A stretch of 64,000 bases of DNA from an uncultured Anaerolineales bacterium (GCA_949319575.1 CASGHD010000029.1:2977-66976); one strand, 5' to 3'; shown: positions 1-64,000, counted from the stretch's first letter. Numbers and translations are program-made. Notes: generated by a model from the letters alone, not told the origin.

Positions 1-1
1 T

Positions 2-592
2 TCGGCGGATGAAAGTGCGTATGTCAACGTCTGGTTCGAGATCGAAGAGCGTAAGTTGAAGACTGTGCTGACGCGCAACCCCGAAACAGGCGAACCGGAA
101 CGCGAAATTCACAAACACGCGCCTGTCGAACCGCGTCCGCCAGACCTACATCCGCCGTTACATTTCAGGCATCGCGCTATTCAGGCACAAGCCAAGTGGA
201 ACGTGGAGACCGAACAGTACGATATGGAAGTTCGCCATATCCCTGAATATTACACGTTCTCACACGAGAGCGAAGCGCTCCTTCGCCTCATGTTCGAATC
301 GTTTGCGGATGATTACCTGTTCTTGATCGGCAAGGAACACGACGATCAACCCTCCCTGCGCGACCATCTACATTCCATCTGCCGCAACCTCCCTTCGGAC
401 TTTGAACCCTACGGCAAGCGTGAACGCAACGGCGAACCCGATTGTTCCGTCGGGTGTAAACATTTTCTCAAACTTCCAGGCAAGCTCGGCTATGACTGGG
501 GCGTGTGCGCGAATCCAGCCAGTCCGCGCGCGGGGTTGTTAACCTTCGAGCATCAGGGCTGTGAGCAGTTTGAGGGCGGCAACACAGAATGA
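2..592 (+). CDS. Cys/His-cluster hypothetical protein (DUF3027-like C-terminus), 5' end outside window
   Basis: The frame is open from nt 2 through the TTG listed at 56, so the ORF is truncated by the window edge. C-terminal cluster CSVGCKHF...DWGVCANP...FEHQGCEQF. Its stop overlaps the next start (ATGA 589-592). Confidence 0.6.
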   Translation, partial: SADESAYVNVWFEIEERKLKTVLTRNPETGEPEREIHKHAPVEPRPPDLHPPLHFRHRAIQAQAKWNVETEQYDMEVRHIPEYYTFSHESEALLRLMFESFADDYLFLIGKEHDDQPSLRDHLHSICRNLPSDFEPYGKRERNGEPDCSVGCKHFLKLPGKLGYDWGVCANPASPRAGLLTFEHQGCEQFEGGNTE

Positions 593-3384
593 CATTCCTC
601 ACCTCTTCCCTCCGCGCTCACTTCGGCTTCGACTCCTTCCGCGCAGGACAGGAAGAAGCGATCACGAGTCTCCTCGACAAAAATCACACGCTCGCCATCA
701 TGCCGACAGGCGCGGGCAAATCGCTCATCTATCAACTTGCCGCGTTGCAATTCGAAGGACTCACGCTCGTCATCTCGCCGCTCATCGCGTTGATGAAAGA
801 CCAGGTGGACGCGCTCAACCGCAAAGGGATTCCCGCCACGTTCATCAACAGCGCAATTTCATCCGCGGAACAAAACCAGAGATTGACGCTTGTATCACAA
901 GGGAATTATCGACTCGTCTACGTCGCGCCCGAACGCCTGCGCAGTGTGACCTTCCTCCGCTCGCTTCAATCCTTGACCTTGAGCCTGCTTGCCGTTGACG
1001 AAGCGCACTGCATCTCTGAGTGGGGACACGACTTCCGCCCCGACTACCTCCACATCGCCGAAACGCGCCGCCACCTGAGAAATCCGCTCACCGTTGCACT
1101 GACCGCCACCGCAACCCCCAAAGTTCAAAATGAAATCGTCCGCCTGATTGGTCTGTCCGAATCCACAACGCGCATTGTCACAGGCTTCAACCGTCCCAAC
1201 CTGACGCTCGAAGTGAAATATACGACAGGCGCCGAAGCCAAATTTCGCGCCTTGAGCGAACTATGTACCGCACACTTCCAGTTTGCGCGCGGCGCGACCA
1301 TCATCTATACAGGCACCCGCCGCGACGCTGAAGAAGTCGCTGAATTCATTCGCGTTATTTGCAAACTACAAGCCGAACACTATCACGCAGGGATGCCACC
1401 CGAAGAGCGCGCGCGGATTCAAGAACGCTTCATCAGCGGCGTCACTCCGGTCATCGTGGCGACCAACGCCTTCGGCATGGGCATTGACCGCGCCGACGTG
1501 CGGCAGGTCATTCACTATTCCGTGCCAGGTTCGCTCGAAGCGTATTATCAGGAGGCAGGTCGCGCGGGGCGCGATGGGTATCCCGCCAGAGCCGCGCTTT
1601 TGTACGATCCGCAAGATCGCGCCTTGCAGGAATTTTTCATTCAAAACAGCGTGGTCACCCCCGACGAACTGCAACTCCTCTACCGCGCGCTGGGAAAGAT
1701 CAACGACGAAGTTTGGCTCACCACCGAAGACTTCCAGCGTCGTACTGAACTGCACCACGTCAAAATCAAAGTGGGACTCGCCGAACTGGAACGCATCGGC
1801 GCGCTCGAACATCTCGGCGATGACGGAGCGCGCATGTCCCTACGCAAAGGCAAATGGGATCCACACGCCGTCCAACAAGCCGCGTCGCGCAGCAGGGATC
1901 ACATCCGCCACCGCACCGAACAACTCGATCACATAATCCGCTATGCCGAGACCAACTCCTGCCGTCGTCGAATCGTGCTTCAACATTTCGGCGATCACGG
2001 CAATGCCGACGCGCCCGTATGTTGCGATAATTGCGAAACGCGAAAGTCCCTGTCAACGCAGAAGACCAGTGAAACCGTCGGCGACGTGGCGCAGATGGAC
2101 CTCATCGAACGCGCCGCACTCATCATTTTGGATACAGTCCACAGGCTTGGAACTCGACAAGTCGGCAGGAAGAAACTTGCGCAAATTCTGAAAGGCTCAA
2201 AGGCGCAAGACATCCTACAATTTCACTATGACAAGAATCCTTATTACAAAAAACTCGTCGCCCTGCAATTGAGACATCTCGAAGACATGATTCAGGAATT
2301 AGTTTCACTCGGATACCTCAAAGTCGTCGGCGGCGAATACCCTGTCATCAAACTGACGCCCAAAGGCGAGAGCGCCATTCAACAAAAAACCTCCATTCCG
2401 CTGAAACTCCCGCAGGGCATTTCTAAACACAAGATCGAAAAGAAGAAAGCCCAAATGCAGGCGGGCGGAACGGTGGAGTACACCGCGCAACTCATCCATG
2501 AAGGTCTCACGCCCGAACAGATTGCGCGCCAACGCGAACTGACCCTGATGACCATTTACGGTCACTGCGCCAAACTCATCGAAGCGGGCAAACTCGACGC
2601 GGACCAGGTCATCGAAAAGGAAACGAAAGGAAAAATCATGGCGGCAATTCAAACAGTCGGCTCGACCCAATTCCTCTTCCCCATCAAAAGTATTCTGCCC
2701 GATGAGATCACGTATGAGATGATCCGTTGTGTTGTGGCGGCACACGAAACACACAGTACAGAAACTCGTATACAAGAAGACAGGTATACAGGTAAACACG
2801 CGCAAACAGACTCCATTACAGATTATCTTTCCACCCCTCACCCCCGCCCGCTCAAAGGCACTTGGCAGGCAGGCTTTGCCCTCGACTTCCATAGTTCTTA
2901 CAAGGGCGCAGAGTGGAACCGAAGCGGCATCGGCGATCTTGTCTATCGACTCAAATACGAATCGGACGCATCCGTTCTGCCCACGCTCGTCGAACATACG
3001 CGCGAACTCTTTGCCGCGCACCCCAACATGAATCAATTCGACATGATTCTTCCCGTTCCATCCTCTACTCAACGCGAATTCAGTCCCGTTCACGAATTTT
3101 GCAAAACGTTATCAAAAACATTCAACAAGCCTGTGCAGACCTTCATCGTCAAATCCCGCCAGACCCAGCCGCAAAAAGAAATCCTTACCCTCCCGCAAAA
3201 ACGCGACAACGTCGCAGGCGCGTTCGCGGTGAACGGTGATATAACTACCAAACGCATCCTACTTGTTGACGACCTCTTCGACTCAGGCGCGACCATCGAA
3301 GAGATTACCCGCCTGCTTCGTAAACATGGCGCGGCAAATATCAACGTGCTGACCTTGACACGCACTATTCATTCGGATCTGTAG
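589..3384 (+). CDS. recQ: RecQ-family ATP-dependent DNA helicase fused to a C-terminal ComF-type phosphoribosyltransferase-like domain (931 aa)
   Basis: FGFDSFRAGQEEAI N-terminus, Walker A MPTGAGKS, DEAH box VDEAHCISEWGHDFRPDY, Zn/RQC region CRRRIVLQHFGD...CCDNC, HTH-like EGLTPEQIARQRELTLMTIYGH. The last ~175 aa (nt ~2860-3384) carry ILPVPSS...RDNVAGAF...ILLVDDLFDSGATI, a ComF/PRTase signature. Confidence 0.9.
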   Translation: MTFLTSSLRAHFGFDSFRAGQEEAITSLLDKNHTLAIMPTGAGKSLIYQLAALQFEGLTLVISPLIALMKDQVDALNRKGIPATFINSAISSAEQNQRLTLVSQGNYRLVYVAPERLRSVTFLRSLQSLTLSLLAVDEAHCISEWGHDFRPDYLHIAETRRHLRNPLTVALTATATPKVQNEIVRLIGLSESTTRIVTGFNRPNLTLEVKYTTGAEAKFRALSELCTAHFQFARGATIIYTGTRRDAEEVAEFIRVICKLQAEHYHAGMPPEERARIQERFISGVTPVIVATNAFGMGIDRADVRQVIHYSVPGSLEAYYQEAGRAGRDGYPARAALLYDPQDRALQEFFIQNSVVTPDELQLLYRALGKINDEVWLTTEDFQRRTELHHVKIKVGLAELERIGALEHLGDDGARMSLRKGKWDPHAVQQAASRSRDHIRHRTEQLDHIIRYAETNSCRRRIVLQHFGDHGNADAPVCCDNCETRKSLSTQKTSETVGDVAQMDLIERAALIILDTVHRLGTRQVGRKKLAQILKGSKAQDILQFHYDKNPYYKKLVALQLRHLEDMIQELVSLGYLKVVGGEYPVIKLTPKGESAIQQKTSIPLKLPQGISKHKIEKKKAQMQAGGTVEYTAQLIHEGLTPEQIARQRELTLMTIYGHCAKLIEAGKLDADQVIEKETKGKIMAAIQTVGSTQFLFPIKSILPDEITYEMIRCVVAAHETHSTETRIQEDRYTGKHAQTDSITDYLSTPHPRPLKGTWQAGFALDFHSSYKGAEWNRSGIGDLVYRLKYESDASVLPTLVEHTRELFAAHPNMNQFDMILPVPSSTQREFSPVHEFCKTLSKTFNKPVQTFIVKSRQTQPQKEILTLPQKRDNVAGAFAVNGDITTKRILLVDDLFDSGATIEEITRLLRKHGAANINVLTLTRTIHSDL

Positions 3385-3416
3385 GCAGGTAGACGCGTAA
3401 ACACGTATCTCGTATC

Positions 3417-4370
3417 ATGAACAACGACTCCCTCGCCCTCCTCCTCTGCTCCCAACTCGGACTCGACGACTCCGTCAAGCCATTGACCCTGCGCGAATGG
3501 AATCCCCTTGTGCGGAAACTGCAAGCCGCCTCCCTCCGCCCCTCCGATCTGATTCACCTCCCCGGCTCTGATCTCCGCCTCAAACTTGATCTCGACCCCG
3601 AACTCGCAACTCGCATCTCATCTCTCGCATCCCGCGACATCCAACCGCATCTCACTCGTCTCTCCTCCCTCGGCATCTATCCCCTCACCCGCGCGGATTC
3701 AGATTACCCTGAAAAATATCGCCAACGCTTGAAAGACTCGGCTCCCGCCGTATTGTTCTATGCAGGCGAAAAGGCATTGCTCGGTCAGCCTGGGATTGGA
3801 GTCGTCGGTTCGCGTCACTTGGATGAAGCGGGACAGGATTGCGCAAAGTTTGTCGGCAATGCGTGCGGACTGTCGGGGCAGGTTTTGTACTCGGGCGGCG
3901 CAAGAGGCGTGGATACGCTCAGCATGGAGTCTGCGCTTGAGGCGCGGGGAACAGCCGTCGGTGTGCTGGCGGATAGTTTGGAGAAGCAGGTCAAAAGTCG
4001 GAAAGAAGCGTTGAAGCGCGGCGATCTGTGCCTCGTCACGCCGTACAGTCCCAACGCGGGGTTTTCCGTCGGCGCGGCAATGGGTCGCAATCGTCTCATC
4101 TATTGCCTTGCCGATTACGCCATCGTGGTCGCGTCGGATGCGGAAACGGGCGGCACATGGGCAGGCGCGACTGAGACGCTAAAAAATAATTGGGTTCCCG
4201 TTTTTGTATTGGAGCACGATCACATGCCAGAGGGAAATAAACTGCTCCTGCAAAAGGGCGCGCTGGCTTTCCCGCATCCGTTCAAAGAACCGCCCGTGAA
4301 GTTGCCCGATTGGATGAAAGAGCAAGCCGCAAGTTTGCCACCTCAAACCGCACAGCCAACTCTTTTCTGA
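3417..4370 (+). CDS. dprA: DprA/Smf-like DNA-processing protein (Rossmann/SLOG fold)
   Basis: GVVGSRHLDEAG...YSGGARGVDTLSMESAL...GVLADSL...GRNRLIYCLADYAIVVASDAETGGTWAGA matches the DprA core pattern. It lies 32 nt downstream of the recQ fusion on the same strand. Confidence 0.8.
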   Translation: MNNDSLALLLCSQLGLDDSVKPLTLREWNPLVRKLQAASLRPSDLIHLPGSDLRLKLDLDPELATRISSLASRDIQPHLTRLSSLGIYPLTRADSDYPEKYRQRLKDSAPAVLFYAGEKALLGQPGIGVVGSRHLDEAGQDCAKFVGNACGLSGQVLYSGGARGVDTLSMESALEARGTAVGVLADSLEKQVKSRKEALKRGDLCLVTPYSPNAGFSVGAAMGRNRLIYCLADYAIVVASDAETGGTWAGATETLKNNWVPVFVLEHDHMPEGNKLLLQKGALAFPHPFKEPPVKLPDWMKEQAASLPPQTAQPTLF

Positions 4371-4762
4371 TCGCTCCACCTTTTTATTTCCATCGCTCCA
4401 TTCCATGTTCGATTTCACCTGCCACTTCGCGGCGCAAATAGTTTCGCGGGCGGCGATGAAAACTTTTAGATCCATGGAAATACATCGCCATGCAGCGACT
4501 TGTTGTACCTTTCCTAGCCACCTGACACTTTCCTTTTTGGACGCTGATAAAAAACTTTTTTCACCTGTTTGTTGAAAAATCGGTGTTCATCCGCGTCTCG
4601 TTTTTAAAACTGTCAGGTGCGTAGTGCTTTTCCAAATTAATCGAGCAACAAGTTGGATTTGAGGGCGCCAATTCCAACCACTGAGACACGGAGACACCGA
4701 GAACTTGCATTGAACTTGCGAAATAAAATAATTAACCTCTTGCATACGTGGTAATTTCTTCA

Positions 4763-4830
4763 GCCACAGAGACACAGAGAACGCTGAGAAAACCTTATTT
4801 TTACTCTCTGCGACTCAGCGTCTCAGGTGC
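4763..4830. repeat. Intergenic hairpin repeat (CACAGAG/CGCTGAG motifs, A/T-rich loop, complementary CTCTCTG/CTCAGCG motifs)
   Basis: gccacagagacacagagaacgctgag-aaaaccttattttta-ctctctgcgactcagcgtctcaggtg. The layout matches the internal part of the MITE at 10117-10269. Confidence 0.6.
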
Positions 4831-5317
4831 AGAATGACTTTCGCAAGAGGTCTAATTAAAAACGGGTCTCCCGTAATTAACGGGAAAGCGCCCACCACGA
4901 AGGACACAAAGGGGAAAAAAAGAGGTTAGATTCCTTGTGTTTTTCCTTCGCGACCGTCGCGTCATTGCGACAAGCTCAATGCAAGCCTTTGTGTTTGAAA
5001 AAAAGATTCCCGTTAAAAACGGTCGAAACTCCACTCAGCGTCTCCGTGGTTCAAAACGGATTGCTCGGTTTAATTGTTAATCTTCAAAAAGTCGCGTTAC
5101 GAGATTTCCAGCAGCCCTTTTCCCAACGCTGTCAGACGGATTTCAGAGAGATATTGCGATGTGTAACGATCGCGTGTTCTTTCTATTGCGCAACACCAGT
5201 CATTAATACGCCGAGTGTTATGGCGGAGACCAACAGGGCAACCAGAATAGGAAGCGCGTTTCTCATCGCGCTTGACGCGGAAGCGCTTTCAACTCCCTCC
5301 TGTGCTAAACTTACCCC

Positions 5318-6334
5318 ATGGAAATCTGTTATTTACTCGCCTTTCCCGATTCAGATAACGGCAAAGCGCGACCCACCGAACCATTCAAAGGGTTAAGCAA
5401 AGACGCCCCTTATTTTCAACCGGTGGATATCGACCTCGTGGCGCTTGGCGAAGAGACATTTTTATTCGAGGGGTATGCCGTCAGCGTCGTGCGCCATCGC
5501 TACGACGACTGCGCGCAAATGATCGAATGCCGTTATCAGATCAGCGACCCATTCGCCGCGCCTGTGTTGCAAACGCGAACGAACTTACAAAATGTGTTGC
5601 AATCGCGCTATATTCCCGAACAGCACCGCCGCAGTGGACTGTTCGAGGAGTATTGGATCCTGTTGGTGAAAGACTCGTCGCCCGCGCCCGACCCCTGGAT
5701 CGAAAAGAACGCGCTGGGTCTCGCCAACTTCATCCGTTCACAACGCGATGTGTTCGACACCGAAGAGATGCGCGAGATCCTCGGCTCGCGCGCGCGTTAC
5801 TCTGCCGACGAACTCACCCTCGTAGACTGGGAGGGCGCGGTCATCATCGCGCCGCAAGCCGATTTCCGCTCCGACATTGCCTTGCTCAAGATCGGCAACT
5901 ACCAATTACTGCGATACCGCATGTTGGACCAATCCATCGAAGACCTGCTCGACAAGATCAGCGAATCGTTCTTTCAAAAATCGCGCCGTCCGCGAGCCAC
6001 GCGCGGGCTGATCCGCCAACTGGCGGAGCATCGCCTTGAGATCATGCTCGATTTCGAACGCGCCGAACAAAGCCTCCTGCTCATCGGCGATTGGTACACC
6101 GCCAAACTCTACGAGATCATTCACAACGAACTGTACCTCAACGACTGGAAGCAGACCGTGCGCGACAAACTTGACAGGCTCGAGAACATCGTTCAAACCA
6201 TCAAAGACAACCTCGCCGTTTCATGGGAAAATTTGCTCGACCGTATCCAACTCGCCTTGTGGATCGTCATGCTCGTCGGTTACCTCTATCTGTATTTTCT
6301 GGACGCCGGCTGGATCATCATCTCACCCAAATAG
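5318..6334 (+). CDS. Hypothetical protein with C-terminal TM helix (possibly DUF155/RMD1-like)
   Basis: 338-aa ORF with coding-like composition and a C-terminal hydrophobic segment LALWIVMLVGYLYLYFL. The family assignment rests on pattern recall only. Confidence 0.55.
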   Translation: MEICYLLAFPDSDNGKARPTEPFKGLSKDAPYFQPVDIDLVALGEETFLFEGYAVSVVRHRYDDCAQMIECRYQISDPFAAPVLQTRTNLQNVLQSRYIPEQHRRSGLFEEYWILLVKDSSPAPDPWIEKNALGLANFIRSQRDVFDTEEMREILGSRARYSADELTLVDWEGAVIIAPQADFRSDIALLKIGNYQLLRYRMLDQSIEDLLDKISESFFQKSRRPRATRGLIRQLAEHRLEIMLDFERAEQSLLLIGDWYTAKLYEIIHNELYLNDWKQTVRDKLDRLENIVQTIKDNLAVSWENLLDRIQLALWIVMLVGYLYLYFLDAGWIIISPK

Positions 6335-6338
6335 ACTC

Positions 6339-7373
6339 ATGCTCAGACGAAAACTCCTCCTGATCACGATCGCGCTTCTTTTCTCGACGCTAGCCTGCCG
6401 CGCCGCCACCCGGCTGATCGTCCCCGACACGCCGACTCCGCTCCCGCCCACGGCGGCGCCGCCCACCCCAACGTTAATCCCCCCCACGCCGACACCCACC
6501 CTGCCCGCCGAAGCCAGTTGCCCCGTTCAAGTCGCGGATATTCTGGAGGCTTCCCTCAACTTCGAAAGCAGTTCCGATGAATCGCTGGAGGATGAAATCT
6601 ACCTCGTCACCTATCGCGTGGATGGAAACGATCTGGGCGATCCATTTTTCGAGTCGGTGCCGACCAAATTCCGCGACGAGCAGGATGATCGCGTCGCCCA
6701 CGAAGAGATCTGGAGTTTATTCACCAGCCTCATCCCTCCCGAGGAAAGAGACTTTATCGTAGGCTTCGCCATCATCACCGACGGCGGCAGTGACGTGCTT
6801 GCCTCCGTGGGCCAATCGGAAGATAATGCCGAAGAGTGGTTACTCGAAGTGGACATCCTCGACTCGGATGACCGACGCGCCCTCACCTTCACCCTACTCC
6901 ACGAATTCGCCCACTTGATGACGCTAAACTCCTCGCAAGTGCCGCCAAACCTGGCGGTGTTCGGCGATCCTTCCAACGACGAGATTTATCAACGCGAACT
7001 CGCCGCCTGCCCAAATTACTTCCCGGGCGAAGGATGCAGTAACTCAGATTCATACGTCAACCAGTTCTTCGATCGATTCTGGTTCAACCTGTACGCGGAA
7101 TGGCAGGAGATCGATGTGATCGAGGATAAGGATGAATACTACGACCAACTCGACGATTTCTACAACAAGTATGATGACCAGTTCCTCAGCAATTACTCCG
7201 CCACCAGCCCCGCGGAGGATATTGCCGAAGCGTTCGCGTTTTTCATCCTTTCACCCAAACCGCCTGCCGATTCGATCGCTAATCAGAAAATTCTGTTCTT
7301 CCACGAGTTCCCTGAATTAATGCAATTACGGGGGCATATCTTGAATCAACTTTGCGTTGAGTTTCCGCAATGA
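6339..7373 (+). CDS. Secreted/lipoprotein-like putative zinc metallopeptidase (HExxH)
   Basis: The ATG at 6339 gives the signal/lipobox-like MLRRKLLLITIALLFSTLAC, followed by a P/T-rich linker and HEFAHLMTL. The listed ORF start at 6036 would overlap the previous gene. Confidence 0.75.
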   Translation: MLRRKLLLITIALLFSTLACRAATRLIVPDTPTPLPPTAAPPTPTLIPPTPTPTLPAEASCPVQVADILEASLNFESSSDESLEDEIYLVTYRVDGNDLGDPFFESVPTKFRDEQDDRVAHEEIWSLFTSLIPPEERDFIVGFAIITDGGSDVLASVGQSEDNAEEWLLEVDILDSDDRRALTFTLLHEFAHLMTLNSSQVPPNLAVFGDPSNDEIYQRELAACPNYFPGEGCSNSDSYVNQFFDRFWFNLYAEWQEIDVIEDKDEYYDQLDDFYNKYDDQFLSNYSATSPAEDIAEAFAFFILSPKPPADSIANQKILFFHEFPELMQLRGHILNQLCVEFPQ

Positions 7374-8491
7374 GCGACACCGAGGTTGCCTCCACCCGAT
7401 CGGATTCAATCTGGGGCAAAGCCATTTTACTGATCGGTGGAATCACCCTCCTGTGCTGTTTCGGGATGTTGTCATACTTCGGGTTATTATTTTATGTGGT
7501 GGATCGGGATGTTTCCCTGATTCCTTCGCCGACCCTCGACCCCAATTGCGGAGAAAACTTCTGCTTAAATGCCTGCCTGCGGGCCCTGCCCAACTTTGCG
7601 CGCATCGACCTTCCTGAACATAAAAATGAACTGGATCAAAAAGCAGGAGGGTATGTGCTTGCAAGCTACTGGGTCAAACAAGCCGATGGCTCACTGAACA
7701 AGCTGTCCAAGCCCGAGGTTCCATCGTATTTACAACCCTACCAGGACGATACCGAATTACATGCCCGTATCTGGAAGTACGCAAAACAAATTTTCGACGC
7801 CGGGGATCAAGCGCATATTTCCTATATCACTTTTTATGCGGATACCCATGTGGATCGCTATGCCGCCAGCGTGTGGGTGACATCCAGTGGAAAGTGGACC
7901 TTGAATGTAAACCTGGCGGAATTCGGCAGCGCTTGGGATACTTCGGAAACAATCATCCACGAGCACGCTCACATCCTGACTTTGGATGATTCGCAGGTGA
8001 CAGGAATTGGACCCTGGTATGACGAGGAAATTGATCGGAAAGATTTCGACGCAAAGTCCAACGTATGCGGCGAGCAATTCTTCACAGGCGCGGAATGCGC
8101 GCGCGATACGTCCTACATCAACGAATTCGGAAAGCGTTTCTGGCACGGTCAGTTATACGAGGATTGGGTAACCGTCTTCCTGCAAGGGAGCGAGACAGAG
8201 GAGCGTAGCCCCGCCCTGGATGAATTCTATTTGAAATATCAAGACCAATTCGTCACCGCATACGCCGCCACCAACCCGTCGGAAGATATCGCCGAATCAT
8301 GGTCGGAATTCATCTTGTTCCCCAAACCTGCGGGAGACTCGGTTGCCCAGCACAAAATACTCTTCTTCTATGAATACCCGGAGTTGGTCCAATTGCGGGG
8401 GAACATTCTATCGACAATTTGTCAATATGCCGTGGCGCAAACTGGCACACCCACCCCGCAAACACCGGCGGTTCAATTAACCCCACCTTAA
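7370..8491 (+). CDS. Membrane-anchored putative zinc metallopeptidase (HExxH), paralogue of the upstream gene
   Basis: N-terminal TM AILLIGGITLLCCFGMLSYFGLLFYVV and HEHAHILTL. It shares the C-terminal block SEDIAE...KILFFYEYPELVQLRGNIL with 6339-7373. ATGA overlap at 7370-7373. Confidence 0.8.
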   Translation: MSDTEVASTRSDSIWGKAILLIGGITLLCCFGMLSYFGLLFYVVDRDVSLIPSPTLDPNCGENFCLNACLRALPNFARIDLPEHKNELDQKAGGYVLASYWVKQADGSLNKLSKPEVPSYLQPYQDDTELHARIWKYAKQIFDAGDQAHISYITFYADTHVDRYAASVWVTSSGKWTLNVNLAEFGSAWDTSETIIHEHAHILTLDDSQVTGIGPWYDEEIDRKDFDAKSNVCGEQFFTGAECARDTSYINEFGKRFWHGQLYEDWVTVFLQGSETEERSPALDEFYLKYQDQFVTAYAATNPSEDIAESWSEFILFPKPAGDSVAQHKILFFYEYPELVQLRGNILSTICQYAVAQTGTPTPQTPAVQLTPP

Positions 8492-8518
8492 GGGGAAACG
8501 CCTGCCAATATTTGGCAG

Positions 8519-8524
8519 TATAAT
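8519..8524 (+). promoter_or_regulatory. Candidate -10 box (TATAAT) 8 nt upstream of the lepB ATG (near-leaderless transcript?)
   Basis: A perfect TATAAT at 8519-8524 is preceded by the palindrome ctgccaatatttggcag. No convincing -35 box and no SD before the ATG at 8533. Confidence 0.25.
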
Positions 8525-8532
8525 CCCGCCAC

Positions 8533-9132
8533 ATGGAATCGCTTCAACCGCCCCTCACAGAACAGAGCTCCCCGCCTACGGGCGAAACAGACCAGCCCGT
8601 CGAATGGAAGCGTCCGTTGCGCGACATCTTCGAAACGCTTCTTCTTGCCGTCGTCTTGTATTTTGGCATCAACGCCATCTCTGCCCGCGTCCGCGTGGAT
8701 GGGTATAGCATGAACCCGTCGCTGGAAAACGGCGAATACATTCTCGTCAACAAGCTGGCGTATAAACTCGGCGCGCCCGTCCGAGGCGATATTGTTGTTT
8801 TTATCTTCCCACTCGACCCGCAACAGGATTTGATCAAGCGCGTGATCGGTTTGCCCGGCGATACAGTCATGATCGAAAATGGGCGGGTGCTGGTCAACGG
8901 TTTGCCGTTGGAGGAACCGTATATTGCCTCGGCGCCGTTTTACAACGGTTCATGGCAGGTGACCGAAGGAAACCTGTTCGTACTGGGTGATAACCGCAAT
9001 GAGTCGAAAGATTCGCACGAGTGGGGTTTGCTCCCCGTAGAAAATGTGATCGGCAAAGCCGTCGTCATTTATTGGCCCCCTCCCAAATGGGAGATCATCA
9101 ACCATATCGATGTGGCTTTTGCCGCGCAATGA
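8533..9132 (+). CDS. lepB: Signal peptidase I
   Basis: GYSMNPSL (Ser box), LIKRVIGLPGDTV (Lys box), GDNRNESKDSHEWG, N-terminal TM. Confidence 0.93.
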   Translation: MESLQPPLTEQSSPPTGETDQPVEWKRPLRDIFETLLLAVVLYFGINAISARVRVDGYSMNPSLENGEYILVNKLAYKLGAPVRGDIVVFIFPLDPQQDLIKRVIGLPGDTVMIENGRVLVNGLPLEEPYIASAPFYNGSWQVTEGNLFVLGDNRNESKDSHEWGLLPVENVIGKAVVIYWPPPKWEIINHIDVAFAAQ

Positions 9133-9142
9133 AACTACACAC

Positions 9143-9454
9143 ATGAGCGAAAAAACCAACGCCGTTCCCCGCCAAACTCATCCAGACCGCGCCCCATGCA
9201 ATGAATGTTCCGCGGGCATCATGCACTTGCGCCACATCACCTATTTCACCTGGCTCGGCGAGGAACTCGTCACCGTGCCGAACTTCCCCGCCTGGATCTG
9301 CGACCTGTGCGGACGGCGCGAGTACGATGAGCGCGCCATCTCGTGGTTGACAATGCTCCTTAGCCCGGAAACAGGAAAGCCCACGCGCCGCGTCAACCGG
9401 ACGCCGAAGCCTGCCCCGCCCACTCTGAATCATCCCACCCCCCCGCTGGATTAA
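9143..9454 (+). CDS. YgiT-type zinc-finger protein (MqsA-like finger without HTH domain)
   Basis: CNEC...x28...CDLCGRREYDE is a paired CxxC finger, followed by a Pro-rich tail. The ATG at 9143 avoids overlap with lepB; an alternative start is at 9110. Confidence 0.6.
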   Translation: MSEKTNAVPRQTHPDRAPCNECSAGIMHLRHITYFTWLGEELVTVPNFPAWICDLCGRREYDERAISWLTMLLSPETGKPTRRVNRTPKPAPPTLNHPTPPLD

Positions 9455-9465
9455 CCCGCCAAGCC

Positions 9466-10008
9466 ATGGACTCTTCCTCACGCACGTATCGTTTCCTCCC
9501 CGCCGACTTGTACACCGCCGGTTATCGCATCGTCGGCAAGGTGATGGCTGGCACGAGCGGCATCATGGGGACGATGAACGACCGCACGAAATCGCATCTC
9601 GAGGTGCACGATGCGCGGCTGGCGCGCATCCACATGCCTACAAAACTGGTGGATCATTTTGAAGTGGTGAGGCTGGTGAAGACCAACATTTTCGCGTTGT
9701 GCGCCGCGCGGCGTGAAGACCTGGGACCCGCGGCAGTGGTACGCGGCGGGTATTCCAATGCCGCGCCTGTCCTTGCCCGGGTTACTTCGCAGGTGTACGA
9801 AGTGGAAGGGAAGCTGGAGATCTCAGGGCGTTTCGATTTTTCGGTGCTGATCTCGGATACCACGCGCGATTTCATCCCGGTCTTCGATGCCGTGCTGGGA
9901 GCCATTCTCATCCCCAATCTTAAAGTGGAAAGCCCCGCCATGTTGTTCAACCGCGTGTTCATCGACATGATGGCGCTCCTCAACCAGCGGGCGAAAGAGG
10001 AAAAGTAG
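9466..10008 (+). CDS. Hypothetical protein, internally duplicated ~70-aa module
   Basis: 180-aa ORF. The two halves (YRIVGKV...FEVVRLVKTNIFAL and YEVEGKL...PAMLFNRVFIDMMAL) look like a tandem duplication. No recognised motif. Confidence 0.6.
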   Translation: MDSSSRTYRFLPADLYTAGYRIVGKVMAGTSGIMGTMNDRTKSHLEVHDARLARIHMPTKLVDHFEVVRLVKTNIFALCAARREDLGPAAVVRGGYSNAAPVLARVTSQVYEVEGKLEISGRFDFSVLISDTTRDFIPVFDAVLGAILIPNLKVESPAMLFNRVFIDMMALLNQRAKEEK

Positions 10009-10040
10009 GAAAGTGTCGAATCTGCGCGTGAAAATTTCTT

Positions 10041-10083
10041 GCCACAGAGGACACTAAGAGAAATGTCTCAAATTCTCTGTGGC
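10041..10083. repeat. Short hairpin repeat (GCCACAGAG ... CTCTGTGGC)
   Basis: 9-bp perfect stem. The same stem sequence recurs at 38020-38079. Confidence 0.6.
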
Positions 10084-10116
10084 TCTACGCGCCAGAATAG
10101 ACACCTACAACGTAAC

Positions 10117-10269
10117 GGGAGCGCTCAAAGGTTGTAGATAGTCCAACAGACTACACCACAGAGACACCGAGCCACGGAGTTTTTTTATTGCTTTTCTCCG
10201 TGTTTCCGTGACTCCGTGGTTAGGGTTTTCCTCCTGTGGTGAAACCCATCTACATACTTTTAGCGCGCC
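10117..10269 (+). mobile_element. MITE copy 1 (~153 bp) with imperfect ~22-bp terminal inverted repeats and a 9-bp target-site duplication
   Basis: Flanked by the identical direct repeat CAACGTAAC at 10108-10116 and 10270-10278. The termini GGGAGCGCTCAAAGGTTGTAGAT and ATCTACATACTTTTAGCGCGCC are inverted repeats. Near-identical to 12364-12517 in reverse orientation. Confidence 0.8.
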
Positions 10270-10285
10270 CAACGTAACAAATTGC

Positions 10286-10314
10286 TTGACCATTGCAAGG
10301 CGGGGTGATAAAAT
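10286..10314 (+). promoter_or_regulatory. Sigma-70-type promoter for tRNA-Glu
   Basis: TTGACC (10286-10291), a 17-nt spacer, then TAAAAT (10309-10314). The tRNA starts at 10340. Confidence 0.5.
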
Positions 10315-10339
10315 CCGCCCGCTTTATAAAAGTAAGTTT

Positions 10340-10412
10340 GCCCCCATCGTCTAGTGGACTAGGACGCAGCCCTTTCAAGGCTACGACCGGGGTTCGAATC
10401 CCCGTGGGGGCA
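10340..10412 (+). tRNA. tRNA-Glu (anticodon UUC), no encoded CCA
   Basis: Manual cloverleaf: acceptor GCCCCCA/TGGGGGC, D arm gtct-agtggacta-ggac, anticodon loop cTTTCaa, T arm cgggg-ttcgaat-ccccg. Confidence 0.9.
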
Positions 10413-10458
10413 CAACGTTATTCAGTGAAAAACCAGTCATCATCGAATGGAGCAGATA

Positions 10459-10701
10459 ATGACTGGTCACGCTCACAAACATTTTTTGACTTTACCCGCT
10501 ATGCCTGATCTCGAACAATTTTCTACGGTTGATGAAGTGGCGCAAAAATTGAAATTCCACCCTGAAACTGTGCGCCGCCTTGTCCGTGATGGAATCCTCG
10601 AGGGGACAAAATGGCGTCGAGAATGGCTGGTACTGAAATCGTCTGTCGAAAAGTACAAAAAGCAATTCGGCGATAATAAGCACAACTCGCGCCGAAAGTA
10701 A
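10459..10701 (+). CDS. Excisionase/MerR-family helix-turn-helix DNA-binding protein
   Basis: STVDEVAQKLKFHPETVRRLVRDGILEGTKWRREWLV fits the HTH_17/excisionase pattern. GGAG lies 6 nt before the ATG at 10459. Alternative starts are 10447 and 10501; 10501 would give a typical 66-aa protein. Confidence 0.7.
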   Translation: MTGHAHKHFLTLPAMPDLEQFSTVDEVAQKLKFHPETVRRLVRDGILEGTKWRREWLVLKSSVEKYKKQFGDNKHNSRRK

Positions 10702-10731
10702 AAGCGACTGTTTGAAACAGTCGCTTTTTTG
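10701..10731 (+). terminator. Rho-independent terminator
   Basis: agcgactgt-ttgaa-acagtcgct followed by TTTTTTG, starting at the stop codon of the HTH gene. Confidence 0.8.
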
Positions 10732-10737
10732 TTGCCT

Positions 10738-10764
10738 GACCATATTGTATTATACAATATGGTC
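10738..10764. promoter_or_regulatory. Perfect 27-nt AT-rich palindrome (candidate operator)
   Basis: gaccatattgtat-t-atacaatatggtc has 13-bp perfect arms around a single central T. It sits between the terminator and the next small ORF. Confidence 0.4.
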
Positions 10765-10810
10765 AATTGCGCTTTGACAACTTCATACTCACCTATCGCG
10801 CGCCCGTGTG

Positions 10811-11032
10811 ATGAGCAAGGGTATTGATAGCGCGGCAAACAACCCACCGAAAGGAGGTGATGAAATCGTGAATGATATGTGGAAAGAGATTTTGAACGTG
10901 TGCGAAAACCTGGACGCCAAAGGCAAAGCGGCTGTACTTCGTCGAGCGCGGCGGTTGCTTGCCAGGCAGAAAAAACAAATTGCCGCCTCTTGCGAAGCGG
11001 CAACCCTTCCAGCGCAAGGGATCACGCGCTGA
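10811..11032 (+). CDS. Small hypothetical protein (73 aa), weakly supported
   Basis: The only sizeable ORF in the 450-nt gap, with a helical/basic C-terminus KAAVLRRARRLLARQKK. No SD and no recognisable family. Confidence 0.3.
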   Translation: MSKGIDSAANNPPKGGDEIVNDMWKEILNVCENLDAKGKAAVLRRARRLLARQKKQIAASCEAATLPAQGITR

Positions 11033-11151
11033 AACAACCGAAAGGGATTCTAGCATACTATGTATTTGTCACTCTTCAAATATCAAATTGTTGTCGGACA
11101 AATGAGAGAACAAGAAAGTATTAATTTCAAATTGTCGTAGCGCTATTTCCC

Positions 11152-12267
11152 TCACCCATCCAAATGATACATATGATACCCGTTCTGGCATGGGTTGCCC
11201 CAGGCGATGCGCATCTCGCGCGCGGTTAGGTCGATGACCAGCGCGGAAATGGTGCTCTCGCGGTCCATCGGGTCGATGCCGGCGATGTTGTGATTGCAAA
11301 TGGAGTTCGGCAGGTTCACATGATCCTTCTGGATCGCCTGCAAGGTCTCGATCGTATGGGTCGAGTTCTCGCGCAATAATCGGTTGGCGCGGAAATAACG
11401 CACGCGCGACGAGATCAACTCCTCAGGGTCTTTCTCGATCTCTTTCATCGTTTGCGAAAGATAATGGTTCGTATGAACCATGTACCCGTCTGTGCCATGC
11501 AGGATGTCGAAGCGTTTCGCAGAGACCTCCACCGAATACATCTCCCCGCTTTCATGGAGGAGTAAATGGTTGTAGCCTGCCGCGCGCCGCGAGATGAGAG
11601 TCCGCCCGATGGCGCCGGAAATACGACGTGAAGAAAGAACGGCGCGCGCAACAACCAGGCGGGGAATCCCGATGCGGGAATCGTTCGGGTAGACCGAGTC
11701 GATGAGTTGGGCGATGCCGTAAGCGTTGAATCCAACATTGGGGAGGAGTCCGCCGTACGTCAGGGCAAGAAACGGGGGTTCCTCCTTTGGCTTCGCCGAG
11801 ATCACGCACACATCGTTCTCATCCTCGGGCACCCAATCTTCATTGTGCGCCGCCAGCACATGACCATCTGCCGAGCGCTGTTCGTTGACCGCAAAACTGG
11901 TGCAACGCGTAAGGTGCAAAGCGTCCATCGTCACGGCTTCCATGGCGTTGAGCGTCACCACATCGTCGAACGACACATTCGCCCCCTCGGCAATGCCGCG
12001 CATTTCGTCCACATACTGGGGATAACGCTCCTCGGCAAACGGCAAATATTTACGCGACTGCATCTGCGCGCCCCCCCAGGTAAGTTCAAGGGTGTTGTAC
12101 GATTGGTCAATCAACACGCGGGCATTCTCAATGCTATGTTGAACCTGTTCGCGCCTCGCTTCGCCGACTTGCCTGCCCATTTCGCGATGCGTGCCCGAAA
12201 CCTCCACCAGCGGCGGGGGAGAATCGTGAAGTATCGTGTTCGGAATGGGGGTTTGTTGTAACGCCAT
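11152..12267 (-). CDS. C45-family (Ntn, acyl-CoA:6-APA acyltransferase-like) peptidase/acyltransferase
   Basis: LTRCTSFAV...AHNEDW motif. The ATG at 12267 is preceded by GGAGGA. The listed ORF start at 12426 would read through the MITE. Confidence 0.8.
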   Translation of the reverse strand: MALQQTPIPNTILHDSPPPLVEVSGTHREMGRQVGEARREQVQHSIENARVLIDQSYNTLELTWGGAQMQSRKYLPFAEERYPQYVDEMRGIAEGANVSFDDVVTLNAMEAVTMDALHLTRCTSFAVNEQRSADGHVLAAHNEDWVPEDENDVCVISAKPKEEPPFLALTYGGLLPNVGFNAYGIAQLIDSVYPNDSRIGIPRLVVARAVLSSRRISGAIGRTLISRRAAGYNHLLLHESGEMYSVEVSAKRFDILHGTDGYMVHTNHYLSQTMKEIEKDPEELISSRVRYFRANRLLRENSTHTIETLQAIQKDHVNLPNSICNHNIAGIDPMDRESTISALVIDLTAREMRIAWGNPCQNGYHMYHLDG

Positions 12268-12363
12268 GAGTCCTCCAAAATAATAAATCCGCCCCAGATG
12301 CGCATCCGGGGCGGACAAATTATACCCTTCACGGGCATACCTATCACGCGGACTTTTTACGCC

Positions 12364-12517
12364 GAGTGCGCTAAAAGTATGTAGATGGGTTTCACCACAG
12401 GCGGAAAACCCTAACCACGGAGTCACGGAAACACGGAGAAAAGCAATAAAAAAACTCCGCGACTCGGTGTCTCCGTGGTTTAGTCTGTTGGGCTATCTAC
12501 AACCTTTGAGTGCTCCC
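12364..12517 (-). mobile_element. MITE copy 2 (~154 bp), inverted relative to copy 1, with its own 9-bp target-site duplication
   Basis: Flanked by TTTTACGCC at 12355-12363 and 12518-12526. Only a handful of substitutions relative to the reverse complement of 10117-10269. Confidence 0.8.
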
Positions 12518-12519
12518 TT

Positions 12520-13497
12520 TTACGCCTGCGCTGTAGGTGAAGGCGGCGGACTCACGATCACACCAGACGCGTGAATGGTGCGCGACCCGAAGCGGGTGAT
12601 CACCACCGAGCCGATCGCCAGCAACCCAAGCAGGAATTGCGCCAGACCGCCGAGGCAAGGGATAAACCCAAGCGCGCCGCTGACCAGCACGAACAGGAAG
12701 GTTCCAACGCCCACCGTCACCACCGGCGACCACGTCTGACTCATTGCCCTGGCAAAACGATCCCCCACTTCCGAACCGAAGGCGACGATCCCGAACAACC
12801 AGGCAAAGCCCAGCACGATCGGCGGGATGATCGTGAGGAACAGCAACACGCTCACCACCACTGCCAGCAAGCCCATCGCGCCGACCATCAGCGGTTGCGC
12901 GGCAATGGCGCTACCCGCCCGTTCCATTTGCGGCTTCCAGAACAACGAAAGCAACATGGCAAATCCCGCCGCCAGCGTTGCCCAGAAGAACAACTGAAAC
13001 ATCTGCCCAAAAAAGCTGAACCCAAAATCGTACTTCACATTGATCCTGGACGGATCTAGAATAGGCGGAACCTCCCCATCCGGGATATTGATCTCCGGCT
13101 GAACGTTATTGACGATCTCGCCCTCGACAACGGCTCCCTCCGCCACCACCGCCTGCCCGCCAATCGTGACAACATCACCCAGCGCCGACGCGGTGTCGTT
13201 CAAATAAATCTGTCCGCCAACGGCAACAACATCGCCATGGATGGTCCCGTCGCTTTCCACAGTGCCGCCGAACACGATCAGGCTTCCGTTGAAATCGGCG
13301 TCTTCTTCAATGGTTACATTCCCGCCAAAGACCACCAGATCGCCATCAAACGAATCGCCGGATTCCAGCGTGAAATTACTCCCAAAGATCACCTGCCCGC
13401 CGCTAGGTCCCGGCCCTTGGGCAAACGCCGCGCCTGTTGGAACAAGCACAAGCATGAAAAGGGCAATCAGGGAAACGAGTCTAAATTTTGTCTTCAT
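12520..13497 (-). CDS. Signal-peptide protein with bactofilin-like (polymer-forming, DUF583-type) repeats and C-terminal multi-TM region
   Basis: Signal MKTKFRLVSLIALFMLVLVPTGAAFA; repeats GDLVVFGGNVTI / GSLIVFGGTVES / GDVVAVGGQIYL / GDVVTIGGQAVV; then about 4 hydrophobic helices. Confidence 0.75.
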   Translation of the reverse strand: MKTKFRLVSLIALFMLVLVPTGAAFAQGPGPSGGQVIFGSNFTLESGDSFDGDLVVFGGNVTIEEDADFNGSLIVFGGTVESDGTIHGDVVAVGGQIYLNDTASALGDVVTIGGQAVVAEGAVVEGEIVNNVQPEINIPDGEVPPILDPSRINVKYDFGFSFFGQMFQLFFWATLAAGFAMLLSLFWKPQMERAGSAIAAQPLMVGAMGLLAVVVSVLLFLTIIPPIVLGFAWLFGIVAFGSEVGDRFARAMSQTWSPVVTVGVGTFLFVLVSGALGFIPCLGGLAQFLLGLLAIGSVVITRFGSRTIHASGVIVSPPPSPTAQA

Positions 13498-13500
13498 ACA

Positions 13501-14031
13501 CTACGCTCCTTGCGGCGCGCCACGAAACGCGAACCGCCAAATTGACACCGACCATAACAAACTAACGCCGGCAACGCCCGAGACGATCACCATCCACCCA
13601 AACGGCGGGAGCAACCTGCCCAGCACATTGAGGATGACCGCGCCAGCCTCTGCGCTCGCCTGAAGCGTCGTCAGGACAAACACGCCCGTTTGCACCAGTG
13701 CGGCGATCCAACTGGCAGGCGATTGCAAAAAGCCAGCCAGATAAGGCGACGCCAGCCACCCCAACAACAACACCCCGCCCAACGTGAAAAAGATCGAACC
13801 GAGTATGCGGCGACGGCGGTCTGCGGCTTTCTCAGCCGCCAGTCGCGCCTGAAACCGGGTAGCAAATCCCTGCGCGGGCACAGCCATTTTCACAGAACGC
13901 AAAACCCTGGCAGTCTTCACCAGCGCGGCGCAATACGCGCACGAACGCAGGTGCGAATCCAGTTCGCGCTGTTGTTGCGCGTCAAGCGCAACCTCATTCA
14001 AAAGCCAGGTTTCAAAAGGCTGGTGATTCAT
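13501..14031 (-). CDS. Anti-sigma factor (zf-HC2 type), membrane-spanning
   Basis: HLRSCAYC (H-x3-C-x2-C), TM segments, and a 20-nt overlap with the upstream ECF sigma gene. Confidence 0.8.
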   Translation of the reverse strand: MNHQPFETWLLNEVALDAQQQRELDSHLRSCAYCAALVKTARVLRSVKMAVPAQGFATRFQARLAAEKAADRRRRILGSIFFTLGGVLLLGWLASPYLAGFLQSPASWIAALVQTGVFVLTTLQASAEAGAVILNVLGRLLPPFGWMVIVSGVAGVSLLWSVSIWRFAFRGAPQGA

Positions 14032-14620
14032 GGCGTCTCCTTTCCGTTCGGGCAGGGGGCGGAGTTTCCTCCTCCTGCCACATGCCTGCCAGCGCCCGGC
14101 GCGAGCGGTGCAGGCGGCTCTTCACAGCGCTGACCGTCAACTGCAACGACTCAGCGATCTCAATTTCAGAATAGTCATACCAATATCTCATGATCACAGC
14201 CGCGCGATCCGTTTCGTCGAGGTTGCGCAACAACCCGTGCAGGCGGTCGCGCTCCTCCCGCCTGGTCGATTCAGCCTCGGGGTCGGGCGAAGCGGGGTCA
14301 GCAAATTCGAAAACCGTCCCATCCTCGCGTTCCTCATCCATCGAAAAGACCGAGAGCTTCTTTCGGCGCAGGCGGTCGATGCAATAATGCGCGGCGATCG
14401 AAAGCAACCAGGTGACGAACGAGCGGCTTTGGTCGTACCGATGCAGGTTTTGGTAGGCGCGCAAAAACGCCTCCTGCGCCGCATCCTCCGCCGATTCAGG
14501 CTCGCCCAACATCCGATAACACAAGTTATACACATGCGTCTGGTGTGCCTCGACGAGCCGGGTAAATGCCTCGTCACTACCTTGTTGCGCCTGGGCTACC
14601 CAGGCAAGTTCATCGTTCAC
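14012..14620 (-). CDS. ECF (sigma-70 family, RpoE-like) RNA polymerase sigma factor
   Basis: Region 2 DAAQEAFLRAYQNLHRYD...FVTWLLSIAAHYCIDRLRR; region 4 SEIEIAESLQLTVSAVKSRLHRSRRAL. GTG start with GAGGAG upstream. Confidence 0.9.
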   Translation of the reverse strand: MNDELAWVAQAQQGSDEAFTRLVEAHQTHVYNLCYRMLGEPESAEDAAQEAFLRAYQNLHRYDQSRSFVTWLLSIAAHYCIDRLRRKKLSVFSMDEEREDGTVFEFADPASPDPEAESTRREERDRLHGLLRNLDETDRAAVIMRYWYDYSEIEIAESLQLTVSAVKSRLHRSRRALAGMWQEEETPPPARTERRRHESPAF

Positions 14621-14744
14621 CTGCGCTCCTCGTACGCCTTATACGCCTTGCGGACCAAATAGTTGCGGGAAATTTAACAGAGGACGAACGTCGCTTCATT
14701 CTACCAGTGAGGCTGACGCTACCCCCCATCATTTCCCGCCTCGT

Positions 14745-14776
14745 GAAAAAGAACAAGCCCCCTTTCGGGGGCTTGT
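14745..14776 (-). terminator. Rho-independent terminator after the BY-kinase gene
   Basis: On the minus strand: acaagccccc-gaaa-gggggcttgt followed by a T-run (tcttttt), 7 nt after the stop at 14783. Confidence 0.75.
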
Positions 14777-14782
14777 CATTGC

Positions 14783-16537
14783 TTACTTGGATGATTTTGA
14801 CGATTTGGGTGATTTGCTTTTGAACCGATTGAACAGTGTTTTGCGCTGATCCTGAAAGCGGTCGAACGCGGTCTCCAGCGATGATTTGACATCAGGCGGA
14901 ACCTCGCCGCGCTCGAAGAACGCCAGCAGTTTCTTCGAGTTCGATTCCGGCTCCTCCGCCTTGGGCTCACTGCTGGAAACGTAATCGCTGTAATGCTGGG
15001 GAGAATACATAGACATGTACTGATAATCGCCGTACGTTTTCGCGTTGGTTTCCGAAACCTTATTAAACACGATACCGATCACCCGCGCGCCAGCGCGGCT
15101 CAACTGCTCTTTGATCACCTTTGCCTGATCGTCCTTTGTCAAGCCGGGCTCAATCACCAATACCACGCCATCTACTTTTGAGGCAAGGTTATACGAATCG
15201 GCAATGATCAAAGGCGGCGCATCCACGATGATCGTCTCGTATTCATCTCTTAATTCGTTCAAAATCGCGCCGATACGTTTGGAGTTGATAACCTCTGTAA
15301 TACTCGGCGGGATGTGCCCCGCTGTGATCACATCGATCCGTTTCCCTTTGACCGGTCTCACAACTTCTTTTGCGGCGATCCGCGCGTGGATGATATCCGC
15401 CAACCCCGGGTTCTGCGAGATCTTCAAGGCTTTGTGAACAGACGGGCGACGGAGATCAGAATCGACCAGGATCACCTTTTGGTCGCTCATGGCGAACGAA
15501 AGCGCGAGGTTTGCGGCAACCGTAGTCTTGCCGTTTCCCTGAACCGGGCTGGTCACCAGGATCGTCTTGGCAGAATTATAAGTTTGGAAGAACTCAAGGT
15601 TTGATTGCAACAGACGAAAATTTTCGGCAACGATCGAGTTCGGGTGGCTCAACACGTACGTTGCGTTATTGCCGTTTTCAGAGATCTGCGAAAGATAACC
15701 GATCACCGGCAGGTTGAAGATACGCTCCACATCGGAAGTCGTCTTGATCGTGCGGTCGAGATATTCCAACCCATACGCGGCGCCTGCCGAAAGCAATAAC
15801 CCAACCAAGCCCGCCAAGCCAATGATCAGAAGTTTGCTCGTGCCCTCAGATTTTGTGGGCAGGTTCGCAGGCTCCACGATCGTCAACGTATTCAACGCGC
15901 CTTGTTGAGAATTGGAAAGAAACGTTGCATAGTTATCCCGCAGGCTGGTCAGCTTAAGCGTCAGCGTTTGAATTTCTTTTTCGGTTTCAGCGATCTGACT
16001 CGTGCTCGTCTGAACATTCAAACTTGCCTGCAGGTCTTTGATTTCCTTGTCGGTCTCTTCGATCTGTTCCTGAAGACTCGCAAGTTGCTGGGTGATAAAT
16101 TCCTGCTGTTCCCCGCCTGTGCCGCTGACCGCCGGGCTTAATTTGATCAGCTGTTGCGCCAGTTCATTGGCAATCACCTGCGCCCGCCGGGGGTCCGTAT
16201 CGGTGACGGCGATCTCAACCAACTGGGTGTTCGGAATGATCCGCGATGTGTATTGCGGAAGCCAGTCGATTCCCAGCGCGGCTTTCGTGGCTTCCTGCAC
16301 CGGTTCGCGGCGCGCCATATCCGAGTAGATCGTCGCCAACTGCTGTGAGATCGAGATCTGCCCCGATTCCGGGTTGGGGTTGGAAATAGTGCTTCCCGTT
16401 ACCAGAGTGGTGCGGGAGATATATTGCGCCGGTTGAAACAACGTTGAGATCGAACTGGAAACAAGCGCCAGCACAGCGGTTACAGCGATCAACCGCCACC
16501 ATTTGATTAAGGGTTTGAGATAGGGATTAATATCCAT
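14783..16537 (-). CDS. Polysaccharide co-polymerase (Wzz domain) fused to BY-type tyrosine autokinase
   Basis: Two TMs flank a long coiled periplasmic-type region. Walker A GNGKTTVAANLA, A' VILVDSDLRRP, B IIVDAPP. Tyr cluster YGDYQYMSMYSPQHYSDY followed by a K/S-rich tail. The ATG at 16537 is preferred over the TTG at 16546. Confidence 0.88.
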   Translation of the reverse strand: MDINPYLKPLIKWWRLIAVTAVLALVSSSISTLFQPAQYISRTTLVTGSTISNPNPESGQISISQQLATIYSDMARREPVQEATKAALGIDWLPQYTSRIIPNTQLVEIAVTDTDPRRAQVIANELAQQLIKLSPAVSGTGGEQQEFITQQLASLQEQIEETDKEIKDLQASLNVQTSTSQIAETEKEIQTLTLKLTSLRDNYATFLSNSQQGALNTLTIVEPANLPTKSEGTSKLLIIGLAGLVGLLLSAGAAYGLEYLDRTIKTTSDVERIFNLPVIGYLSQISENGNNATYVLSHPNSIVAENFRLLQSNLEFFQTYNSAKTILVTSPVQGNGKTTVAANLALSFAMSDQKVILVDSDLRRPSVHKALKISQNPGLADIIHARIAAKEVVRPVKGKRIDVITAGHIPPSITEVINSKRIGAILNELRDEYETIIVDAPPLIIADSYNLASKVDGVVLVIEPGLTKDDQAKVIKEQLSRAGARVIGIVFNKVSETNAKTYGDYQYMSMYSPQHYSDYVSSSEPKAEEPESNSKKLLAFFERGEVPPDVKSSLETAFDRFQDQRKTLFNRFKSKSPKSSKSSK

Positions 16538-16669
16538 GTGAACCAATTCTTATCAATAGAATTATAGCAGGAGAAATAAAAATACCAGACGTTCTCCTCG
16601 AACTTCATGACGTTCCAACGTTAGAAAAGTTACCCCCCACACAGCGGGGCATGGTCGCTATACGCAAAC

Positions 16670-17887
16670 TTAGGCATTTGTGCCTGCCTGTTCAATGACG
16701 CCTTGATAAATGCGTATCAACTTTCCAGCCAAAGCAGTCCAATCGTGATGCTTTCGAACATACTCCAGCCCAGCCTGCCCCACCCGTTGTTGCAACGCTG
16801 GCTCCTCGATCAAACTTAATATTTCCCCGGAAAACTCTTCAGCTGTGTCTGCCACGAGAACATCTTCTCCGGGTTTCGCCTGCAAAGCATTCATCGCCTT
16901 CATATTGGTTACCACGGGTGTTTTGCACGCCATCGCCTCAAGGATTTTGTTTTGGATTCCCGCGCCATACAATAACGGAACTGCCGCAACCGTTGCCTGT
17001 TGAAGATATGGGCGAATATCCGCGACAGTTCCCGTAACGATGATGCGCGGGTCAGCCTGCAACGCGGTGATATTCGCCGGCGGATCCTTCCCCACGATGA
17101 TCAATTTCACATTGGGGCGTTTCTCCCAAATTTTAGGCATGATCTCTCGAGCCAGAAAGTCCGCCATGGAAACATTAGCGTGATAACTCATCTTGCCGCT
17201 GAAGACGATCGTTTCCAGGTCGCGTTGAGCATCGGCGCCCGGGCGGAAATATTCCATATCCACCCCGTTGGGCAACACGGTCACCGCCGACGGGGTGTCT
17301 GAAGCAAGCCGTAGGAGGGCTTCTTTTTCAGCCTGCGAGGTGATCGTCACGTGATCGAACGCGGAAGACAGTTGACCTTCCCAATTTCGGGTTCGGTTCA
17401 AGTCCAGTGTGGAGATCAACCTGCCAAATACGCTGCGACTCTCCGATGAGGTCAACTCAAACAGGTGGCTGATGCAATCCACACTATCCCACACGACCGG
17501 CAGGCTGGGCATGCGGGAACGGATCGTTGTTCCAAACATCGAGCCGCGCAAATGTTCCACATGAACAACATCAAAGCAAGAAGAAGCGTCGCATAATTTG
17601 AAAAATCGCTCAACCAGCGTTGGATTCCAACTATAAACGGACTGCAACGGCTGCCGCGCAGGAAGAGCCGCAAGACTCTGCCAATAGGAACGCCACGCGG
17701 GTTGATGTTCGCGCACCACAGCATGGCACAGGCGTTTCAACGCTTTCGCGTCTTCAACATCGCCCTCGTTTGTCGTCACCGTAAAGACCGTCACTTCCGC
17801 GCCGAGGGCGGAAAGATGAGCGATCAGTTGATAGGGTCTAACCCGAATTAAATTCGGGACGTAGGGAACAAAATAGGCGATCTTCAT
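16670..17887 (-). CDS. Glycosyltransferase family 4 (GT-B)
   Basis: The ATG at 17887 (MKIAYFVPYVP) forms an ATGA overlap with the upstream stop. The C-terminal block LYGAGIQNKILEAMACKTPVV is GT4-type. Confidence 0.85.
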   Translation of the reverse strand: MKIAYFVPYVPNLIRVRPYQLIAHLSALGAEVTVFTVTTNEGDVEDAKALKRLCHAVVREHQPAWRSYWQSLAALPARQPLQSVYSWNPTLVERFFKLCDASSCFDVVHVEHLRGSMFGTTIRSRMPSLPVVWDSVDCISHLFELTSSESRSVFGRLISTLDLNRTRNWEGQLSSAFDHVTITSQAEKEALLRLASDTPSAVTVLPNGVDMEYFRPGADAQRDLETIVFSGKMSYHANVSMADFLAREIMPKIWEKRPNVKLIIVGKDPPANITALQADPRIIVTGTVADIRPYLQQATVAAVPLLYGAGIQNKILEAMACKTPVVTNMKAMNALQAKPGEDVLVADTAEEFSGEILSLIEEPALQQRVGQAGLEYVRKHHDWTALAGKLIRIYQGVIEQAGTNA

Positions 17888-18657
17888 GCCGGGCTGGAAA
17901 ACATCGACCGTAAGCGAAGCCGATGCATCAGGAGTCTGTATTGAAAACGCAAGTGCGATTTGATCGTGCGCCACAATTTCGCCTTGGAAACCCCGAACAT
18001 GCGGCTGTGTAACGCGGCGGGAAACTCAACGACCTTGAATCCCTTGAGCATGGCTTTAACCATTAACTCGGTCCCGCCGAGATAATCATCCGCCTCGAAC
18101 TGCACTTGTTCGACCACCCTGCGACGATATCCTCGAAACAAGGCTGTATATGTGTAGATATTCCAGTTTAACAAAATTCGATACAGAAGAGACGAGCCTT
18201 TGCTAAGGAAGATCCTGTAGCCGGGCACTCCAACCACCTCCCCGTCCGGGTGATACGGCGAAGCGGTCACCACATCCACATTGTGCTGGAAGCAAGCCAG
18301 CAGGGCTGGGATGGTTGCAAATTTATACGTTCCATCGCTATCGGTTGTGAGGACGATGTCGCCGGTCGAAGCCTGCAACCCGGTCCGAATCGCCGCGCCA
18401 AGTCCGCGATTCACTTCGTGTTTCTCAAACTTGATCGGCAATTTCTGGCTGGAGCGGGAAGCAAAGGCAGTCTTGAGCGCGTGATAGGTATTGTCCCTGC
18501 TCCCATCATCGACAAAAACCACCTCCACAGATGCCACAGTATCGCCGCCCGGCAACTTGCTTCCGATCAGGCTTTCGGCAACGGGAAATAACTCCGCGTC
18601 CAACTTTTCGATATTATCCTCTTCATTAAAACAGGGAACAACTATGGATATGTTCAT
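17884..18657 (-). CDS. GT2 polyprenyl-phosphate glycosyltransferase (DPM1/ArnC/GtrB-like)
   Basis: ISIVVPCFNEEDNI, VVFVDDGSRDNT, LTTDSDGT (DxD). The ~257-aa size is typical of Dpm1/GtrB-type enzymes. Confidence 0.85.
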   Translation of the reverse strand: MNISIVVPCFNEEDNIEKLDAELFPVAESLIGSKLPGGDTVASVEVVFVDDGSRDNTYHALKTAFASRSSQKLPIKFEKHEVNRGLGAAIRTGLQASTGDIVLTTDSDGTYKFATIPALLACFQHNVDVVTASPYHPDGEVVGVPGYRIFLSKGSSLLYRILLNWNIYTYTALFRGYRRRVVEQVQFEADDYLGGTELMVKAMLKGFKVVEFPAALHSRMFGVSKAKLWRTIKSHLRFQYRLLMHRLRLRSMFSSPA

Positions 18658-18667
18658 TTATACCTTT

Positions 18668-20197
18668 TCATTCTTCACGAGGGTTGATTTTGTACAATGT
18701 GTAATTTTCAATGGTAATTACAGAGACACAACAGCCGCCTGCTAGAAATTCGGCATACATCCCAGTCCATTTCGAAAATGGTCCGTCGATCAGGTATTCT
18801 GGACGATAGACCGTCGGGTCATAGGTTTCGCCCGAAGCCTCGCCAAACTGAGTCTCTGCGGTCTTGAGGTCGACCCAACGATTGACAGGATGATGATACG
18901 TCTGATCCGGGGTCAACAGATCGATCTCCCATTCCCACGATTCGATCACCGCGCCCGCGGGAATGTTTTGGGTAATGTACCCGGCAAACTTCTCCGGTGT
19001 CGCATCGTATTTGACATCGATATCTTGTATTTGATGGAACAGACCCATCCCTGCCCAAGCCAAACCCGCCAACAGGAAGAACGAACTTGCGTACAGGGAG
19101 GGTTGCCGCAGAGTTAAGCCGCTTCCTCGCGTGTTCCAGGATTTACGGATGAAGAAGTAAAATCGATAAAAAGCCTCGCCAGAAAAGACAAGCCCGATGG
19201 AAAAAGCCTCAAACATATAACGGGTCCACCCGACTGATGCAAAGCAATACCACATGACCCAAACCGAGACGAACACAGCCAGCATGAATCTCCCCAACCC
19301 AACTATTGTTCGTTCGCGGCTTTCCAGAAATGAAAAAGCCAAGCCAGGGACAACAAAAAACAAAAACCCAGACCGGATTAGGTACCAAATATTTCCCGGT
19401 ATGCGCCCCGGTCGAAACGCCAGGATGGTCACTTCCGCGCTCGAGTTAAGGGCGGCGATATGAGCGTCAAAATTTTCAGCGCCGACAAGTTTGTATTGAA
19501 CGCCAAACCATAAGGCAGCGCAGGCAAGCATCACCGCCAAAACAAGTATGCTATATGTGGGTCGGATCTGTTTGTAATAAAAATAATCCGCGGTAATTGC
19601 CAACGCCAAAACAGGCACAAATATCCAATACTGTCCCTTCGTCACCAGCGCCAGCCCGAAAAACAAACCCGCGAGGATCGCGTAATACGCTTGTTTCGTT
19701 TTCCCAAGCGCAAGATAAAAGAGAAATCCAATAAAAAAATACATCAGGGCGGGGACATTGCCCAATGCCTGCCTGCCATAAAACAAGAAGCCTTCATCTG
19801 GGGCCGACAACAACAGGAGCATTGAAATCAAGGCGGATGGCAGACTATACAGCGCGGAAGAGATACGAAAAAACATCCAAGCCGCTGCAATAAAAAATAC
19901 TACGGCAACAACCCGCGCTTGCAATAAGCCCACGCCAAAGACCTTGAACACAACCGCCATCGGGATGATCAGTCCGGGACCATTCGCGATCAACGGCTGG
20001 TCGAGCGTTCGAAACCCTTCCGCAGACCGCATGGCGTACTGCCCGTAGTTGACCAAATTCAACGAGCCCTGCAGAGCCAGTCCCTCGTCAAACCAGGTGA
20101 CAGGGTAATAAGGCTGATTATAAATTCCCAACACCAGCAGAAAAAAAAACGCCGGGGCGATAAAAAGTCGCCGCAAATTAATCGCTTTCCAATCCAT
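18668..20197 (-). CDS. GT-C fold membrane glycosyltransferase (PMT/ArnT, GT39-like), paralogue A
   Basis: Multi-TM N-terminal half, a soluble C-terminal domain and a conserved N-terminal loop WFDEGLALQG. The ATG at 20197 is preferred over the TTG at 20215. Confidence 0.75.
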   Translation of the reverse strand: MDWKAINLRRLFIAPAFFFLLVLGIYNQPYYPVTWFDEGLALQGSLNLVNYGQYAMRSAEGFRTLDQPLIANGPGLIIPMAVVFKVFGVGLLQARVVAVVFFIAAAWMFFRISSALYSLPSALISMLLLLSAPDEGFLFYGRQALGNVPALMYFFIGFLFYLALGKTKQAYYAILAGLFFGLALVTKGQYWIFVPVLALAITADYFYYKQIRPTYSILVLAVMLACAALWFGVQYKLVGAENFDAHIAALNSSAEVTILAFRPGRIPGNIWYLIRSGFLFFVVPGLAFSFLESRERTIVGLGRFMLAVFVSVWVMWYCFASVGWTRYMFEAFSIGLVFSGEAFYRFYFFIRKSWNTRGSGLTLRQPSLYASSFFLLAGLAWAGMGLFHQIQDIDVKYDATPEKFAGYITQNIPAGAVIESWEWEIDLLTPDQTYHHPVNRWVDLKTAETQFGEASGETYDPTVYRPEYLIDGPFSKWTGMYAEFLAGGCCVSVITIENYTLYKINPREE

Positions 20198-20218
20198 GTA
20201 AGAGATCCGATACAAATG

Positions 20219-21763
20219 CTACGGCGTGTATTGATATAAATACCTTGGATACTCAAGGTTGTAGCGTTTGGGCAGTGTAGACAGCGCGGCAAACCTGTCG
20301 CCCAGGTCTGTTGTAAGATGGTAGTCCTCCAACAGGAAGAAAAGGAGCGGGTCGTTCTCCAGCGGGTAATTAGTCAGGATGTAGGCGGTTCCCTCCGGAC
20401 GTATGACCGGGTCCAGTAATCCCTGAACGATTCTCACATCCGCATCCTCCGCGCCGGGACCGCGAACCAGATCTTCCATTGGCACCCAATGGACAGCGGG
20501 AGCGAACGCATAACCGTCCTCCAACTGCCCCACCCACGGAGCGAAGACGGGGCCATCGAGGGAATTCAAATATCCGACGAAGTCCTGATAGGCTTCATCG
20601 GCTTGCGACGAAACGACGACAGAGGCCGGGTTGTAAAAGAACAAGGCAAACGATAAACCCAACGCCGCCAGATGTAGCGACCATTTGCGCGCAACCTGAT
20701 ACTCGCCGAGGAACGCCGCCATGCCAAGCGCGCCTGTAAGTATGAACCATGTTCCCATCGGGATGAAAACGTTATTGTTCGAACCCGGGTCGAGCGCGCC
20801 CATAAAACCGCTGAGCAAGGCAAAGGGCAGGGTGAAATACCAAATGCCCGCCTTGCTCTTCTGCTTGAACAGATACACAGCCGATGCAACTATGCCGATG
20901 ACGGCAAGAGCAAAGTAATTCGTCACGATAAAAACGACATAGCGTATCACGGCGTCGGCATTGAGATGGCTCCAGCCGCCGGGCACTGTCAGGGTATAGT
21001 AATGGAACAGCGAACCAAAGAACAGCGCCGGCGCAAGCAGGTAAAGAAGAGGTCCGAGCGCCCCGGCGATAACCCAATACGGCAGCGAATTCTTCAAGCC
21101 GTCGCGCCATGTGAGATATAACACGCCCCCGATAACGAACAATGCGCCATGTTGCTTGAACCAGAACGAAGCGACGAGTACCAACACGCCCAGCCCATTG
21201 ACCGAACGGGATTTGTTCAATGAGATTAAATAACTCCCCAGCAGCGCGCAAAACAACAGCCACGAATCGGAATGGGCATTATCGAGGTAGGTGTCCATCA
21301 CGCGATAGGCGGCGGCGAATAAACCCACAGCGACGATCCCCCACCACGCGGATTGTGTCTCCTTTTTGACAGCGAGAAAGATGACGATCTCCGCGCCGAG
21401 CATTCCAAGAATGGCTACCAGCCTCAACGTAAAAAGGTTCGCTCCCAACAACCACGCAAACGGGATCGAAAAATAGTAATACAACGGAGCATACGCCAGC
21501 GGCACAAAGCCCGGCGACGGCTCAACGTAGACTGGCTGACCCGCCACCGCCCGCTGAAAATGTTGGACGACCGTCAACTCCATGGCTTCAAGATTCAATG
21601 GAAAATTGACATGGTTGACCCAAAGATATGCCATGAACAGAATCCAAGCGCCCGCATAGATGGCAACCAGGTTCAGAAAAATACCCGATAACTTCGACTC
21701 GCGCCGAAGCCCGAGAAGTATTCCTCCGCCAAATACCAGCAGAATCAACAATTTAATCAGCAT
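20219..21763 (-). CDS. GT-C fold membrane glycosyltransferase (PMT/ArnT-like), paralogue B
   Basis: 514 aa with more than 10 predicted TM helices plus a C-terminal soluble domain. Gaps of 3 nt to both neighbours. Confidence 0.7.
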   Translation of the reverse strand: MLIKLLILLVFGGGILLGLRRESKLSGIFLNLVAIYAGAWILFMAYLWVNHVNFPLNLEAMELTVVQHFQRAVAGQPVYVEPSPGFVPLAYAPLYYYFSIPFAWLLGANLFTLRLVAILGMLGAEIVIFLAVKKETQSAWWGIVAVGLFAAAYRVMDTYLDNAHSDSWLLFCALLGSYLISLNKSRSVNGLGVLVLVASFWFKQHGALFVIGGVLYLTWRDGLKNSLPYWVIAGALGPLLYLLAPALFFGSLFHYYTLTVPGGWSHLNADAVIRYVVFIVTNYFALAVIGIVASAVYLFKQKSKAGIWYFTLPFALLSGFMGALDPGSNNNVFIPMGTWFILTGALGMAAFLGEYQVARKWSLHLAALGLSFALFFYNPASVVVSSQADEAYQDFVGYLNSLDGPVFAPWVGQLEDGYAFAPAVHWVPMEDLVRGPGAEDADVRIVQGLLDPVIRPEGTAYILTNYPLENDPLLFFLLEDYHLTTDLGDRFAALSTLPKRYNLEYPRYLYQYTP

Positions 21764-21766
21764 GGT

Positions 21767-23296
21767 TTACTTTTCGATCCGCTGATAGAGATCATAGTCG
21801 CCGAACGTCTGCGCCCATTTGTAGTGTTCGAATACATATTCCACCGGGTAGATCAGCGTCCACTTGGAGAACTCGCCGACAAGGATGTAATCGGGATTCT
21901 CAGTTTCAACGAATGAGTAACGATCCCTCACCGGTTCGCCGCCGTAGTAGACCTGGTTCACAGCCACCGCGAGCAATTCGTTTTGCGGATAATGGTAGTT
22001 GTGGTTTGTCAGGAAGCCGATCTCAGGCTCCCAGGTTTCGATGACCGCCGACTCGGGAACATTGGCGTTGAGATAGTCTGCCATGAGCCGGGCGTTGTTC
22101 GGGCCGGGGAACGCGATCTCTGAAACATCCTTTGCAAGCGGAATCGCAATGATGGCAACCAGCCATAAGGTCAGGGCGAAGCGGGCGGCGTTCTTCGCGT
22201 CAAACAGCGAACGGAAATATCCTCCGCTCCAGTCGAAGTGGAAACCGTCTGTCAGGCTGTGGAAGAAGCGGGCGATGAAAATGCTGGAGAGGGTAAGACC
22301 GAGGAAGGCGTAGCGAATCCAGCCGATGGAGGCGACAATGAACCACACTAGATTAAGCGCGATCATGAGGAAGAGCACGCTGAACTTTTGCCCCTCACGG
22401 GTGCGAGGCGCGGACACAAAGAAAGCATAGATCAGGGCGGGCAACAAGGCTTCGAGATACACCGCCCGCGAACTGAGCGCGCCCACATTGGCGGCGAGTT
22501 GCGCAAGGTTGAAGTTGAACGCGGCGCCTTCGGCGGAGGCTTGCAATAATGCCAGATTTTCGGTCATCGTGGCGGGGCCGAGATACATCAACGTAAACAC
22601 CTGCCAGATGCCGAAACTGCCCGCCGCCACAATGCCGGGGATGAGAAAATTCTTGTGGGAAGAGGTTTTGTAATAAAAAATATCCAGCCCCCACGAGAGG
22701 ATCAGGGTTGGGGCGAGGAAAAGCAGGTATTGATATTTGGTGATCATCGCCAGCCCGAAGAACAAGCCGATCGTCACCAGCCGTTTTGCATCGTTTTCAT
22801 TCCATTTGGCGAACCAGAGATAGAGGGCGAGAGCCAGAAAGAAAAAGCCCGGCACTTCCCCCAATAGTTGACGCCCATATTCCAAAAATAACACGCTCCG
22901 CGAGGATAAGATCAACGCCAGGGCGACCCATGCCACTGCCTTGCCAGAGAGATGCTCCGCCAGTTTGAAAAAGATGTAGCACGCCGCCAACAGGTACAAC
23001 GCCATCACGAACCGCGCCTGAAGCAAGCCGATGCCAAAGATTTTAAATGCCGCCGCGATGGGAAGCATCACCGTAGGACCAACGCCAATGGTGGGACCGT
23101 AATAGCGGAACCCGTCACTGCTGATATCGGCGTACTCGCCATATTGCGCCAGCGTTTTCGGCACATGCAAGTGCGAGCCTTCGTCGAACCACGGGGCGGG
23201 GTAGCGCGTCAGGTTATGGAGCGCAAAGAAATACACCAGCAGGATTCCAAGCGCAACGAGAAGCGTCTTTCGATTAGTGGATAGGAATTGTGACAT
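21767..23296 (-). CDS. GT-C fold membrane glycosyltransferase (PMT/ArnT, GT39-like), paralogue C
   Basis: Clear paralogue of 18668-20197 (WFDEGSHLHV..., GIGLLQARFV, ETWEPEIGFLT vs ESWEWEIDLLT). SD GGAGAG before the ATG. Confidence 0.78.
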   Translation of the reverse strand: MSQFLSTNRKTLLVALGILLVYFFALHNLTRYPAPWFDEGSHLHVPKTLAQYGEYADISSDGFRYYGPTIGVGPTVMLPIAAAFKIFGIGLLQARFVMALYLLAACYIFFKLAEHLSGKAVAWVALALILSSRSVLFLEYGRQLLGEVPGFFFLALALYLWFAKWNENDAKRLVTIGLFFGLAMITKYQYLLFLAPTLILSWGLDIFYYKTSSHKNFLIPGIVAAGSFGIWQVFTLMYLGPATMTENLALLQASAEGAAFNFNLAQLAANVGALSSRAVYLEALLPALIYAFFVSAPRTREGQKFSVLFLMIALNLVWFIVASIGWIRYAFLGLTLSSIFIARFFHSLTDGFHFDWSGGYFRSLFDAKNAARFALTLWLVAIIAIPLAKDVSEIAFPGPNNARLMADYLNANVPESAVIETWEPEIGFLTNHNYHYPQNELLAVAVNQVYYGGEPVRDRYSFVETENPDYILVGEFSKWTLIYPVEYVFEHYKWAQTFGDYDLYQRIEK

Positions 23297-23357
23297 ACTT
23301 TCTCTCCGAAGGCTGAAACAAATAAACTGTATTGTATCCCCCCATCGTTTGGGGTTG

Positions 23358-25370
23358 TTATGAATAGTTGAACTGTATCGATTGCCGATTGGCGGGGAGG
23401 ATTAGTTGCGCGTATTCCACGCCGCCAAGTACTAGACGGGTTTTGGCGGAAGTGGGTACACCGTCCACCGTGACCGCGGAAAGTTGTTTCCCATTGTGGA
23501 GCGCGGGGAGCAGAACCGTCAGCGTGGATAAAGGCTGGGTGGGCGGAACCAGTTCGCACGTCAGGGAAGAAGCGCCCGCATCCCAGTTCACATTCTCAAA
23601 GTTGGAGTCATGCCGGGCATCCGTAAACCACAGCCACTCTTGGGCGGAAAGAATCGGCACGCCGAGTTCGTTGGCATAGTCCAGCGCGCCTTCCAAAAAG
23701 ATGCGCCCCGACTTTGCCGGGTCGCCGCCGAGTTGGAAGGGATCGACATGGAATTGCCCGGTGATGGCGCAGTAATCGCCAAACTTGACCGAGCGATCAA
23801 GCAAATACTTTGAAACTTCAACCGTCTCTTGCGCGCTCAAGCCGGCGTAGCCGCCCCACTCCGGCACGTCCATGGGGATGTTGTGCTCATCGGTGACTTG
23901 CGTGAGTTGCTGATAGAGGTCGATGATATGCCCCTGCTCGTCGATGAATTTCATTGGGCGGCCACTGCCGGTGAGGTGACCATTTACCCACGCGCCGTTT
24001 GGCATCTGCATAGACGGACCGACATGATAATAATCAAAGTTCATGCGCATCCCGCGCATGGCTTGCGCGCGGGCGGTTTCCATCCAGCCCGTCCACAAGA
24101 CGCGATGCGTGCGAACGGTTTGCGAAACGGGGCCATAGCCGCGCCCGGTAAATTCCTTCCAATATAACTGCCATTCATCAAGCCCGGTTTCAACATACGG
24201 GTGCATTGCGATCTCATGCCCGCGCGCGCGCCAGGATTCTACGAGAGCGGGCGTGGGCGAGCCGAATTCTTCGCCAAGCGCGTTGGAGATCACTGGCACG
24301 TTGTCGGTCAGCCAGAAACGAGTCCAGCGGGCGGCGCGTCCAATATCGTTCACGATCTGCGGGGCGTAATACACGGTCATGTGTCCGCCGCGATCATCCA
24401 CGATCTTCAACACCTCTTCGATAAACGGAACGGGATTGCTGTGCGAATCGCCGGTGGCGATCAACACCGATTTTTTATCCTCCGGGAAATACCACAAACG
24501 CGGCAACGGTCGTTTGCTCAAGTATGCCAGCGTATTCACGAGCATGCGTTGTTGCTCATCGGCTTGCGGAATTTGAATCCGCTCGAGGTCGATCCAACCC
24601 ACGAACATATCCACCGTGCGCGCGCCGTTCAGTCCGTCCAAATCCTGGTTCGCAAGCGCGGGGTTTCCCTGTCGCATGTACGCGATACTCTTTGCCAGGT
24701 CGAACGCGTATGCCACCGCGACGCCATCGCCGAATTGATTCATCGTGATCGCAGGTTTTCCATATGGGGCATGTTTCGTAAATAGCCACGCCAGCCCCTC
24801 GCCGCCAGTGAGCGCGTATAAATCTGCCGCCCCATGATATTGAAGCGACAGCGGATTACTGCCAGCATTTACAGGATGAGCGGAGTCATAAAGAAGGTAT
24901 TCATCGGATAACGAGCCTGCGTTTCTTTCCCAGCCGAAAATTGATTCAAACCCCGCGGCCGGTTTCAAACTGACAAGCCCCCCGCCGTTGAATACGTAGC
25001 CTTCGAACATTTCGATCTGTGAGGCGGTCAGCGGAGTCTCTGCCAGTAGGATCACATCGTACGCGCCGATCACCTCCGCGGACAGCGAGGCTAACGTCGC
25101 CAGGTGAAAACAATTGACTCCCTCCGCGCGCAGGATCTCGGTGAGGAAGAGTCCAAACTTGTTTTCCGCGTCAGGGTTCACAACGACGAGGATCGGGACC
25201 GAGCCGTCCAACTCTGCCGTAAACAGACTGCCCGGTTTAACGTACGGATTCCGCTCCACGATAGGGTCGCCATTCGATTCGCGTAGCGCGCCATAGCCCA
25301 GGGCGGCAGTTACCGCCGCGCCTGCGCCAGCCAGTTTGAGAAAGTCTCTGCGAGTGATTTTTTGTTTCAT
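23358..25370 (-). CDS. Tat-signal exported protein of unknown function (possible glycan-processing enzyme)
   Basis: Twin-arginine signal MKQKITRRDFLKLAGAGAAVTAAL; 670 aa. No motif I can assign with confidence. Confidence 0.75.
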   Translation of the reverse strand: MKQKITRRDFLKLAGAGAAVTAALGYGALRESNGDPIVERNPYVKPGSLFTAELDGSVPILVVVNPDAENKFGLFLTEILRAEGVNCFHLATLASLSAEVIGAYDVILLAETPLTASQIEMFEGYVFNGGGLVSLKPAAGFESIFGWERNAGSLSDEYLLYDSAHPVNAGSNPLSLQYHGAADLYALTGGEGLAWLFTKHAPYGKPAITMNQFGDGVAVAYAFDLAKSIAYMRQGNPALANQDLDGLNGARTVDMFVGWIDLERIQIPQADEQQRMLVNTLAYLSKRPLPRLWYFPEDKKSVLIATGDSHSNPVPFIEEVLKIVDDRGGHMTVYYAPQIVNDIGRAARWTRFWLTDNVPVISNALGEEFGSPTPALVESWRARGHEIAMHPYVETGLDEWQLYWKEFTGRGYGPVSQTVRTHRVLWTGWMETARAQAMRGMRMNFDYYHVGPSMQMPNGAWVNGHLTGSGRPMKFIDEQGHIIDLYQQLTQVTDEHNIPMDVPEWGGYAGLSAQETVEVSKYLLDRSVKFGDYCAITGQFHVDPFQLGGDPAKSGRIFLEGALDYANELGVPILSAQEWLWFTDARHDSNFENVNWDAGASSLTCELVPPTQPLSTLTVLLPALHNGKQLSAVTVDGVPTSAKTRLVLGGVEYAQLILPANRQSIQFNYS

Positions 25371-25383
25371 AGGTTTTAAGAAG

Positions 25384-25454
25384 GTGTCACCTTGAGCGGG
25401 GCGAAGGGTCTCTAGTGCAGCGGTAGAGATGCTTTGCTATCGCTCAGCATGACA
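25384..25454. repeat. Imperfect palindromic intergenic element (TGTCAyyyTGAGCG ... CGCTCAGCATGACA family)
   Basis: tgtcaccttgagcggggcgaagggtctct / agagatgctttgctatcgctcagcatgaca. Shares the 12-mer gcgaagggtctc with 29222-29314. Confidence 0.6.
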
Positions 25455-25464
25455 ATAATAAGGC

Positions 25465-27309
25465 TTACTTAAAAATCGGCGCTCCGACCATTTCCTCAAG
25501 ATAGGATTTGGACGCATCGAGCGCGGTTGCCGAAGCCGGGTCGTCAGCAAGGTTATTCGTCTCCTGCGGATCGTCCCTCCAATTGTAGAGCGCTTCGCCG
25601 AACTCTTCATGGACCATGTACTGCAATTGATCGCCCACCACCGATTTCATCTCTCCATAGGTTGTGGGGTTTTGTTCCGCCGCGCCGGCAAATTGCGCCA
25701 CCTCCGAAATGGGTTGCGCCCACCCCGGGGGAACATTTCCGCCGAATAATTTCGTCAGCGGCTGTGAGGGGAATGTGCCGTCGTTGGCATCCAGTAATTG
25801 CAGGATCGTGGAAGGCAATGCGGTAGTGGAAACGGGCGTGTCGATCACCCTGCCCTCCGGCATCCCTGCCCCCCACACGATCAGCGGCACGTGAATCTCC
25901 TGCCGGTATAGCGACGCGCTGTGCTGGAGCAGTCCATGCTCGCCAAGCGACTCGCCGTGATCGGAGGTGATGATGACGATGGTATTCTCCAACTCGCCGC
26001 GCGACTCAAGTTCAGCAAAAAGATTTTTGATCTGGTCATCCACATAGTTGATCGAGCCATCGTACGCGTCAATTTCGGATTGCAGTTGTTCGGGCGTCAA
26101 GTCAGGGTGGTAACGTTCCACGAAGCCGTTGATCAGCCCGCCCTGCGTCTGACCGTATTTGCTGAGGTAGGGTTCGGGCGGCGTGTATGGGTCATGCGCG
26201 TCAAAGTAGTTGATAAACATGAAAAACGGTTTATCACTTTGATCCATCCATTCCAACGCCGATTGATTAATATCCGGCGCAAGCCTGCGCGTGGGAACGC
26301 CTTCGTAGTTCAAGGCTTTGCGCAAACCGTAATAATCGAAGAGATAGCCATATAACGATGAATTGAGGAACGCATCGGGCGCCGACTGGTAATTATCTTC
26401 AAAATGCAGGAAGCCGCGACCGAATCCCTGGCGGCGGGTGAAGAATAACGTGTTCGCCGAGAATGCTCCTGTCCGATAACCATTCGCCTGCATCACTTCG
26501 CCAATCGTCGGATAGGTATCACCCAACGGTTGCGTTTCGGCTTGGTGTTCGTAGGTGTATCGTCCCGTCAACATGGAGGCGTGTGAGGGCTGGGTCCACG
26601 AGGAGGGCGAGATCGCATTCTCAAAGCGGACGCCCTGCGCGGCGAGGCTGTCGATGAACGGGCTGGTCTCACGCGAATATCCATACGAGGAAAGATGATC
26701 GGCGCGCAATGTGTCTACGACGATGACGATCACGTTCGGCGCGTCGACACTGTCTTTCAACTGGGAGGTTTTTAGTTTTTCGTGCGCCCATCCGCCGCCT
26801 TGAACGATAACGAAGATCGCGATTGCCGTTCCTGCAAGCCATTTCAAAATGCGTGGGATTTTTTGTGTAATGGCTTGTTCCCGTTTGGATAACACATTGA
26901 ACACTTGAACGCTTGCTCCCGCCGCTAAAATCAAAATCGGCAACAGGGAGATACGTCCAAAGAGGATGATGAAGACCCAATCGAATACGGCAAGGAATGA
27001 AAAGAGAAACAGGCTGAGTTTTCTGACTGGGGTTTTCTTTCGCAACGGGAAGCCAATGAGCGACAGAGCGAACCCCGCCAGTGAAAACAGGATCACGTCC
27101 ACCAGCGGCGCGATCCACAGCGTTTCATACCAATAGGCGCGGTTTTGCAGTCGCCACGTCAGCAGTTCGAGTTGATGCAAGCCGAAGAGCAGGATGCCCT
27201 CCACCAACCCGGTGATGAGACCGAAGGCGGCAGAAAGCATGAGTGTTTTCTTTGCAAAGTCTTTGAAGGTGTCGTTCACTGGTGATCTCAGGAAAATGTA
27301 ACGCGACAT
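25465..27309 (-). CDS. Membrane-anchored alkaline-phosphatase-superfamily (sulfatase/LtaS/EptA-like) enzyme, Thr-type active site
   Basis: N-terminal ~5 TM. NVIVIVVDTLRADHLSSYGY, WTQPSHASMLTG (TxPxH in place of the sulfatase CxPxR), ITSDHGESLGEHG. Confidence 0.85.
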   Translation of the reverse strand: MSRYIFLRSPVNDTFKDFAKKTLMLSAAFGLITGLVEGILLFGLHQLELLTWRLQNRAYWYETLWIAPLVDVILFSLAGFALSLIGFPLRKKTPVRKLSLFLFSFLAVFDWVFIILFGRISLLPILILAAGASVQVFNVLSKREQAITQKIPRILKWLAGTAIAIFVIVQGGGWAHEKLKTSQLKDSVDAPNVIVIVVDTLRADHLSSYGYSRETSPFIDSLAAQGVRFENAISPSSWTQPSHASMLTGRYTYEHQAETQPLGDTYPTIGEVMQANGYRTGAFSANTLFFTRRQGFGRGFLHFEDNYQSAPDAFLNSSLYGYLFDYYGLRKALNYEGVPTRRLAPDINQSALEWMDQSDKPFFMFINYFDAHDPYTPPEPYLSKYGQTQGGLINGFVERYHPDLTPEQLQSEIDAYDGSINYVDDQIKNLFAELESRGELENTIVIITSDHGESLGEHGLLQHSASLYRQEIHVPLIVWGAGMPEGRVIDTPVSTTALPSTILQLLDANDGTFPSQPLTKLFGGNVPPGWAQPISEVAQFAGAAEQNPTTYGEMKSVVGDQLQYMVHEEFGEALYNWRDDPQETNNLADDPASATALDASKSYLEEMVGAPIFK

Positions 27310-27362
27310 TTATGTCGCCCTTGCAACATGCGAGACGCTACGCAGTCTCGCGTTACGGGTTG

Positions 27363-29207
27363 TTATTTGTTATCGTAGGGCCAGGTCATGCCAAGCTTGG
27401 AAAGCAGATCGAGATAATAATTCTTGAGTTCGTCCAGCGCGGCGGGATTCTCGCCGGCAAGATTATTTTCCTGATTCGGGTCATCCGCCAAACTGTACAA
27501 CTCCACGCCGTTAAACTCATGCGCGATGAACTGCCACTTGGGGGAGATCACGCTGACCATATCGCCTCGAATCGACAAGTGATTCGGGTTCACCCAACTC
27601 GACTCTGCCATCTCTGCGATGGGGTCGGGGAAGCCCGCCGCGGAGGCTGGGTCAACCCACAATTGGGAAAGAGGCGGGCCAGGGAAGGTGGTCTGCTCCG
27701 GTTCGCCGAGCATATCCAATAACATGGCGGGGATAAAGGTGTTCGACACCGGCGTATCGATCCGCATATTCTGCGGCACAGATTTCGGATACCACACGAT
27801 CAACGGCACGTGGATGACCGGCTTGTATAACGAGTTGTGATGTTCCCACAAGCCGTGCTCGCCGAACAATTCGCCATGATCGGAGGTGATGACGACGATG
27901 GTGTTATCGAGTTTGCCGCGCGACTCCAGTTCCTTCAACAGCGCGTCGATCTGCTGGTCGGTGTAATCGATGCCGCCGTCGTAGGCGTCGATCTCGCCTT
28001 GAACTTGCTCGGGCGTTTTGGGGTTGTAAATATCGGCAGTCGTCCAATCGGTGTTGACGAGTCCGCCGGGGTTGGGGAGGTTGGAAAATTTCGCGCGTTC
28101 CGGTGAAATGTACGGCGCGTGCGCGTCGTAGTAATTGACAAAGGCAAAGAACGGCTTGCTATCGTCCTGCTCGATCCAATCCAATGCCGATCGGTTGACG
28201 CTTGGGCCCCAGCGGCGGTCGATGGAAAATTCCATATTGAAGACTTTATGGAGAACATAGTATTCGATGAAACGACCATACACAGAACTGACCGCCAGTT
28301 GCGGCAGGGTCTGGTAATAATCTTCAAAATGGAGAAAGCCGCGCCCAAACCCCCAGTGGCTGGTGACCGTTTCAAAATTGCCGTTGAACGCGCCCGCGCG
28401 ATAGCCGCGTTGGGTCAGCGCTTCGGCAATGGTGGGATAGGTCTCATCGAGGTAACGCCCGCCATCGGCTTTGTGTTCGTAGGGCCAGCGACCGGTGAAG
28501 AGTGAGGCGTGCGAGGTCAGAGTCCATGAGGAGGCGGCGTAGGCGTTTTCAAACATCACGCCTTCGGAGGCGATGCGCTTGAGTGTGGGGTCGGTCTCGC
28601 GCTCGTACCCTTGAAGCGACAAATGGTCGGCGCGAACGGTGTCCATCACGATCACTAAAACGTTCGGGGTTGATTCATTCGCCTGAGGCAGGTTGCTTGT
28701 TGCAACACGTTCCTGAATCCAAAAGCCGCCTTGAATGAGGACGAACAATGCCAGCGTTACGCCGGCAAATATTTTAAAAGTTCGTTGCGCAAACGACGCA
28801 AATCGGTTCTCACGCGCAAAAATGACCGTAGATATTTGATAGCCGATGCCCGCGCCAAGGATCGCTGTGGCGGCGGGATTCAACCTGCCGGAAAGGTATA
28901 TCAGCAACCAAGCGAAAAACGCCAGAAAACAGAAAACAAAGAAGACCGCCTGCTTTGCCAACTTTTGCGGCAGAAATTGAGCAACGACCGCCACACCCAC
29001 GCCCGCAAGCAAAAAGAACAACGCGTCGAAGACCGGCGCGACCCATAACACTTGTGGCCCTGAGCCGAGGTAGGTGATCTGTCCGCGCAGGAGTTCGTAT
29101 CGTTGCATCGCGTACAAGAATACGCCTTCCACCAGCCCGGTGACAATGCCAAACCACAATGCGTATTGGAGGATTTCACTTGCAAATTGTTTGTCGAATT
29201 TTTTCAT
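27363..29207 (-). CDS. Membrane-anchored alkaline-phosphatase-superfamily enzyme, tandem paralogue (also 614 aa)
   Basis: NVLVIVMDTVRADHLSLQGY, WTLTSHASLFTG, ITSDHGELFGEHG. Same TM architecture as 25465-27309. Confidence 0.85.
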   Translation of the reverse strand: MKKFDKQFASEILQYALWFGIVTGLVEGVFLYAMQRYELLRGQITYLGSGPQVLWVAPVFDALFFLLAGVGVAVVAQFLPQKLAKQAVFFVFCFLAFFAWLLIYLSGRLNPAATAILGAGIGYQISTVIFARENRFASFAQRTFKIFAGVTLALFVLIQGGFWIQERVATSNLPQANESTPNVLVIVMDTVRADHLSLQGYERETDPTLKRIASEGVMFENAYAASSWTLTSHASLFTGRWPYEHKADGGRYLDETYPTIAEALTQRGYRAGAFNGNFETVTSHWGFGRGFLHFEDYYQTLPQLAVSSVYGRFIEYYVLHKVFNMEFSIDRRWGPSVNRSALDWIEQDDSKPFFAFVNYYDAHAPYISPERAKFSNLPNPGGLVNTDWTTADIYNPKTPEQVQGEIDAYDGGIDYTDQQIDALLKELESRGKLDNTIVVITSDHGELFGEHGLWEHHNSLYKPVIHVPLIVWYPKSVPQNMRIDTPVSNTFIPAMLLDMLGEPEQTTFPGPPLSQLWVDPASAAGFPDPIAEMAESSWVNPNHLSIRGDMVSVISPKWQFIAHEFNGVELYSLADDPNQENNLAGENPAALDELKNYYLDLLSKLGMTWPYDNK

Positions 29208-29221
29208 GGAGGTTGCTCATC

Positions 29222-29314
29222 GTGCCACTCTGAGTCCTGCAACAGGTTCAGGATAAACTCCGCGAAGGGTCTCCATGATAGTCTCAGGGATTCTTCGCTT
29301 CGCTCAGAATGACA
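29222..29314. repeat. Intergenic element of the GTCATTCTGAGCG family
   Basis: The right arm is the reverse complement of tgtcattctgagcgaagcgaagaatccctgaga. The left part carries gccactctgag and gcgaagggtctc. Confidence 0.55.
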
Positions 29315-29319
29315 ATCGA

Positions 29320-29934
29320 TTAGATATATCCCAACCCGCTTAAGCGTTCGCGGAGCATCGCCTGTTCGTCATCGGATAAGCCGGAGGAACGGTTCAATTC
29401 CATGCCTGCCACCCACGACTTCCCCTCGATGTTCGCAGGCAACGGGTAGCCCGCCAATTCCAACACGGTCGGCGTGAGGTCGAGCGAGGAACCATCCTGG
29501 TACCCCGTGATCGGATTGCTCGACGCGACGAGCACAAAACACAACTCCCCCACCACTAGAATCAGGGTGTCGTCGCTCAAATGCTGGAGGGCGTCGCCCA
29601 AGCCGCGGTCGAAGTCAAGGTATTGGTCGGCGGACCCGCCGTCAATGGGGAAAGAGGCGTTGAGTTGACAGCCATCCCAGTCACCGAATGCAAGTTTCGA
29701 GTTCAACGCGGCAACATCGTCGAACATCGCAACATCTTTCCCCGCTTGCGCGAGGAATTCGGCGAGCGTCAATGTATGCGCTTCGTGGCGCGCCAGCACG
29801 TTCCATTCGCGCGGGTCGCCCTCGAGTTCGCCGAAACATCCCATATCCATCAGGCGGCGCAGGTTTTCGAGCCGCTCATCGGCGAGCAACATGGCGCGTT
29901 TTGCGCCCTGCAAGTTAAACGCTAAAATCTTCAT
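29320..29934 (-). CDS. Short, apparently catalytically degenerate alkaline-phosphatase-family paralogue
   Basis: MKILAFNLQGA replaces the GLDG metal site and LILVVGELCF replaces the SDHG box. The C-terminal LDLTPTVLELAGYPLP block is retained. ATGA overlap with the upstream gene. Confidence 0.7.
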   Translation of the reverse strand: MKILAFNLQGAKRAMLLADERLENLRRLMDMGCFGELEGDPREWNVLARHEAHTLTLAEFLAQAGKDVAMFDDVAALNSKLAFGDWDGCQLNASFPIDGGSADQYLDFDRGLGDALQHLSDDTLILVVGELCFVLVASSNPITGYQDGSSLDLTPTVLELAGYPLPANIEGKSWVAGMELNRSSGLSDDEQAMLRERLSGLGYI

Positions 29935-31769
29935 GATATTAAATCGCTTCCTTCCATGGCGTCGCCCTTCGCGACACCGAGCGCGTTGAGAATGGTCGGC
30001 GCAAGGTCCATCAAACCTGGAGACTCGGCGCTGAATTTTTTATTCATGAACAAAATGCCCGAAGCCAGCGCGGGATCGATCACATGATCGCCGCCCCACT
30101 TCTTCGTGTTATCGGCGAACAACCCGCGCGGAACCCCGCCCAGCGGCGTGTCCCACGAGACGCGATAGCCTTCGGAAAAATTGACGATGAGGTCGGGCGC
30201 TTCGCTCGCATACGGACCGCGATAGACTTCTTCGCTTCGCGCCACCGTGCGAACTGCCACGGCTCCCCGGTCTGAGTCTACCAACCCGGTCAACCCCTTG
30301 ACGATACCCTCCCGCACAGACTCCATCTCCCCATCCGTGACGATGCCATTGGCTTCGCGTCCTTTGCGATTGAGGAAGATGCAACCCAGACCCAATGAAA
30401 AGGCTTTGGTCTTGTCCCAGTCCACGTTCTGGAAGAAGTCGCCGCTCTCGCCCGGCTTGAAACCAGATTTCAATGCGAGGAAATCATTGTCGTGCAACCA
30501 CGTGTTGAGATTCAATCCGCGCTGGAACGAGTTCATGCCATGATCGCTCAACACGATGAAGAGCGTCTCGGGGTCGGCGCGCTTCATCGCCTCGCCGACA
30601 ATTTCGTCGCACTCGCGATAATGTTCCTCGATCACTTTGGCATAGCGCGAAACATCTTCGCCCTTGTTGGCGGGGTGATTTGGCTCCGTGAAGCGCCAGA
30701 ACATGTGCGCCAATCGGTCGGGCGTATCGAACAGGCAGAAGAAAAATCCTTTTTGGAACCTGCCTAATTCAAATTCCATCATCTTGCGGCGCTCGCGCAA
30801 CACGGTGCGGCATTGGTCGAGATACGAGGCTTCATCGAAGCGCTCATTGTTCAAACCGTCGTGGTCTTCCGCCATGCCGGCGGTGTAATACCGCCCGATC
30901 TTCATTGCCAGGTCGTGGGCATATTCCTGCGGCGAACTGATCGGGAACAACGGTTCTTCGGTCTCGAAATTGACCGGCGACGCGTACAACTCAAACTCGG
31001 GTTCGAGCTGGCGCAAATTGAATCGCACAATGCCCGACACGGTTTGCATCATCCCAACTTTGAACTTGACCTTGAGCCACTTGCTCCATTTGCCCAAACT
31101 CACTTCGAGTTTGTCGGGCTGTCCCTGCGAGGTGATGATGATCTTATCTTCGGACTGTTGTATTTCGACAGTGATGTCGAACTTGTGATCAGACTTCGTC
31201 TTCGGGTCGCGCGGACCGATGACATGCGTCGCCACCCTGCCATCTGCCACGCTGACGTTGACCGCCTTTTCGCTCGACTCGCCGTGAATATCTTTGCGCG
31301 TGGAGTAAAACGTGGGCGTGCCAAATCCGCCGCGCAGGTCGGGGACGCCGACACCGGAGAGCATTCGTCCCTTCACTTTGTCCGGCGGGTAGGCGCAGGG
31401 AATTCGCAGGATGGTCGATTCCACATCCTTTGCCGAGAGCAAATCCCAGAACGGAGTCCCGCGCCGCATGTTGACCACCTTGGGCAAAACGAACGCGTTC
31501 TTCTGCTCGTAACGGCTCAAGGCCATCAGCGGCAGGTAGGTTTTCGCGTCGCGGGTGAGGAAGTCGAAGATGCCGTGTCCGCCGGGGTTGGCGCCGGTTG
31601 AGAAGGTGGACCAAGCCACAGGCGTTTGGGCGGAGGCGGTGGTTTTGAGTCGCGAATATCCGCCTTGCTCGCGCAGCCGCATCAAGTTGGGGAGTTCACC
31701 GCGAGCCATCATGGATTCGGCGATCTTCGGCTCGAATCCATCCAGCCCGATGACAATGACCTTTTTCAT
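29931..31769 (-). CDS. Type I phosphodiesterase / nucleotide pyrophosphatase (alkaline phosphatase family)
   Basis: VIGLDGFEP, TASAQTPVAWSTFSTG (Thr nucleophile context), FIVLSDHGMNSF, GGDHV. Confidence 0.85.
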   Translation of the reverse strand: MKKVIVIGLDGFEPKIAESMMARGELPNLMRLREQGGYSRLKTTASAQTPVAWSTFSTGANPGGHGIFDFLTRDAKTYLPLMALSRYEQKNAFVLPKVVNMRRGTPFWDLLSAKDVESTILRIPCAYPPDKVKGRMLSGVGVPDLRGGFGTPTFYSTRKDIHGESSEKAVNVSVADGRVATHVIGPRDPKTKSDHKFDITVEIQQSEDKIIITSQGQPDKLEVSLGKWSKWLKVKFKVGMMQTVSGIVRFNLRQLEPEFELYASPVNFETEEPLFPISSPQEYAHDLAMKIGRYYTAGMAEDHDGLNNERFDEASYLDQCRTVLRERRKMMEFELGRFQKGFFFCLFDTPDRLAHMFWRFTEPNHPANKGEDVSRYAKVIEEHYRECDEIVGEAMKRADPETLFIVLSDHGMNSFQRGLNLNTWLHDNDFLALKSGFKPGESGDFFQNVDWDKTKAFSLGLGCIFLNRKGREANGIVTDGEMESVREGIVKGLTGLVDSDRGAVAVRTVARSEEVYRGPYASEAPDLIVNFSEGYRVSWDTPLGGVPRGLFADNTKKWGGDHVIDPALASGILFMNKKFSAESPGLMDLAPTILNALGVAKGDAMEGSDLIS

Positions 31770-31780
31770 CGGCGAAAAAA

Positions 31781-32041
31781 TTATTGCTCTCGTTTTTCTT
31801 CAGCGGCTTCTTCAATTTCCACATCCGGGGGAAGTTCTTCCGGAATGCCGCGCGCCTTGCGATACGCCTTCTTCACGAATTTGACGATCACTCGCCAGAA
31901 CATGAGGAAGAAGCCCGCAATTGCCGCCAGCACGGAGGCGATGGGCATGAGGGTTTCAGGTCCCAAATAACCGCGCCCTTGAACCGGGTCTGAAAGCCCC
32001 ATCAGGGTGAGGAGTCGGGTAAATCGGAAAGTTGGATTCAT
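31781..32041 (-). CDS. Small single-TM membrane protein
   Basis: 86 aa with TM IASVLAAIAGFFLMFW and an acidic tail. It ends 11 nt upstream of the next gene, with AAGGAA before its ATG. Confidence 0.5.
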   Translation of the reverse strand: MNPTFRFTRLLTLMGLSDPVQGRGYLGPETLMPIASVLAAIAGFFLMFWRVIVKFVKKAYRKARGIPEELPPDVEIEEAAEEKREQ

Positions 32042-32177
32042 GTTTGTATTCCTTTCTTTTTTGTGTCACTTGTGAAAGTCGTTTTGCCGCCGAGAACACA
32101 CTGTTCGTGCCGCGAGCGCGTCGGCGCGAGACGGCCGAGAAAAAAGATCATTTCTCAGTAACTACTCAGCCTCGGAA

Positions 32178-32322
32178 CATGTCGCTGCGAGGCGCTCTTG
32201 GTTTCGACGAAGCAGTCTCCCCAGGCCGGGAGATTGCTTCCCTTCGACAGGCTCAGGACAGGCGTCGGGACCCCGAAAAAACATCGGGGCAGGCGAGCAA
32301 AAGCCCTCCTCGCAACGACATG
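32178..32322. repeat. ~145-nt long-hairpin intergenic element (CATGTCGCTGCGAGG ... CCTCGCAACGACATG)
   Basis: The 15-nt terminal arms are complementary at 14/15 positions. The interior contains gagattgcttcccttcgacaggctcaggac, a motif style common in bacterial REP/MITE-like repeats. Confidence 0.6.
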
Positions 32323-32397
32323 CCTGAGCAGTTACATTTCTCAACGGTCTCTGTGGACTCTGTGGCTGAGTGTGAGACACGCTTGCAAGAAGTCAAT

Positions 32398-32982
32398 TTA
32401 TGCAAGCGCTTTTTTGCGTTCGCGATAGAGTTCCTGATCCACTACAGATGCCATGGTCTGCACATCCATGCCGCCAAGAAACGCGCTGACCTTTTGAAGC
32501 GATTCGGTCGGGTCGTTGACCATCACGTTGTAATCGACGTACAGCGTTTCGATGTTTGCCTGCCGCACGAGCCAGCCCTTCACCTGTTTGAGGTGTTCCT
32601 CGTACGTCTTCGCCATCTTGTCGTCGGGGATGTTGTCGTCGCCTTTGCCGAGCCGCCCCAACATTTTCTTCTGGGACGACAATATTTCTTTGAGGTCGCG
32701 GCGCATGAAGACGATCTTGTACTTGAATTCAGGCGGCAGGTAGGTGATCAGCCCGGTGACGATCTTCACCACTTTGCCAACCGCTTCCGGCATCCAGGCG
32801 AGATCGCCGTCTTTCATGTTTTTGACGCGCTCGAACTCGTAATAGCCTTTCGGGTTATTCGCGTCCGCTTCGCGCAGGTTGTCGGTGAGGATCGGCAACC
32901 CGCCCGCCTCGAGCATTTTCATCATCATGGATGTGCCCGAGCGCGGCAGACCGGACACAATTACGACTGTTTTGGGATTCAT
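32398..32982 (-). CDS. PAPS-dependent sulfotransferase
   Basis: 5'-PSB loop SGLPRSGTSMMMKML and a 3'-PB-like RRDLKEILSS; 194 aa. ATGA overlap with the upstream gene. Confidence 0.8.
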   Translation of the reverse strand: MNPKTVVIVSGLPRSGTSMMMKMLEAGGLPILTDNLREADANNPKGYYEFERVKNMKDGDLAWMPEAVGKVVKIVTGLITYLPPEFKYKIVFMRRDLKEILSSQKKMLGRLGKGDDNIPDDKMAKTYEEHLKQVKGWLVRQANIETLYVDYNVMVNDPTESLQKVSAFLGGMDVQTMASVVDQELYRERKKALA

Positions 32983-34307
32983 CCATTCGCTCCTGCGATA
33001 ATATCAGCCGCTTCATGCGCGTGACGTGAAACGGATTCGCCATTCGTCAGCGCGGGGTAGATCTGCGACGTGGTGGCAAGGAAGAGATTTCCGATCGGCG
33101 TCTTCACTGCCGGGATCAAGCCCATCTCATTCAAGCCATGCAACGGTTCGACATAACGCTCCCGATGAATCAGGAAGTATCGGACGGAGGAGGCGTCAAA
33201 ACTCGGGAACATCGCCTGTAAGTTTTCCAGCCAGATCTGCTTGATCTCGTCATCGCTCTTCTTCTGCCATTCGCTGCCGGGCGCGGTGTATTTCGGCAGA
33301 TAGACCAGGTGATAGCCGCCGGCATACTTGGGGTCGATATAAGCAGTCGTCTCGATTACGCCGGTGAACGGATAACGATCGTCGGTAATATTCACCGTCC
33401 AGTTTCCTGTCAACGGGCGATCCAGCACAAGCAGAGGAGCGATGATGCCAAGATAGTCCGACTTGCCGAGATACTCATGGTAGGCGTGATCGGCGTTGGG
33501 AATCAGGCGTTGAAAAACAGGAGTCTGCATGGTGCAAACCACTTTGTCATATTTCACAACGTCATCGTTCGCCATGCGGATGCCCACTGCCTTGCCGTTC
33601 TCGACCACAATTTCCTTGACAGGCGTTTTGAGAAGCACGTTCCCGCCCGCTTCCACGATCTTGTTTGTCAGGGCTTGGATAAGGGTAATGTAGCCGCCGA
33701 TCAGATGCCCTGCCATTTCTTTTTGATTCGCGCCTTCGCGCGTGGATTTCATGCGCACGAGCCGCGACCAGATCCATGTGGCTGGCACATTATCGAAGCC
33801 GCCATCGAATTTGGCTTTCAGCATGGGTCTCCAGATATTTTGGAAGGTGGTCTTGCCGCCCCATTTCAACAACCAACTCTGAACGCTGACCGATTCGAGC
33901 GTTTTCCAATCCCTCACGAATTGCGCGGCAAGCACAGTGAGACCGAGTCGGAAGCGGTCGATCCATCCGAGAGGCGGAAACTTCAAGAATTCGATAATGT
34001 TATTCATCGGGTAAAGTCTGCCCTTGTAATAAAAGCTGGTCTTGGTTTCCTTGTACCGCAATTGGTCGTCGATGCCCAGTTCTTTGCACAGGTCACTGAG
34101 GAAACGGTCGCTGGACAAAATGGCATGGTAGAACCGATCTACCTGCGTGCCATCACCCAGCGTGATGGGACCCGCCAGCCCGCCCAATACGGGCGATGCT
34201 TCGTAAATGGTCACTTTGAGTCCCTGGCGCGAGAGGAAATAGCCGAGGCTGATTCCCATGATGCCGCCGCCGATGATGCCGATGTGTTGTTGTGATGTTT
34301 GATTCAT
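32979..34307 (-). CDS. NAD(P)/FAD-dependent oxidoreductase (amine-oxidase/protoporphyrinogen-oxidase-like fold)
   Basis: Dinucleotide-binding IGIIGGGIMGISLGYFL...IYEASPVLGG; 442 aa. Confidence 0.8.
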   Translation of the reverse strand: MNQTSQQHIGIIGGGIMGISLGYFLSRQGLKVTIYEASPVLGGLAGPITLGDGTQVDRFYHAILSSDRFLSDLCKELGIDDQLRYKETKTSFYYKGRLYPMNNIIEFLKFPPLGWIDRFRLGLTVLAAQFVRDWKTLESVSVQSWLLKWGGKTTFQNIWRPMLKAKFDGGFDNVPATWIWSRLVRMKSTREGANQKEMAGHLIGGYITLIQALTNKIVEAGGNVLLKTPVKEIVVENGKAVGIRMANDDVVKYDKVVCTMQTPVFQRLIPNADHAYHEYLGKSDYLGIIAPLLVLDRPLTGNWTVNITDDRYPFTGVIETTAYIDPKYAGGYHLVYLPKYTAPGSEWQKKSDDEIKQIWLENLQAMFPSFDASSVRYFLIHRERYVEPLHGLNEMGLIPAVKTPIGNLFLATTSQIYPALTNGESVSRHAHEAADIIAGANG

Positions 34308-34333
34308 AATCTCGAATTTTCTATAAGGGTCGA

Positions 34334-35422
34334 TTACGCCAATACGCGTTCTTCGTGGACCGACAACTGGATCTGCCCGAGGATCTCCGCAATTTTTTCA
34401 CCAGCCGCGCCATCGCCAAAGATCGGCGGCTGGGCTGAGGGCGGCGCGAATGAATTCCATTCGTGGACGATCAGTTCCACCTCCACGCCAACCAGTTTGT
34501 TCCAACCGGCTGTGACAGTCTCCGTCCATTCGGTTTCGTCGCGCAGGGTGAGGCAGGGCTTCCGCATGAAGTAGGCTTCGCGTTGCACGCCGCCAGAGTC
34601 GGTGGCGACTAGGCGCGCGTTCTCCTCCAATACCATCATGTCATAATACCCGACCGGTTCGATCAAGCGGACGTTATCGCCAAATTGCTCGTCGAGTTTG
34701 GCGAGCGCGCCGCGCGTGCGCGGATGGACGGGGAAGACCACCGTCTCGCCGACGCGGCTCAACGCGCGGACGATGTTCGTCAGGCGCGCGGGGTCGTCGG
34801 TGTTGGCGGCGCGATGGACGGTGACCAAACTGTACGAAGCGGGGGCAAGCCCCAAGTCCGAAAGAACCGTCGATTTTTTTCGCGCGAGAGGGCGGTTGGC
34901 GAGGTTCGCGTCCAGCATTACATCCCCCACCCAAAAGACATTCTTCGTGATGCCTTCGCTGGCGAGTTGCCGCACGGCGGTCTGGCTCACGCAAAAATAC
35001 GCGGAGGATAACTGATCGGCAACGAGTCGGTTGATCTCTTCGGGCATGCGACGATCGAAACTGCGCTCGCCCGCTTCAATGTGAACGGTGGGGATGTGCA
35101 GTTTGCTCGCGACGAGCGCGCCCGCCAATGTGGAGTTCGTATCGCCGCGGACGAGGACCACGTCTGGCTTTTCCTGGAGGACGATCTCCTCGAATCTCAC
35201 CAGGATTTCGGCTGTTTGCCCGGCGTGCGAGCCGGAACCCACCTCGAGGTTGTGGTCGGGCGCGGGGATGCCAAGCTCGTCGAAAAAGGTCTGCGACATT
35301 TTGTAATCGTAGTGCTGGCCGGTGTGGACGAGGATTTCGCGGTGGTGTTTGCGGAGCGCGCGGCTCACTGGCGTTGCCTGAATGAACTCGGGGCGCGCGC
35401 CGACTACGGAGATGATTTTCAT
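34334..35422 (-). CDS. wecB: UDP-N-acetylglucosamine 2-epimerase (non-hydrolysing)
   Basis: MKIISVVGARPEFIQ, HTGQHYDYKMSQTFFDELGIP, GSGSHAGQTA, DSGGVQREA. The ATG at 35422 forms an ATGA overlap with the upstream stop; the listed start at 35554 is an artefactual extension. Confidence 0.9.
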   Translation of the reverse strand: MKIISVVGARPEFIQATPVSRALRKHHREILVHTGQHYDYKMSQTFFDELGIPAPDHNLEVGSGSHAGQTAEILVRFEEIVLQEKPDVVLVRGDTNSTLAGALVASKLHIPTVHIEAGERSFDRRMPEEINRLVADQLSSAYFCVSQTAVRQLASEGITKNVFWVGDVMLDANLANRPLARKKSTVLSDLGLAPASYSLVTVHRAANTDDPARLTNIVRALSRVGETVVFPVHPRTRGALAKLDEQFGDNVRLIEPVGYYDMMVLEENARLVATDSGGVQREAYFMRKPCLTLRDETEWTETVTAGWNKLVGVEVELIVHEWNSFAPPSAQPPIFGDGAAGEKIAEILGQIQLSVHEERVLA

Positions 35423-36774
35423 GGCTCCCTCTGATATTGTTGGAGTACTTGAGGTCGTGTTTTCAAGATGCGCTGGACAAGTTCCACCAGCGCCAGCCCG
35501 GCAAACGGGATCAAGACAGCGTCTACTGGCAACCGGTAACGGATCAACGTCCATGTGAGGATATGCACGCCGGAGTAGACGATGGCAAAGAGCATCAGAA
35601 GTCCTTGCGGCGAGAAGAGCAGGTTGAGGAAATGATTCCCATGTTCAACAGCATTCTTTTTAACGCTCAGCCATATTCCGTATACCATGAACGGCAGGAA
35701 AAGCCCGAAACTGCCAATGCGGGAGATGTTGCTCAGCGTGGATGAGTCGGATGAATACCAGAAATTGAAATAAGGAGGAATGCGACTCAACGACAACAAC
35801 ACGTACCGCCCGGGGTCGTCTGTGACGAACCGGATTCCGCGTTTGAGCAGTTCCTGGTCGAGCGCCGCTTCATCGAGGTGACGGACTTCTTCGGGGATCA
35901 TTTCCTGATAGGTTTCAGTCGGCAGGATGGGGATGAATTTCATCCCGTGGATGGGATGGTTGCCCCAGAAGAAGGCATACCCTGAGTTCGTGTTGAGTAG
36001 GACAAACCTGCCAAAGCGGGAGTAGTTGTACAACGTGGCTGGCAGGATAAAGGCGATCACCAGCACGATGGAGACAAGGCTGGGGAGCAGAGGCAACTCG
36101 ACCTTGCGGCGGACGCGGACGATCCATATCCAAAGAAAGAGGAAGGGGATGAAAAGCAGGAAGACCTGCCGCAACAAGATGGTGATTCCCATCGAGATAC
36201 CAAGCGCGACGCCGAAATTGATATCCAGTTTTCGATCCAGGTTTTCAGATAATCGAATTCCGAAGAACAGGCTGAACAAAATGGCGGTGATGTAGAACGG
36301 CTCGGTCATGAGTGCCGCGCCGTAGTAGAAAAAATACACATACACGGCGGTGATGCCTGCCGCAACCAGTCCGACGGTTTTGGAAAAAAGTCTTTCACCG
36401 ATTCGAAAAGCAATATATGGATGCAATATGCCGACGATGACCGCTTGCAAAACCCGCGCGGCAAGCGGGTGCGGACCGAACAGGGTATAGATCAACGAGA
36501 GGTAGAGTGTGTAGAGAAAACTCCAATGCGCGGTGGGCGCGTCGGCAGGCGTGATGGGCCACCATAATTCGCCGAAGGAAAACCCGTGTCCGCCGATGAC
36601 GCGCAAGGCAAGGTTATGATATGACACCTGGTCGAAGATGCCGGGCAGAGCCGCCACAGTATCTCCCATTGCAAATGCTATCGCCACGCGCAAGAGCACA
36701 GCCACTGTCAGTATGAACGGCAACGGCTGCGCGACGATCGTTTGCAAAATGTTTTTGTTCGATGTTCTTGTCAT
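35419..36774 (-). CDS. GT-C fold membrane glycosyltransferase (ArnT/PMT_2-like)
   Basis: 451 aa with about 11 TM helices and the early loop motif FDQVSYHNLA. Confidence 0.7.
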   Translation of the reverse strand: MTRTSNKNILQTIVAQPLPFILTVAVLLRVAIAFAMGDTVAALPGIFDQVSYHNLALRVIGGHGFSFGELWWPITPADAPTAHWSFLYTLYLSLIYTLFGPHPLAARVLQAVIVGILHPYIAFRIGERLFSKTVGLVAAGITAVYVYFFYYGAALMTEPFYITAILFSLFFGIRLSENLDRKLDINFGVALGISMGITILLRQVFLLFIPFLFLWIWIVRVRRKVELPLLPSLVSIVLVIAFILPATLYNYSRFGRFVLLNTNSGYAFFWGNHPIHGMKFIPILPTETYQEMIPEEVRHLDEAALDQELLKRGIRFVTDDPGRYVLLSLSRIPPYFNFWYSSDSSTLSNISRIGSFGLFLPFMVYGIWLSVKKNAVEHGNHFLNLLFSPQGLLMLFAIVYSGVHILTWTLIRYRLPVDAVLIPFAGLALVELVQRILKTRPQVLQQYQREP

Positions 36775-38000
36775 GCTTCGTAAATTTTTTTCATGGCAGA
36801 GAGCGCGGCTTGCCAGTCATATCTCGTTTCTGCCAGCGCTCGTCCGTGGACGGATAGTTTTTCCTGCAACGAAGGATTCTCTAGAAGTTCGACGACCCGG
36901 CTTGCAAAATCGTCCGCCTTGTCGGCGACGATCACATCTTTTTCTAATTCGGCTTGAATGCCTTCCAGCCCGATCGTGGTAGTGACCACCGGCATGGCAT
37001 AGGCAAACGCTTCGAGGATTCTCACCCGCATCCCGCCGCCCGCGCGAACGGGGACCACCATCAACGCGCTCTCCGCCAGAGTTGGAGCCAGTTCGGGAAC
37101 ATAGCCGGTGATGTTCACGCTCCCCGAATTGCGAGCCTGAAATTCGAGAAAGTCCTGCGGCGGGTTTTTGCCAATGATGGTCAGCGTTGCCTCTGGCGTT
37201 CGTTTTTGAACCAGAGGGAAGACCTCATTGAAGAACCAGCGGATACCATCCGCATTGGGTGGGTAATGCAGGGTGCCGAGGGTGACAATATTTTTCGAGG
37301 CGGGCTTGCGCTGGATCGGCATTAATTCTTGCGTATCCACCGCGATCGGGATCGTGGATATGGGCGCAAGTTTGTCGCCGGGTTTTACCTTTGAGAAGCG
37401 CAACGCTTCTTCCAGCCCAGCCCGGTCCACATCCGTCACCGCCAGCACATGATCGACGGTCTTGAGCAATTCGCCTTCGTAACGCTTAACGCGTTTCGCC
37501 TCGACGGCAAGGATGGGTTTCAAGAACCAGCGCGCGTTTTCGCGCATCCGCTCGACAATGGACCAAACGGCATTGTGAGCATCGAAGATAACTTTCGGTT
37601 TTTTCTTCGGCGCGGCAAGAGCGGCGCGAAGCCCGAACTGAACCATTGTCAACTGGTCGGCGTGGATGAAATCGAAATCGCCGTGTCGTGCCAGATGGGT
37701 CGCTTTCTCCTGCATGGCTGGCAGATCATCGCGTTCGACGAGAAACGGGCGTCCGGTCAGGTAACTGCGGATCATGTACCCGGCATCCGCCACGCGCGAC
37801 CGGCGAATTGGCACCGCATGGACCGCCTCGCAAATTTTAGCCAGCTCGGGCAGGTGTGGCACTTCTTCTGGACGAACGAAGGAAACCAAAGTTACAGAAT
37901 GTCCCTGCCCGGCGAGGAATCGTAGGACGTGCCAGGTCTTCACCTTGGGACCCGCATCCGGTGGAAACGGCACAATTTGGGTTAAGAATAGAATGTTCAT
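36771..38000 (-). CDS. Glycosyltransferase family 4
   Basis: MNILFLTQIVPFPPDAGPKVKTWH...; the C-terminal GGGMRVRILEAFAYAMPVVTT block is GT4-type. Confidence 0.88.
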   Translation of the reverse strand: MNILFLTQIVPFPPDAGPKVKTWHVLRFLAGQGHSVTLVSFVRPEEVPHLPELAKICEAVHAVPIRRSRVADAGYMIRSYLTGRPFLVERDDLPAMQEKATHLARHGDFDFIHADQLTMVQFGLRAALAAPKKKPKVIFDAHNAVWSIVERMRENARWFLKPILAVEAKRVKRYEGELLKTVDHVLAVTDVDRAGLEEALRFSKVKPGDKLAPISTIPIAVDTQELMPIQRKPASKNIVTLGTLHYPPNADGIRWFFNEVFPLVQKRTPEATLTIIGKNPPQDFLEFQARNSGSVNITGYVPELAPTLAESALMVVPVRAGGGMRVRILEAFAYAMPVVTTTIGLEGIQAELEKDVIVADKADDFASRVVELLENPSLQEKLSVHGRALAETRYDWQAALSAMKKIYEA

Positions 38001-38019
38001 AAGGTGTGATTAAAACTTT

Positions 38020-38079
38020 GCCACAGAGTCTACAGAGATCTGAGAACTGGAACTCAGCGCGCCCTGCGACCTCTGTGGC
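38020..38079. repeat. Hairpin repeat (GCCACAGAG ... CTCTGTGGC)
   Basis: Same 9-bp stem as 10041-10083. It lies at a transcription-unit junction. Confidence 0.6.
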
Positions 38080-38104
38080 TTGAATTCAAAAAAAATGACG
38101 CTGC

Positions 38105-39061
38105 TCACTTCAAAATAAGGCACAGCGCCATCACATCGATGTTCGAGCGTAGTTCCTTCTTCGCCTGGTCGTTCTTCGATGGGACAACGAAGCCCACCAC
38201 CCACACGAGTAGTTTTAACAGGCTCATGAAGAAGAACAACAGGCGCAAGAGAAAGGCGCTTGGCAAACCATAATTCTTCTTGTAAAACATCATCTTGCCG
38301 CGATACACCATCTTGCGTCGCTTCCAGCGATCCATGCTTCTGCCGCCGAAATGAATAATGGAGGAATTCGGCAGGAACACAACCTTCCAACCTGCCTGGT
38401 TCAAACGGTATTGCAGATCCGCTTCGTCGCCGTAAATGAAATATCCCTCATCGAGTAAACCGATCTGGTCGAACGCGGCGCGTCGCACCAACAAGCACGC
38501 CGAGCTCATCCACCCGGTCTCTTTGATCTCTCGCGCGTCGCCATGCGAAGGATACCCGGTCCACAACAATTCGCCGATATGAGTCACGATCAGGAATTCC
38601 TCCAGCAGGGTCGAAAACGGCGCAAACCCCGATTGGAATGAGCCATCCGGATTCAACAGCCGCCCCGCCGTCGCGCCGGCTTCGGGGTGAGCATCCAGAT
38701 ATTCCACCAGCACATCGAGCGCGGGAGCGTTCACAAGGGTATCGTTATTGAGCAATAACACGTGACGCCCGTCCGTCGCTTCGATCCCCTGGTTGCTCGC
38801 CTTGCCCAACCCCACATTCCCCGCATTCTGGATCAACTTCACCTGCGGGTACTTCTCCGCCAACATCTGCTGACTTCCGTCCGTCGAGCCGTTATCCACC
38901 ACCACCACATCGAACGAACTCTTCAGCCCGCCTTCATAGAGGGATTTCAAACACGGGTCGAGGTACGCCTTGTTATTCCAGCACACCAGTACGATGGACA
39001 TATCCACGACTTGCGTCTCGCTTCTCTTCCGGACCTGTGGTTTGTTTTCCATACCCGGCAT
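38105..39061 (-). CDS. Glycosyltransferase family 2
   Basis: SIVLVCWNNKAYLDPCL, VVVDNGSTDGS, GDEADL. The start shares one nt with the upstream stop (TAATG). Confidence 0.85.
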   Translation of the reverse strand: MPGMENKPQVRKRSETQVVDMSIVLVCWNNKAYLDPCLKSLYEGGLKSSFDVVVVDNGSTDGSQQMLAEKYPQVKLIQNAGNVGLGKASNQGIEATDGRHVLLLNNDTLVNAPALDVLVEYLDAHPEAGATAGRLLNPDGSFQSGFAPFSTLLEEFLIVTHIGELLWTGYPSHGDAREIKETGWMSSACLLVRRAAFDQIGLLDEGYFIYGDEADLQYRLNQAGWKVVFLPNSSIIHFGGRSMDRWKRRKMVYRGKMMFYKKNYGLPSAFLLRLLFFFMSLLKLLVWVVGFVVPSKNDQAKKELRSNIDVMALCLILK

Positions 39062-39813
39062 TATTCCTCTCCCCGGTATTTCTTGTCCATTTCGGCGATC
39101 TCATCGTACGTCCCGAGGTCGATGTACGTGCCATCTTCGAGATGAACGCCTTTAAACTTCATCCCGAGCGCGATGGCATCGTTCATGATCTTAGCAAAGT
39201 CAGAGATGCCTTCCTCGAACACGCATTTGTGTATATATTCGGTGAATTTCGGCCGCCAGATGACGCATCCCCACATCTCGGTGAGGTCGGTTTGCTTCGG
39301 CTTATCGACAATCGCAACAACCCTGCCTCCATCGTTATGGCTGACCATGCCGAATTTTTCAGGGCGGTCGGTGGTGAACATGCCGAACAACACGTCATCC
39401 TGCGGTGAGGCAGCTTCATAGACCCGTTTGAAAATATCGTTTGGTTTCATGAGCGTATCTGCCATGCCGAAGAAAACAGTCTTGCCTTTGACAAGGTGAT
39501 ACGCTGAATCCAACGCGTGCGCCAGCCCCGGCGAGGTGGATTTGGTCTTGCCCTCGACCACCTCCTGAACCACATAACTGATGTCGCATCCGAAGCGCAT
39601 TCCGCTCCCGAAATATCCCATCAATTGATGTTTGGTCTCGTTGACGACAAAAACAATGTGCTTGAGACCGGCGTTGACGAGGTTATCCACCACAAATTGC
39701 GAGATCGGCTTATAGTGATTGTTGCGGATGACCGGGTACAACTCTTTTGGGTATGGCAAACCCAGCCGAACTCCCTTCCCCGCGGCGGGGATCAATCCAA
39801 TCAATTCTTCCAT
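39061..39813 (-). CDS. Sugar-1-phosphate nucleotidyltransferase (RmlA/GalU-like)
   Basis: GLIPAAGKGVRLGLPYPKEL is the G-x-G-x-R-L loop signature; 250 aa. Confidence 0.85.
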   Translation of the reverse strand: MEELIGLIPAAGKGVRLGLPYPKELYPVIRNNHYKPISQFVVDNLVNAGLKHIVFVVNETKHQLMGYFGSGMRFGCDISYVVQEVVEGKTKSTSPGLAHALDSAYHLVKGKTVFFGMADTLMKPNDIFKRVYEAASPQDDVLFGMFTTDRPEKFGMVSHNDGGRVVAIVDKPKQTDLTEMWGCVIWRPKFTEYIHKCVFEEGISDFAKIMNDAIALGMKFKGVHLEDGTYIDLGTYDEIAEMDKKYRGEE

Positions 39814-39827
39814 GCAAGCCTCCCGTA

Positions 39828-41240
39828 TTAGGTTAGTTTATTTTCCTTGCGCATTTGTTCGATGGCGATCAAGCCCCCGAAGAAGATCCACGGCAAGATG
39901 CTGGCGCGGAACCCAGCCAGCCCGATGTTATAGGCGAATGGCAACAGCCAATCCACCAGATATGCCGCCATGATGCAAGCCGCCACACCCGCCAAAACAC
40001 CGAAGGCATACGCCCGCGCAAAACCATCTTTCAGATCCCGTGACAACCTCCAGCCGAGCGTCGCCATTTCGTACAAAATCCAGACGAAGCAGACCAAGCC
40101 AGCCAGCCCGGTCTGGGCGATGATGTCTACAAACTGGCTGTGCGAGTTGAAGCGGATGTGGTATCCGCGCAGGGAAAACAAAGGGGCGTACCAGTTGTAG
40201 TTGGCGAACCCAAGCCCCAGTAGCGGGTTGGCGCGGCTAATATCCAAAACGACAACCCAGGCGTCCACGCGCGTCCCCCAACTGTATTGATCGGTGGAGA
40301 TCAAATCCTGCGCCAGGTATGCCACGCCGATCAACGCAAACGGGATGGAGGCAAAAGCAAGTTTCGGAAATTTCAATGCCACTAAAACGCCAACACCGAC
40401 CATGGCTGGCACCCAGCCCGATTTCCAATCTCGCGTTTGGATCACCGCGACGAACAACGTCAGCGCGACAAGTACATACAGAAGGATGCGGATGTTCTTT
40501 TTTAGGTCTTGATTGAACAACGCCTGAGCCAGCGGCAGGATCACCAGCCACGTCCAGAGCATGCTGTTGGCGATAAACCCCTTTTCATAGATCGCGTCGA
40601 TGCCCGACCACTCGACCACCCTGCCGAGAACATATACCATGCTCAGCGCAACGAACGTGATGACGATTGCCTTGAGCCAGCGGATATCTTTGATGATGTT
40701 CCCGGTCATCACCATCATGACAAGCGAGAAAAAATAAATGGCAAAGCCGCCCAACTGCGTGTCGAATGGCGCTTGTTGCGCGAGGGAAAACCACGAAACC
40801 TGTCCCATGCCGAACGCGACCACGGATACGATCATGAACATCACGGCAGGGCGGACAGCCGAGGACCGAACGAACTCGAACCGCCGGCGCACGACGAACA
40901 TATTCCCAATCCACAAGACCGACATGAGAACGACCAGCAAGACCGAGGCATTGAAGCCGCCAGGTCCTGAAAACGGGACAAACATTCCCGCGGGGATCAG
41001 AAAGATATATGCCGATAACGGGTAGCGAAGTAACAGCCCCAGAACAACCAGCCCCCCAATTGCCGCCAGGGCGATCACCAACACATTCACGGTTCCCCAA
41101 AATGAGGCGGCGACTGTTATCAGGATGGTTAGTAAGCCAACGCTGTATTGAAAGGTTTGCCGGGAAATCGAAATCTGCCGGTTAATAGTGAGGAATTTTA
41201 GGTTGAAATTGATGTCCATGAGTCGCGTAGAGGATGCCAT
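39828..41240 (-). CDS. O-antigen ligase/polymerase family (Wzy-like) membrane protein
   Basis: About 12 TM helices, with a late loop RFNSHSQFVDIIAQTGLAGL resembling the Wzy_C motif. Confidence 0.75.
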   Translation of the reverse strand: MASSTRLMDINFNLKFLTINRQISISRQTFQYSVGLLTILITVAASFWGTVNVLVIALAAIGGLVVLGLLLRYPLSAYIFLIPAGMFVPFSGPGGFNASVLLVVLMSVLWIGNMFVVRRRFEFVRSSAVRPAVMFMIVSVVAFGMGQVSWFSLAQQAPFDTQLGGFAIYFFSLVMMVMTGNIIKDIRWLKAIVITFVALSMVYVLGRVVEWSGIDAIYEKGFIANSMLWTWLVILPLAQALFNQDLKKNIRILLYVLVALTLFVAVIQTRDWKSGWVPAMVGVGVLVALKFPKLAFASIPFALIGVAYLAQDLISTDQYSWGTRVDAWVVVLDISRANPLLGLGFANYNWYAPLFSLRGYHIRFNSHSQFVDIIAQTGLAGLVCFVWILYEMATLGWRLSRDLKDGFARAYAFGVLAGVAACIMAAYLVDWLLPFAYNIGLAGFRASILPWIFFGGLIAIEQMRKENKLT

Positions 41241-41424
41241 TTTAACTCAATACCCAGCCACAGCAGGATAACATGCAAAAATCAATCCGTTCAGCCGCGA
41301 CTGGGTATGGAATTCGGTTGATGGATCCGTCCACAGGACGGAAATCCAGGCAAAGGGGTTACGTTCGACTCAGGGCATGTATGACAGAAAAACCAACCTT
41401 TGATCTCGTCTCTTGCGCCAGGGC

Positions 41425-44319
41425 TCAGGGAACCAACAAGGTGGCATACATCGAGAAATGGAAGCTGTCCGATGTTGATAACGTGGAGTATGTCGCCGGG
41501 AGCGCGCCAAAGGTGTAGGAATAGTACCGACCCGAACCCGATAAAGCGACCCTGCCCGTGAGAGTATTGTTTTGAGGCAGGAATACCAGCCAGTATGTTC
41601 CGGCGGGCAGTGTGGTTTGCGTCAGCACGGGTTGAGTGTTCCACCCAGCAACTGGGGTAAACGCGGCAGTTTCTGCCAGACGGGCGCCGGGGGCGTTTCC
41701 GTTATTCGCGTAAATTCCCAGGCGTAGTTGTCCCCCCACCGTGGACACATAGTAGCTCAGGCTTTGTATCGTGGCGCTTTGCGAAAGCGTTACCTGCTGG
41801 GCGATCAATAGATTTCCCATGCCAGAGTACGGAGTTGTCAGAACGCTCGTTTCACCGACGGTGATGGGGGTTCCGCCGGAGGATGTGGAAGTGGGTATGG
41901 CTGAATTTGTCGGCGTTGGAGTTCTGGTAGCAGTATTCGTGGAGGTCGCTGTAAACAACGGAGCGGATGTGGCGGTTAGTGAAGGCGTAAATGTTGCCGT
42001 ACTGGTCGGTGTATATGTCGATGTGGGCGTTAATGTCCTTGTTGCTGTGTTTGTCGGTGTGGATGTAAAGAGCGGAGTGAATGTTGCCGTGGGTGTGTAG
42101 GTTGGCGTGTTGGTGATGGTTGGCGTGAACGTATGAGTCGGTGTCGCTGTAGGCGTCGGCGTTTTTGTAATGGTCGGCGCGGTTGTGGGCGCGCTTGTTG
42201 GCGCGGCGCCGAGAGCAAATGTGGCATAGAAAGAAAAGCGGAATGTGCCCGAAGCGGAAGAAGCCGAGTAGGTTGCCGGCAATGCCCCGAATGTGTAGCC
42301 ATAATAGCGCCCCGCCCCCGCGTACGTCATGCGCCCCGCCACGGTGTTGTTCTGAGGCAGGAAGACCAGCCAATACGTTCCAGCGGGAAGCGAAATCGGC
42401 GTAATGACCGGTTGCGTATTCCACCCGACCACGGGCGTGAAAGCGGCTGTTTGCGCCGCCAAGGTTCCCGGTACGCTTCCTGAATTGTTATAGATTCCCA
42501 GCCGCAACTGCCCACCCGCCGTTGACACGTAATAACTCAGGCTTTGAATGGTTGCAGTCTGTGAAAGTGTTACCTGCTGCGCCACCAGTTGATTGCCAGC
42601 GCCGGAGTAGGGTATGCCCAGGATGGTTGTTTCGCCGATATTAAAGAAAGGCGATTGCGTATTCGTCGCGGTGACTGTGGGCGTGTTGGTAGCGGTGTGA
42701 GCAGGCGTGGATGTGAACGTGGATGTGGATGTGGGCTGGGGTGTGAACGTCGGGGTGTTGACAGATGTTGAGGTGGGCGTGGCGGTGGCTACCGGAGTTC
42801 CGGGCATGACGAATTCGAAAGCGCCCATATCGCATCCGACGCCTTGTGGGCGGGCAATGCCGCGTTGATCTTCGTTTGCGCACACACTGTTCACGCCGGC
42901 GGAATTCAAGGCTGAACTCCCCGCGATCAACGCGTGTGTGTTTGTAAATCCGCCGTTATTTTCCAACGCGCCCAAAAGCGGATCGGTCGTGATTAGATTT
43001 GTACAAGTCGTGCTTGAGGGACACCCGCCCTGAACCAGGCTGTCTGTAACGGTGGCGGCGCTAGATTCATCATTCTTGATCTCATCGTTCGTGCCGCCAT
43101 TTGCCCATAGAATACTGTTGGCGATCTGTGGCGCGCTACCCGTCAAATTGAGCATGGCGTCGCCTCCCGCTGTGCCGGAAGCATTGACGCTGTGATTGTC
43201 CGTAAAGGTAACGTGATTAAAAATCGGGTCGCCGTCGATATTCAGGATGCCGCCGCCGCCCCAGGGCGCGCCCCCCGAACTTTCAAACGAAATATTCCCG
43301 CTAAAGGTCACATTTGTGAAGACCGGATTGGCGTATTCATTCAAAATACCTCCGCCTCGGCGGGTGGCAGTATTGCCATTGAAAGTCACACGGTCAAGCG
43401 TGGTCTGGCTATTATTGTTGAACAGACCTCCGCCGCCAACAGCGTCATTGTTCGTGAAGACCACATCCACCAATGTCGGGAGATTTGGTTCATCCACGCC
43501 GGGACCGCCCAACGTCTGAAGATTCAGACCGCCGCCCGCGGCAAATGTGGCAGTGTTCTCTGTAAATGTTACCCGCGTGAAAGAGGCGCTTCCATTTTGC
43601 ACATACACGCCGCCGCCAATACCCGCTGTGTTGTTGCTGACTGTGATATCTGTGAAGGAGGCGCGGCTGTAGTTGGCTTCCACACCCGAGGTGGAAATAA
43701 CAAACACGCCGCCGCCGCGCCCATTGGCATTATTCGCCGTGATGAGCAGGTTGCGAAGCGTGGGGCTGGTATTCTGGATGTACATGCCGCCGCCGACCCC
43801 GCTCCCTGAATTCTGGTTGCCGCCGGTGATGGTGAATCCATCCAGCGCGTATGCGTCAGAGAGAGTCCCATTCGCGGTAACAACTGAGTAGGCATTCCCG
43901 GCGTTGCCCGCCGATTGATCGATATCGCCGCTTAGGATGGTCTCGTTTGTAGCCGGGTTGGAATCGCGCTGGCTCAACAGGGTATCGCCTACCGTAAACC
44001 CGCCATAGATCGAAACGCCATTTTTGAGCGCGAAGGAACTATTGCGGTCGTTGTTTGCGTGGCTAGAGCCTTCATCGGGATAATACGTGCCGCCCGCCGC
44101 CCAAATCTGATCGCCGTTTGATGCGGCCGCTAAAGCATCCTGTAAACTTGAATAGGCGGTCGCCCAGCTACACCCGTCCGGGCTGGGGGCGGCGGAGTTG
44201 GCATCCACATACACCACTCCCGCGCATGACGCGCCGGCGGATGACAAGATCGCAAATTGCGATAGGACAATGGAAATAATGAACAACGCGGAAAGAATCG
44301 AACGAGAACGGTCTTTCAT
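41425..44319 (-). CDS. Secreted parallel beta-helix (PbH1 / choice-of-anchor-Q-like) protein with two duplicated C-terminal ~145-aa modules joined by T/P-rich linkers
   Basis: Signal peptide; CSWATAYSSLQDALAAA...; repeated GGG[VIL]x motifs; DPLLGALENNGGFTNTHAL...DQRGIARPQGVGCDMGAFEF. Module A lies at nt 42214-42648 and module B at nt 41437-41868; they are clearly homologous. Confidence 0.85.
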   Translation of the reverse strand: MKDRSRSILSALFIISIVLSQFAILSSAGASCAGVVYVDANSAAPSPDGCSWATAYSSLQDALAAASNGDQIWAAGGTYYPDEGSSHANNDRNSSFALKNGVSIYGGFTVGDTLLSQRDSNPATNETILSGDIDQSAGNAGNAYSVVTANGTLSDAYALDGFTITGGNQNSGSGVGGGMYIQNTSPTLRNLLITANNANGRGGGVFVISTSGVEANYSRASFTDITVSNNTAGIGGGVYVQNGSASFTRVTFTENTATFAAGGGLNLQTLGGPGVDEPNLPTLVDVVFTNNDAVGGGGLFNNNSQTTLDRVTFNGNTATRRGGGILNEYANPVFTNVTFSGNISFESSGGAPWGGGGILNIDGDPIFNHVTFTDNHSVNASGTAGGDAMLNLTGSAPQIANSILWANGGTNDEIKNDESSAATVTDSLVQGGCPSSTTCTNLITTDPLLGALENNGGFTNTHALIAGSSALNSAGVNSVCANEDQRGIARPQGVGCDMGAFEFVMPGTPVATATPTSTSVNTPTFTPQPTSTSTFTSTPAHTATNTPTVTATNTQSPFFNIGETTILGIPYSGAGNQLVAQQVTLSQTATIQSLSYYVSTAGGQLRLGIYNNSGSVPGTLAAQTAAFTPVVGWNTQPVITPISLPAGTYWLVFLPQNNTVAGRMTYAGAGRYYGYTFGALPATYSASSASGTFRFSFYATFALGAAPTSAPTTAPTITKTPTPTATPTHTFTPTITNTPTYTPTATFTPLFTSTPTNTATRTLTPTSTYTPTSTATFTPSLTATSAPLFTATSTNTATRTPTPTNSAIPTSTSSGGTPITVGETSVLTTPYSGMGNLLIAQQVTLSQSATIQSLSYYVSTVGGQLRLGIYANNGNAPGARLAETAAFTPVAGWNTQPVLTQTTLPAGTYWLVFLPQNNTLTGRVALSGSGRYYSYTFGALPATYSTLSTSDSFHFSMYATLLVP

Positions 44320-44402
44320 ACAATCTCCTCATAAGCGGTCCGCTTCCATGTGCCAGAGTTCCATGGCATGGCGGAAAATCAAAATAAAAAAATCAAAAGG
44401 GA

Positions 44403-45581
44403 CTACCGATCGGCAATCTCTTTAATCAACCCAAAAAACTTGAGCATCACTTTCGAGCAGTCGTATTGTTCGGCAACCAACGAGGTTGCATTGATGGATA
44501 TCCTGTCGCGCAGCGCCCGGTCTTGAAGCAAATTTATAACATACGACGCAAACATTTTCGGCTCATCTGTAACCAAAAGGTTCTCCCCGGGTTTGGCGTC
44601 CAGCCCCTCCGCGCCCTTGGAGGTCGCCACCACCGGCGTCCCGATCGCCATCGCCTCCAGAATCTTCAACCGCGTGCCACCCCCGCTCTGGAGCGGCGCA
44701 ATGGCAACCACGGACGACGCGATCAACGATTTGATATCCTCCACAAATCCCGCGAGAATAATATTTTGACTGGATGGAAGAGGCAGGTTTTCATGGTCGC
44801 CGGTGATCACCAGTTTCGCATCGGGGATCTTTTTCAACACCAGGGGGAAAACTTCACCGACAAACCAAAGCATGGCTTCGTAATTCACGCGATATTTGAA
44901 CGGACCCGTAAAGATGACAGTGTTTGCTTTTTTCTCCACGTTCGCGCTTGAATATTCGCTGATATCGATGCAATTGGGAATGGCTTCCACCTGGTCTTTA
45001 TGCCGGGGAAAATTTCTCGTCACCAAACCGCGCTCGGTTTCAGAAGCGACCGAAATGAAACGAAACCCATTAAAAAGCCGCGAAAGATAATAACGATATT
45101 TGAACCAGGTCAGGGCATGGCGGAGGCGAATTTTGCCGTCCGGGGAAAACGCGCGATCGTGAAACAAGCCGATCTCCAATTCCTCGAACAGCGCCGGTAT
45201 CCCTTGAAAATATGGATAGTAAGCCGCCATCTGCAACTGGGACGCGATGACAAGATCGAACTTCTGCCCTGTGATGGCTGTAGTGATCGCGCCCGCCATC
45301 GCCGGTGAAAATGTGTCGATCACCGAGCGCGGTTTCAACGACAAAAACCCGAGGCGCGCCTGCCATGTGCCCGGCTCGAACTCCTTCCACGGGACGACGA
45401 CGATTTCCGAACACAGGCTTCGGATTTCAGACGCTTCGGGACGCCCCCCGGTCTGGTCTACAAAACTCAACAGGGTCACATCGTGATGCGGACCCAACCC
45501 GCGCAACAGGTTGTAGATGCGCACTTTGGAGCCGTTGTTCACCGGGTACGGAAACCAACGCGAGAGAAAAAGGATTTTCAT
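44403..45581 (-). CDS. Glycosyltransferase family 4
   Basis: MKILFLSRWFPYPVNNGSKVRIYN...; GGGTRLKILEAMAIGTPVV. Confidence 0.88.
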   Translation of the reverse strand: MKILFLSRWFPYPVNNGSKVRIYNLLRGLGPHHDVTLLSFVDQTGGRPEASEIRSLCSEIVVVPWKEFEPGTWQARLGFLSLKPRSVIDTFSPAMAGAITTAITGQKFDLVIASQLQMAAYYPYFQGIPALFEELEIGLFHDRAFSPDGKIRLRHALTWFKYRYYLSRLFNGFRFISVASETERGLVTRNFPRHKDQVEAIPNCIDISEYSSANVEKKANTVIFTGPFKYRVNYEAMLWFVGEVFPLVLKKIPDAKLVITGDHENLPLPSSQNIILAGFVEDIKSLIASSVVAIAPLQSGGGTRLKILEAMAIGTPVVATSKGAEGLDAKPGENLLVTDEPKMFASYVINLLQDRALRDRISINATSLVAEQYDCSKVMLKFFGLIKEIADR

Positions 45582-46817
45582 TTAATTGATCAATGCCCGG
45601 AGGTATCGCTCGATCTCGTCGGTCATGCGTTGCAGGTCGAATTTGCTTCGCGCAGTTTCGCGCCCGGCGCTTCCCAGTTTTTCCCTCAATGCAGGCGACT
45701 CGATCAGTCGTCGCAATGCTTGAGCCAGGCTAAAGGAATCGCCAACCTCGAACACAAGAGCATTTTCATCGTGGACGAGTATCTCAGCCGCGCCGCCCAC
45801 CGCGGTCCCTACAACTGCCATCCCGGAAGCCATCGCTTCCACGATCACCCTCCCGAACGGCTCCTGCCAGATGGAGGTGAACAAAAACAGATCGGATTGT
45901 CGGTACAGCGCCGGTAACGATTCTTTGGGCTGTGCAGGCAGAAACGTCACGAATGAGGAGAGCGAGTCGCGCTCGACCGTCTTGTGAAGCGAGTCGAGAT
46001 AGTCCGCTTCGCCATCGCCCACAATGGTCAATTTCAGGTGTTTGATTCCATTTTTTTTGACAAGCTGCGACACCGCCTCAATGGCGGTGTGAGCGCCTTT
46101 CTCATGGGTAAGCCGCCCAACATACAATAGCGAGACAACATCGCTCGTCTTCGGCAATTGCTTACCTTCAAGATAGGGAGTTGTATCCACAGCCCCAAAG
46201 ACAACCCGCCCCTCGGTTGAGGGTATTCCCGCCTGCTTAAATTCTTTCCGCATAAAATCAGATGGGAAGAGAACGCGGCGAAGAAGCAGGCGCGGCTTTT
46301 CCTCTCGCGACAAAACTCCACGGGCAATCGGCTTCAACAACAATTTCGGCAGGCCCGTAAAAAACGAGCGCGGCGATGCGTTCCAATAATTTTCGTACTG
46401 GCTGGGAAGCGTGGGCCAGTAATCGCCCATGTAATAGACCGTCTGCTCGGGCATGAGCGACTCGGCAAGGGCGGGCAGTGATCGGGGGAAATTCCACATC
46501 CCCCAAACGAGGATGGTCTCCGGCGCCCAAGCCTTCACCGTTTCACGAAGCAATGCCAGATTTTCGCGCTCCCGTTGTTTGCGGCGCGTAAAGAACCAGA
46601 CCGCATTTTTCAGCGAGGCGAATTCCATTTCGAGGCGCAGTTCGCGCCTCACCCAGAGCGGGTCGGGCGATGGCAACGTATCCCGTCCGTGCGCGCTGGT
46701 GAGGATCAGCACATCATGCCCTCGCGCTCGCAACCCATCCCCCACTTCCTGACACCATTGTTCATATCCGCCACGGCTGGCGGGCGGGTAAAAGTTAGTG
46801 AGAAATAGGATTCTCAT
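45582..46817 (-). CDS. Glycosyltransferase family 4
   Basis: MRILFLTNFYPPASRGGYEQ...; EPFGRVIVEAMASGMAVV. It abuts the downstream gene with zero gap. Confidence 0.88.
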   Translation of the reverse strand: MRILFLTNFYPPASRGGYEQWCQEVGDGLRARGHDVLILTSAHGRDTLPSPDPLWVRRELRLEMEFASLKNAVWFFTRRKQRERENLALLRETVKAWAPETILVWGMWNFPRSLPALAESLMPEQTVYYMGDYWPTLPSQYENYWNASPRSFFTGLPKLLLKPIARGVLSREEKPRLLLRRVLFPSDFMRKEFKQAGIPSTEGRVVFGAVDTTPYLEGKQLPKTSDVVSLLYVGRLTHEKGAHTAIEAVSQLVKKNGIKHLKLTIVGDGEADYLDSLHKTVERDSLSSFVTFLPAQPKESLPALYRQSDLFLFTSIWQEPFGRVIVEAMASGMAVVGTAVGGAAEILVHDENALVFEVGDSFSLAQALRRLIESPALREKLGSAGRETARSKFDLQRMTDEIERYLRALIN

Positions 46818-48073
46818 CCGGCGTATCCCGCGGGACCAATTTTTTTCAAAAAGACTTCAATGCCGTTCGTCATTTGCTGGATGGTGAATCGCTCTGACGC
46901 AAGTTTGCGGCCCACGTCCACCAATCGGCGGCCCAGTTCGGGGTCCGAGAGGAGGCGGGTGATACGGTCGGCGAGTCCTTGCGCGTCTTCCGGCTCGAAC
47001 AGCATCTTCCTATCGTAATGGCGAAAGACCTCGCGACTCCCGCCCACGTTAGAGCCGATGACCACCAGCCCAGCCATCATCGCCTCAATGATGGTGCGCC
47101 CAAATGGTTCGGGCCAGGTAGATGTAAAGAGGAAGACATCATACTCGTTCAACACGGCGGGGATTTCTTCGCGGGCAACTTTACCGGAGAAGCGGACGAT
47201 GCGTTCGATCCCCAATTCTTCGACTCGCTGTTGCAGGTACTTTTTATATTCGGGATGCCCGTCGCCCAGGATGGTCAACTCGACCCGGTCGGCGAATCCT
47301 TTTTGCGCCAGCAAGCCCAATGCTTCGATCGCGGTATGCACACCTTTATCAGGCACGAGCCTGCCGAAATAAAGCAAACGGGTCGTTTGCCCCCTCTTCG
47401 CGGATTTCTTTTTTTGCGCGAGTTGTCGGAACGGCGCGGGGTCGGCTCCCGCATAGACGACAGACGCGCTCGGCGGAAATTTCCCGGCGTTCACCAAGGT
47501 ATCGCGCACGTAGTCACTGCAACAAATAACATGATCAAACTTTAAGCGCGGCGGATATCCCTGCCGTTTGAGACGCGATAACGCAAACGCCCTGAGAAAC
47601 CGTTTGAACCATTCGGTCACGCGCCGATTCGCCGGGGACTTCCAATATGCCAGATGCAGGTCTTCGTCTGTGGGCCAATAGGAAGCCATGTAATAGGTCA
47701 CGCGACCCGGTATCCATTGCTCCGCCCAATACGGCAGGTTGTGTGACATGGCAAACATTCCCCAGAACATGACCACATCAGGCTTGAACACGTCTATGGC
47801 ATTTTTCAATTCCGCCAGGTTTTCTTTTTCCTGCCGGGGAAGTTTGAAGAAAAAATTGAGCGGCTTGTAGTAATGAAGGTCCGCCATCAAGCGCAGAGTG
47901 CGGGTCACGTTTCCCGAGCGTGTTTCTTCCTCCGATTTCACCCCATAGCGGCTGGTGAGGACGCTCACCGCGTGCCCGCGCGCGAGCAGTTCGCGAGTCA
48001 CCTCATGGCATAACTGTTCATAACCGCCCAGTTCGTAAGGCGGGTATTGGCTGGAAACAAATAGGATGCGCAT
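46814..48073 (-). CDS. Glycosyltransferase family 4
   Basis: The ATG at 48073 (MRILFVSSQYPPYELGGYEQ) shares one nt with the upstream stop (TAATG). EPFGRTIIEAMMAGLVVI. Paralogue of 45582-46817. Confidence 0.85.
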   Translation of the reverse strand: MRILFVSSQYPPYELGGYEQLCHEVTRELLARGHAVSVLTSRYGVKSEEETRSGNVTRTLRLMADLHYYKPLNFFFKLPRQEKENLAELKNAIDVFKPDVVMFWGMFAMSHNLPYWAEQWIPGRVTYYMASYWPTDEDLHLAYWKSPANRRVTEWFKRFLRAFALSRLKRQGYPPRLKFDHVICCSDYVRDTLVNAGKFPPSASVVYAGADPAPFRQLAQKKKSAKRGQTTRLLYFGRLVPDKGVHTAIEALGLLAQKGFADRVELTILGDGHPEYKKYLQQRVEELGIERIVRFSGKVAREEIPAVLNEYDVFLFTSTWPEPFGRTIIEAMMAGLVVIGSNVGGSREVFRHYDRKMLFEPEDAQGLADRITRLLSDPELGRRLVDVGRKLASERFTIQQMTNGIEVFLKKIGPAGYAG

Positions 48074-49287
48074 TATTTCGATCTCCCCATCATGCGGCGC
48101 AAGGAGTGGATCAACGTTGCGCCGAGGAGAGAGCGCAGCAAGAACCCAACAAAGGCGCGCTCCCCAATGAGCAAAGGTTGAAAACGCAATGCGCCGAGGA
48201 AATATTTCCGCGCCGCGCGTATATTGCCTTGACCGTATGCCAGCAAGCCAAACGCGTAACACGCGTGAGCGTTTGCCGATGGTTTGAACCCTGCCAAGCG
48301 CAGTTCATGGTCGGCAAACAACTCCTCCAACAACCGCAGTGTTACGCGCGCATTCTGCTCGAGGTTGATCGACGCGAACTCGCCGCGATACCCCTTCGGC
48401 TGGTCGCCGCACGCCAACTCGTAGAATGTTTCCACACGCGCCAACAAGGCAGGTTGCGCGATCGCCATCGAGCGCAGGCATTCATACGCGCGGACTTCGT
48501 TCTTTGCCTGAAGATATTCCACAGCGGATACGAGGTAAGCGCGGCTGTATGCGCGACGCTGTTCCCCGCTCCATTCGCCAGTGGGGGCTGGCTCGGCTCC
48601 GAAATTCTTTTTCACCACTTGCAAGCGGTTCTCGAACTGCCGCGTCGGGTCGGTGGACATACTGCCCGGCAAAATGCGATGACGGGTCAAAATCTTCGTT
48701 GTGTGAATCACCTTGAAGCGGCTGGCGATCCTCAGCCACATATCCAAATCTTCGAGGGCGCGAAGGGAGGTATCGAACAAGCCAACGGCATCGTAGCAAT
48801 GTTTACGCGCGAACATCGCTTCGGGCACGAGGAAGTTCCCATCCACCAGCGCCCAATATAAATTTTCAGGCGCAACTTCCCTCGCTTCGATCTGCGGCAA
48901 AGGGCGATTCAAATGATCGACAAATCGATACCCGCAATACACGCCATCGGCATCCGGCCGGCTTTGCAATGCGGCAACGAGCGTCTCGATAAATTCGGGT
49001 TCATACATATCGTCCGCATCCAGCGCGCCGATGAATTCCCCTCGCGAGGCAGTGATGCCGGTATTGCGCGCGGCGGAAAGCCCCTGGTTTTGCTGAAAGA
49101 TCGGGCGAACCTTATCGCCGAACGCGCCGATCACCTCGCGGCTGTGATCGCGCGAGCCATCGTCCACAACGATAATTTCGACGTTGCGGTAGGTTTGCCT
49201 CAACACGCTGTGAATCGCGTCTTCGATATATTGGGCATGGTTGTAATTGGGAATGATGATGCTAACAAGTGGAAAGGATTCAGGCAT
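48073..49287 (-). CDS. Glycosyltransferase family 2 with ~170-aa helical C-terminal extension
   Basis: VSIIIPNYNHAQYIEDAIHSV, IIVVDDGSRDHS, DADD. The C-terminal half is helix-rich (TPR-like?). Confidence 0.85.
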   Translation of the reverse strand: MPESFPLVSIIIPNYNHAQYIEDAIHSVLRQTYRNVEIIVVDDGSRDHSREVIGAFGDKVRPIFQQNQGLSAARNTGITASRGEFIGALDADDMYEPEFIETLVAALQSRPDADGVYCGYRFVDHLNRPLPQIEAREVAPENLYWALVDGNFLVPEAMFARKHCYDAVGLFDTSLRALEDLDMWLRIASRFKVIHTTKILTRHRILPGSMSTDPTRQFENRLQVVKKNFGAEPAPTGEWSGEQRRAYSRAYLVSAVEYLQAKNEVRAYECLRSMAIAQPALLARVETFYELACGDQPKGYRGEFASINLEQNARVTLRLLEELFADHELRLAGFKPSANAHACYAFGLLAYGQGNIRAARKYFLGALRFQPLLIGERAFVGFLLRSLLGATLIHSLRRMMGRSK

Positions 49288-49414
49288 GGAAGCAGGTAAG
49301 GGGGTGGGAATGTTGCGTTAGGAGATGTAGTGCAACCGCATCCCCAACAGGGAATTTATATTTTTACGAACTCTTAGAGAGTGTTTCTTAAGTCTGTGTC
49401 ATCTTCTTTTTGTA

Positions 49415-49501
49415 CGCGGATTGCGCGGAAAACACGGGGAAGAGCATCTTTTTTTGATGGTTTTTCCGTGCAACTCCGTGAAATCCGTGGCGTCCGTGTC
49501 C
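49415..49501. repeat. Hairpin/heptamer repeat element (CACGG ... T-run ... CCGTG x4)
   Basis: aacacgggga-agagcatctttttttgatggttttt-ccgtgcaactccgtgaaatccgtggcgtccgtg. The layout matches the MITE core. Confidence 0.55.
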
Positions 49502-49526
49502 AAAAAAGCCTTTAAGAAGCAGTCTC

Positions 49527-50825
49527 TTAGAGGTCTTGGACAGGCTGGCGGTCGATCACGGCTTGGAAGATACGTTCAAGACGGGCGAGGTAACTTTCCC
49601 AAGAGAAGTTCTTTTCCGCTGAGTCGCGGGCGTTGGCTCCCAAACTCAAGCGCAAATGCGTGTCGGCGATCAGGCGCTCCAACGCGGTTGCCATCGCGTT
49701 CACATCCCCCGGCGGGACGAGCCTCCCGTTCACGCCATCCTCCACCACATCCACGATCTGACCGATGGACGAGGCGATCACCGCCAGCCCCGCAGACATA
49801 TACTCAAAAAGTTTCAACGGGGAGAGCCACATCTCCCGATCCATCGGGGGATACGGCACAACGGCAATATCCGCCGCCGCCATGTACTGCGGCACATCGG
49901 AATGAGACACGATGCCGGTAAAAATTACAGAACGGTCCAGGCCAAGTTCCTTGGCAAGCGCGCTCATGGCGGGTCGCCGTTCGCCATCTCCCACTAAAAC
50001 AAGCCGCGCAGTGGGGTGAGATTTCAAGACTTCGAGGAATGCCTTAAGCAGGGTGGGGACATCGTGCCAGTGGAAAAAATTTCCAACGAACAAAATCACA
50101 GGCTCCTGTTTCAAACCCAGTTTCGAGCGGATCTCCTCCCGCGCCAGTCGATCCGGCTTGAAGCGGTCGACATGCACCGCGTTTGGAAAAACAACCAGCT
50201 TTTCTTCGGGAACGTTCCATGTATTCACAAGACGCCGCCTGCCGGCGTTCGTCACGCAGATGACGCAATCTGCCGCCGACAGGTTAAATCGAAGAATTTG
50301 TTCCGCGCGCCGGCGAAGCAGACCGGTGATCGGCTTTTTCATGATGTCCAACTCCATGATCTGGTCGGCTTCAAAAAATATCACATACGGAAGGCGCAGG
50401 CGTTTTGCCACCATCGCCAGCCCGGAATTGTACATGCCGTTCCGTTCGTAGACTACATCTACAGAACTCAATCCCCGCAGCGCCGCGTCGAAATAGCGGT
50501 AGTTCGAAAAATAATTCAGGTACGGGACGCCAAACAGCTTTTGGATTCGCCATACGAGCTTGCTCGCTAACGAAAACCAAGCGGAAGCGCTCCACGAGCG
50601 GCGGGCGGGCGAAACAGTTTTCACGTCCGAAGTGACCGCGAATTCGTCCACGGTGAGCGGGGCGGCAAAGGTGAGCGAATGTCCGCGGCTGAGCAATCCG
50701 TTCGACAAATTCCGCTGGATGACGTAGGTGGCATCCGCGGGTTTGTCGTTCATCGCGTCGTGAAACGGCGCCCATTCAGGGACGCCTATGGCAATTTTGA
50801 GTTTCCTATTCGACCCGGAAGACAT
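49527..50825 (-). CDS. Glycosyltransferase family 4
   Basis: The C-terminal block SPLKLFEYMSAGLAVI is GT4-type; 432 aa. Confidence 0.85.
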   Translation of the reverse strand: MSSGSNRKLKIAIGVPEWAPFHDAMNDKPADATYVIQRNLSNGLLSRGHSLTFAAPLTVDEFAVTSDVKTVSPARRSWSASAWFSLASKLVWRIQKLFGVPYLNYFSNYRYFDAALRGLSSVDVVYERNGMYNSGLAMVAKRLRLPYVIFFEADQIMELDIMKKPITGLLRRRAEQILRFNLSAADCVICVTNAGRRRLVNTWNVPEEKLVVFPNAVHVDRFKPDRLAREEIRSKLGLKQEPVILFVGNFFHWHDVPTLLKAFLEVLKSHPTARLVLVGDGERRPAMSALAKELGLDRSVIFTGIVSHSDVPQYMAAADIAVVPYPPMDREMWLSPLKLFEYMSAGLAVIASSIGQIVDVVEDGVNGRLVPPGDVNAMATALERLIADTHLRLSLGANARDSAEKNFSWESYLARLERIFQAVIDRQPVQDL

Positions 50826-50872
50826 AGCAATGATTTCGTTGAGGGGTTTGAAAATGTTCGGCGATCCGCGCT

Positions 50873-51520
50873 TTATTCAGCCACGTCGCCGCGGGCAATG
50901 TATTCCGCCTTGTTCCCCGCGTTGCGGAGGATGCGGGCTGGCACGCCAACTGCCAAACTGTTCGGCGGCATATCTTTAACCACGACCGCGTTCGCGGCGA
51001 TAACGCAGTGATCGCCGATGGTAATTCCACCCAGCGTTTTCGCGCCGGAACTGATGTGCACGTAGTCGCCAATGGTCGGGCGCGCCCCTTCTTCATGCTT
51101 TGCCCCGATCGCCACATCCTGAAAGATCAGGCAGTTTCTGCCGATCGTCTCCGCATCCACATACGTGCCATGTCCGTGCATGATGATCAAACCATCGCCG
51201 ATGACCGTTGAGGGGGTGATCAACAAGGTTTCAAGCGGGGGCAGGAACCGTGTTGCGAAGAAAAGCAGGATACGATCCCACAGCCCGGCGGGTTCGCCCA
51301 GCCGAAAATACAGCAGGGTGCGGAACTCCTCGATATTCACCCCATTCATGAGCGCGCGAAGCTTGGACGCCAAGTCATCGCCGGATTTCTGTTGATAGAT
51401 CATCAACATCCAGCGGTCGATCTCCGCCTCGATAAGGATTCTGGCGGGAGATCGCTTCACCAGCATCAAGGCGGGGTACAGTTTCAACATCCGATAGAAC
51501 GAGCGCAGTTTCTCTAGCAT
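50873..51520 (-). CDS. Hexapeptide-repeat (LbH) O-acetyltransferase, serine-acetyltransferase-like
   Basis: The ATG at 51520 (MLEKLRSFYR) is used; the listed start at 51679 overlaps the upstream gene. Repeats IGDGLIIMHGHGTYV...IGRNCLIFQDVAIG...IGDYVHISSGAKTLGGITIGDHCVIAANAVV. Confidence 0.82.
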   Translation of the reverse strand: MLEKLRSFYRMLKLYPALMLVKRSPARILIEAEIDRWMLMIYQQKSGDDLASKLRALMNGVNIEEFRTLLYFRLGEPAGLWDRILLFFATRFLPPLETLLITPSTVIGDGLIIMHGHGTYVDAETIGRNCLIFQDVAIGAKHEEGARPTIGDYVHISSGAKTLGGITIGDHCVIAANAVVVKDMPPNSLAVGVPARILRNAGNKAEYIARGDVAE

Positions 51521-51551
51521 AATGGGTAGTTGTTCGCAATTCCGGGTTTGA

Positions 51552-52166
51552 TCAAGACGCCGCGCGCGATTCTTTGACGCGGACGCCGTCGCGTCTGATG
51601 ATCCGCGCGGGCATGCCTGCCACCGTGCAATTCGGCGGGACATCGCGGGTGACGACTGCATTGGCGCCGATGACGGCATGATCCCCCACTGTCACAGGTC
51701 CCAGGATTTTAGCTCCGGCGCCAATATAGACATTATCGCCAATGATTGGGGGAGCGCTTTTATCATCCCTGAAGCCGATCGCCACACCGGGATTGACCCA
51801 GCAATTCTCGCCGATCCTTTGCGCGGCGATGACGGTTCCAAAACCAGCCCGGGCGAAAAAGCCGGGACCAATATTGATCGGTTCTGCAAACCGGAGCGCC
51901 ACCTTGGGCGAGGGATAAAACATTCTAGCAATCCGTACCAGCGCGCGCCCGCGAATGCCGGAAAACACCCCGATGCGCGCATAGAACAAGTTGCGGAATT
52001 CAGGGAAGGAATCCAACAGCCAGACCAGGAAATCGGCGGACGACTGCTTCTTGAGGCGAGGTTTGTACACCTGAAACCACCTCAGCATATCTTTCTCGAT
52101 CGCATTTCGATTCGCTGAGCGTTTGAACAGCAGGATATGGGGAATGGCTTTTAGTTTTGCAATCAT
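51552..52166 (-). CDS. Hexapeptide-repeat (LbH) O-acetyltransferase, tandem paralogue
   Basis: IGENCWVNPGVAIG...IGDNVYIGAGAKILGPVTVGDHAVIGANAVV. Confidence 0.85.
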   Translation of the reverse strand: MIAKLKAIPHILLFKRSANRNAIEKDMLRWFQVYKPRLKKQSSADFLVWLLDSFPEFRNLFYARIGVFSGIRGRALVRIARMFYPSPKVALRFAEPINIGPGFFARAGFGTVIAAQRIGENCWVNPGVAIGFRDDKSAPPIIGDNVYIGAGAKILGPVTVGDHAVIGANAVVTRDVPPNCTVAGMPARIIRRDGVRVKESRAAS

Positions 52167-52226
52167 TGTGTCACCACTTGTATGGGTTGGATGTCAAATT
52201 TCACACACAGACATCAGGCGGGAATA

Positions 52227-53525
52227 TCAATTGAGATTCAGCACCGAGTTGTATACATGGAGAAAGTTCTGGCACACCGAAAGCGGGCGGAACGGACCTT
52301 GCTCGTAGGAACGCCGCGACTCTTCAGCCAGCTTCAATCGCAGGGCAGGATTCTCGAGCAAACGATTAATGTGCTTCACCAAACAGGTCGAATCGGCTGG
52401 AGCGCACAGCAATCCATTCTCGCCGTCTTGAATAATCTCCGGTATCCCGCCTACGCTCGTTGTCACGATGGGTCGACCGTATGCCATCGCTTCCACGAGG
52501 GAAACAGGTTGCCCTTCCAGAATGGACGGCATCACGAATACGCCGGTTTGCTTCATGATGCGCATGAGTTCCTCGCGCGAGGTAAACGCGCCGGCGAATA
52601 TCCCAGCGCTGTCGAGTCCCAAGTCATGCGCGTGAGCCGCCAACTCGTTTCGAAGCGGACCTTCCCCATAAATTTTCAGGGATGTGCCGGGATGTTTTTC
52701 TCTGATCGCCTTGAAAGCATCCAATAGATAGACAAGCCCTTTTGTCACAAAAAGCCTGGCAATGGCGGTCAGTTGAACACTGCCATCCTCCCCCGCCACG
52801 TCGCTGACCTGGAATCCCAAATCAACAGGATCGGGCACAAGCGGTCCCTGAACCACAATGGGGCGCGTTACGCCGCAGATCGTTCTTAACCCTTCGGCGC
52901 TTTTCTCCGAGACGGCGATCACCACATCCGCCTTGTTGATGCTCTGATCAAACCCAAGCCACCAATTGAATTGCGGGTCGGGTGTCTGGTGTTCTTCGTA
53001 CACAATGGGCAGTTTCTTCGCGTGAGCCCAATCGATCACGAACAACAAGCTGGTTGTGTATCCCTGGATGTGCAGGATATGCGGGCGCCAGGCTGTCTTC
53101 CAATTTGCCAGCATCAGGCGCGCAAAGGGTTTTCGCCAATCGGGTCCCACGATCCATTTCATCGTCTGCCCGCGAAACCAATTCCGCGCGCTTTGAAACG
53201 CGTCGCCGGGCGCTGTCCGTTTCGCAACCATGATTACCAGCCCGAGCAGGAGGATCACCGGGGTCAAGAGCCACGTTAACCCATTGAGTATCTTTTCCTT
53301 CGTCCCCCAGTCTGAGGCTGGCAGGGATACCCATTTTGGTACTTGATAAAATCGCACCGGGGTCTGACGAAGACGAACGAGATATTGATTGTCAGGCGGC
53401 ACCCACGCGGTAGACAATACGCTGACCTCGTGTCCCATTTGTTGAAGTCCCATCGCCAGCGTAATCGTATATTCTTCCAACCCGCCCAGTTCCTGCATAT
53501 CGTACAGGATCATCCCAATTTTCAA
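52227..53525 (-). CDS. Glycosyltransferase family 4
   Basis: MKIGMILYDMQELGGLEEY...; EGQPVSLVEAMAYGRPIV. Confidence 0.85.
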   Translation of the reverse strand: MKIGMILYDMQELGGLEEYTITLAMGLQQMGHEVSVLSTAWVPPDNQYLVRLRQTPVRFYQVPKWVSLPASDWGTKEKILNGLTWLLTPVILLLGLVIMVAKRTAPGDAFQSARNWFRGQTMKWIVGPDWRKPFARLMLANWKTAWRPHILHIQGYTTSLLFVIDWAHAKKLPIVYEEHQTPDPQFNWWLGFDQSINKADVVIAVSEKSAEGLRTICGVTRPIVVQGPLVPDPVDLGFQVSDVAGEDGSVQLTAIARLFVTKGLVYLLDAFKAIREKHPGTSLKIYGEGPLRNELAAHAHDLGLDSAGIFAGAFTSREELMRIMKQTGVFVMPSILEGQPVSLVEAMAYGRPIVTTSVGGIPEIIQDGENGLLCAPADSTCLVKHINRLLENPALRLKLAEESRRSYEQGPFRPLSVCQNFLHVYNSVLNLN

Positions 53526-53574
53526 TTTGACACCTGTTTATGTGAATTAATAGACTTTATCGGAAATTAAATCG

Positions 53575-53694
53575 GGACGCTGATTCACGCAGACCCTTGC
53601 GCCGCCCGCAGGGCAGGGGAAACGCAGATTTTTCTTTTTTGAATCAGCGAACATCAGCGTTTTTCAGCGTCCAAAAAATGTTCTTCGCTGATTA
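53575..53694. repeat. Hairpin/heptamer repeat element (CGCTGA ... T-run ... TCAGCG x3 ... CGCTGA)
   Basis: ggacgctgattcacgcaga...aacgcagatttttcttttttgaatcagcgaacatcagcgtttttcagcgtcc...ttcgctgatt. Confidence 0.55.
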
Positions 53695-53704
53695 CCAATA
53701 AAGT

Positions 53705-54889
53705 CTAATTTCTGCCATTGAGGTATTTGACATGGATGCGGGATTCGAGAAGTTTCAAATCTTCCAGGATTTTTTTCTCCGTGGCGGCTTTCAACACGAC
53801 ATGCCCGAGGCGGTCGGGTCCCAACCGGAAGGCTGGCGCTATTTCGCCATGAGAGTGATCGATCACCGTCTCGATTATATCCAACCCATCGCCATCCACA
53901 TCGATGCGATCCAGCGTCCCTCCCGATGCGGAGGTGATGAGCAGATTCCCGCAGGGGTTTCTGGATTCAAACCGCGCCCGGGGTTTCGACCCCAAACTCA
54001 GTTCGAGGAGATAGGCATAATAATCCATTTCATAATGGGTGGAAACAAGTTCCGGCAGGCAGGTTGCGCCCGCGCGAGCGCCAATCTCCAGCACATACAC
54101 GTGATCGCCGCGCAGGATAAAATCCGCATTGATCGCGCAGGTGGTCAACCCCAACGCCGTGATCGATTTATCCAGTTGGGTCCAGACCAAACTCTTCACC
54201 TGGTCCGACATCGAATACGGCACATAGTGACCGATCGGCACATCCGTTTTTCCGTGATACAAAATATCGCCATGCGGCATCACAAATTGCGCCTCCCCAT
54301 CGATCACCGCCGCCTGCGCGCCGAACTCCACGCCGCTGATGAATTCCTCCACTAGAAAATATTTCTGGCGCGTGGAGCGCATCACGTATTCGAAGGCATG
54401 CGGCAGGTCGTCGGCAGTATCCACACGGATAATGCCGCGACTTCCGGAGGTGTCGACCGCCTTGCAGATCACAGGCTTCTCGAACAAGTCGAAAGCCTGA
54501 CGCAATTCTTCCAATGTGGACACTTCGCGGAAGCGAGCCGTGCACACCCCTTCGGATTCAAACCGGCGCTTCATCTCCCTTTTGTTTGTTGCCAATACCC
54601 CGGCATTCTCTGAAATCCCGGGCAGACCCAGCGCGTCGCACACCACCCCCAACGCGCGGACTGCCGCATCGGTGCCTGTGGTGCAGATGCAATCCACTTT
54701 TTCATCACGCGCCAGCTGAACGATCGCTTGCGCGTCGGTCGTATCGATATGGCAGGCTTGATCTGCCAGTTGAAAGCCGGGATAATTGCCCGCTGTGCTA
54801 ACCACCAGCGCGCGCATCCCCATCTCTTTGGCTTTGCGGATCAACGGGACCTGGTAAATACCAGCCCCAAGTATCAGCGCTGTTTTCAT
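53705..54889 (-). CDS. ATP-grasp domain ligase
   Basis: Pre-ATP-grasp Rossmann MKTALILGAGIYQVPLIRKAKEMG; central NKREMKRRFESEGV...KPVICKAVDTSGSRGI...FLVEEFISGVEF. Confidence 0.82.
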   Translation of the reverse strand: MKTALILGAGIYQVPLIRKAKEMGMRALVVSTAGNYPGFQLADQACHIDTTDAQAIVQLARDEKVDCICTTGTDAAVRALGVVCDALGLPGISENAGVLATNKREMKRRFESEGVCTARFREVSTLEELRQAFDLFEKPVICKAVDTSGSRGIIRVDTADDLPHAFEYVMRSTRQKYFLVEEFISGVEFGAQAAVIDGEAQFVMPHGDILYHGKTDVPIGHYVPYSMSDQVKSLVWTQLDKSITALGLTTCAINADFILRGDHVYVLEIGARAGATCLPELVSTHYEMDYYAYLLELSLGSKPRARFESRNPCGNLLITSASGGTLDRIDVDGDGLDIIETVIDHSHGEIAPAFRLGPDRLGHVVLKAATEKKILEDLKLLESRIHVKYLNGRN

Positions 54890-54965
54890 GAGTCACCTTT
54901 GGTAGTGCGGAAAAGAAGTGGAGCGTGAAGTTGAGCGACCAGAAAGAATATCCCGGTGACGCGGC

Positions 54966-56765
54966 TTAGCGATTAACCTGCGAAGGCGGAAGAAGGCGCG
55001 AGGCGATCGTTTGAACCGCCTGGAGTCTTCTTAAAGGACGCACATCGTTGGTGGAGGTCATCACCGCTTGATAGTCCGATTCCACCTGTTTCATATCGAA
55101 CCATTCGGAAAGCTGGTCCCAGGCTTCGAACAGGGGCCACACCGATTTTTTCCCGTGAGCCTGGAGGGGCTCGAAGTCGACGCACAGCGATGTTTTCTCC
55201 AACCCTTTCATGAACGGTTTCCTTAATGCCGCGGGAATCTTGTTTGCAATTTTCTTGCGGAGAAAATATTTGCCGGTCATGATATAGGGCTCGGAGCCAT
55301 AGGTGCCCGGAATGACGGCAAGTTTGCCGTAATGGCGGCGAAAGACGTCTCCTAGTAACCTGCGGTCATCCAGCACGGCAAAAGGTAGGGAAAAACAAAA
55401 ACGCGCGTAGGTTCGGTCGAGAAACGGTGTTGCCACGCCGCGCCAATAATCCTTCAATGTGGACAGGAAATTGATGAACGTTCTTTGCCTGCTCCACAAC
55501 TCCAGGTACATCAATTTTTGATGATTTGCCCCGGGGTATGAATCGATTTCGTTGCGGAGATTCGCGGCATTCTCTTCAAGGGCATCGCGCATGGGGCGCT
55601 TCATGGTCGAGCGAAGCAGGGACGGGTCCCAATCGGAATACCATTCATGGTTTACCTGATAGCGTTTGGCGGCTTGGAAGCGAATGGAATCATTAATGGC
55701 ATCGCCAGACAAAACATCGCCGATGAAACCGGTGATCGTGGGGGCAGCAGGCTCTGCTTGAATTTCATCGAGGAAAGACATCAGGTACATGCCCTGAAAG
55801 TGCATGGCGGTCCCGAACATATCGAACCAGCGCCGTGTGTACTTCACCAGGAAGTCTTTCGGCAAGTCGATATGCTTCCACGGGAAGCCAAGCGTTTTGG
55901 CGATTTCACGGGAATAGATCACATCGGTATTTTCTGAAGAACCCCATGCATACGACCGCACCTCCACCCCCACATCCGCCGCCACGCCGGCGATGAGGCG
56001 GGAATCCAAGCCAGCGGATAATGGCATTGCCCAGCGCGGATGTTGTTTCAATATGTCTGCCGTCGCTTTATGCGATAAGGCATACATCTCGTCGACGAGA
56101 TCATCCCAGAGCGAGTCCCAGCGGTCATGGCTGGGTTGCACCGACCAAAGCCGTTTTGCGCGATAGCCGCTTTCATCCCAGGTTGTCACACTATCGGGCA
56201 GGAGCGATTTTATATCTTTGTATAGCGTCCAATCAGAGATGAAGTGTCCATTGAGCAGGAGCGCAACCAGGCCGGGGAGGAAAAAGTCGTCGGGGGTGAG
56301 GGCGGCTGAGGCGACTGTAACAGGCTCCAATGTGGATGCGATGCGGCTGTTGGAAGATTCCATGTGGTAGACCGGCATACTTCCCAGCCAGTCGTTCCAC
56401 AATGTCCACGAGGAGCCATCCGCGCTGACGCGCAGGAGGATCACGCGCCCTTCCCACGGCAGTACGAAATCTTCATCGCGTTCTGTTTTTAGAAGTTTTT
56501 CCTGCGCGTCTTGCCAGGGAACCGAATTATGCGGGGAGCCGATCAGCGCGAGCGTCGATCCGTCGGGCAGGGTATGCGCGCAGTTGGAAATCGAATCGCG
56601 TCCCCAAATATGCAATGTTGTTCCGCCGATTTCGAGCGACCGTCTTTCAAGATGTTGGAAGTAGGATAGGGCGCGGTCTTCGGCTTCGAATGCGCCGGCT
56701 GCGTTGTTGGGCGATAATCCGCGAGTGATGGTAAACCCTAGAATTTGGCTCATGTGTTTCTCCAA
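54966..56765 (-). CDS. Asparagine-synthetase-B-like ATP-pyrophosphatase protein lacking the N-terminal catalytic Cys
   Basis: PP-loop-like MPLSAGLDSRLIAG. The N-terminal domain resembles GATase-7 (WNDWLGSMPVYH) but begins MEKHMSQILGF, not MCG. Confidence 0.8.
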   Translation of the reverse strand: MEKHMSQILGFTITRGLSPNNAAGAFEAEDRALSYFQHLERRSLEIGGTTLHIWGRDSISNCAHTLPDGSTLALIGSPHNSVPWQDAQEKLLKTERDEDFVLPWEGRVILLRVSADGSSWTLWNDWLGSMPVYHMESSNSRIASTLEPVTVASAALTPDDFFLPGLVALLLNGHFISDWTLYKDIKSLLPDSVTTWDESGYRAKRLWSVQPSHDRWDSLWDDLVDEMYALSHKATADILKQHPRWAMPLSAGLDSRLIAGVAADVGVEVRSYAWGSSENTDVIYSREIAKTLGFPWKHIDLPKDFLVKYTRRWFDMFGTAMHFQGMYLMSFLDEIQAEPAAPTITGFIGDVLSGDAINDSIRFQAAKRYQVNHEWYSDWDPSLLRSTMKRPMRDALEENAANLRNEIDSYPGANHQKLMYLELWSRQRTFINFLSTLKDYWRGVATPFLDRTYARFCFSLPFAVLDDRRLLGDVFRRHYGKLAVIPGTYGSEPYIMTGKYFLRKKIANKIPAALRKPFMKGLEKTSLCVDFEPLQAHGKKSVWPLFEAWDQLSEWFDMKQVESDYQAVMTSTNDVRPLRRLQAVQTIASRLLPPSQVNR

Positions 56766-56819
56766 GGAAAGTTTCCCGCATCGTAGATGGATTTGTTTCC
56801 CGCCGGATGTTCAATGGGC

Positions 56820-58226
56820 TCAGGAGCGAGCGCTGATGCCGAACATCGATTTGACGAATATGGAAAGTGTGCCGCGATCGGCGAGATAGTTCGGTCTTTT
56901 GCGGAAGGCGTTCAGTAGCAGGCTGGGAATTTTCTTCGTTTCGCCATTCCGGTACTTCTGTTCTGCAACGTTGACGAGGAAGCTTGCGACCAGCCATTGC
57001 GTTCCGCGTCTTCCGAGATGTGGTTCAATTTGGGAGGAAAGGGCATCGAGGCGGCTTGTGACCGCGTCCACTCCTTCGCTGAACGCATAGCCCATCATCT
57101 CGTGGGTTGCTTGCAAGGTGAATGCTTGATCGGGCTGGAATCCTGTTTCGTCTGCCAGGGCAAAATATTTTTCGGCGTCGTCAGCGCGACCCCAAAGCAA
57201 TGCGCGGATACCTCGAACATAGTTGCCGCGGGCAACCGCCCACAAATAGTTCTCGAGCGCGCCCGGCAGTTCGACAGGCAATTGTTTGAAGATGGATTCC
57301 AACAGCGTTTCGTAGTCGTGACTTTCGTCGTCGACACAATACCCCATCAGGAAGGTTGCATAGAGCGACGGAGCGCCATAAAACAAACCGGGAACGTTTT
57401 GGGAAATATCCCAGAGGAACTTGCGCCCCACCGCGGTTTCACCCTGAGTAAATGCAACATTCGCCCACATGGCACGGATGGCGGAATTCCCAAGGGGGCG
57501 CATATTCGAGACCTCCTGCGGACAGCGAGGGTCTGAGAAGATGGCTTCCTGACAGGCAAGTTCGTCTTCGCATTTTTTCTCTAGCGCGCCGAACCGCCGC
57601 CCAGCCTGATAATTTCGGGAGTGCAAGACCCGGTCGATGCGGGAAAATTTACATCCCGCCATAAACAACTTGCCGCAGACGATAATTTCCCTGCCGCGCA
57701 TGGCTACTTGCGGGTGCCAAATTTCCTCGATTAGCGCCCATTGCCTGCGGACCACCCATGAACTCGGCGGGAGGTAAAAACCCAGAGCCAGTTCGCCCAA
57801 CGTTATGTTTTGGGGAGGCACGGCAACCGTGCGAATTGAATTTGATGAATGCACGCGCTCGTAATACGGGTTGTAGGAAAAGCCTACTTCTGGATTTTCT
57901 TCGAGAAACTTGACGTGCGCTTCCAGTTTTTCAGGCTGGAAGGTGTCATCCTGGTCGAGAAAGGCTACGATCTCCCCCGCCGAGTGGGTGATGCCTGTCC
58001 ATCTTGCGGTGGATGCGCCCCGGTTCTGTTCGTGGCGGATGTATTTCATCCGCGCGTCGGAAAATTGTTGAACCACTTCGCCGGTGGTATCGGGAGATTT
58101 GTCGTCCACGACGATCAATTCAAAATTGGCGTGGGTTTGAGCCAGCACGCTTTGAATCGCCGCCGCGATGGAGTCGGCTCCGTTATAGGCAGGGATGATC
58201 ACGCTGACGAGGAGATTATTTTTCAT
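56820..58226 (-). CDS. Glycosyltransferase family 2 with long C-terminal extension
   Basis: The ATG at 58226 (MKNNLLVSVIIPAYNGADSI) is used. LIVVDDKSPD, LDQDD; about 230 extra C-terminal residues. Confidence 0.85.
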   Translation of the reverse strand: MKNNLLVSVIIPAYNGADSIAAAIQSVLAQTHANFELIVVDDKSPDTTGEVVQQFSDARMKYIRHEQNRGASTARWTGITHSAGEIVAFLDQDDTFQPEKLEAHVKFLEENPEVGFSYNPYYERVHSSNSIRTVAVPPQNITLGELALGFYLPPSSWVVRRQWALIEEIWHPQVAMRGREIIVCGKLFMAGCKFSRIDRVLHSRNYQAGRRFGALEKKCEDELACQEAIFSDPRCPQEVSNMRPLGNSAIRAMWANVAFTQGETAVGRKFLWDISQNVPGLFYGAPSLYATFLMGYCVDDESHDYETLLESIFKQLPVELPGALENYLWAVARGNYVRGIRALLWGRADDAEKYFALADETGFQPDQAFTLQATHEMMGYAFSEGVDAVTSRLDALSSQIEPHLGRRGTQWLVASFLVNVAEQKYRNGETKKIPSLLLNAFRKRPNYLADRGTLSIFVKSMFGISARS

Positions 58227-58285
58227 GATAGTCAATAGTATTACGGGGCAAAGTTTGTAAACGGACGCGCAAGCCGGGGAAATCG

Positions 58286-58353
58286 TCACGAATTCTCACG
58301 AATACACGAATATCCGTCCCGCAATTCGCTTATTCGTGGCTTTTCATTCGCGG
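58286..58353. repeat. Heptamer repeat element (CACGAAT x3 then ATTCG(TG) x3)
   Basis: gtcacgaattctcacgaatacacgaat-atccgtcccgca-attcgcttattcgtggcttttcattcg. Confidence 0.55.
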
Positions 58354-58389
58354 ATGGTTTTCATCGTCGGGCGATATTGCGCTGTACTG

Positions 58390-59172
58390 TTAGACAATAT
58401 CGGCAAATTGGTATTCCACGCGCTTGAAGAACCACACGCCGGCAATAAAGATCAACGCGGAAATGCCCGCCGCCGACCACAAATAATCACCGGGTACGCG
58501 GCTGTAGACCAGCACATCGCGATAGGATGCGATGATCCCGGACATGGGGTTGAGGAAGTACAACCATTTCCATTGTTCAGGGACAAGGGAAAGCGGATAT
58601 AAAATGGGAGACGCATAGAACCAGACTTGAATCACCAGTTTGAGGAGGGGGTCCACGTCACGGTAGAACACGTTGAGGGCGGCTGAGCCAATTCCCAGTC
58701 CGAGGATGAGCGCCATTTGAATGAGGAGAATGAGCGGCAGGAAGAGCAATCCCTGCGGTGAGAAGGGAATCCGATAGAACAGCATCAAGATGACCAGCAG
58801 GATGAACGAAATGAGAAAATCCACGAGGCGGGCAAGAAGCGCGGCAACGGGCAACGCTTCGCGCGGAAAGTAGATCTTCCCCACCAGGTTCATGTTGTGC
58901 ACGAGGGAGGTTGCCATATCGGTGACCGAGGAGGCAAGCAACGTCCAGGGGATTACGGCTGAGTACGAAAAGAGGATGTAGGGAACCCCGCCTGTATCCA
59001 CAGGGACGATGCGCGTGAAGACAACAGCAAAGATGGCGACCGTTGCGACGGGCTGGACGACCGCCCAAAGCCAGCCTAGGGCAGATTGTTGGTAGCGACC
59101 ACGCAAGGTTCGGACGGTCCACGCCCAGACCAGGTCGCGCGTTTTATGAAAGTTATTCGTCTGTGTGAGCAT
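58390..59172 (-). CDS. ABC-2 type polysaccharide exporter permease (Wzm/TagG-like)
   Basis: The ATG at 59172 lies 7 nt after the ATPase stop. RTLRGRYQQSALGWLWAVVQP N-terminal motif and 6 TM helices. Confidence 0.85.
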   Translation of the reverse strand: MLTQTNNFHKTRDLVWAWTVRTLRGRYQQSALGWLWAVVQPVATVAIFAVVFTRIVPVDTGGVPYILFSYSAVIPWTLLASSVTDMATSLVHNMNLVGKIYFPREALPVAALLARLVDFLISFILLVILMLFYRIPFSPQGLLFLPLILLIQMALILGLGIGSAALNVFYRDVDPLLKLVIQVWFYASPILYPLSLVPEQWKWLYFLNPMSGIIASYRDVLVYSRVPGDYLWSAAGISALIFIAGVWFFKRVEYQFADIV

Positions 59173-59179
59173 CGATGCC

Positions 59180-60445
59180 TCAAGCGGTCGGGCGGGCGAC
59201 TGCCCGCTCGTTTTGGGAAATCCGATTCTGTCCCCAAGCGCGGTTCGGTTCAAAGACCGCCATGTTTGCCTCGTGCCCCTGGATGGAGTTGCGCACCTCA
59301 AACCATTCTGAAGCGCCAAAGGCGATGCCGTCGGAATCGTCCGCGTTCATGATCCAGGATTCCACGTAGTACATACTGCCGAACAGCTGTGACGGGTCTA
59401 TCTTTAGAAAATATTCCCCCTCGCCTTTTTCGATGGACATGGGAAAGTGATCGAGATGCGTGCGAATGTTACAACACAGGAGTCCGTCGGAACGGTGTAT
59501 CAATATGATGGCGTTCGACTTGCCGAAATCTTTATAGGCTGTATATTTTACGCGGATCACTAACGGCTGGTTGGTGCGCGCTTCATGAACCGGGTTTCCT
59601 TCCACATCGAGGATATCCACGCGGGTCACCTCGATGCCCGCGTTGACTTCGTCCATTCCCCCATCGTGGCGGTTCATTTTTTCGACGCGTTTTTTCTCCA
59701 ATACCCGGTTGTACATATCGATAATCTCAGCGCTCGTGCCGGAGGCTTGCAGTCTTCCATGCTCGATGTACAACGCGCGTTCGCACAACGCCCGGACCAA
59801 GCCCATATCATGGGAGACAAAGATGAGGCTGGTCCCGTTACGCAACAGGGATTTGATCCGCTCGATGCATTTCTGACGGAAGGAGGCGTCGCCCACTGCC
59901 AGCACTTCGTCCACCAACAGAATTTGAGGCTCGATACACGAGGCCACCGCGAACCCGAGACGCACTGCCATGCCGGATGAATATCGCTTTACCGGCGTGT
60001 CGATGAATTCTTCGATCTCCGAGAAGGCGACGATCTCATCGTATTTTTTGTGAATATCCTTGTACGTCAGCCCCAGAATGGTTCCGTTGAGGTAGATATT
60101 TTCCCGACCGGTCAGGTCGGGGTGAAACCCAGCCCCCAATTCGATCAAAGCCGAGAGTTGACCGTTCACCTCCACTTTCCCAGTGGTTGGGTTTGTGATC
60201 TTCGCCAGCAATTTCAAAATGGTCGATTTCCCGGCGCCGTTCGGACCAACCAGGGCGAGGGATTGCCCCTTTTCCATGGCAAAACTCACATCCTGCAATG
60301 CCCAATAGATCTTCTTATCCGTTGCGTTTCCCTGCTTTCCCAGCAAGGGCTTGACCCATTGCGAAAGGATCGACGGGAGGCTGGTGCGCGTTAGTCCGAG
60401 GTTGTATCGTTTTGAAACATTTGTAAATTGAATCACGGGTGTCAT
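59180..60445 (-). CDS. ABC polysaccharide exporter ATP-binding protein (Wzt/TagH-like) with C-terminal beta-rich extension
   Basis: Walker A GPNGAGKST, signature YSSGMAVRL, Walker B ILLVDEVLAVGD, plus about 170 extra C-terminal aa. The ATG at 60445 (GGAG 7 nt upstream) is preferred over 60463. Confidence 0.88.
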   Translation of the reverse strand: MTPVIQFTNVSKRYNLGLTRTSLPSILSQWVKPLLGKQGNATDKKIYWALQDVSFAMEKGQSLALVGPNGAGKSTILKLLAKITNPTTGKVEVNGQLSALIELGAGFHPDLTGRENIYLNGTILGLTYKDIHKKYDEIVAFSEIEEFIDTPVKRYSSGMAVRLGFAVASCIEPQILLVDEVLAVGDASFRQKCIERIKSLLRNGTSLIFVSHDMGLVRALCERALYIEHGRLQASGTSAEIIDMYNRVLEKKRVEKMNRHDGGMDEVNAGIEVTRVDILDVEGNPVHEARTNQPLVIRVKYTAYKDFGKSNAIILIHRSDGLLCCNIRTHLDHFPMSIEKGEGEYFLKIDPSQLFGSMYYVESWIMNADDSDGIAFGASEWFEVRNSIQGHEANMAVFEPNRAWGQNRISQNERAVARPTA

Positions 60446-60500
60446 CGTAACACTCCGCGCCATACTTTTTCAACTGTCATGGAATAGACCACACTCATTT

Positions 60501-62048
60501 TTAAGGACGACCTTTTTGAAATTTGTAGTACACCACAAGTAAAACGATCAGGATGACAACGGCGGGCAACACCCCGGCGACGATCGCCACGGCGGGGTTG
60601 CTGTTCGTTCCCAAAATTGGACGGTCCAGCAAGCCTTCGGGGATGGGGGTGGGTGTCGGGGTGGGAAGACCGGCAAAGAGATTGGGAAACGCCGTCGCGG
60701 TTTCTATCGGAGTCGGATAGGCGACCGGCGGCAATTTCATTTCTTCGTCCAATGTCTTGTAGGTGAACCAAATTCCATGCGGGGGTCCGCCGGGGTCCAC
60801 CCTCCAAACAGCGAAAAGCACATTTCCCTGCACAACGACCGCCCGCACATCGTGCGGCGGATAATTCGTGATAAACCGTTCGGGATTCGACCAGATGCCG
60901 TCTTTAAATTCGCTGTGCCAGATACCGCCGATCACCCGTTCTTCGCCATTCTCAGTCATTTGAACGCGCTGAATAAATAAAGCGTGGGGAATATTTTCGC
61001 CATCCAACGCCATCGTATTTTCACCGCTCCTCCCTTGATGCCTGTTGAAAGGGATGAAGGGCGGCGTCCACGTATCGCCGTTGTCGTTCGAGATACTTAC
61101 AACCTGCATGGGGCGCCCCTGCTCCACAGGAAGGTTCGGATACGGGTTGCCACTGTTGTAAAACACGATCACCTGTTTGCCGGTATCCACCAACGATGGA
61201 TAGGATGGTCCGAAGGAACCCACGCCACCGCCTGTTTTTTGATTCAATGTGGTCGGTTGATTCCAACGATGCTCGACAAGATCGTATCGCGCGTAATGGA
61301 GGGAAATATCCGCGCCTAAATTAGTCACCACATTCCACGCCGCATGGACTGTATTATTCTGCCCCGGAAAGATTCGCAGGCTAAAGGGAACATTGCGCGA
61401 GTCGCGGGTCAGGAATACCGTTTCCGGATTGGACCAGGTTGAACCCGAATCGGTGGAGTACACGGAGTACACCCCCCCGCCGGCGATATTGCCTGAGTAG
61501 ATCACCACCAAATTTCCCTGGGCATCCCCTGAGATCGCGGCATAACTTGGGTCAATGGCTTGCGTTCCAATGATCGTGGGCGTAGACCACGCCCGGGCAG
61601 AGGCGGCTTCTTCGACCCTTGCCTGGGAATAATAAATATATTTCCTGGTTCTTTCTCCGCTGAAAAACAATAAATGGAACATCCCTGTTGGGTCGAGATA
61701 CACCCCTTGAATAACAGCATCGCTTTCGATGGGCGATAGCAAAATGTCGACCGGGGTTGTCCAGCCTGCCTCCAGGCTCCACTTCCGATATACCACCCCA
61801 TTCCTCACACCGGACCCGGTCCACTGCGTGGCGAACGCGTGGACGTAATGGTCCTGGTCGGCAACGATGAAGGGCGTATAGGTTTCATCGGCGTAGCCGG
61901 GCACTCGTTCGTTCGGCTTCCATGGGGATTCAGTTTTCGCCTCCACCTGAGCCGGAGGCTGTAAGCCCAAGGTTATGGCAATCAAAAACCCTACCAGCCC
62001 GCCAAGCCGACGAACGGGCAACGATACATTCCGTTTTTTGAACTTCAT
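60501..62048 (-). CDS. BNR/Asp-box (sialidase-like beta-propeller) protein with signal peptide and C-terminal TM anchor
   Basis: Asp-boxes STDSGSTW and SNDNGDTW; P/T linker; C-terminal AVAIVAGVLPAVVILIVLLVVYY-KFQKGRP. Confidence 0.82.
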   Translation of the reverse strand: MKFKKRNVSLPVRRLGGLVGFLIAITLGLQPPAQVEAKTESPWKPNERVPGYADETYTPFIVADQDHYVHAFATQWTGSGVRNGVVYRKWSLEAGWTTPVDILLSPIESDAVIQGVYLDPTGMFHLLFFSGERTRKYIYYSQARVEEAASARAWSTPTIIGTQAIDPSYAAISGDAQGNLVVIYSGNIAGGGVYSVYSTDSGSTWSNPETVFLTRDSRNVPFSLRIFPGQNNTVHAAWNVVTNLGADISLHYARYDLVEHRWNQPTTLNQKTGGGVGSFGPSYPSLVDTGKQVIVFYNSGNPYPNLPVEQGRPMQVVSISNDNGDTWTPPFIPFNRHQGRSGENTMALDGENIPHALFIQRVQMTENGEERVIGGIWHSEFKDGIWSNPERFITNYPPHDVRAVVVQGNVLFAVWRVDPGGPPHGIWFTYKTLDEEMKLPPVAYPTPIETATAFPNLFAGLPTPTPTPIPEGLLDRPILGTNSNPAVAIVAGVLPAVVILIVLLVVYYKFQKGRP

Positions 62049-62053
62049 ATGCC

Positions 62054-64000
62054 TCAGCCCCGCTTTCGACGGATAAAAACAAAACCTAACAGAACAACTA
62101 CGATCAGGAGGACTGAACCGATGATATTCCGCATGGAGTTATCGGAAAATACGGAGGTGTCCTCCCCAAAGTCGAAGGGTATCGACGTGGAGACCGGCTC
62201 CGCCCCGGGGGGCGGAGTCTCGTTGCCCTGATGTAGCGTTCCCGCGTTTGCCACGACAGCCACTTGAGAAAGATCGCCAAATCGATTCGCCGCCGCGCGG
62301 TTGATGGCAAGCACTTCATTCTTATGTTCATTCTCCAGGTTCGTGTACTCCACCTGTGCCAACGCGCTCAGTTCTCCCGTGCCCGTCAAACCGCCGGCGA
62401 GAGAGTAGGTAAGCCCATCCCCCTGGATAGCGATCTGTTGTGTAAACGTGGAACTCCACCCGCTTCCGTCCCACTCCCAGTCTTCCACAACCAGGTTCGA
62501 TTCTTTGAGAAAGGTGGGGCTTTCCTCTTCAACGATCCGAAGAAGATGCAAATCTCCGTTATGTTGCGCCAGCGCCACCGGGGTCACATTGCCGGCAACG
62601 CCCGTGATTTCGATCGGCGCGGACCAGGTGGCCCCTCCATCCGTCGAAATTTGATCAAAGTTGGAAACCACTTCATCGTTATTTTCCTGCCAGAGCCGGT
62701 GGACGATACCTTCTCCATACGAGACAGTATCAAGCCAGGTGATCGGCTTTTCGCTGACCAATTCCGGTTCGCTCCATGTGACGCCGCCGTCTTTGGATTG
62801 AATAGAGTTCAATTGATTCTCGGTTTTCGATTGATTTGAATCCACGAAAATAAGATGCAAAGTTCCGTCACTGCTCAGGCTGACCCGGGGGGTTTGAATC
62901 ATATCCCAGCCGCTTGTAACGCCATCAACGACCTTCACAGGAGCAGACCAGGTATCCCCTCGATCGGTTGATTTCACGAGGTAAATTCCCCGCTCTTCAT
63001 TAAATGGAACCGCGTACACGACGATCACTGTGCCGTCGCCGTCCACCAGAATATCGGGCGAACTGTTTATCTTGGATGGGGAAGGCAGGCTTTTAGGATC
63101 GACCCAATCGGTGGAATATCCCGCGCGACTCGCATCGACTACAGAATAGATCACCGAGCCGGTCGCTTCATTTGCCCAGGTTACAAAAAGATTCCCCTCC
63201 GGGCTGATTGCCATGGAAATATCGATCGGTTTGCCGTTCAAACCCCACAATAACCCGCGCGTCACAGCCCAACTTGCGCCGTCCCAGCGGGCATAGGCAA
63301 GCGAATGCTTAACCCCGCCCGGTCCAGGCAGGGTGCTCTCAGACCAGACCGTGTGCAACAGATTCCCATCGGAAACCTGCGCGAGCGAGCCTACTTTCGC
63401 CTCCGTTGCATCAATCAAAGGGAATGGGAAACTCCACGATTCAGTGGAGCCAAACCATTGATCCAACGGTTCGAGGGAACGCGATGTCACCCAACTGTCT
63501 CCGCCGTTGCCGAGGTCACAGCCGATCAGATATAGTTTGTCTTCAAACAAGGCATCGTCTTCACAGCGGAACACAATAGGATCGTAGGTCAGCGGATTCG
63601 AAAACAACGCGATCTCACGTTGGAATTGCAGGCTACCCCAACGCCCATCCTTCCAAGCCATAATAGCGGGGTCGTTCCCATCGTAGCGGATGAGGGTCAT
63701 GTAAAAGTTGTCCCGCTTGATGATGAATTCGACGCTGGTGGGGCATTGCGACAACGTATCCAACATCAACCGCGGGCTGGTCCAGGTTGCGCCGGCATCT
63801 GAGGAAGTCTGGCTATAGTACACGCACTGGCTCGCCCCCGCCTCTCCAACCTGATAGAGCAGGATAACATTCTTTTTATTGACGCCCATCTCCACGTTCA
63901 GGGGGATGCCGTACCCGCCCGTGTCTTCCGGACCTTTGAGCTGCGTCGCCTCCGTAAATTCATGCCCGCCATCCTCCGAAACAGATGTGAAGATACGTTT
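62054..64000 (-). CDS. BNR/Asp-box beta-propeller protein with C-terminal TM anchor (5' end outside window)
   Basis: Asp-boxes SSDAGATW, STDRGDTW, SKDGGVTW, STDGGATW; C-terminal IIGSVLLIVVVLLGFVFI-RRKRG. The frame stays open from 63895 to nt 64000 (…SEDGGHEF…), so the gene continues beyond the window. Confidence 0.82.
   Translation of the reverse strand, partial: KRIFTSVSEDGGHEFTEATQLKGPEDTGGYGIPLNVEMGVNKKNVILLYQVGEAGASQCVYYSQTSSDAGATWTSPRLMLDTLSQCPTSVEFIIKRDNFYMTLIRYDGNDPAIMAWKDGRWGSLQFQREIALFSNPLTYDPIVFRCEDDALFEDKLYLIGCDLGNGGDSWVTSRSLEPLDQWFGSTESWSFPFPLIDATEAKVGSLAQVSDGNLLHTVWSESTLPGPGGVKHSLAYARWDGASWAVTRGLLWGLNGKPIDISMAISPEGNLFVTWANEATGSVIYSVVDASRAGYSTDWVDPKSLPSPSKINSSPDILVDGDGTVIVVYAVPFNEERGIYLVKSTDRGDTWSAPVKVVDGVTSGWDMIQTPRVSLSSDGTLHLIFVDSNQSKTENQLNSIQSKDGGVTWSEPELVSEKPITWLDTVSYGEGIVHRLWQENNDEVVSNFDQISTDGGATWSAPIEITGVAGNVTPVALAQHNGDLHLLRIVEEESPTFLKESNLVVEDWEWDGSGWSSTFTQQIAIQGDGLTYSLAGGLTGTGELSALAQVEYTNLENEHKNEVLAINRAAANRFGDLSQVAVVANAGTLHQGNETPPPGAEPVSTSIPFDFGEDTSVFSDNSMRNIIGSVLLIVVVLLGFVFIRRKRG

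What the first reader, a model, noticed from the sequence alone, without database searches (positions are those of the whole stretch)
2..4370. Three-gene DNA-processing operon: Cys-cluster protein, RecQ-PRTase fusion and DprA-like protein, a possible rearranged PsyrTA/RqlHI-type or ComFA-ComFC-DprA-type system
Seen in sequence: three same-strand genes are tightly linked (ATGA overlap at 589-592; 32-nt gap at 3385-3416). They are followed by a 950-nt non-coding, repeat-filled gap, so they form a discrete unit. The middle gene is a complete RecQ (helicase core, Zn/RQC, HTH) carrying a ComF-type PRTase domain. The third gene is a divergent DprA (GVD..SM instead of the usual GID..AH). Established knowledge: ComFC (PRTase fold) and DprA act with a helicase/translocase (ComFA) on incoming ssDNA in natural transformation. 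As I recall (to be verified), the PsyrTA/RqlHI toxin-antitoxin and anti-phage pair combines a RecQ-like helicase with a partner carrying DprA-like and PRTase-like domains. Inference: the same three domains occur here, but the PRTase has moved onto the helicase and a DUF3027-like metal-cluster protein is translationally coupled upstream. I do not recognise this architecture as described. It could be a defence/TA variant or a one-polypeptide ComFA/ComFC analogue.
Basis: partly seen in the sequence, partly recalled or inferred. Interest (0 to 1): 0.8.

Follow-up and report, generated by a model that had tools for sequence, protein, structure and literature searches.

The report
Long-form RqlHI/PsyrTA toxin-antitoxin defence pair
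Two of the three genes are a RecQ-helicase/phosphoribosyltransferase toxin and its DprA-like antitoxin from the already known PsyrTA (RqlHI) anti-phage family, here in a longer domain version common in Anaerolineales, and the cysteine-rich upstream gene is only an occasional neighbour, so this is a recognisable member of a known family and not a new system.

Summary
The three genes and their junctions are real. orfA (2-592) is cut by the window edge and is 330 aa in full. orfB (589-3384) is 931 aa and orfC (3417-4370) is 317 aa.

orfB has a RecQ core, an RqlH-type linker, a Cys4 zinc domain, RQC, HTH_40 and a C-terminal ComF-like PRTase. It matches both halves of PADLOC PsyrT (helicase 9e-151, PRTase 2.5e-33). 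orfC matches PsyrA (2.3e-91).

The literature shows that the canonical RqlH/PsyrT already carries the PRTase on the helicase, and that RqlI/PsyrA is the DprA-like antitoxin encoded downstream.

What differs from the canonical pair:
- a roughly 225-290 aa RQC+HTH_40 insert in the toxin;
- an antitoxin without the C-terminal HTH;
- a translationally coupled upstream gene, orfA.

In relatives the B-C pair is adjacent in 11 of 11 lineages, always in different genomic contexts. Neighbours include Wadjet, other TA pairs and IS elements.

orfA is next to B in only 3 lineages and stands without B or C in 7. It is an island-associated gene, not an obligate component.

The "gap" downstream of orfC holds relics of two decayed genes.

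Verdict: a new member (long-form subfamily) of a known TA/defence family, of modest interest.

The parts
2..592 (+). orfA, C-terminal 196 aa of a 330-aa protein (start lies outside the window). It has an N-terminal Zn-ribbon domain (C13, C16, C130, C133), a middle beta/alpha domain and a C-terminal 4-Cys module that is weakly DUF3027-like. Its TGA overlaps the orfB ATG (ATGA, 589-592). It is a facultative neighbour, not a core part of the system.
   Evidence: AF2 model and fold search found no known fold. No PADLOC, NCBIfam or PDB match.
589..3384 (+). orfB, 931 aa: long-form RqlH/PsyrT-like toxin (RecQ-like helicase fused to a ComF-like PRTase).
   Evidence: Pfam and NCBIfam. PADLOC PsyrT 9e-151. 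BLASTP to plasmid-borne short-form RqlH-like proteins aligns aa 17-482 and 774-930.
589..2094 (+). Helicase motor of orfB (aa 1-502): SF2 ATPase (Walker A K44, DEAH 137-140, TAT 172, QEAGRAGR 321), ~87-aa RqlH-type linker (aa 346-432) and Cys4 zinc domain (C458, C478, C479, C482).
   Evidence: One contiguous alignment to PsyrT profile positions 10-496. E. coli RecQ structure 1oyw aligns only to aa 8-346.
2110..2736 (+). RQC winged-helix (aa 508-609) and HTH_40 (aa 628-716) of orfB. This module is absent from canonical ~690-aa RqlH/PsyrT and is not covered by the PsyrT profile.
   Evidence: The same insert occurs in many distant long-form relatives.
2893..3381 (+). ComF-like PRTase domain of orfB (aa ~769-931) with an intact PRPP loop, ILLVDDLFDSGAT (D894, D895). 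This is the presumed toxic effector domain.
   Evidence: PADLOC PsyrT profile 527-688/689 at 2.5e-33, and ShosT at 7.8e-10. NCBIfam ComF/GntX. Motif conservation.
3417..4370 (+). orfC, 317 aa: RqlI/PsyrA-like DprA-fold antitoxin. It lacks the ~80-aa C-terminal HTH of the 400-aa E. coli RqlI.
   Evidence: PADLOC PsyrA 2.3e-91 (aa 3-315 to profile 6-322/398), ShosA 2.6e-23. DprA equivalog below cut-off. 41% identity to the partner of a Nostoc plasmid RqlH-like gene.
4387..4475 (-). Relic of a DUF2293 gene: the N-terminal 15 aa joined by a frameshifting internal deletion to the C-terminal ~16 aa. It is convergent with orfC at the same ~17-19-nt spacing as the intact gene in L095.
5106..5183 (-). 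Relic of the last 26 codons of a PRiA4_ORF3-family gene (81% identical to the L093 homologue).

Best explanation
Window 589-4370 is a two-gene PsyrTA/RqlHI-type toxin-antitoxin and anti-phage module, in a long-form version typical of Anaerolineales.

orfB is the toxin. It is a 3'-5' RecQ-like DNA motor whose C-terminal ComF-like PRTase domain, by analogy with E. coli RqlH, is the genotoxic effector. The analogy to ShosT suggests PRPP-dependent disturbance of nucleotide or DNA metabolism, leading to SOS induction, filamentation and growth arrest.

orfC is the DprA-fold antitoxin encoded immediately downstream. It is inferred to neutralise orfB by binding its PRTase domain.

The inferred trigger is phage infection, either through ssDNA or replication intermediates that titrate the DprA-like protein, or through host shut-off that depletes a labile antitoxin. 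Either would free the toxin and abort the infection.

The extra RQC winged-helix and HTH_40 domains are inferred to add duplex or junction DNA binding to the motor.

orfA is co-transcribed here and probably translationally coupled. It is a facultative gene associated with defence islands and mobile elements, of unknown function, and is not a required component.

The module lies in a decaying variable island, with relics of DUF2293 and PRiA4_ORF3 genes just downstream.

Shown here: domain composition, family matches, intact motifs, strict B-C pairing and variable context. Inferred: toxicity, neutralisation, trigger and anti-phage role.
For: Family matches:
- PADLOC PsyrT matches both halves of orfB, and PsyrA matches orfC nearly full length.
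- Direct BLASTP to short-form RecQ-PRTase/DprA-like pairs on an E. coli IncF plasmid (embedded between hsdS and hsdR) and on a Nostoc plasmid aligns helicase, linker and Zn domain (aa 17-482, E 8e-48 and 2e-59) and PRTase (aa 774-930, E 1e-10 and 3e-11). orfC is 41% identical to the Nostoc partner.

Literature:
- RqlH = helicase + PRTase. The PRTase is the toxic domain, RqlI binds it, and RqlI 1-320 without the HTH is fully active (PMC4670107).
- RqlH domain plan and helicase activity (PMC3378886).
- PsyrTA and ShosTA are anti-phage systems with DprA-like antitoxins and PRTase toxins.

Catalytic motifs are intact.

Comparative data:
- The DprA-like gene lies directly downstream of the fusion in 11 of 11 lineages: window, L007, L009, L095, L099/L137, L130-L135.
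- Flanking genes differ in every lineage.
- JetABCD sits directly upstream in L132 and L135. MazE-PIN, Fic/Doc, HigBA and IS elements are nearby elsewhere.
- B-C is present in L095 but absent in L093/L094, between the same orfA and DUF2293/PRiA4 flanks.
- L088 carries an orphan antitoxin.
Against: - No experiment exists on this clade. The toxic chemistry of any RqlH PRTase is still unknown.
- The long form keeps RQC/HTH_40, which are typical of bona fide repair RecQ helicases.
- The family is very common and 58-88% identical across Anaerolineales MAGs. That could reflect vertical, housekeeping-like inheritance.
- M. smegmatis RqlH is viewed as a repair helicase, and some bacteria have rqlH without rqlI.
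- I could not check whether this genome also has a canonical recQ or dprA.
- No relatives of orfC were found in IMG/VR viral contigs.
- Synteny in Anaerolineales MAGs may be low in general, so variable context is weaker evidence than it looks.
Confidence: 0.7

Rival explanations
1. Housekeeping DNA-repair pair. orfB would be the lineage's RecQ/RqlH recombination helicase and orfC a DprA-like recombination mediator that loads RecA. They would work together in repair, with no toxin-antitoxin or defence role.
For: - orfB has a full RecQ core plus RQC and HTH_40.
- The family is abundant and well conserved in Anaerolineales.
- Mycobacteria that have RqlH lack a classical RecQ (PMC3378886).
- ShosA promotes recombination and binds RecA.
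- No second recQ or dprA lies in the 64-kb window.
Against: - The recQ equivalog model scores below its cut-off (486 against 640), as does dprA (85 against 191).
- An intact PRTase effector domain is conserved, and it is the toxic part in E. coli.
- No conserved synteny. The pair recurs next to Wadjet, TA pairs and IS elements, and shows a B-C presence/absence polymorphism.
- An Anaerolineales MAG carries a separate RecQ without a PRTase (L074).
Confidence: 0.2
2. A true three-gene system in which orfA (Zn-ribbon/Cys-cluster protein) is a required sensor or regulator of the RecQ-PRTase/DprA-like pair.
For: - ATGA overlap of orfA and orfB here and a one-base overlap in L095.
- An A-DUF1841-B-C operon in L099/L137/L138.
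- orfA lies within 8 kb of an RqlI-like gene in 6 of 13 orfA lineages, in changing gene orders (A-B-C, A-x-C, C-A, A-Wadjet-B-C).
Against: - orfA is absent beside B-C in L009 and L130-L134. L007 also shows none, but only about 0.9 kb upstream is held. In L135/L136 it lies about 7.5 kb away, with Wadjet in between.
- orfA stands alone in 7 lineages, next to SWIM/SNF2, PRiA4_ORF3, TA pairs or IS elements.
- Its N-domain family sits next to integrases.
- Canonical RqlHI works as two genes.
Confidence: 0.08
3. A one-polypeptide ComFA/ComFC analogue plus DprA, acting on incoming ssDNA in natural transformation.
For: The PRTase is ComF-like (TIGR00201 and GntX, ~55 bits). DprA fold in orfC.
Against: - All three competence models score far below their cut-offs.
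- The helicase is RecQ-family, not ComFA-like.
- No comEA, comEC or pilus gene was seen in the part of the window examined or in the 10 kb upstream.
- The best matches are to PsyrT/PsyrA defence profiles.
Confidence: 0.02

Closest known systems
RqlHI / PsyrTA (E. coli F11 RqlH-RqlI; P. syringae PsyrTA; M. smegmatis RqlH)
   Same: - RecQ-like ATPase, then a ~90-aa linker, a Cys4 zinc domain and a C-terminal ComF-like PRTase on one polypeptide.
- A DprA-like partner encoded immediately downstream on the same strand.
- No HRDC domain.
- Strong matches to both PADLOC profiles.
- Residence in defence or mobile contexts.
   Different: - The toxin is 931 aa rather than ~690 aa, with RQC + HTH_40 (about 225 aa net) inserted between the zinc domain and the PRTase.
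- The antitoxin is 317 aa rather than ~400 aa and lacks the C-terminal HTH, which is dispensable in E. coli.
- An upstream gene, orfA, is coupled to the toxin gene in this sub-lineage.
- Only 26-32% identity to proteobacterial and cyanobacterial examples.
ShosTA
   Same: PRTase toxin with the same PRPP loop. DprA-like antitoxin (ShosA profile 2.6e-23; PDB 9vzo 5.5e-4).
   Different: ShosT has an N-terminal pyrophosphatase-type hydrolase domain and no helicase. Only the PRTase part matches (E ~1e-8 to 1e-9). ShosA does not stably bind ShosT (type IV), whereas RqlI binds the RqlH PRTase domain.
Classical RecQ and RecQ-RQC-HTH_40 helicases
   Same: Motor core, zinc domain, RQC and HTH_40. RecQ-family proteins without a PRTase align to aa ~8-720 of orfB (L012, L035, L040, L063).
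   Different: They have no PRTase and no DprA-like partner. E. coli RecQ has an HRDC domain and lacks the RqlH linker. orfB scores below the recQ equivalog cut-off.
ComFA-ComFC-DprA competence proteins
   Same: ComF-like PRTase fold and DprA fold, both associated with a helicase.
   Different: Different helicase family. All competence models score below their cut-offs. No com gene context.
DpdF (Dpd 7-deazaguanine DNA modification and restriction system)
   Same: RecQ-like core gives high PADLOC DpdF scores.
   Different: The match is a generic RecQ-core hit. No other dpd gene was seen in the part of the window examined or in the 10 kb upstream. The NCBIfam DpdF equivalog scores 215 against a cut-off of 550.

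Membership tests
RqlHI / PsyrTA | RecQ-like SF2 ATPase with motifs I, II (DEAH), III and VI | tested here: met
   K44 in GAGKS, DEAH 137-140, TAT 172, QEAGRAGR 321. TIGR00614 scores 417 bits against a cut-off of 220.
RqlHI / PsyrTA | RqlH-specific ~90-aa spacer between the ATPase and the tetracysteine zinc domain | tested here: met
   Helicase_C ends at aa 330 and the Zn domain spans 433-482, with C458, C478, C479 and C482. One contiguous alignment to PsyrT profile 10-496, and to plasmid RqlH-like proteins through aa 482.
RqlHI / PsyrTA | C-terminal ComF-like PRTase on the helicase polypeptide, with an intact PRPP-binding loop | tested here: met
   PsyrT profile 527-688 at 2.5e-33. Pribosyltran and ComF matches. 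VDDLFDSGAT conserved.
RqlHI / PsyrTA | Same domains in the same order with similar inter-domain spacing as the founder (~690 aa, no RQC or HRDC) | tested here: not met
   HRDC is absent, but RQC + HTH_40 (aa 508-716) are inserted and the protein is 931 aa. The long form is a large subfamily, ~39 of the top 150 clusters.
RqlHI / PsyrTA | DprA-like partner gene immediately downstream, same strand, matching PsyrA/RqlI rather than true DprA | tested here: met
   32-nt spacer. PsyrA 2.3e-91, against a dprA equivalog score of 85 (cut-off 191). 41% identity to the Nostoc plasmid partner. Pairing seen in 11 of 11 lineages.
RqlHI / PsyrTA | C-terminal HTH in the antitoxin (E. coli RqlI aa ~320-400) | tested here: not met
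   orfC ends at PsyrA profile position 322 of 398. Partners in this clade are 303-326 aa. The HTH is dispensable for antitoxin activity in E. coli.
RqlHI / PsyrTA | PRTase-dependent toxicity neutralised by direct binding of the partner; phage protection | not testable with these tools
   Needs expression, co-IP and phage assays.
ShosTA | Toxin = N-terminal PPase/hydrolase domain + PRTase, no helicase | tested here: not met
   The ShosT profile matches only aa 810-928 of orfB (profile 88-213 of 237, E ~1e-8). The N-terminus is a RecQ helicase.
ComFA/ComFC/DprA competence machinery | Scores above the curated cut-offs for ComF and DprA; com gene neighbourhood | tested here: not met
   ComF 54 against 234; GntX 55 against 304; DprA 85 against 191. 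No com genes were seen in the 10 kb upstream or among ten large ORFs sampled downstream.
Classical RecQ | recQ equivalog score; HRDC domain; zinc domain abutting the ATPase | tested here: not met
   TIGR01389 scores 486 against 640. No HRDC hit. An 87-aa linker is present.

The most novel reading that the evidence does not exclude
In a sub-lineage of Anaerolineales the RqlHI module has been extended into a larger system. The upstream Zn-ribbon/Cys-cluster protein orfA (with or without a DUF1841 protein) would act as an accessory sensor or regulator of the toxin-antitoxin pair. The RQC/HTH_40 (or HEAT) insert would let the helicase-PRTase recognise particular phage DNA structures. The recurrent Wadjet-RqlHI-orfA neighbourhood would reflect functional cooperation rather than mere island co-residence.
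Probability: 0.15. Interest if true: 0.5.

Novelty: new member of a known kind. Interest (0 to 1): 0.3.

Why it matters
The result shows that an architecture which looked new is the canonical PsyrTA/RqlHI plan. It documents a populous long-form subfamily (RecQ core + RQC + HTH_40 or HEAT + PRTase, paired with an HTH-less DprA-like antitoxin) that dominates in Anaerolineales and is annotated simply as "RecQ family helicase" and "DprA".

The biochemical action of the RqlH PRTase and the role of its helicase are still unknown. No sequence-related solved structure of RqlH/PsyrT turned up. A variant with extra DNA-binding domains and strict pairing could help dissect how DNA sensing, helicase activity and PRTase toxicity are coupled.

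The result also warns against counting these genes as housekeeping recQ or dprA in metabolic and repair reconstructions of Chloroflexota MAGs.

Tried and rejected
- **Genome-contig scan with full orfB.** It was swamped by the generic RecQ motif EAHCISEW. Only 3 of 80 loci were true fusions, so prevalence per genome could not be measured.
- **Structure of orfA.** The AF2 model is good for aa 1-250 and poor for the Cys module. Foldseek against PDB gave nothing below E 0.1. The Whirly/PUR-like hits have probability below 0.3 and were not used.
- **Sequence searches for orfA.** PDB, NCBIfam and PADLOC gave no hits.
- **Viral contigs.** No relatives of orfC or orfA were found.
- **Promoter and terminator scans.** Counts were at chance level, so they were not used to define the operon.
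- **'Repeat-filled' gap.** Only short imperfect repeats are present; the 12-mer pair was reached by 2 of 100 shuffles. No Rfam family matches there.
- **DpdF reading.** Rejected as a generic RecQ-core hit.
- **ShosTA membership.** Rejected: no PPase domain, and a helicase is present.
- **Literature on DUF3027, UPF0158, DUF4926, DUF1841 and DUF2293.** Nothing informative.
- **Structure prediction with the exact full-length orfA.** A 92%-identical homologue (P0121) was modelled instead.

Full report
**Observation**

The window encodes three + strand ORFs: 56..592 (open back to base 2), 589..3384 (931 aa) and 3417..4370 (317 aa). The ATGA overlap at 589-592 and the 32-nt spacer at 3385-3416 are read directly from the sequence.

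The window comes from an Anaerolineales (Chloroflexota) MAG from wastewater. Identical copies of orfB lie on 90-kb ENA contigs, which supply the missing upstream DNA. The first gene is really 330 aa (L001:9012-10004).

Pfam places six domains in orfB, all above their cut-offs:
- DEAD (aa 19-180)
- Helicase_C (218-330)
- RecQ_Zn_bind (433-482)
- RQC (508-609)
- HTH_40 (628-716)
- Pribosyltran (839-924)

orfC carries DNA_processg_A (1.7e-33). The DUF3027 hit in orfA scores 21-22 bits, below the cut-off of 25, and covers only the last ~55 residues.

**What the pair is**

PADLOC matches orfB to PsyrT (9e-151, aa 6-502 to profile positions 10-496 of 689). It matches orfC to PsyrA (2.3e-91, aa 3-315 to profile 6-322 of 398).

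Any RecQ would hit the first half of the PsyrT profile, so I searched the last 202 residues alone. They match PsyrT profile positions 527-688 at 2.5e-33, and ShosT only at 7.8e-10. The 230 residues in between (RQC+HTH_40) do not match PsyrT.

The literature settles the architecture question:
- M. smegmatis RqlH (691 aa) is a RecQ-like ATPase, a ~90-aa linker, a tetracysteine zinc domain and a ComF-like PRTase C-domain (PMC3378886).
- E. coli F11 RqlH has its PRTase at aa 509-690. That domain is the genotoxic part.
- RqlI is encoded just downstream. It is DprA-like, binds the PRTase domain and neutralises it. RqlI 1-320, which lacks the HTH, is fully active (PMC4670107).
- Millman et al. equate PsyrTA with RqlHI and report it, with ShosTA, as an anti-phage system that has a DprA-like antitoxin and a PRTase toxin.

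The fusion is the canonical plan.

**Direct comparisons**

tblastn of orfC against plasmids found RecQ-family/'DprA' pairs in two places:
- an E. coli IncF plasmid, where the pair sits between hsdS and hsdR of a type I R-M operon;
- Nostoc plasmid pNPM3.

orfB aligns to these 699-710-aa proteins over aa 17-482 (29-32% identity, E 8e-48 and 2e-59). That alignment runs through the linker and the zinc domain. It aligns again over aa 774-930 (26-29% identity, E 1e-10 and 3e-11). Nothing aligns to aa 483-773. orfC is 41% identical to the Nostoc partner over aa 8-286; that partner has ~108 extra C-terminal residues.

Catalytic signatures are intact: Walker A K44, DEAH 137-140, QEAGRAGR 321, Cys458/478/479/482, and the PRPP loop ILLVDDLFDSGAT.

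The curated models for true RecQ, ComF, GntX and DprA all score below their cut-offs.

**How common the long form is**

The orfB family comprises more than 100 clusters at 58-88% identity. All are from Anaerolineales or Chloroflexota MAGs and share the same architecture. A ~1060-aa subgroup also carries HEAT repeats.

A library-wide search with the PRTase domain found 85 clusters at E below 1e-30. About 39 of the top 150 are proteins of 860-1180 aa with the PRTase at the C-terminus.

A Pfam sample of these shows RecQ core + Zn + RQC, then HTH_40, a second RQC or HEAT, then the PRTase. The 701- and 706-aa proteins lack RQC and correspond to canonical RqlH. The long form is thus a sizeable, so far unremarked, subfamily and not a one-off.

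**Is it a three-gene unit?**

No. The DprA-like gene directly follows the fusion in every lineage examined: window, L007, L009, L095, L099/L101/L137/L138, and L130-L135. The spacers range from an overlap to 248 nt.

| orfA situation | Lineages |
|---|---|
| Adjacent to orfB | 3 (window; L095; L099/L137/L138, where a DUF1841 gene lies between) |
| Same island, separated from B-C by JetABCD | 1 (L136) |
| Next to an RqlI-like gene only | 2 (L088, L097) |
| No B or C within 2-8 kb | 7 (L087, L089, L090, L091/92, L093/94, L096, L098) |

Conversely, L009 and L130-L134 have B-C without orfA.

L093/L094 and L095 share orfA and the convergent DUF2293 + PRiA4_ORF3 genes at 70-75% nucleotide identity. 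Only L095 has B-C between them. This is a cassette-like presence/absence polymorphism.

**Context**

No flanking gene of the window is shared with any related locus. The neighbours of B-C or of orfA elsewhere include:
- Wadjet JetABCD, directly upstream of the fusion in L132 and L135, upstream of orfA in L091, and as a JetC fragment in L137/L138;
- MazE-PIN, MazE-Doc and HigBA toxin-antitoxin pairs;
- Fic, SNF2/SWIM genes and IS3 transposases.

orfA's N-terminal domain occurs alone or fused to an XRE HTH, immediately after tyrosine integrases. Its C-terminal Cys module is 65-70% identical in fusions with UPF0158 and DUF4926. orfA has no PDB, PADLOC or NCBIfam match. A confident AF2 model of its first 250 residues finds no known fold.

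**The 'gap'**

Bases 4371-5317 are not repeat-filled. They contain relics on the - strand:
- 4387-4475 joins the first 15 and last ~16 codons of a DUF2293 gene. It sits at the same convergent spacing from orfC as the intact gene in L095.
- 5106-5183 keeps the last 26 codons of a PRiA4_ORF3 gene (81% identity; E 1.9e-7 against the whole window).

GC content drops to 44% here. The module therefore sits in a decaying variable region.

**Mechanism (inferred)**

By homology, orfB is a 3'-5' DNA motor. Its PRTase domain damages DNA or nucleotide metabolism when it is unchecked. orfC binds and silences that domain. Phage infection would release the toxin and abort the infection, either through ssDNA or replication intermediates that engage the DprA-like protein, or through host shut-off that depletes it. 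RQC/HTH_40 probably add DNA-structure binding.

None of this has been tested for the long form. The main rival, a repair helicase with a DprA-like mediator, cannot be excluded without the whole genome.

**Verdict**

This is a new member, from a long-form subfamily, of the known PsyrTA/RqlHI family. The third gene is a facultative island neighbour. Interest is modest.

Noticed in passing
L132:1-5938; L135:1-5961; L136:10001-21029; L137:7429-7932; L091:17-6227: Wadjet (JetA-D) lies directly upstream of the long-form RqlH gene in two lineages that are 60-71% identical to orfB. A JetC C-terminal fragment precedes orfA in L137/L138. JetABCD, MazE/Doc, orfA and an IS element are in line in L091. Wadjet, RqlHI and orfA thus recur as neighbours in Anaerolineales.
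   Followed up: partly
L109, L110, L111, L117, L124 (orfA N-domain genes, e.g. L117:3160-3894): Homologues of the orfA N-terminal Zn-ribbon domain, either alone (~185 aa) or fused to an XRE HTH (~289 aa), sit immediately after a tyrosine integrase and an excisionase-like gene, beside MazE, HicB/DUF433-DUF5615 and other TA-like pairs. The domain family looks associated with mobile elements.
   Followed up: partly
window 422-592 (orfA aa ~275-330); proteins P0196-P0240: The ~70-aa C-terminal 4-Cys module (DCSxGCKHF...DWGVC...FEHQGC) is 60-70% identical in otherwise unrelated proteins fused to UPF0158 (PF03682) or DUF4926 (PF16277). It is an unusually conserved, mobile, probably metal-binding module of unknown function. 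AF2 cannot model it (pLDDT below 50).
   Followed up: partly
P0003, P0005, P0016, P0090 etc.; L133:4798-7992; L135:6001-9270: A ~1050-1120-aa subgroup of the RecQ-PRTase proteins carries HEAT repeats (PF13646, PF03130) between HTH_40 and the PRTase. Some distant members have HEAT or a second RQC instead of HTH_40.
   Followed up: partly
L088:351-2820: orfA, a DUF1841 gene and an intact RqlI-like gene (324 aa) lie in line with no RecQ-PRTase gene, i.e. an orphan antitoxin. DUF1841 also lies between orfA and the fusion gene in L099/L137/L138.
   Followed up: partly
window 10114-10280 and 12354-12520: A 167-nt inverted repeat (92% complementary) brackets a 2.07-kb segment holding a tRNA gene (10340-10412), a 193-aa ORF and an AAT-family (PF03417) gene.
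   Followed up: no
window 14783-63895 (- strand): A long same-strand run of envelope or polysaccharide-type genes: PMT_2-like glycosyltransferases, paralogous sulfatases (25465-27309 and 27363-29207, which share a 73%-identical 164-nt repeat), a ParA/Wzz-like 587-aa protein, an asparagine-synthase-like protein and a BNR-repeat protein. No recQ, dprA or com genes were seen among those sampled.
   Followed up: partly
L001:6901-7363 (about 1.6-2.1 kb upstream of orfA, outside the window): A 58-aa PhdYeFM-like antitoxin gene and an overlapping 77-aa ORF, possibly another small TA pair next to the locus.
   Followed up: no
L009:9974-13161: The RecQ-PRTase homologue in a Chloroflexia MAG is split into three ORFs (372, 277 and 377 aa) while its DprA-like partner is intact. 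This is either a decayed toxin or frameshift errors in the assembly.
   Followed up: no
L139:1-9521 (E. coli plasmid NZ_OX030731.1): A short-form RecQ-PRTase/DprA-like pair is inserted between hsdS and hsdR of a type I restriction-modification operon on a conjugative IncF plasmid.
   Followed up: partly
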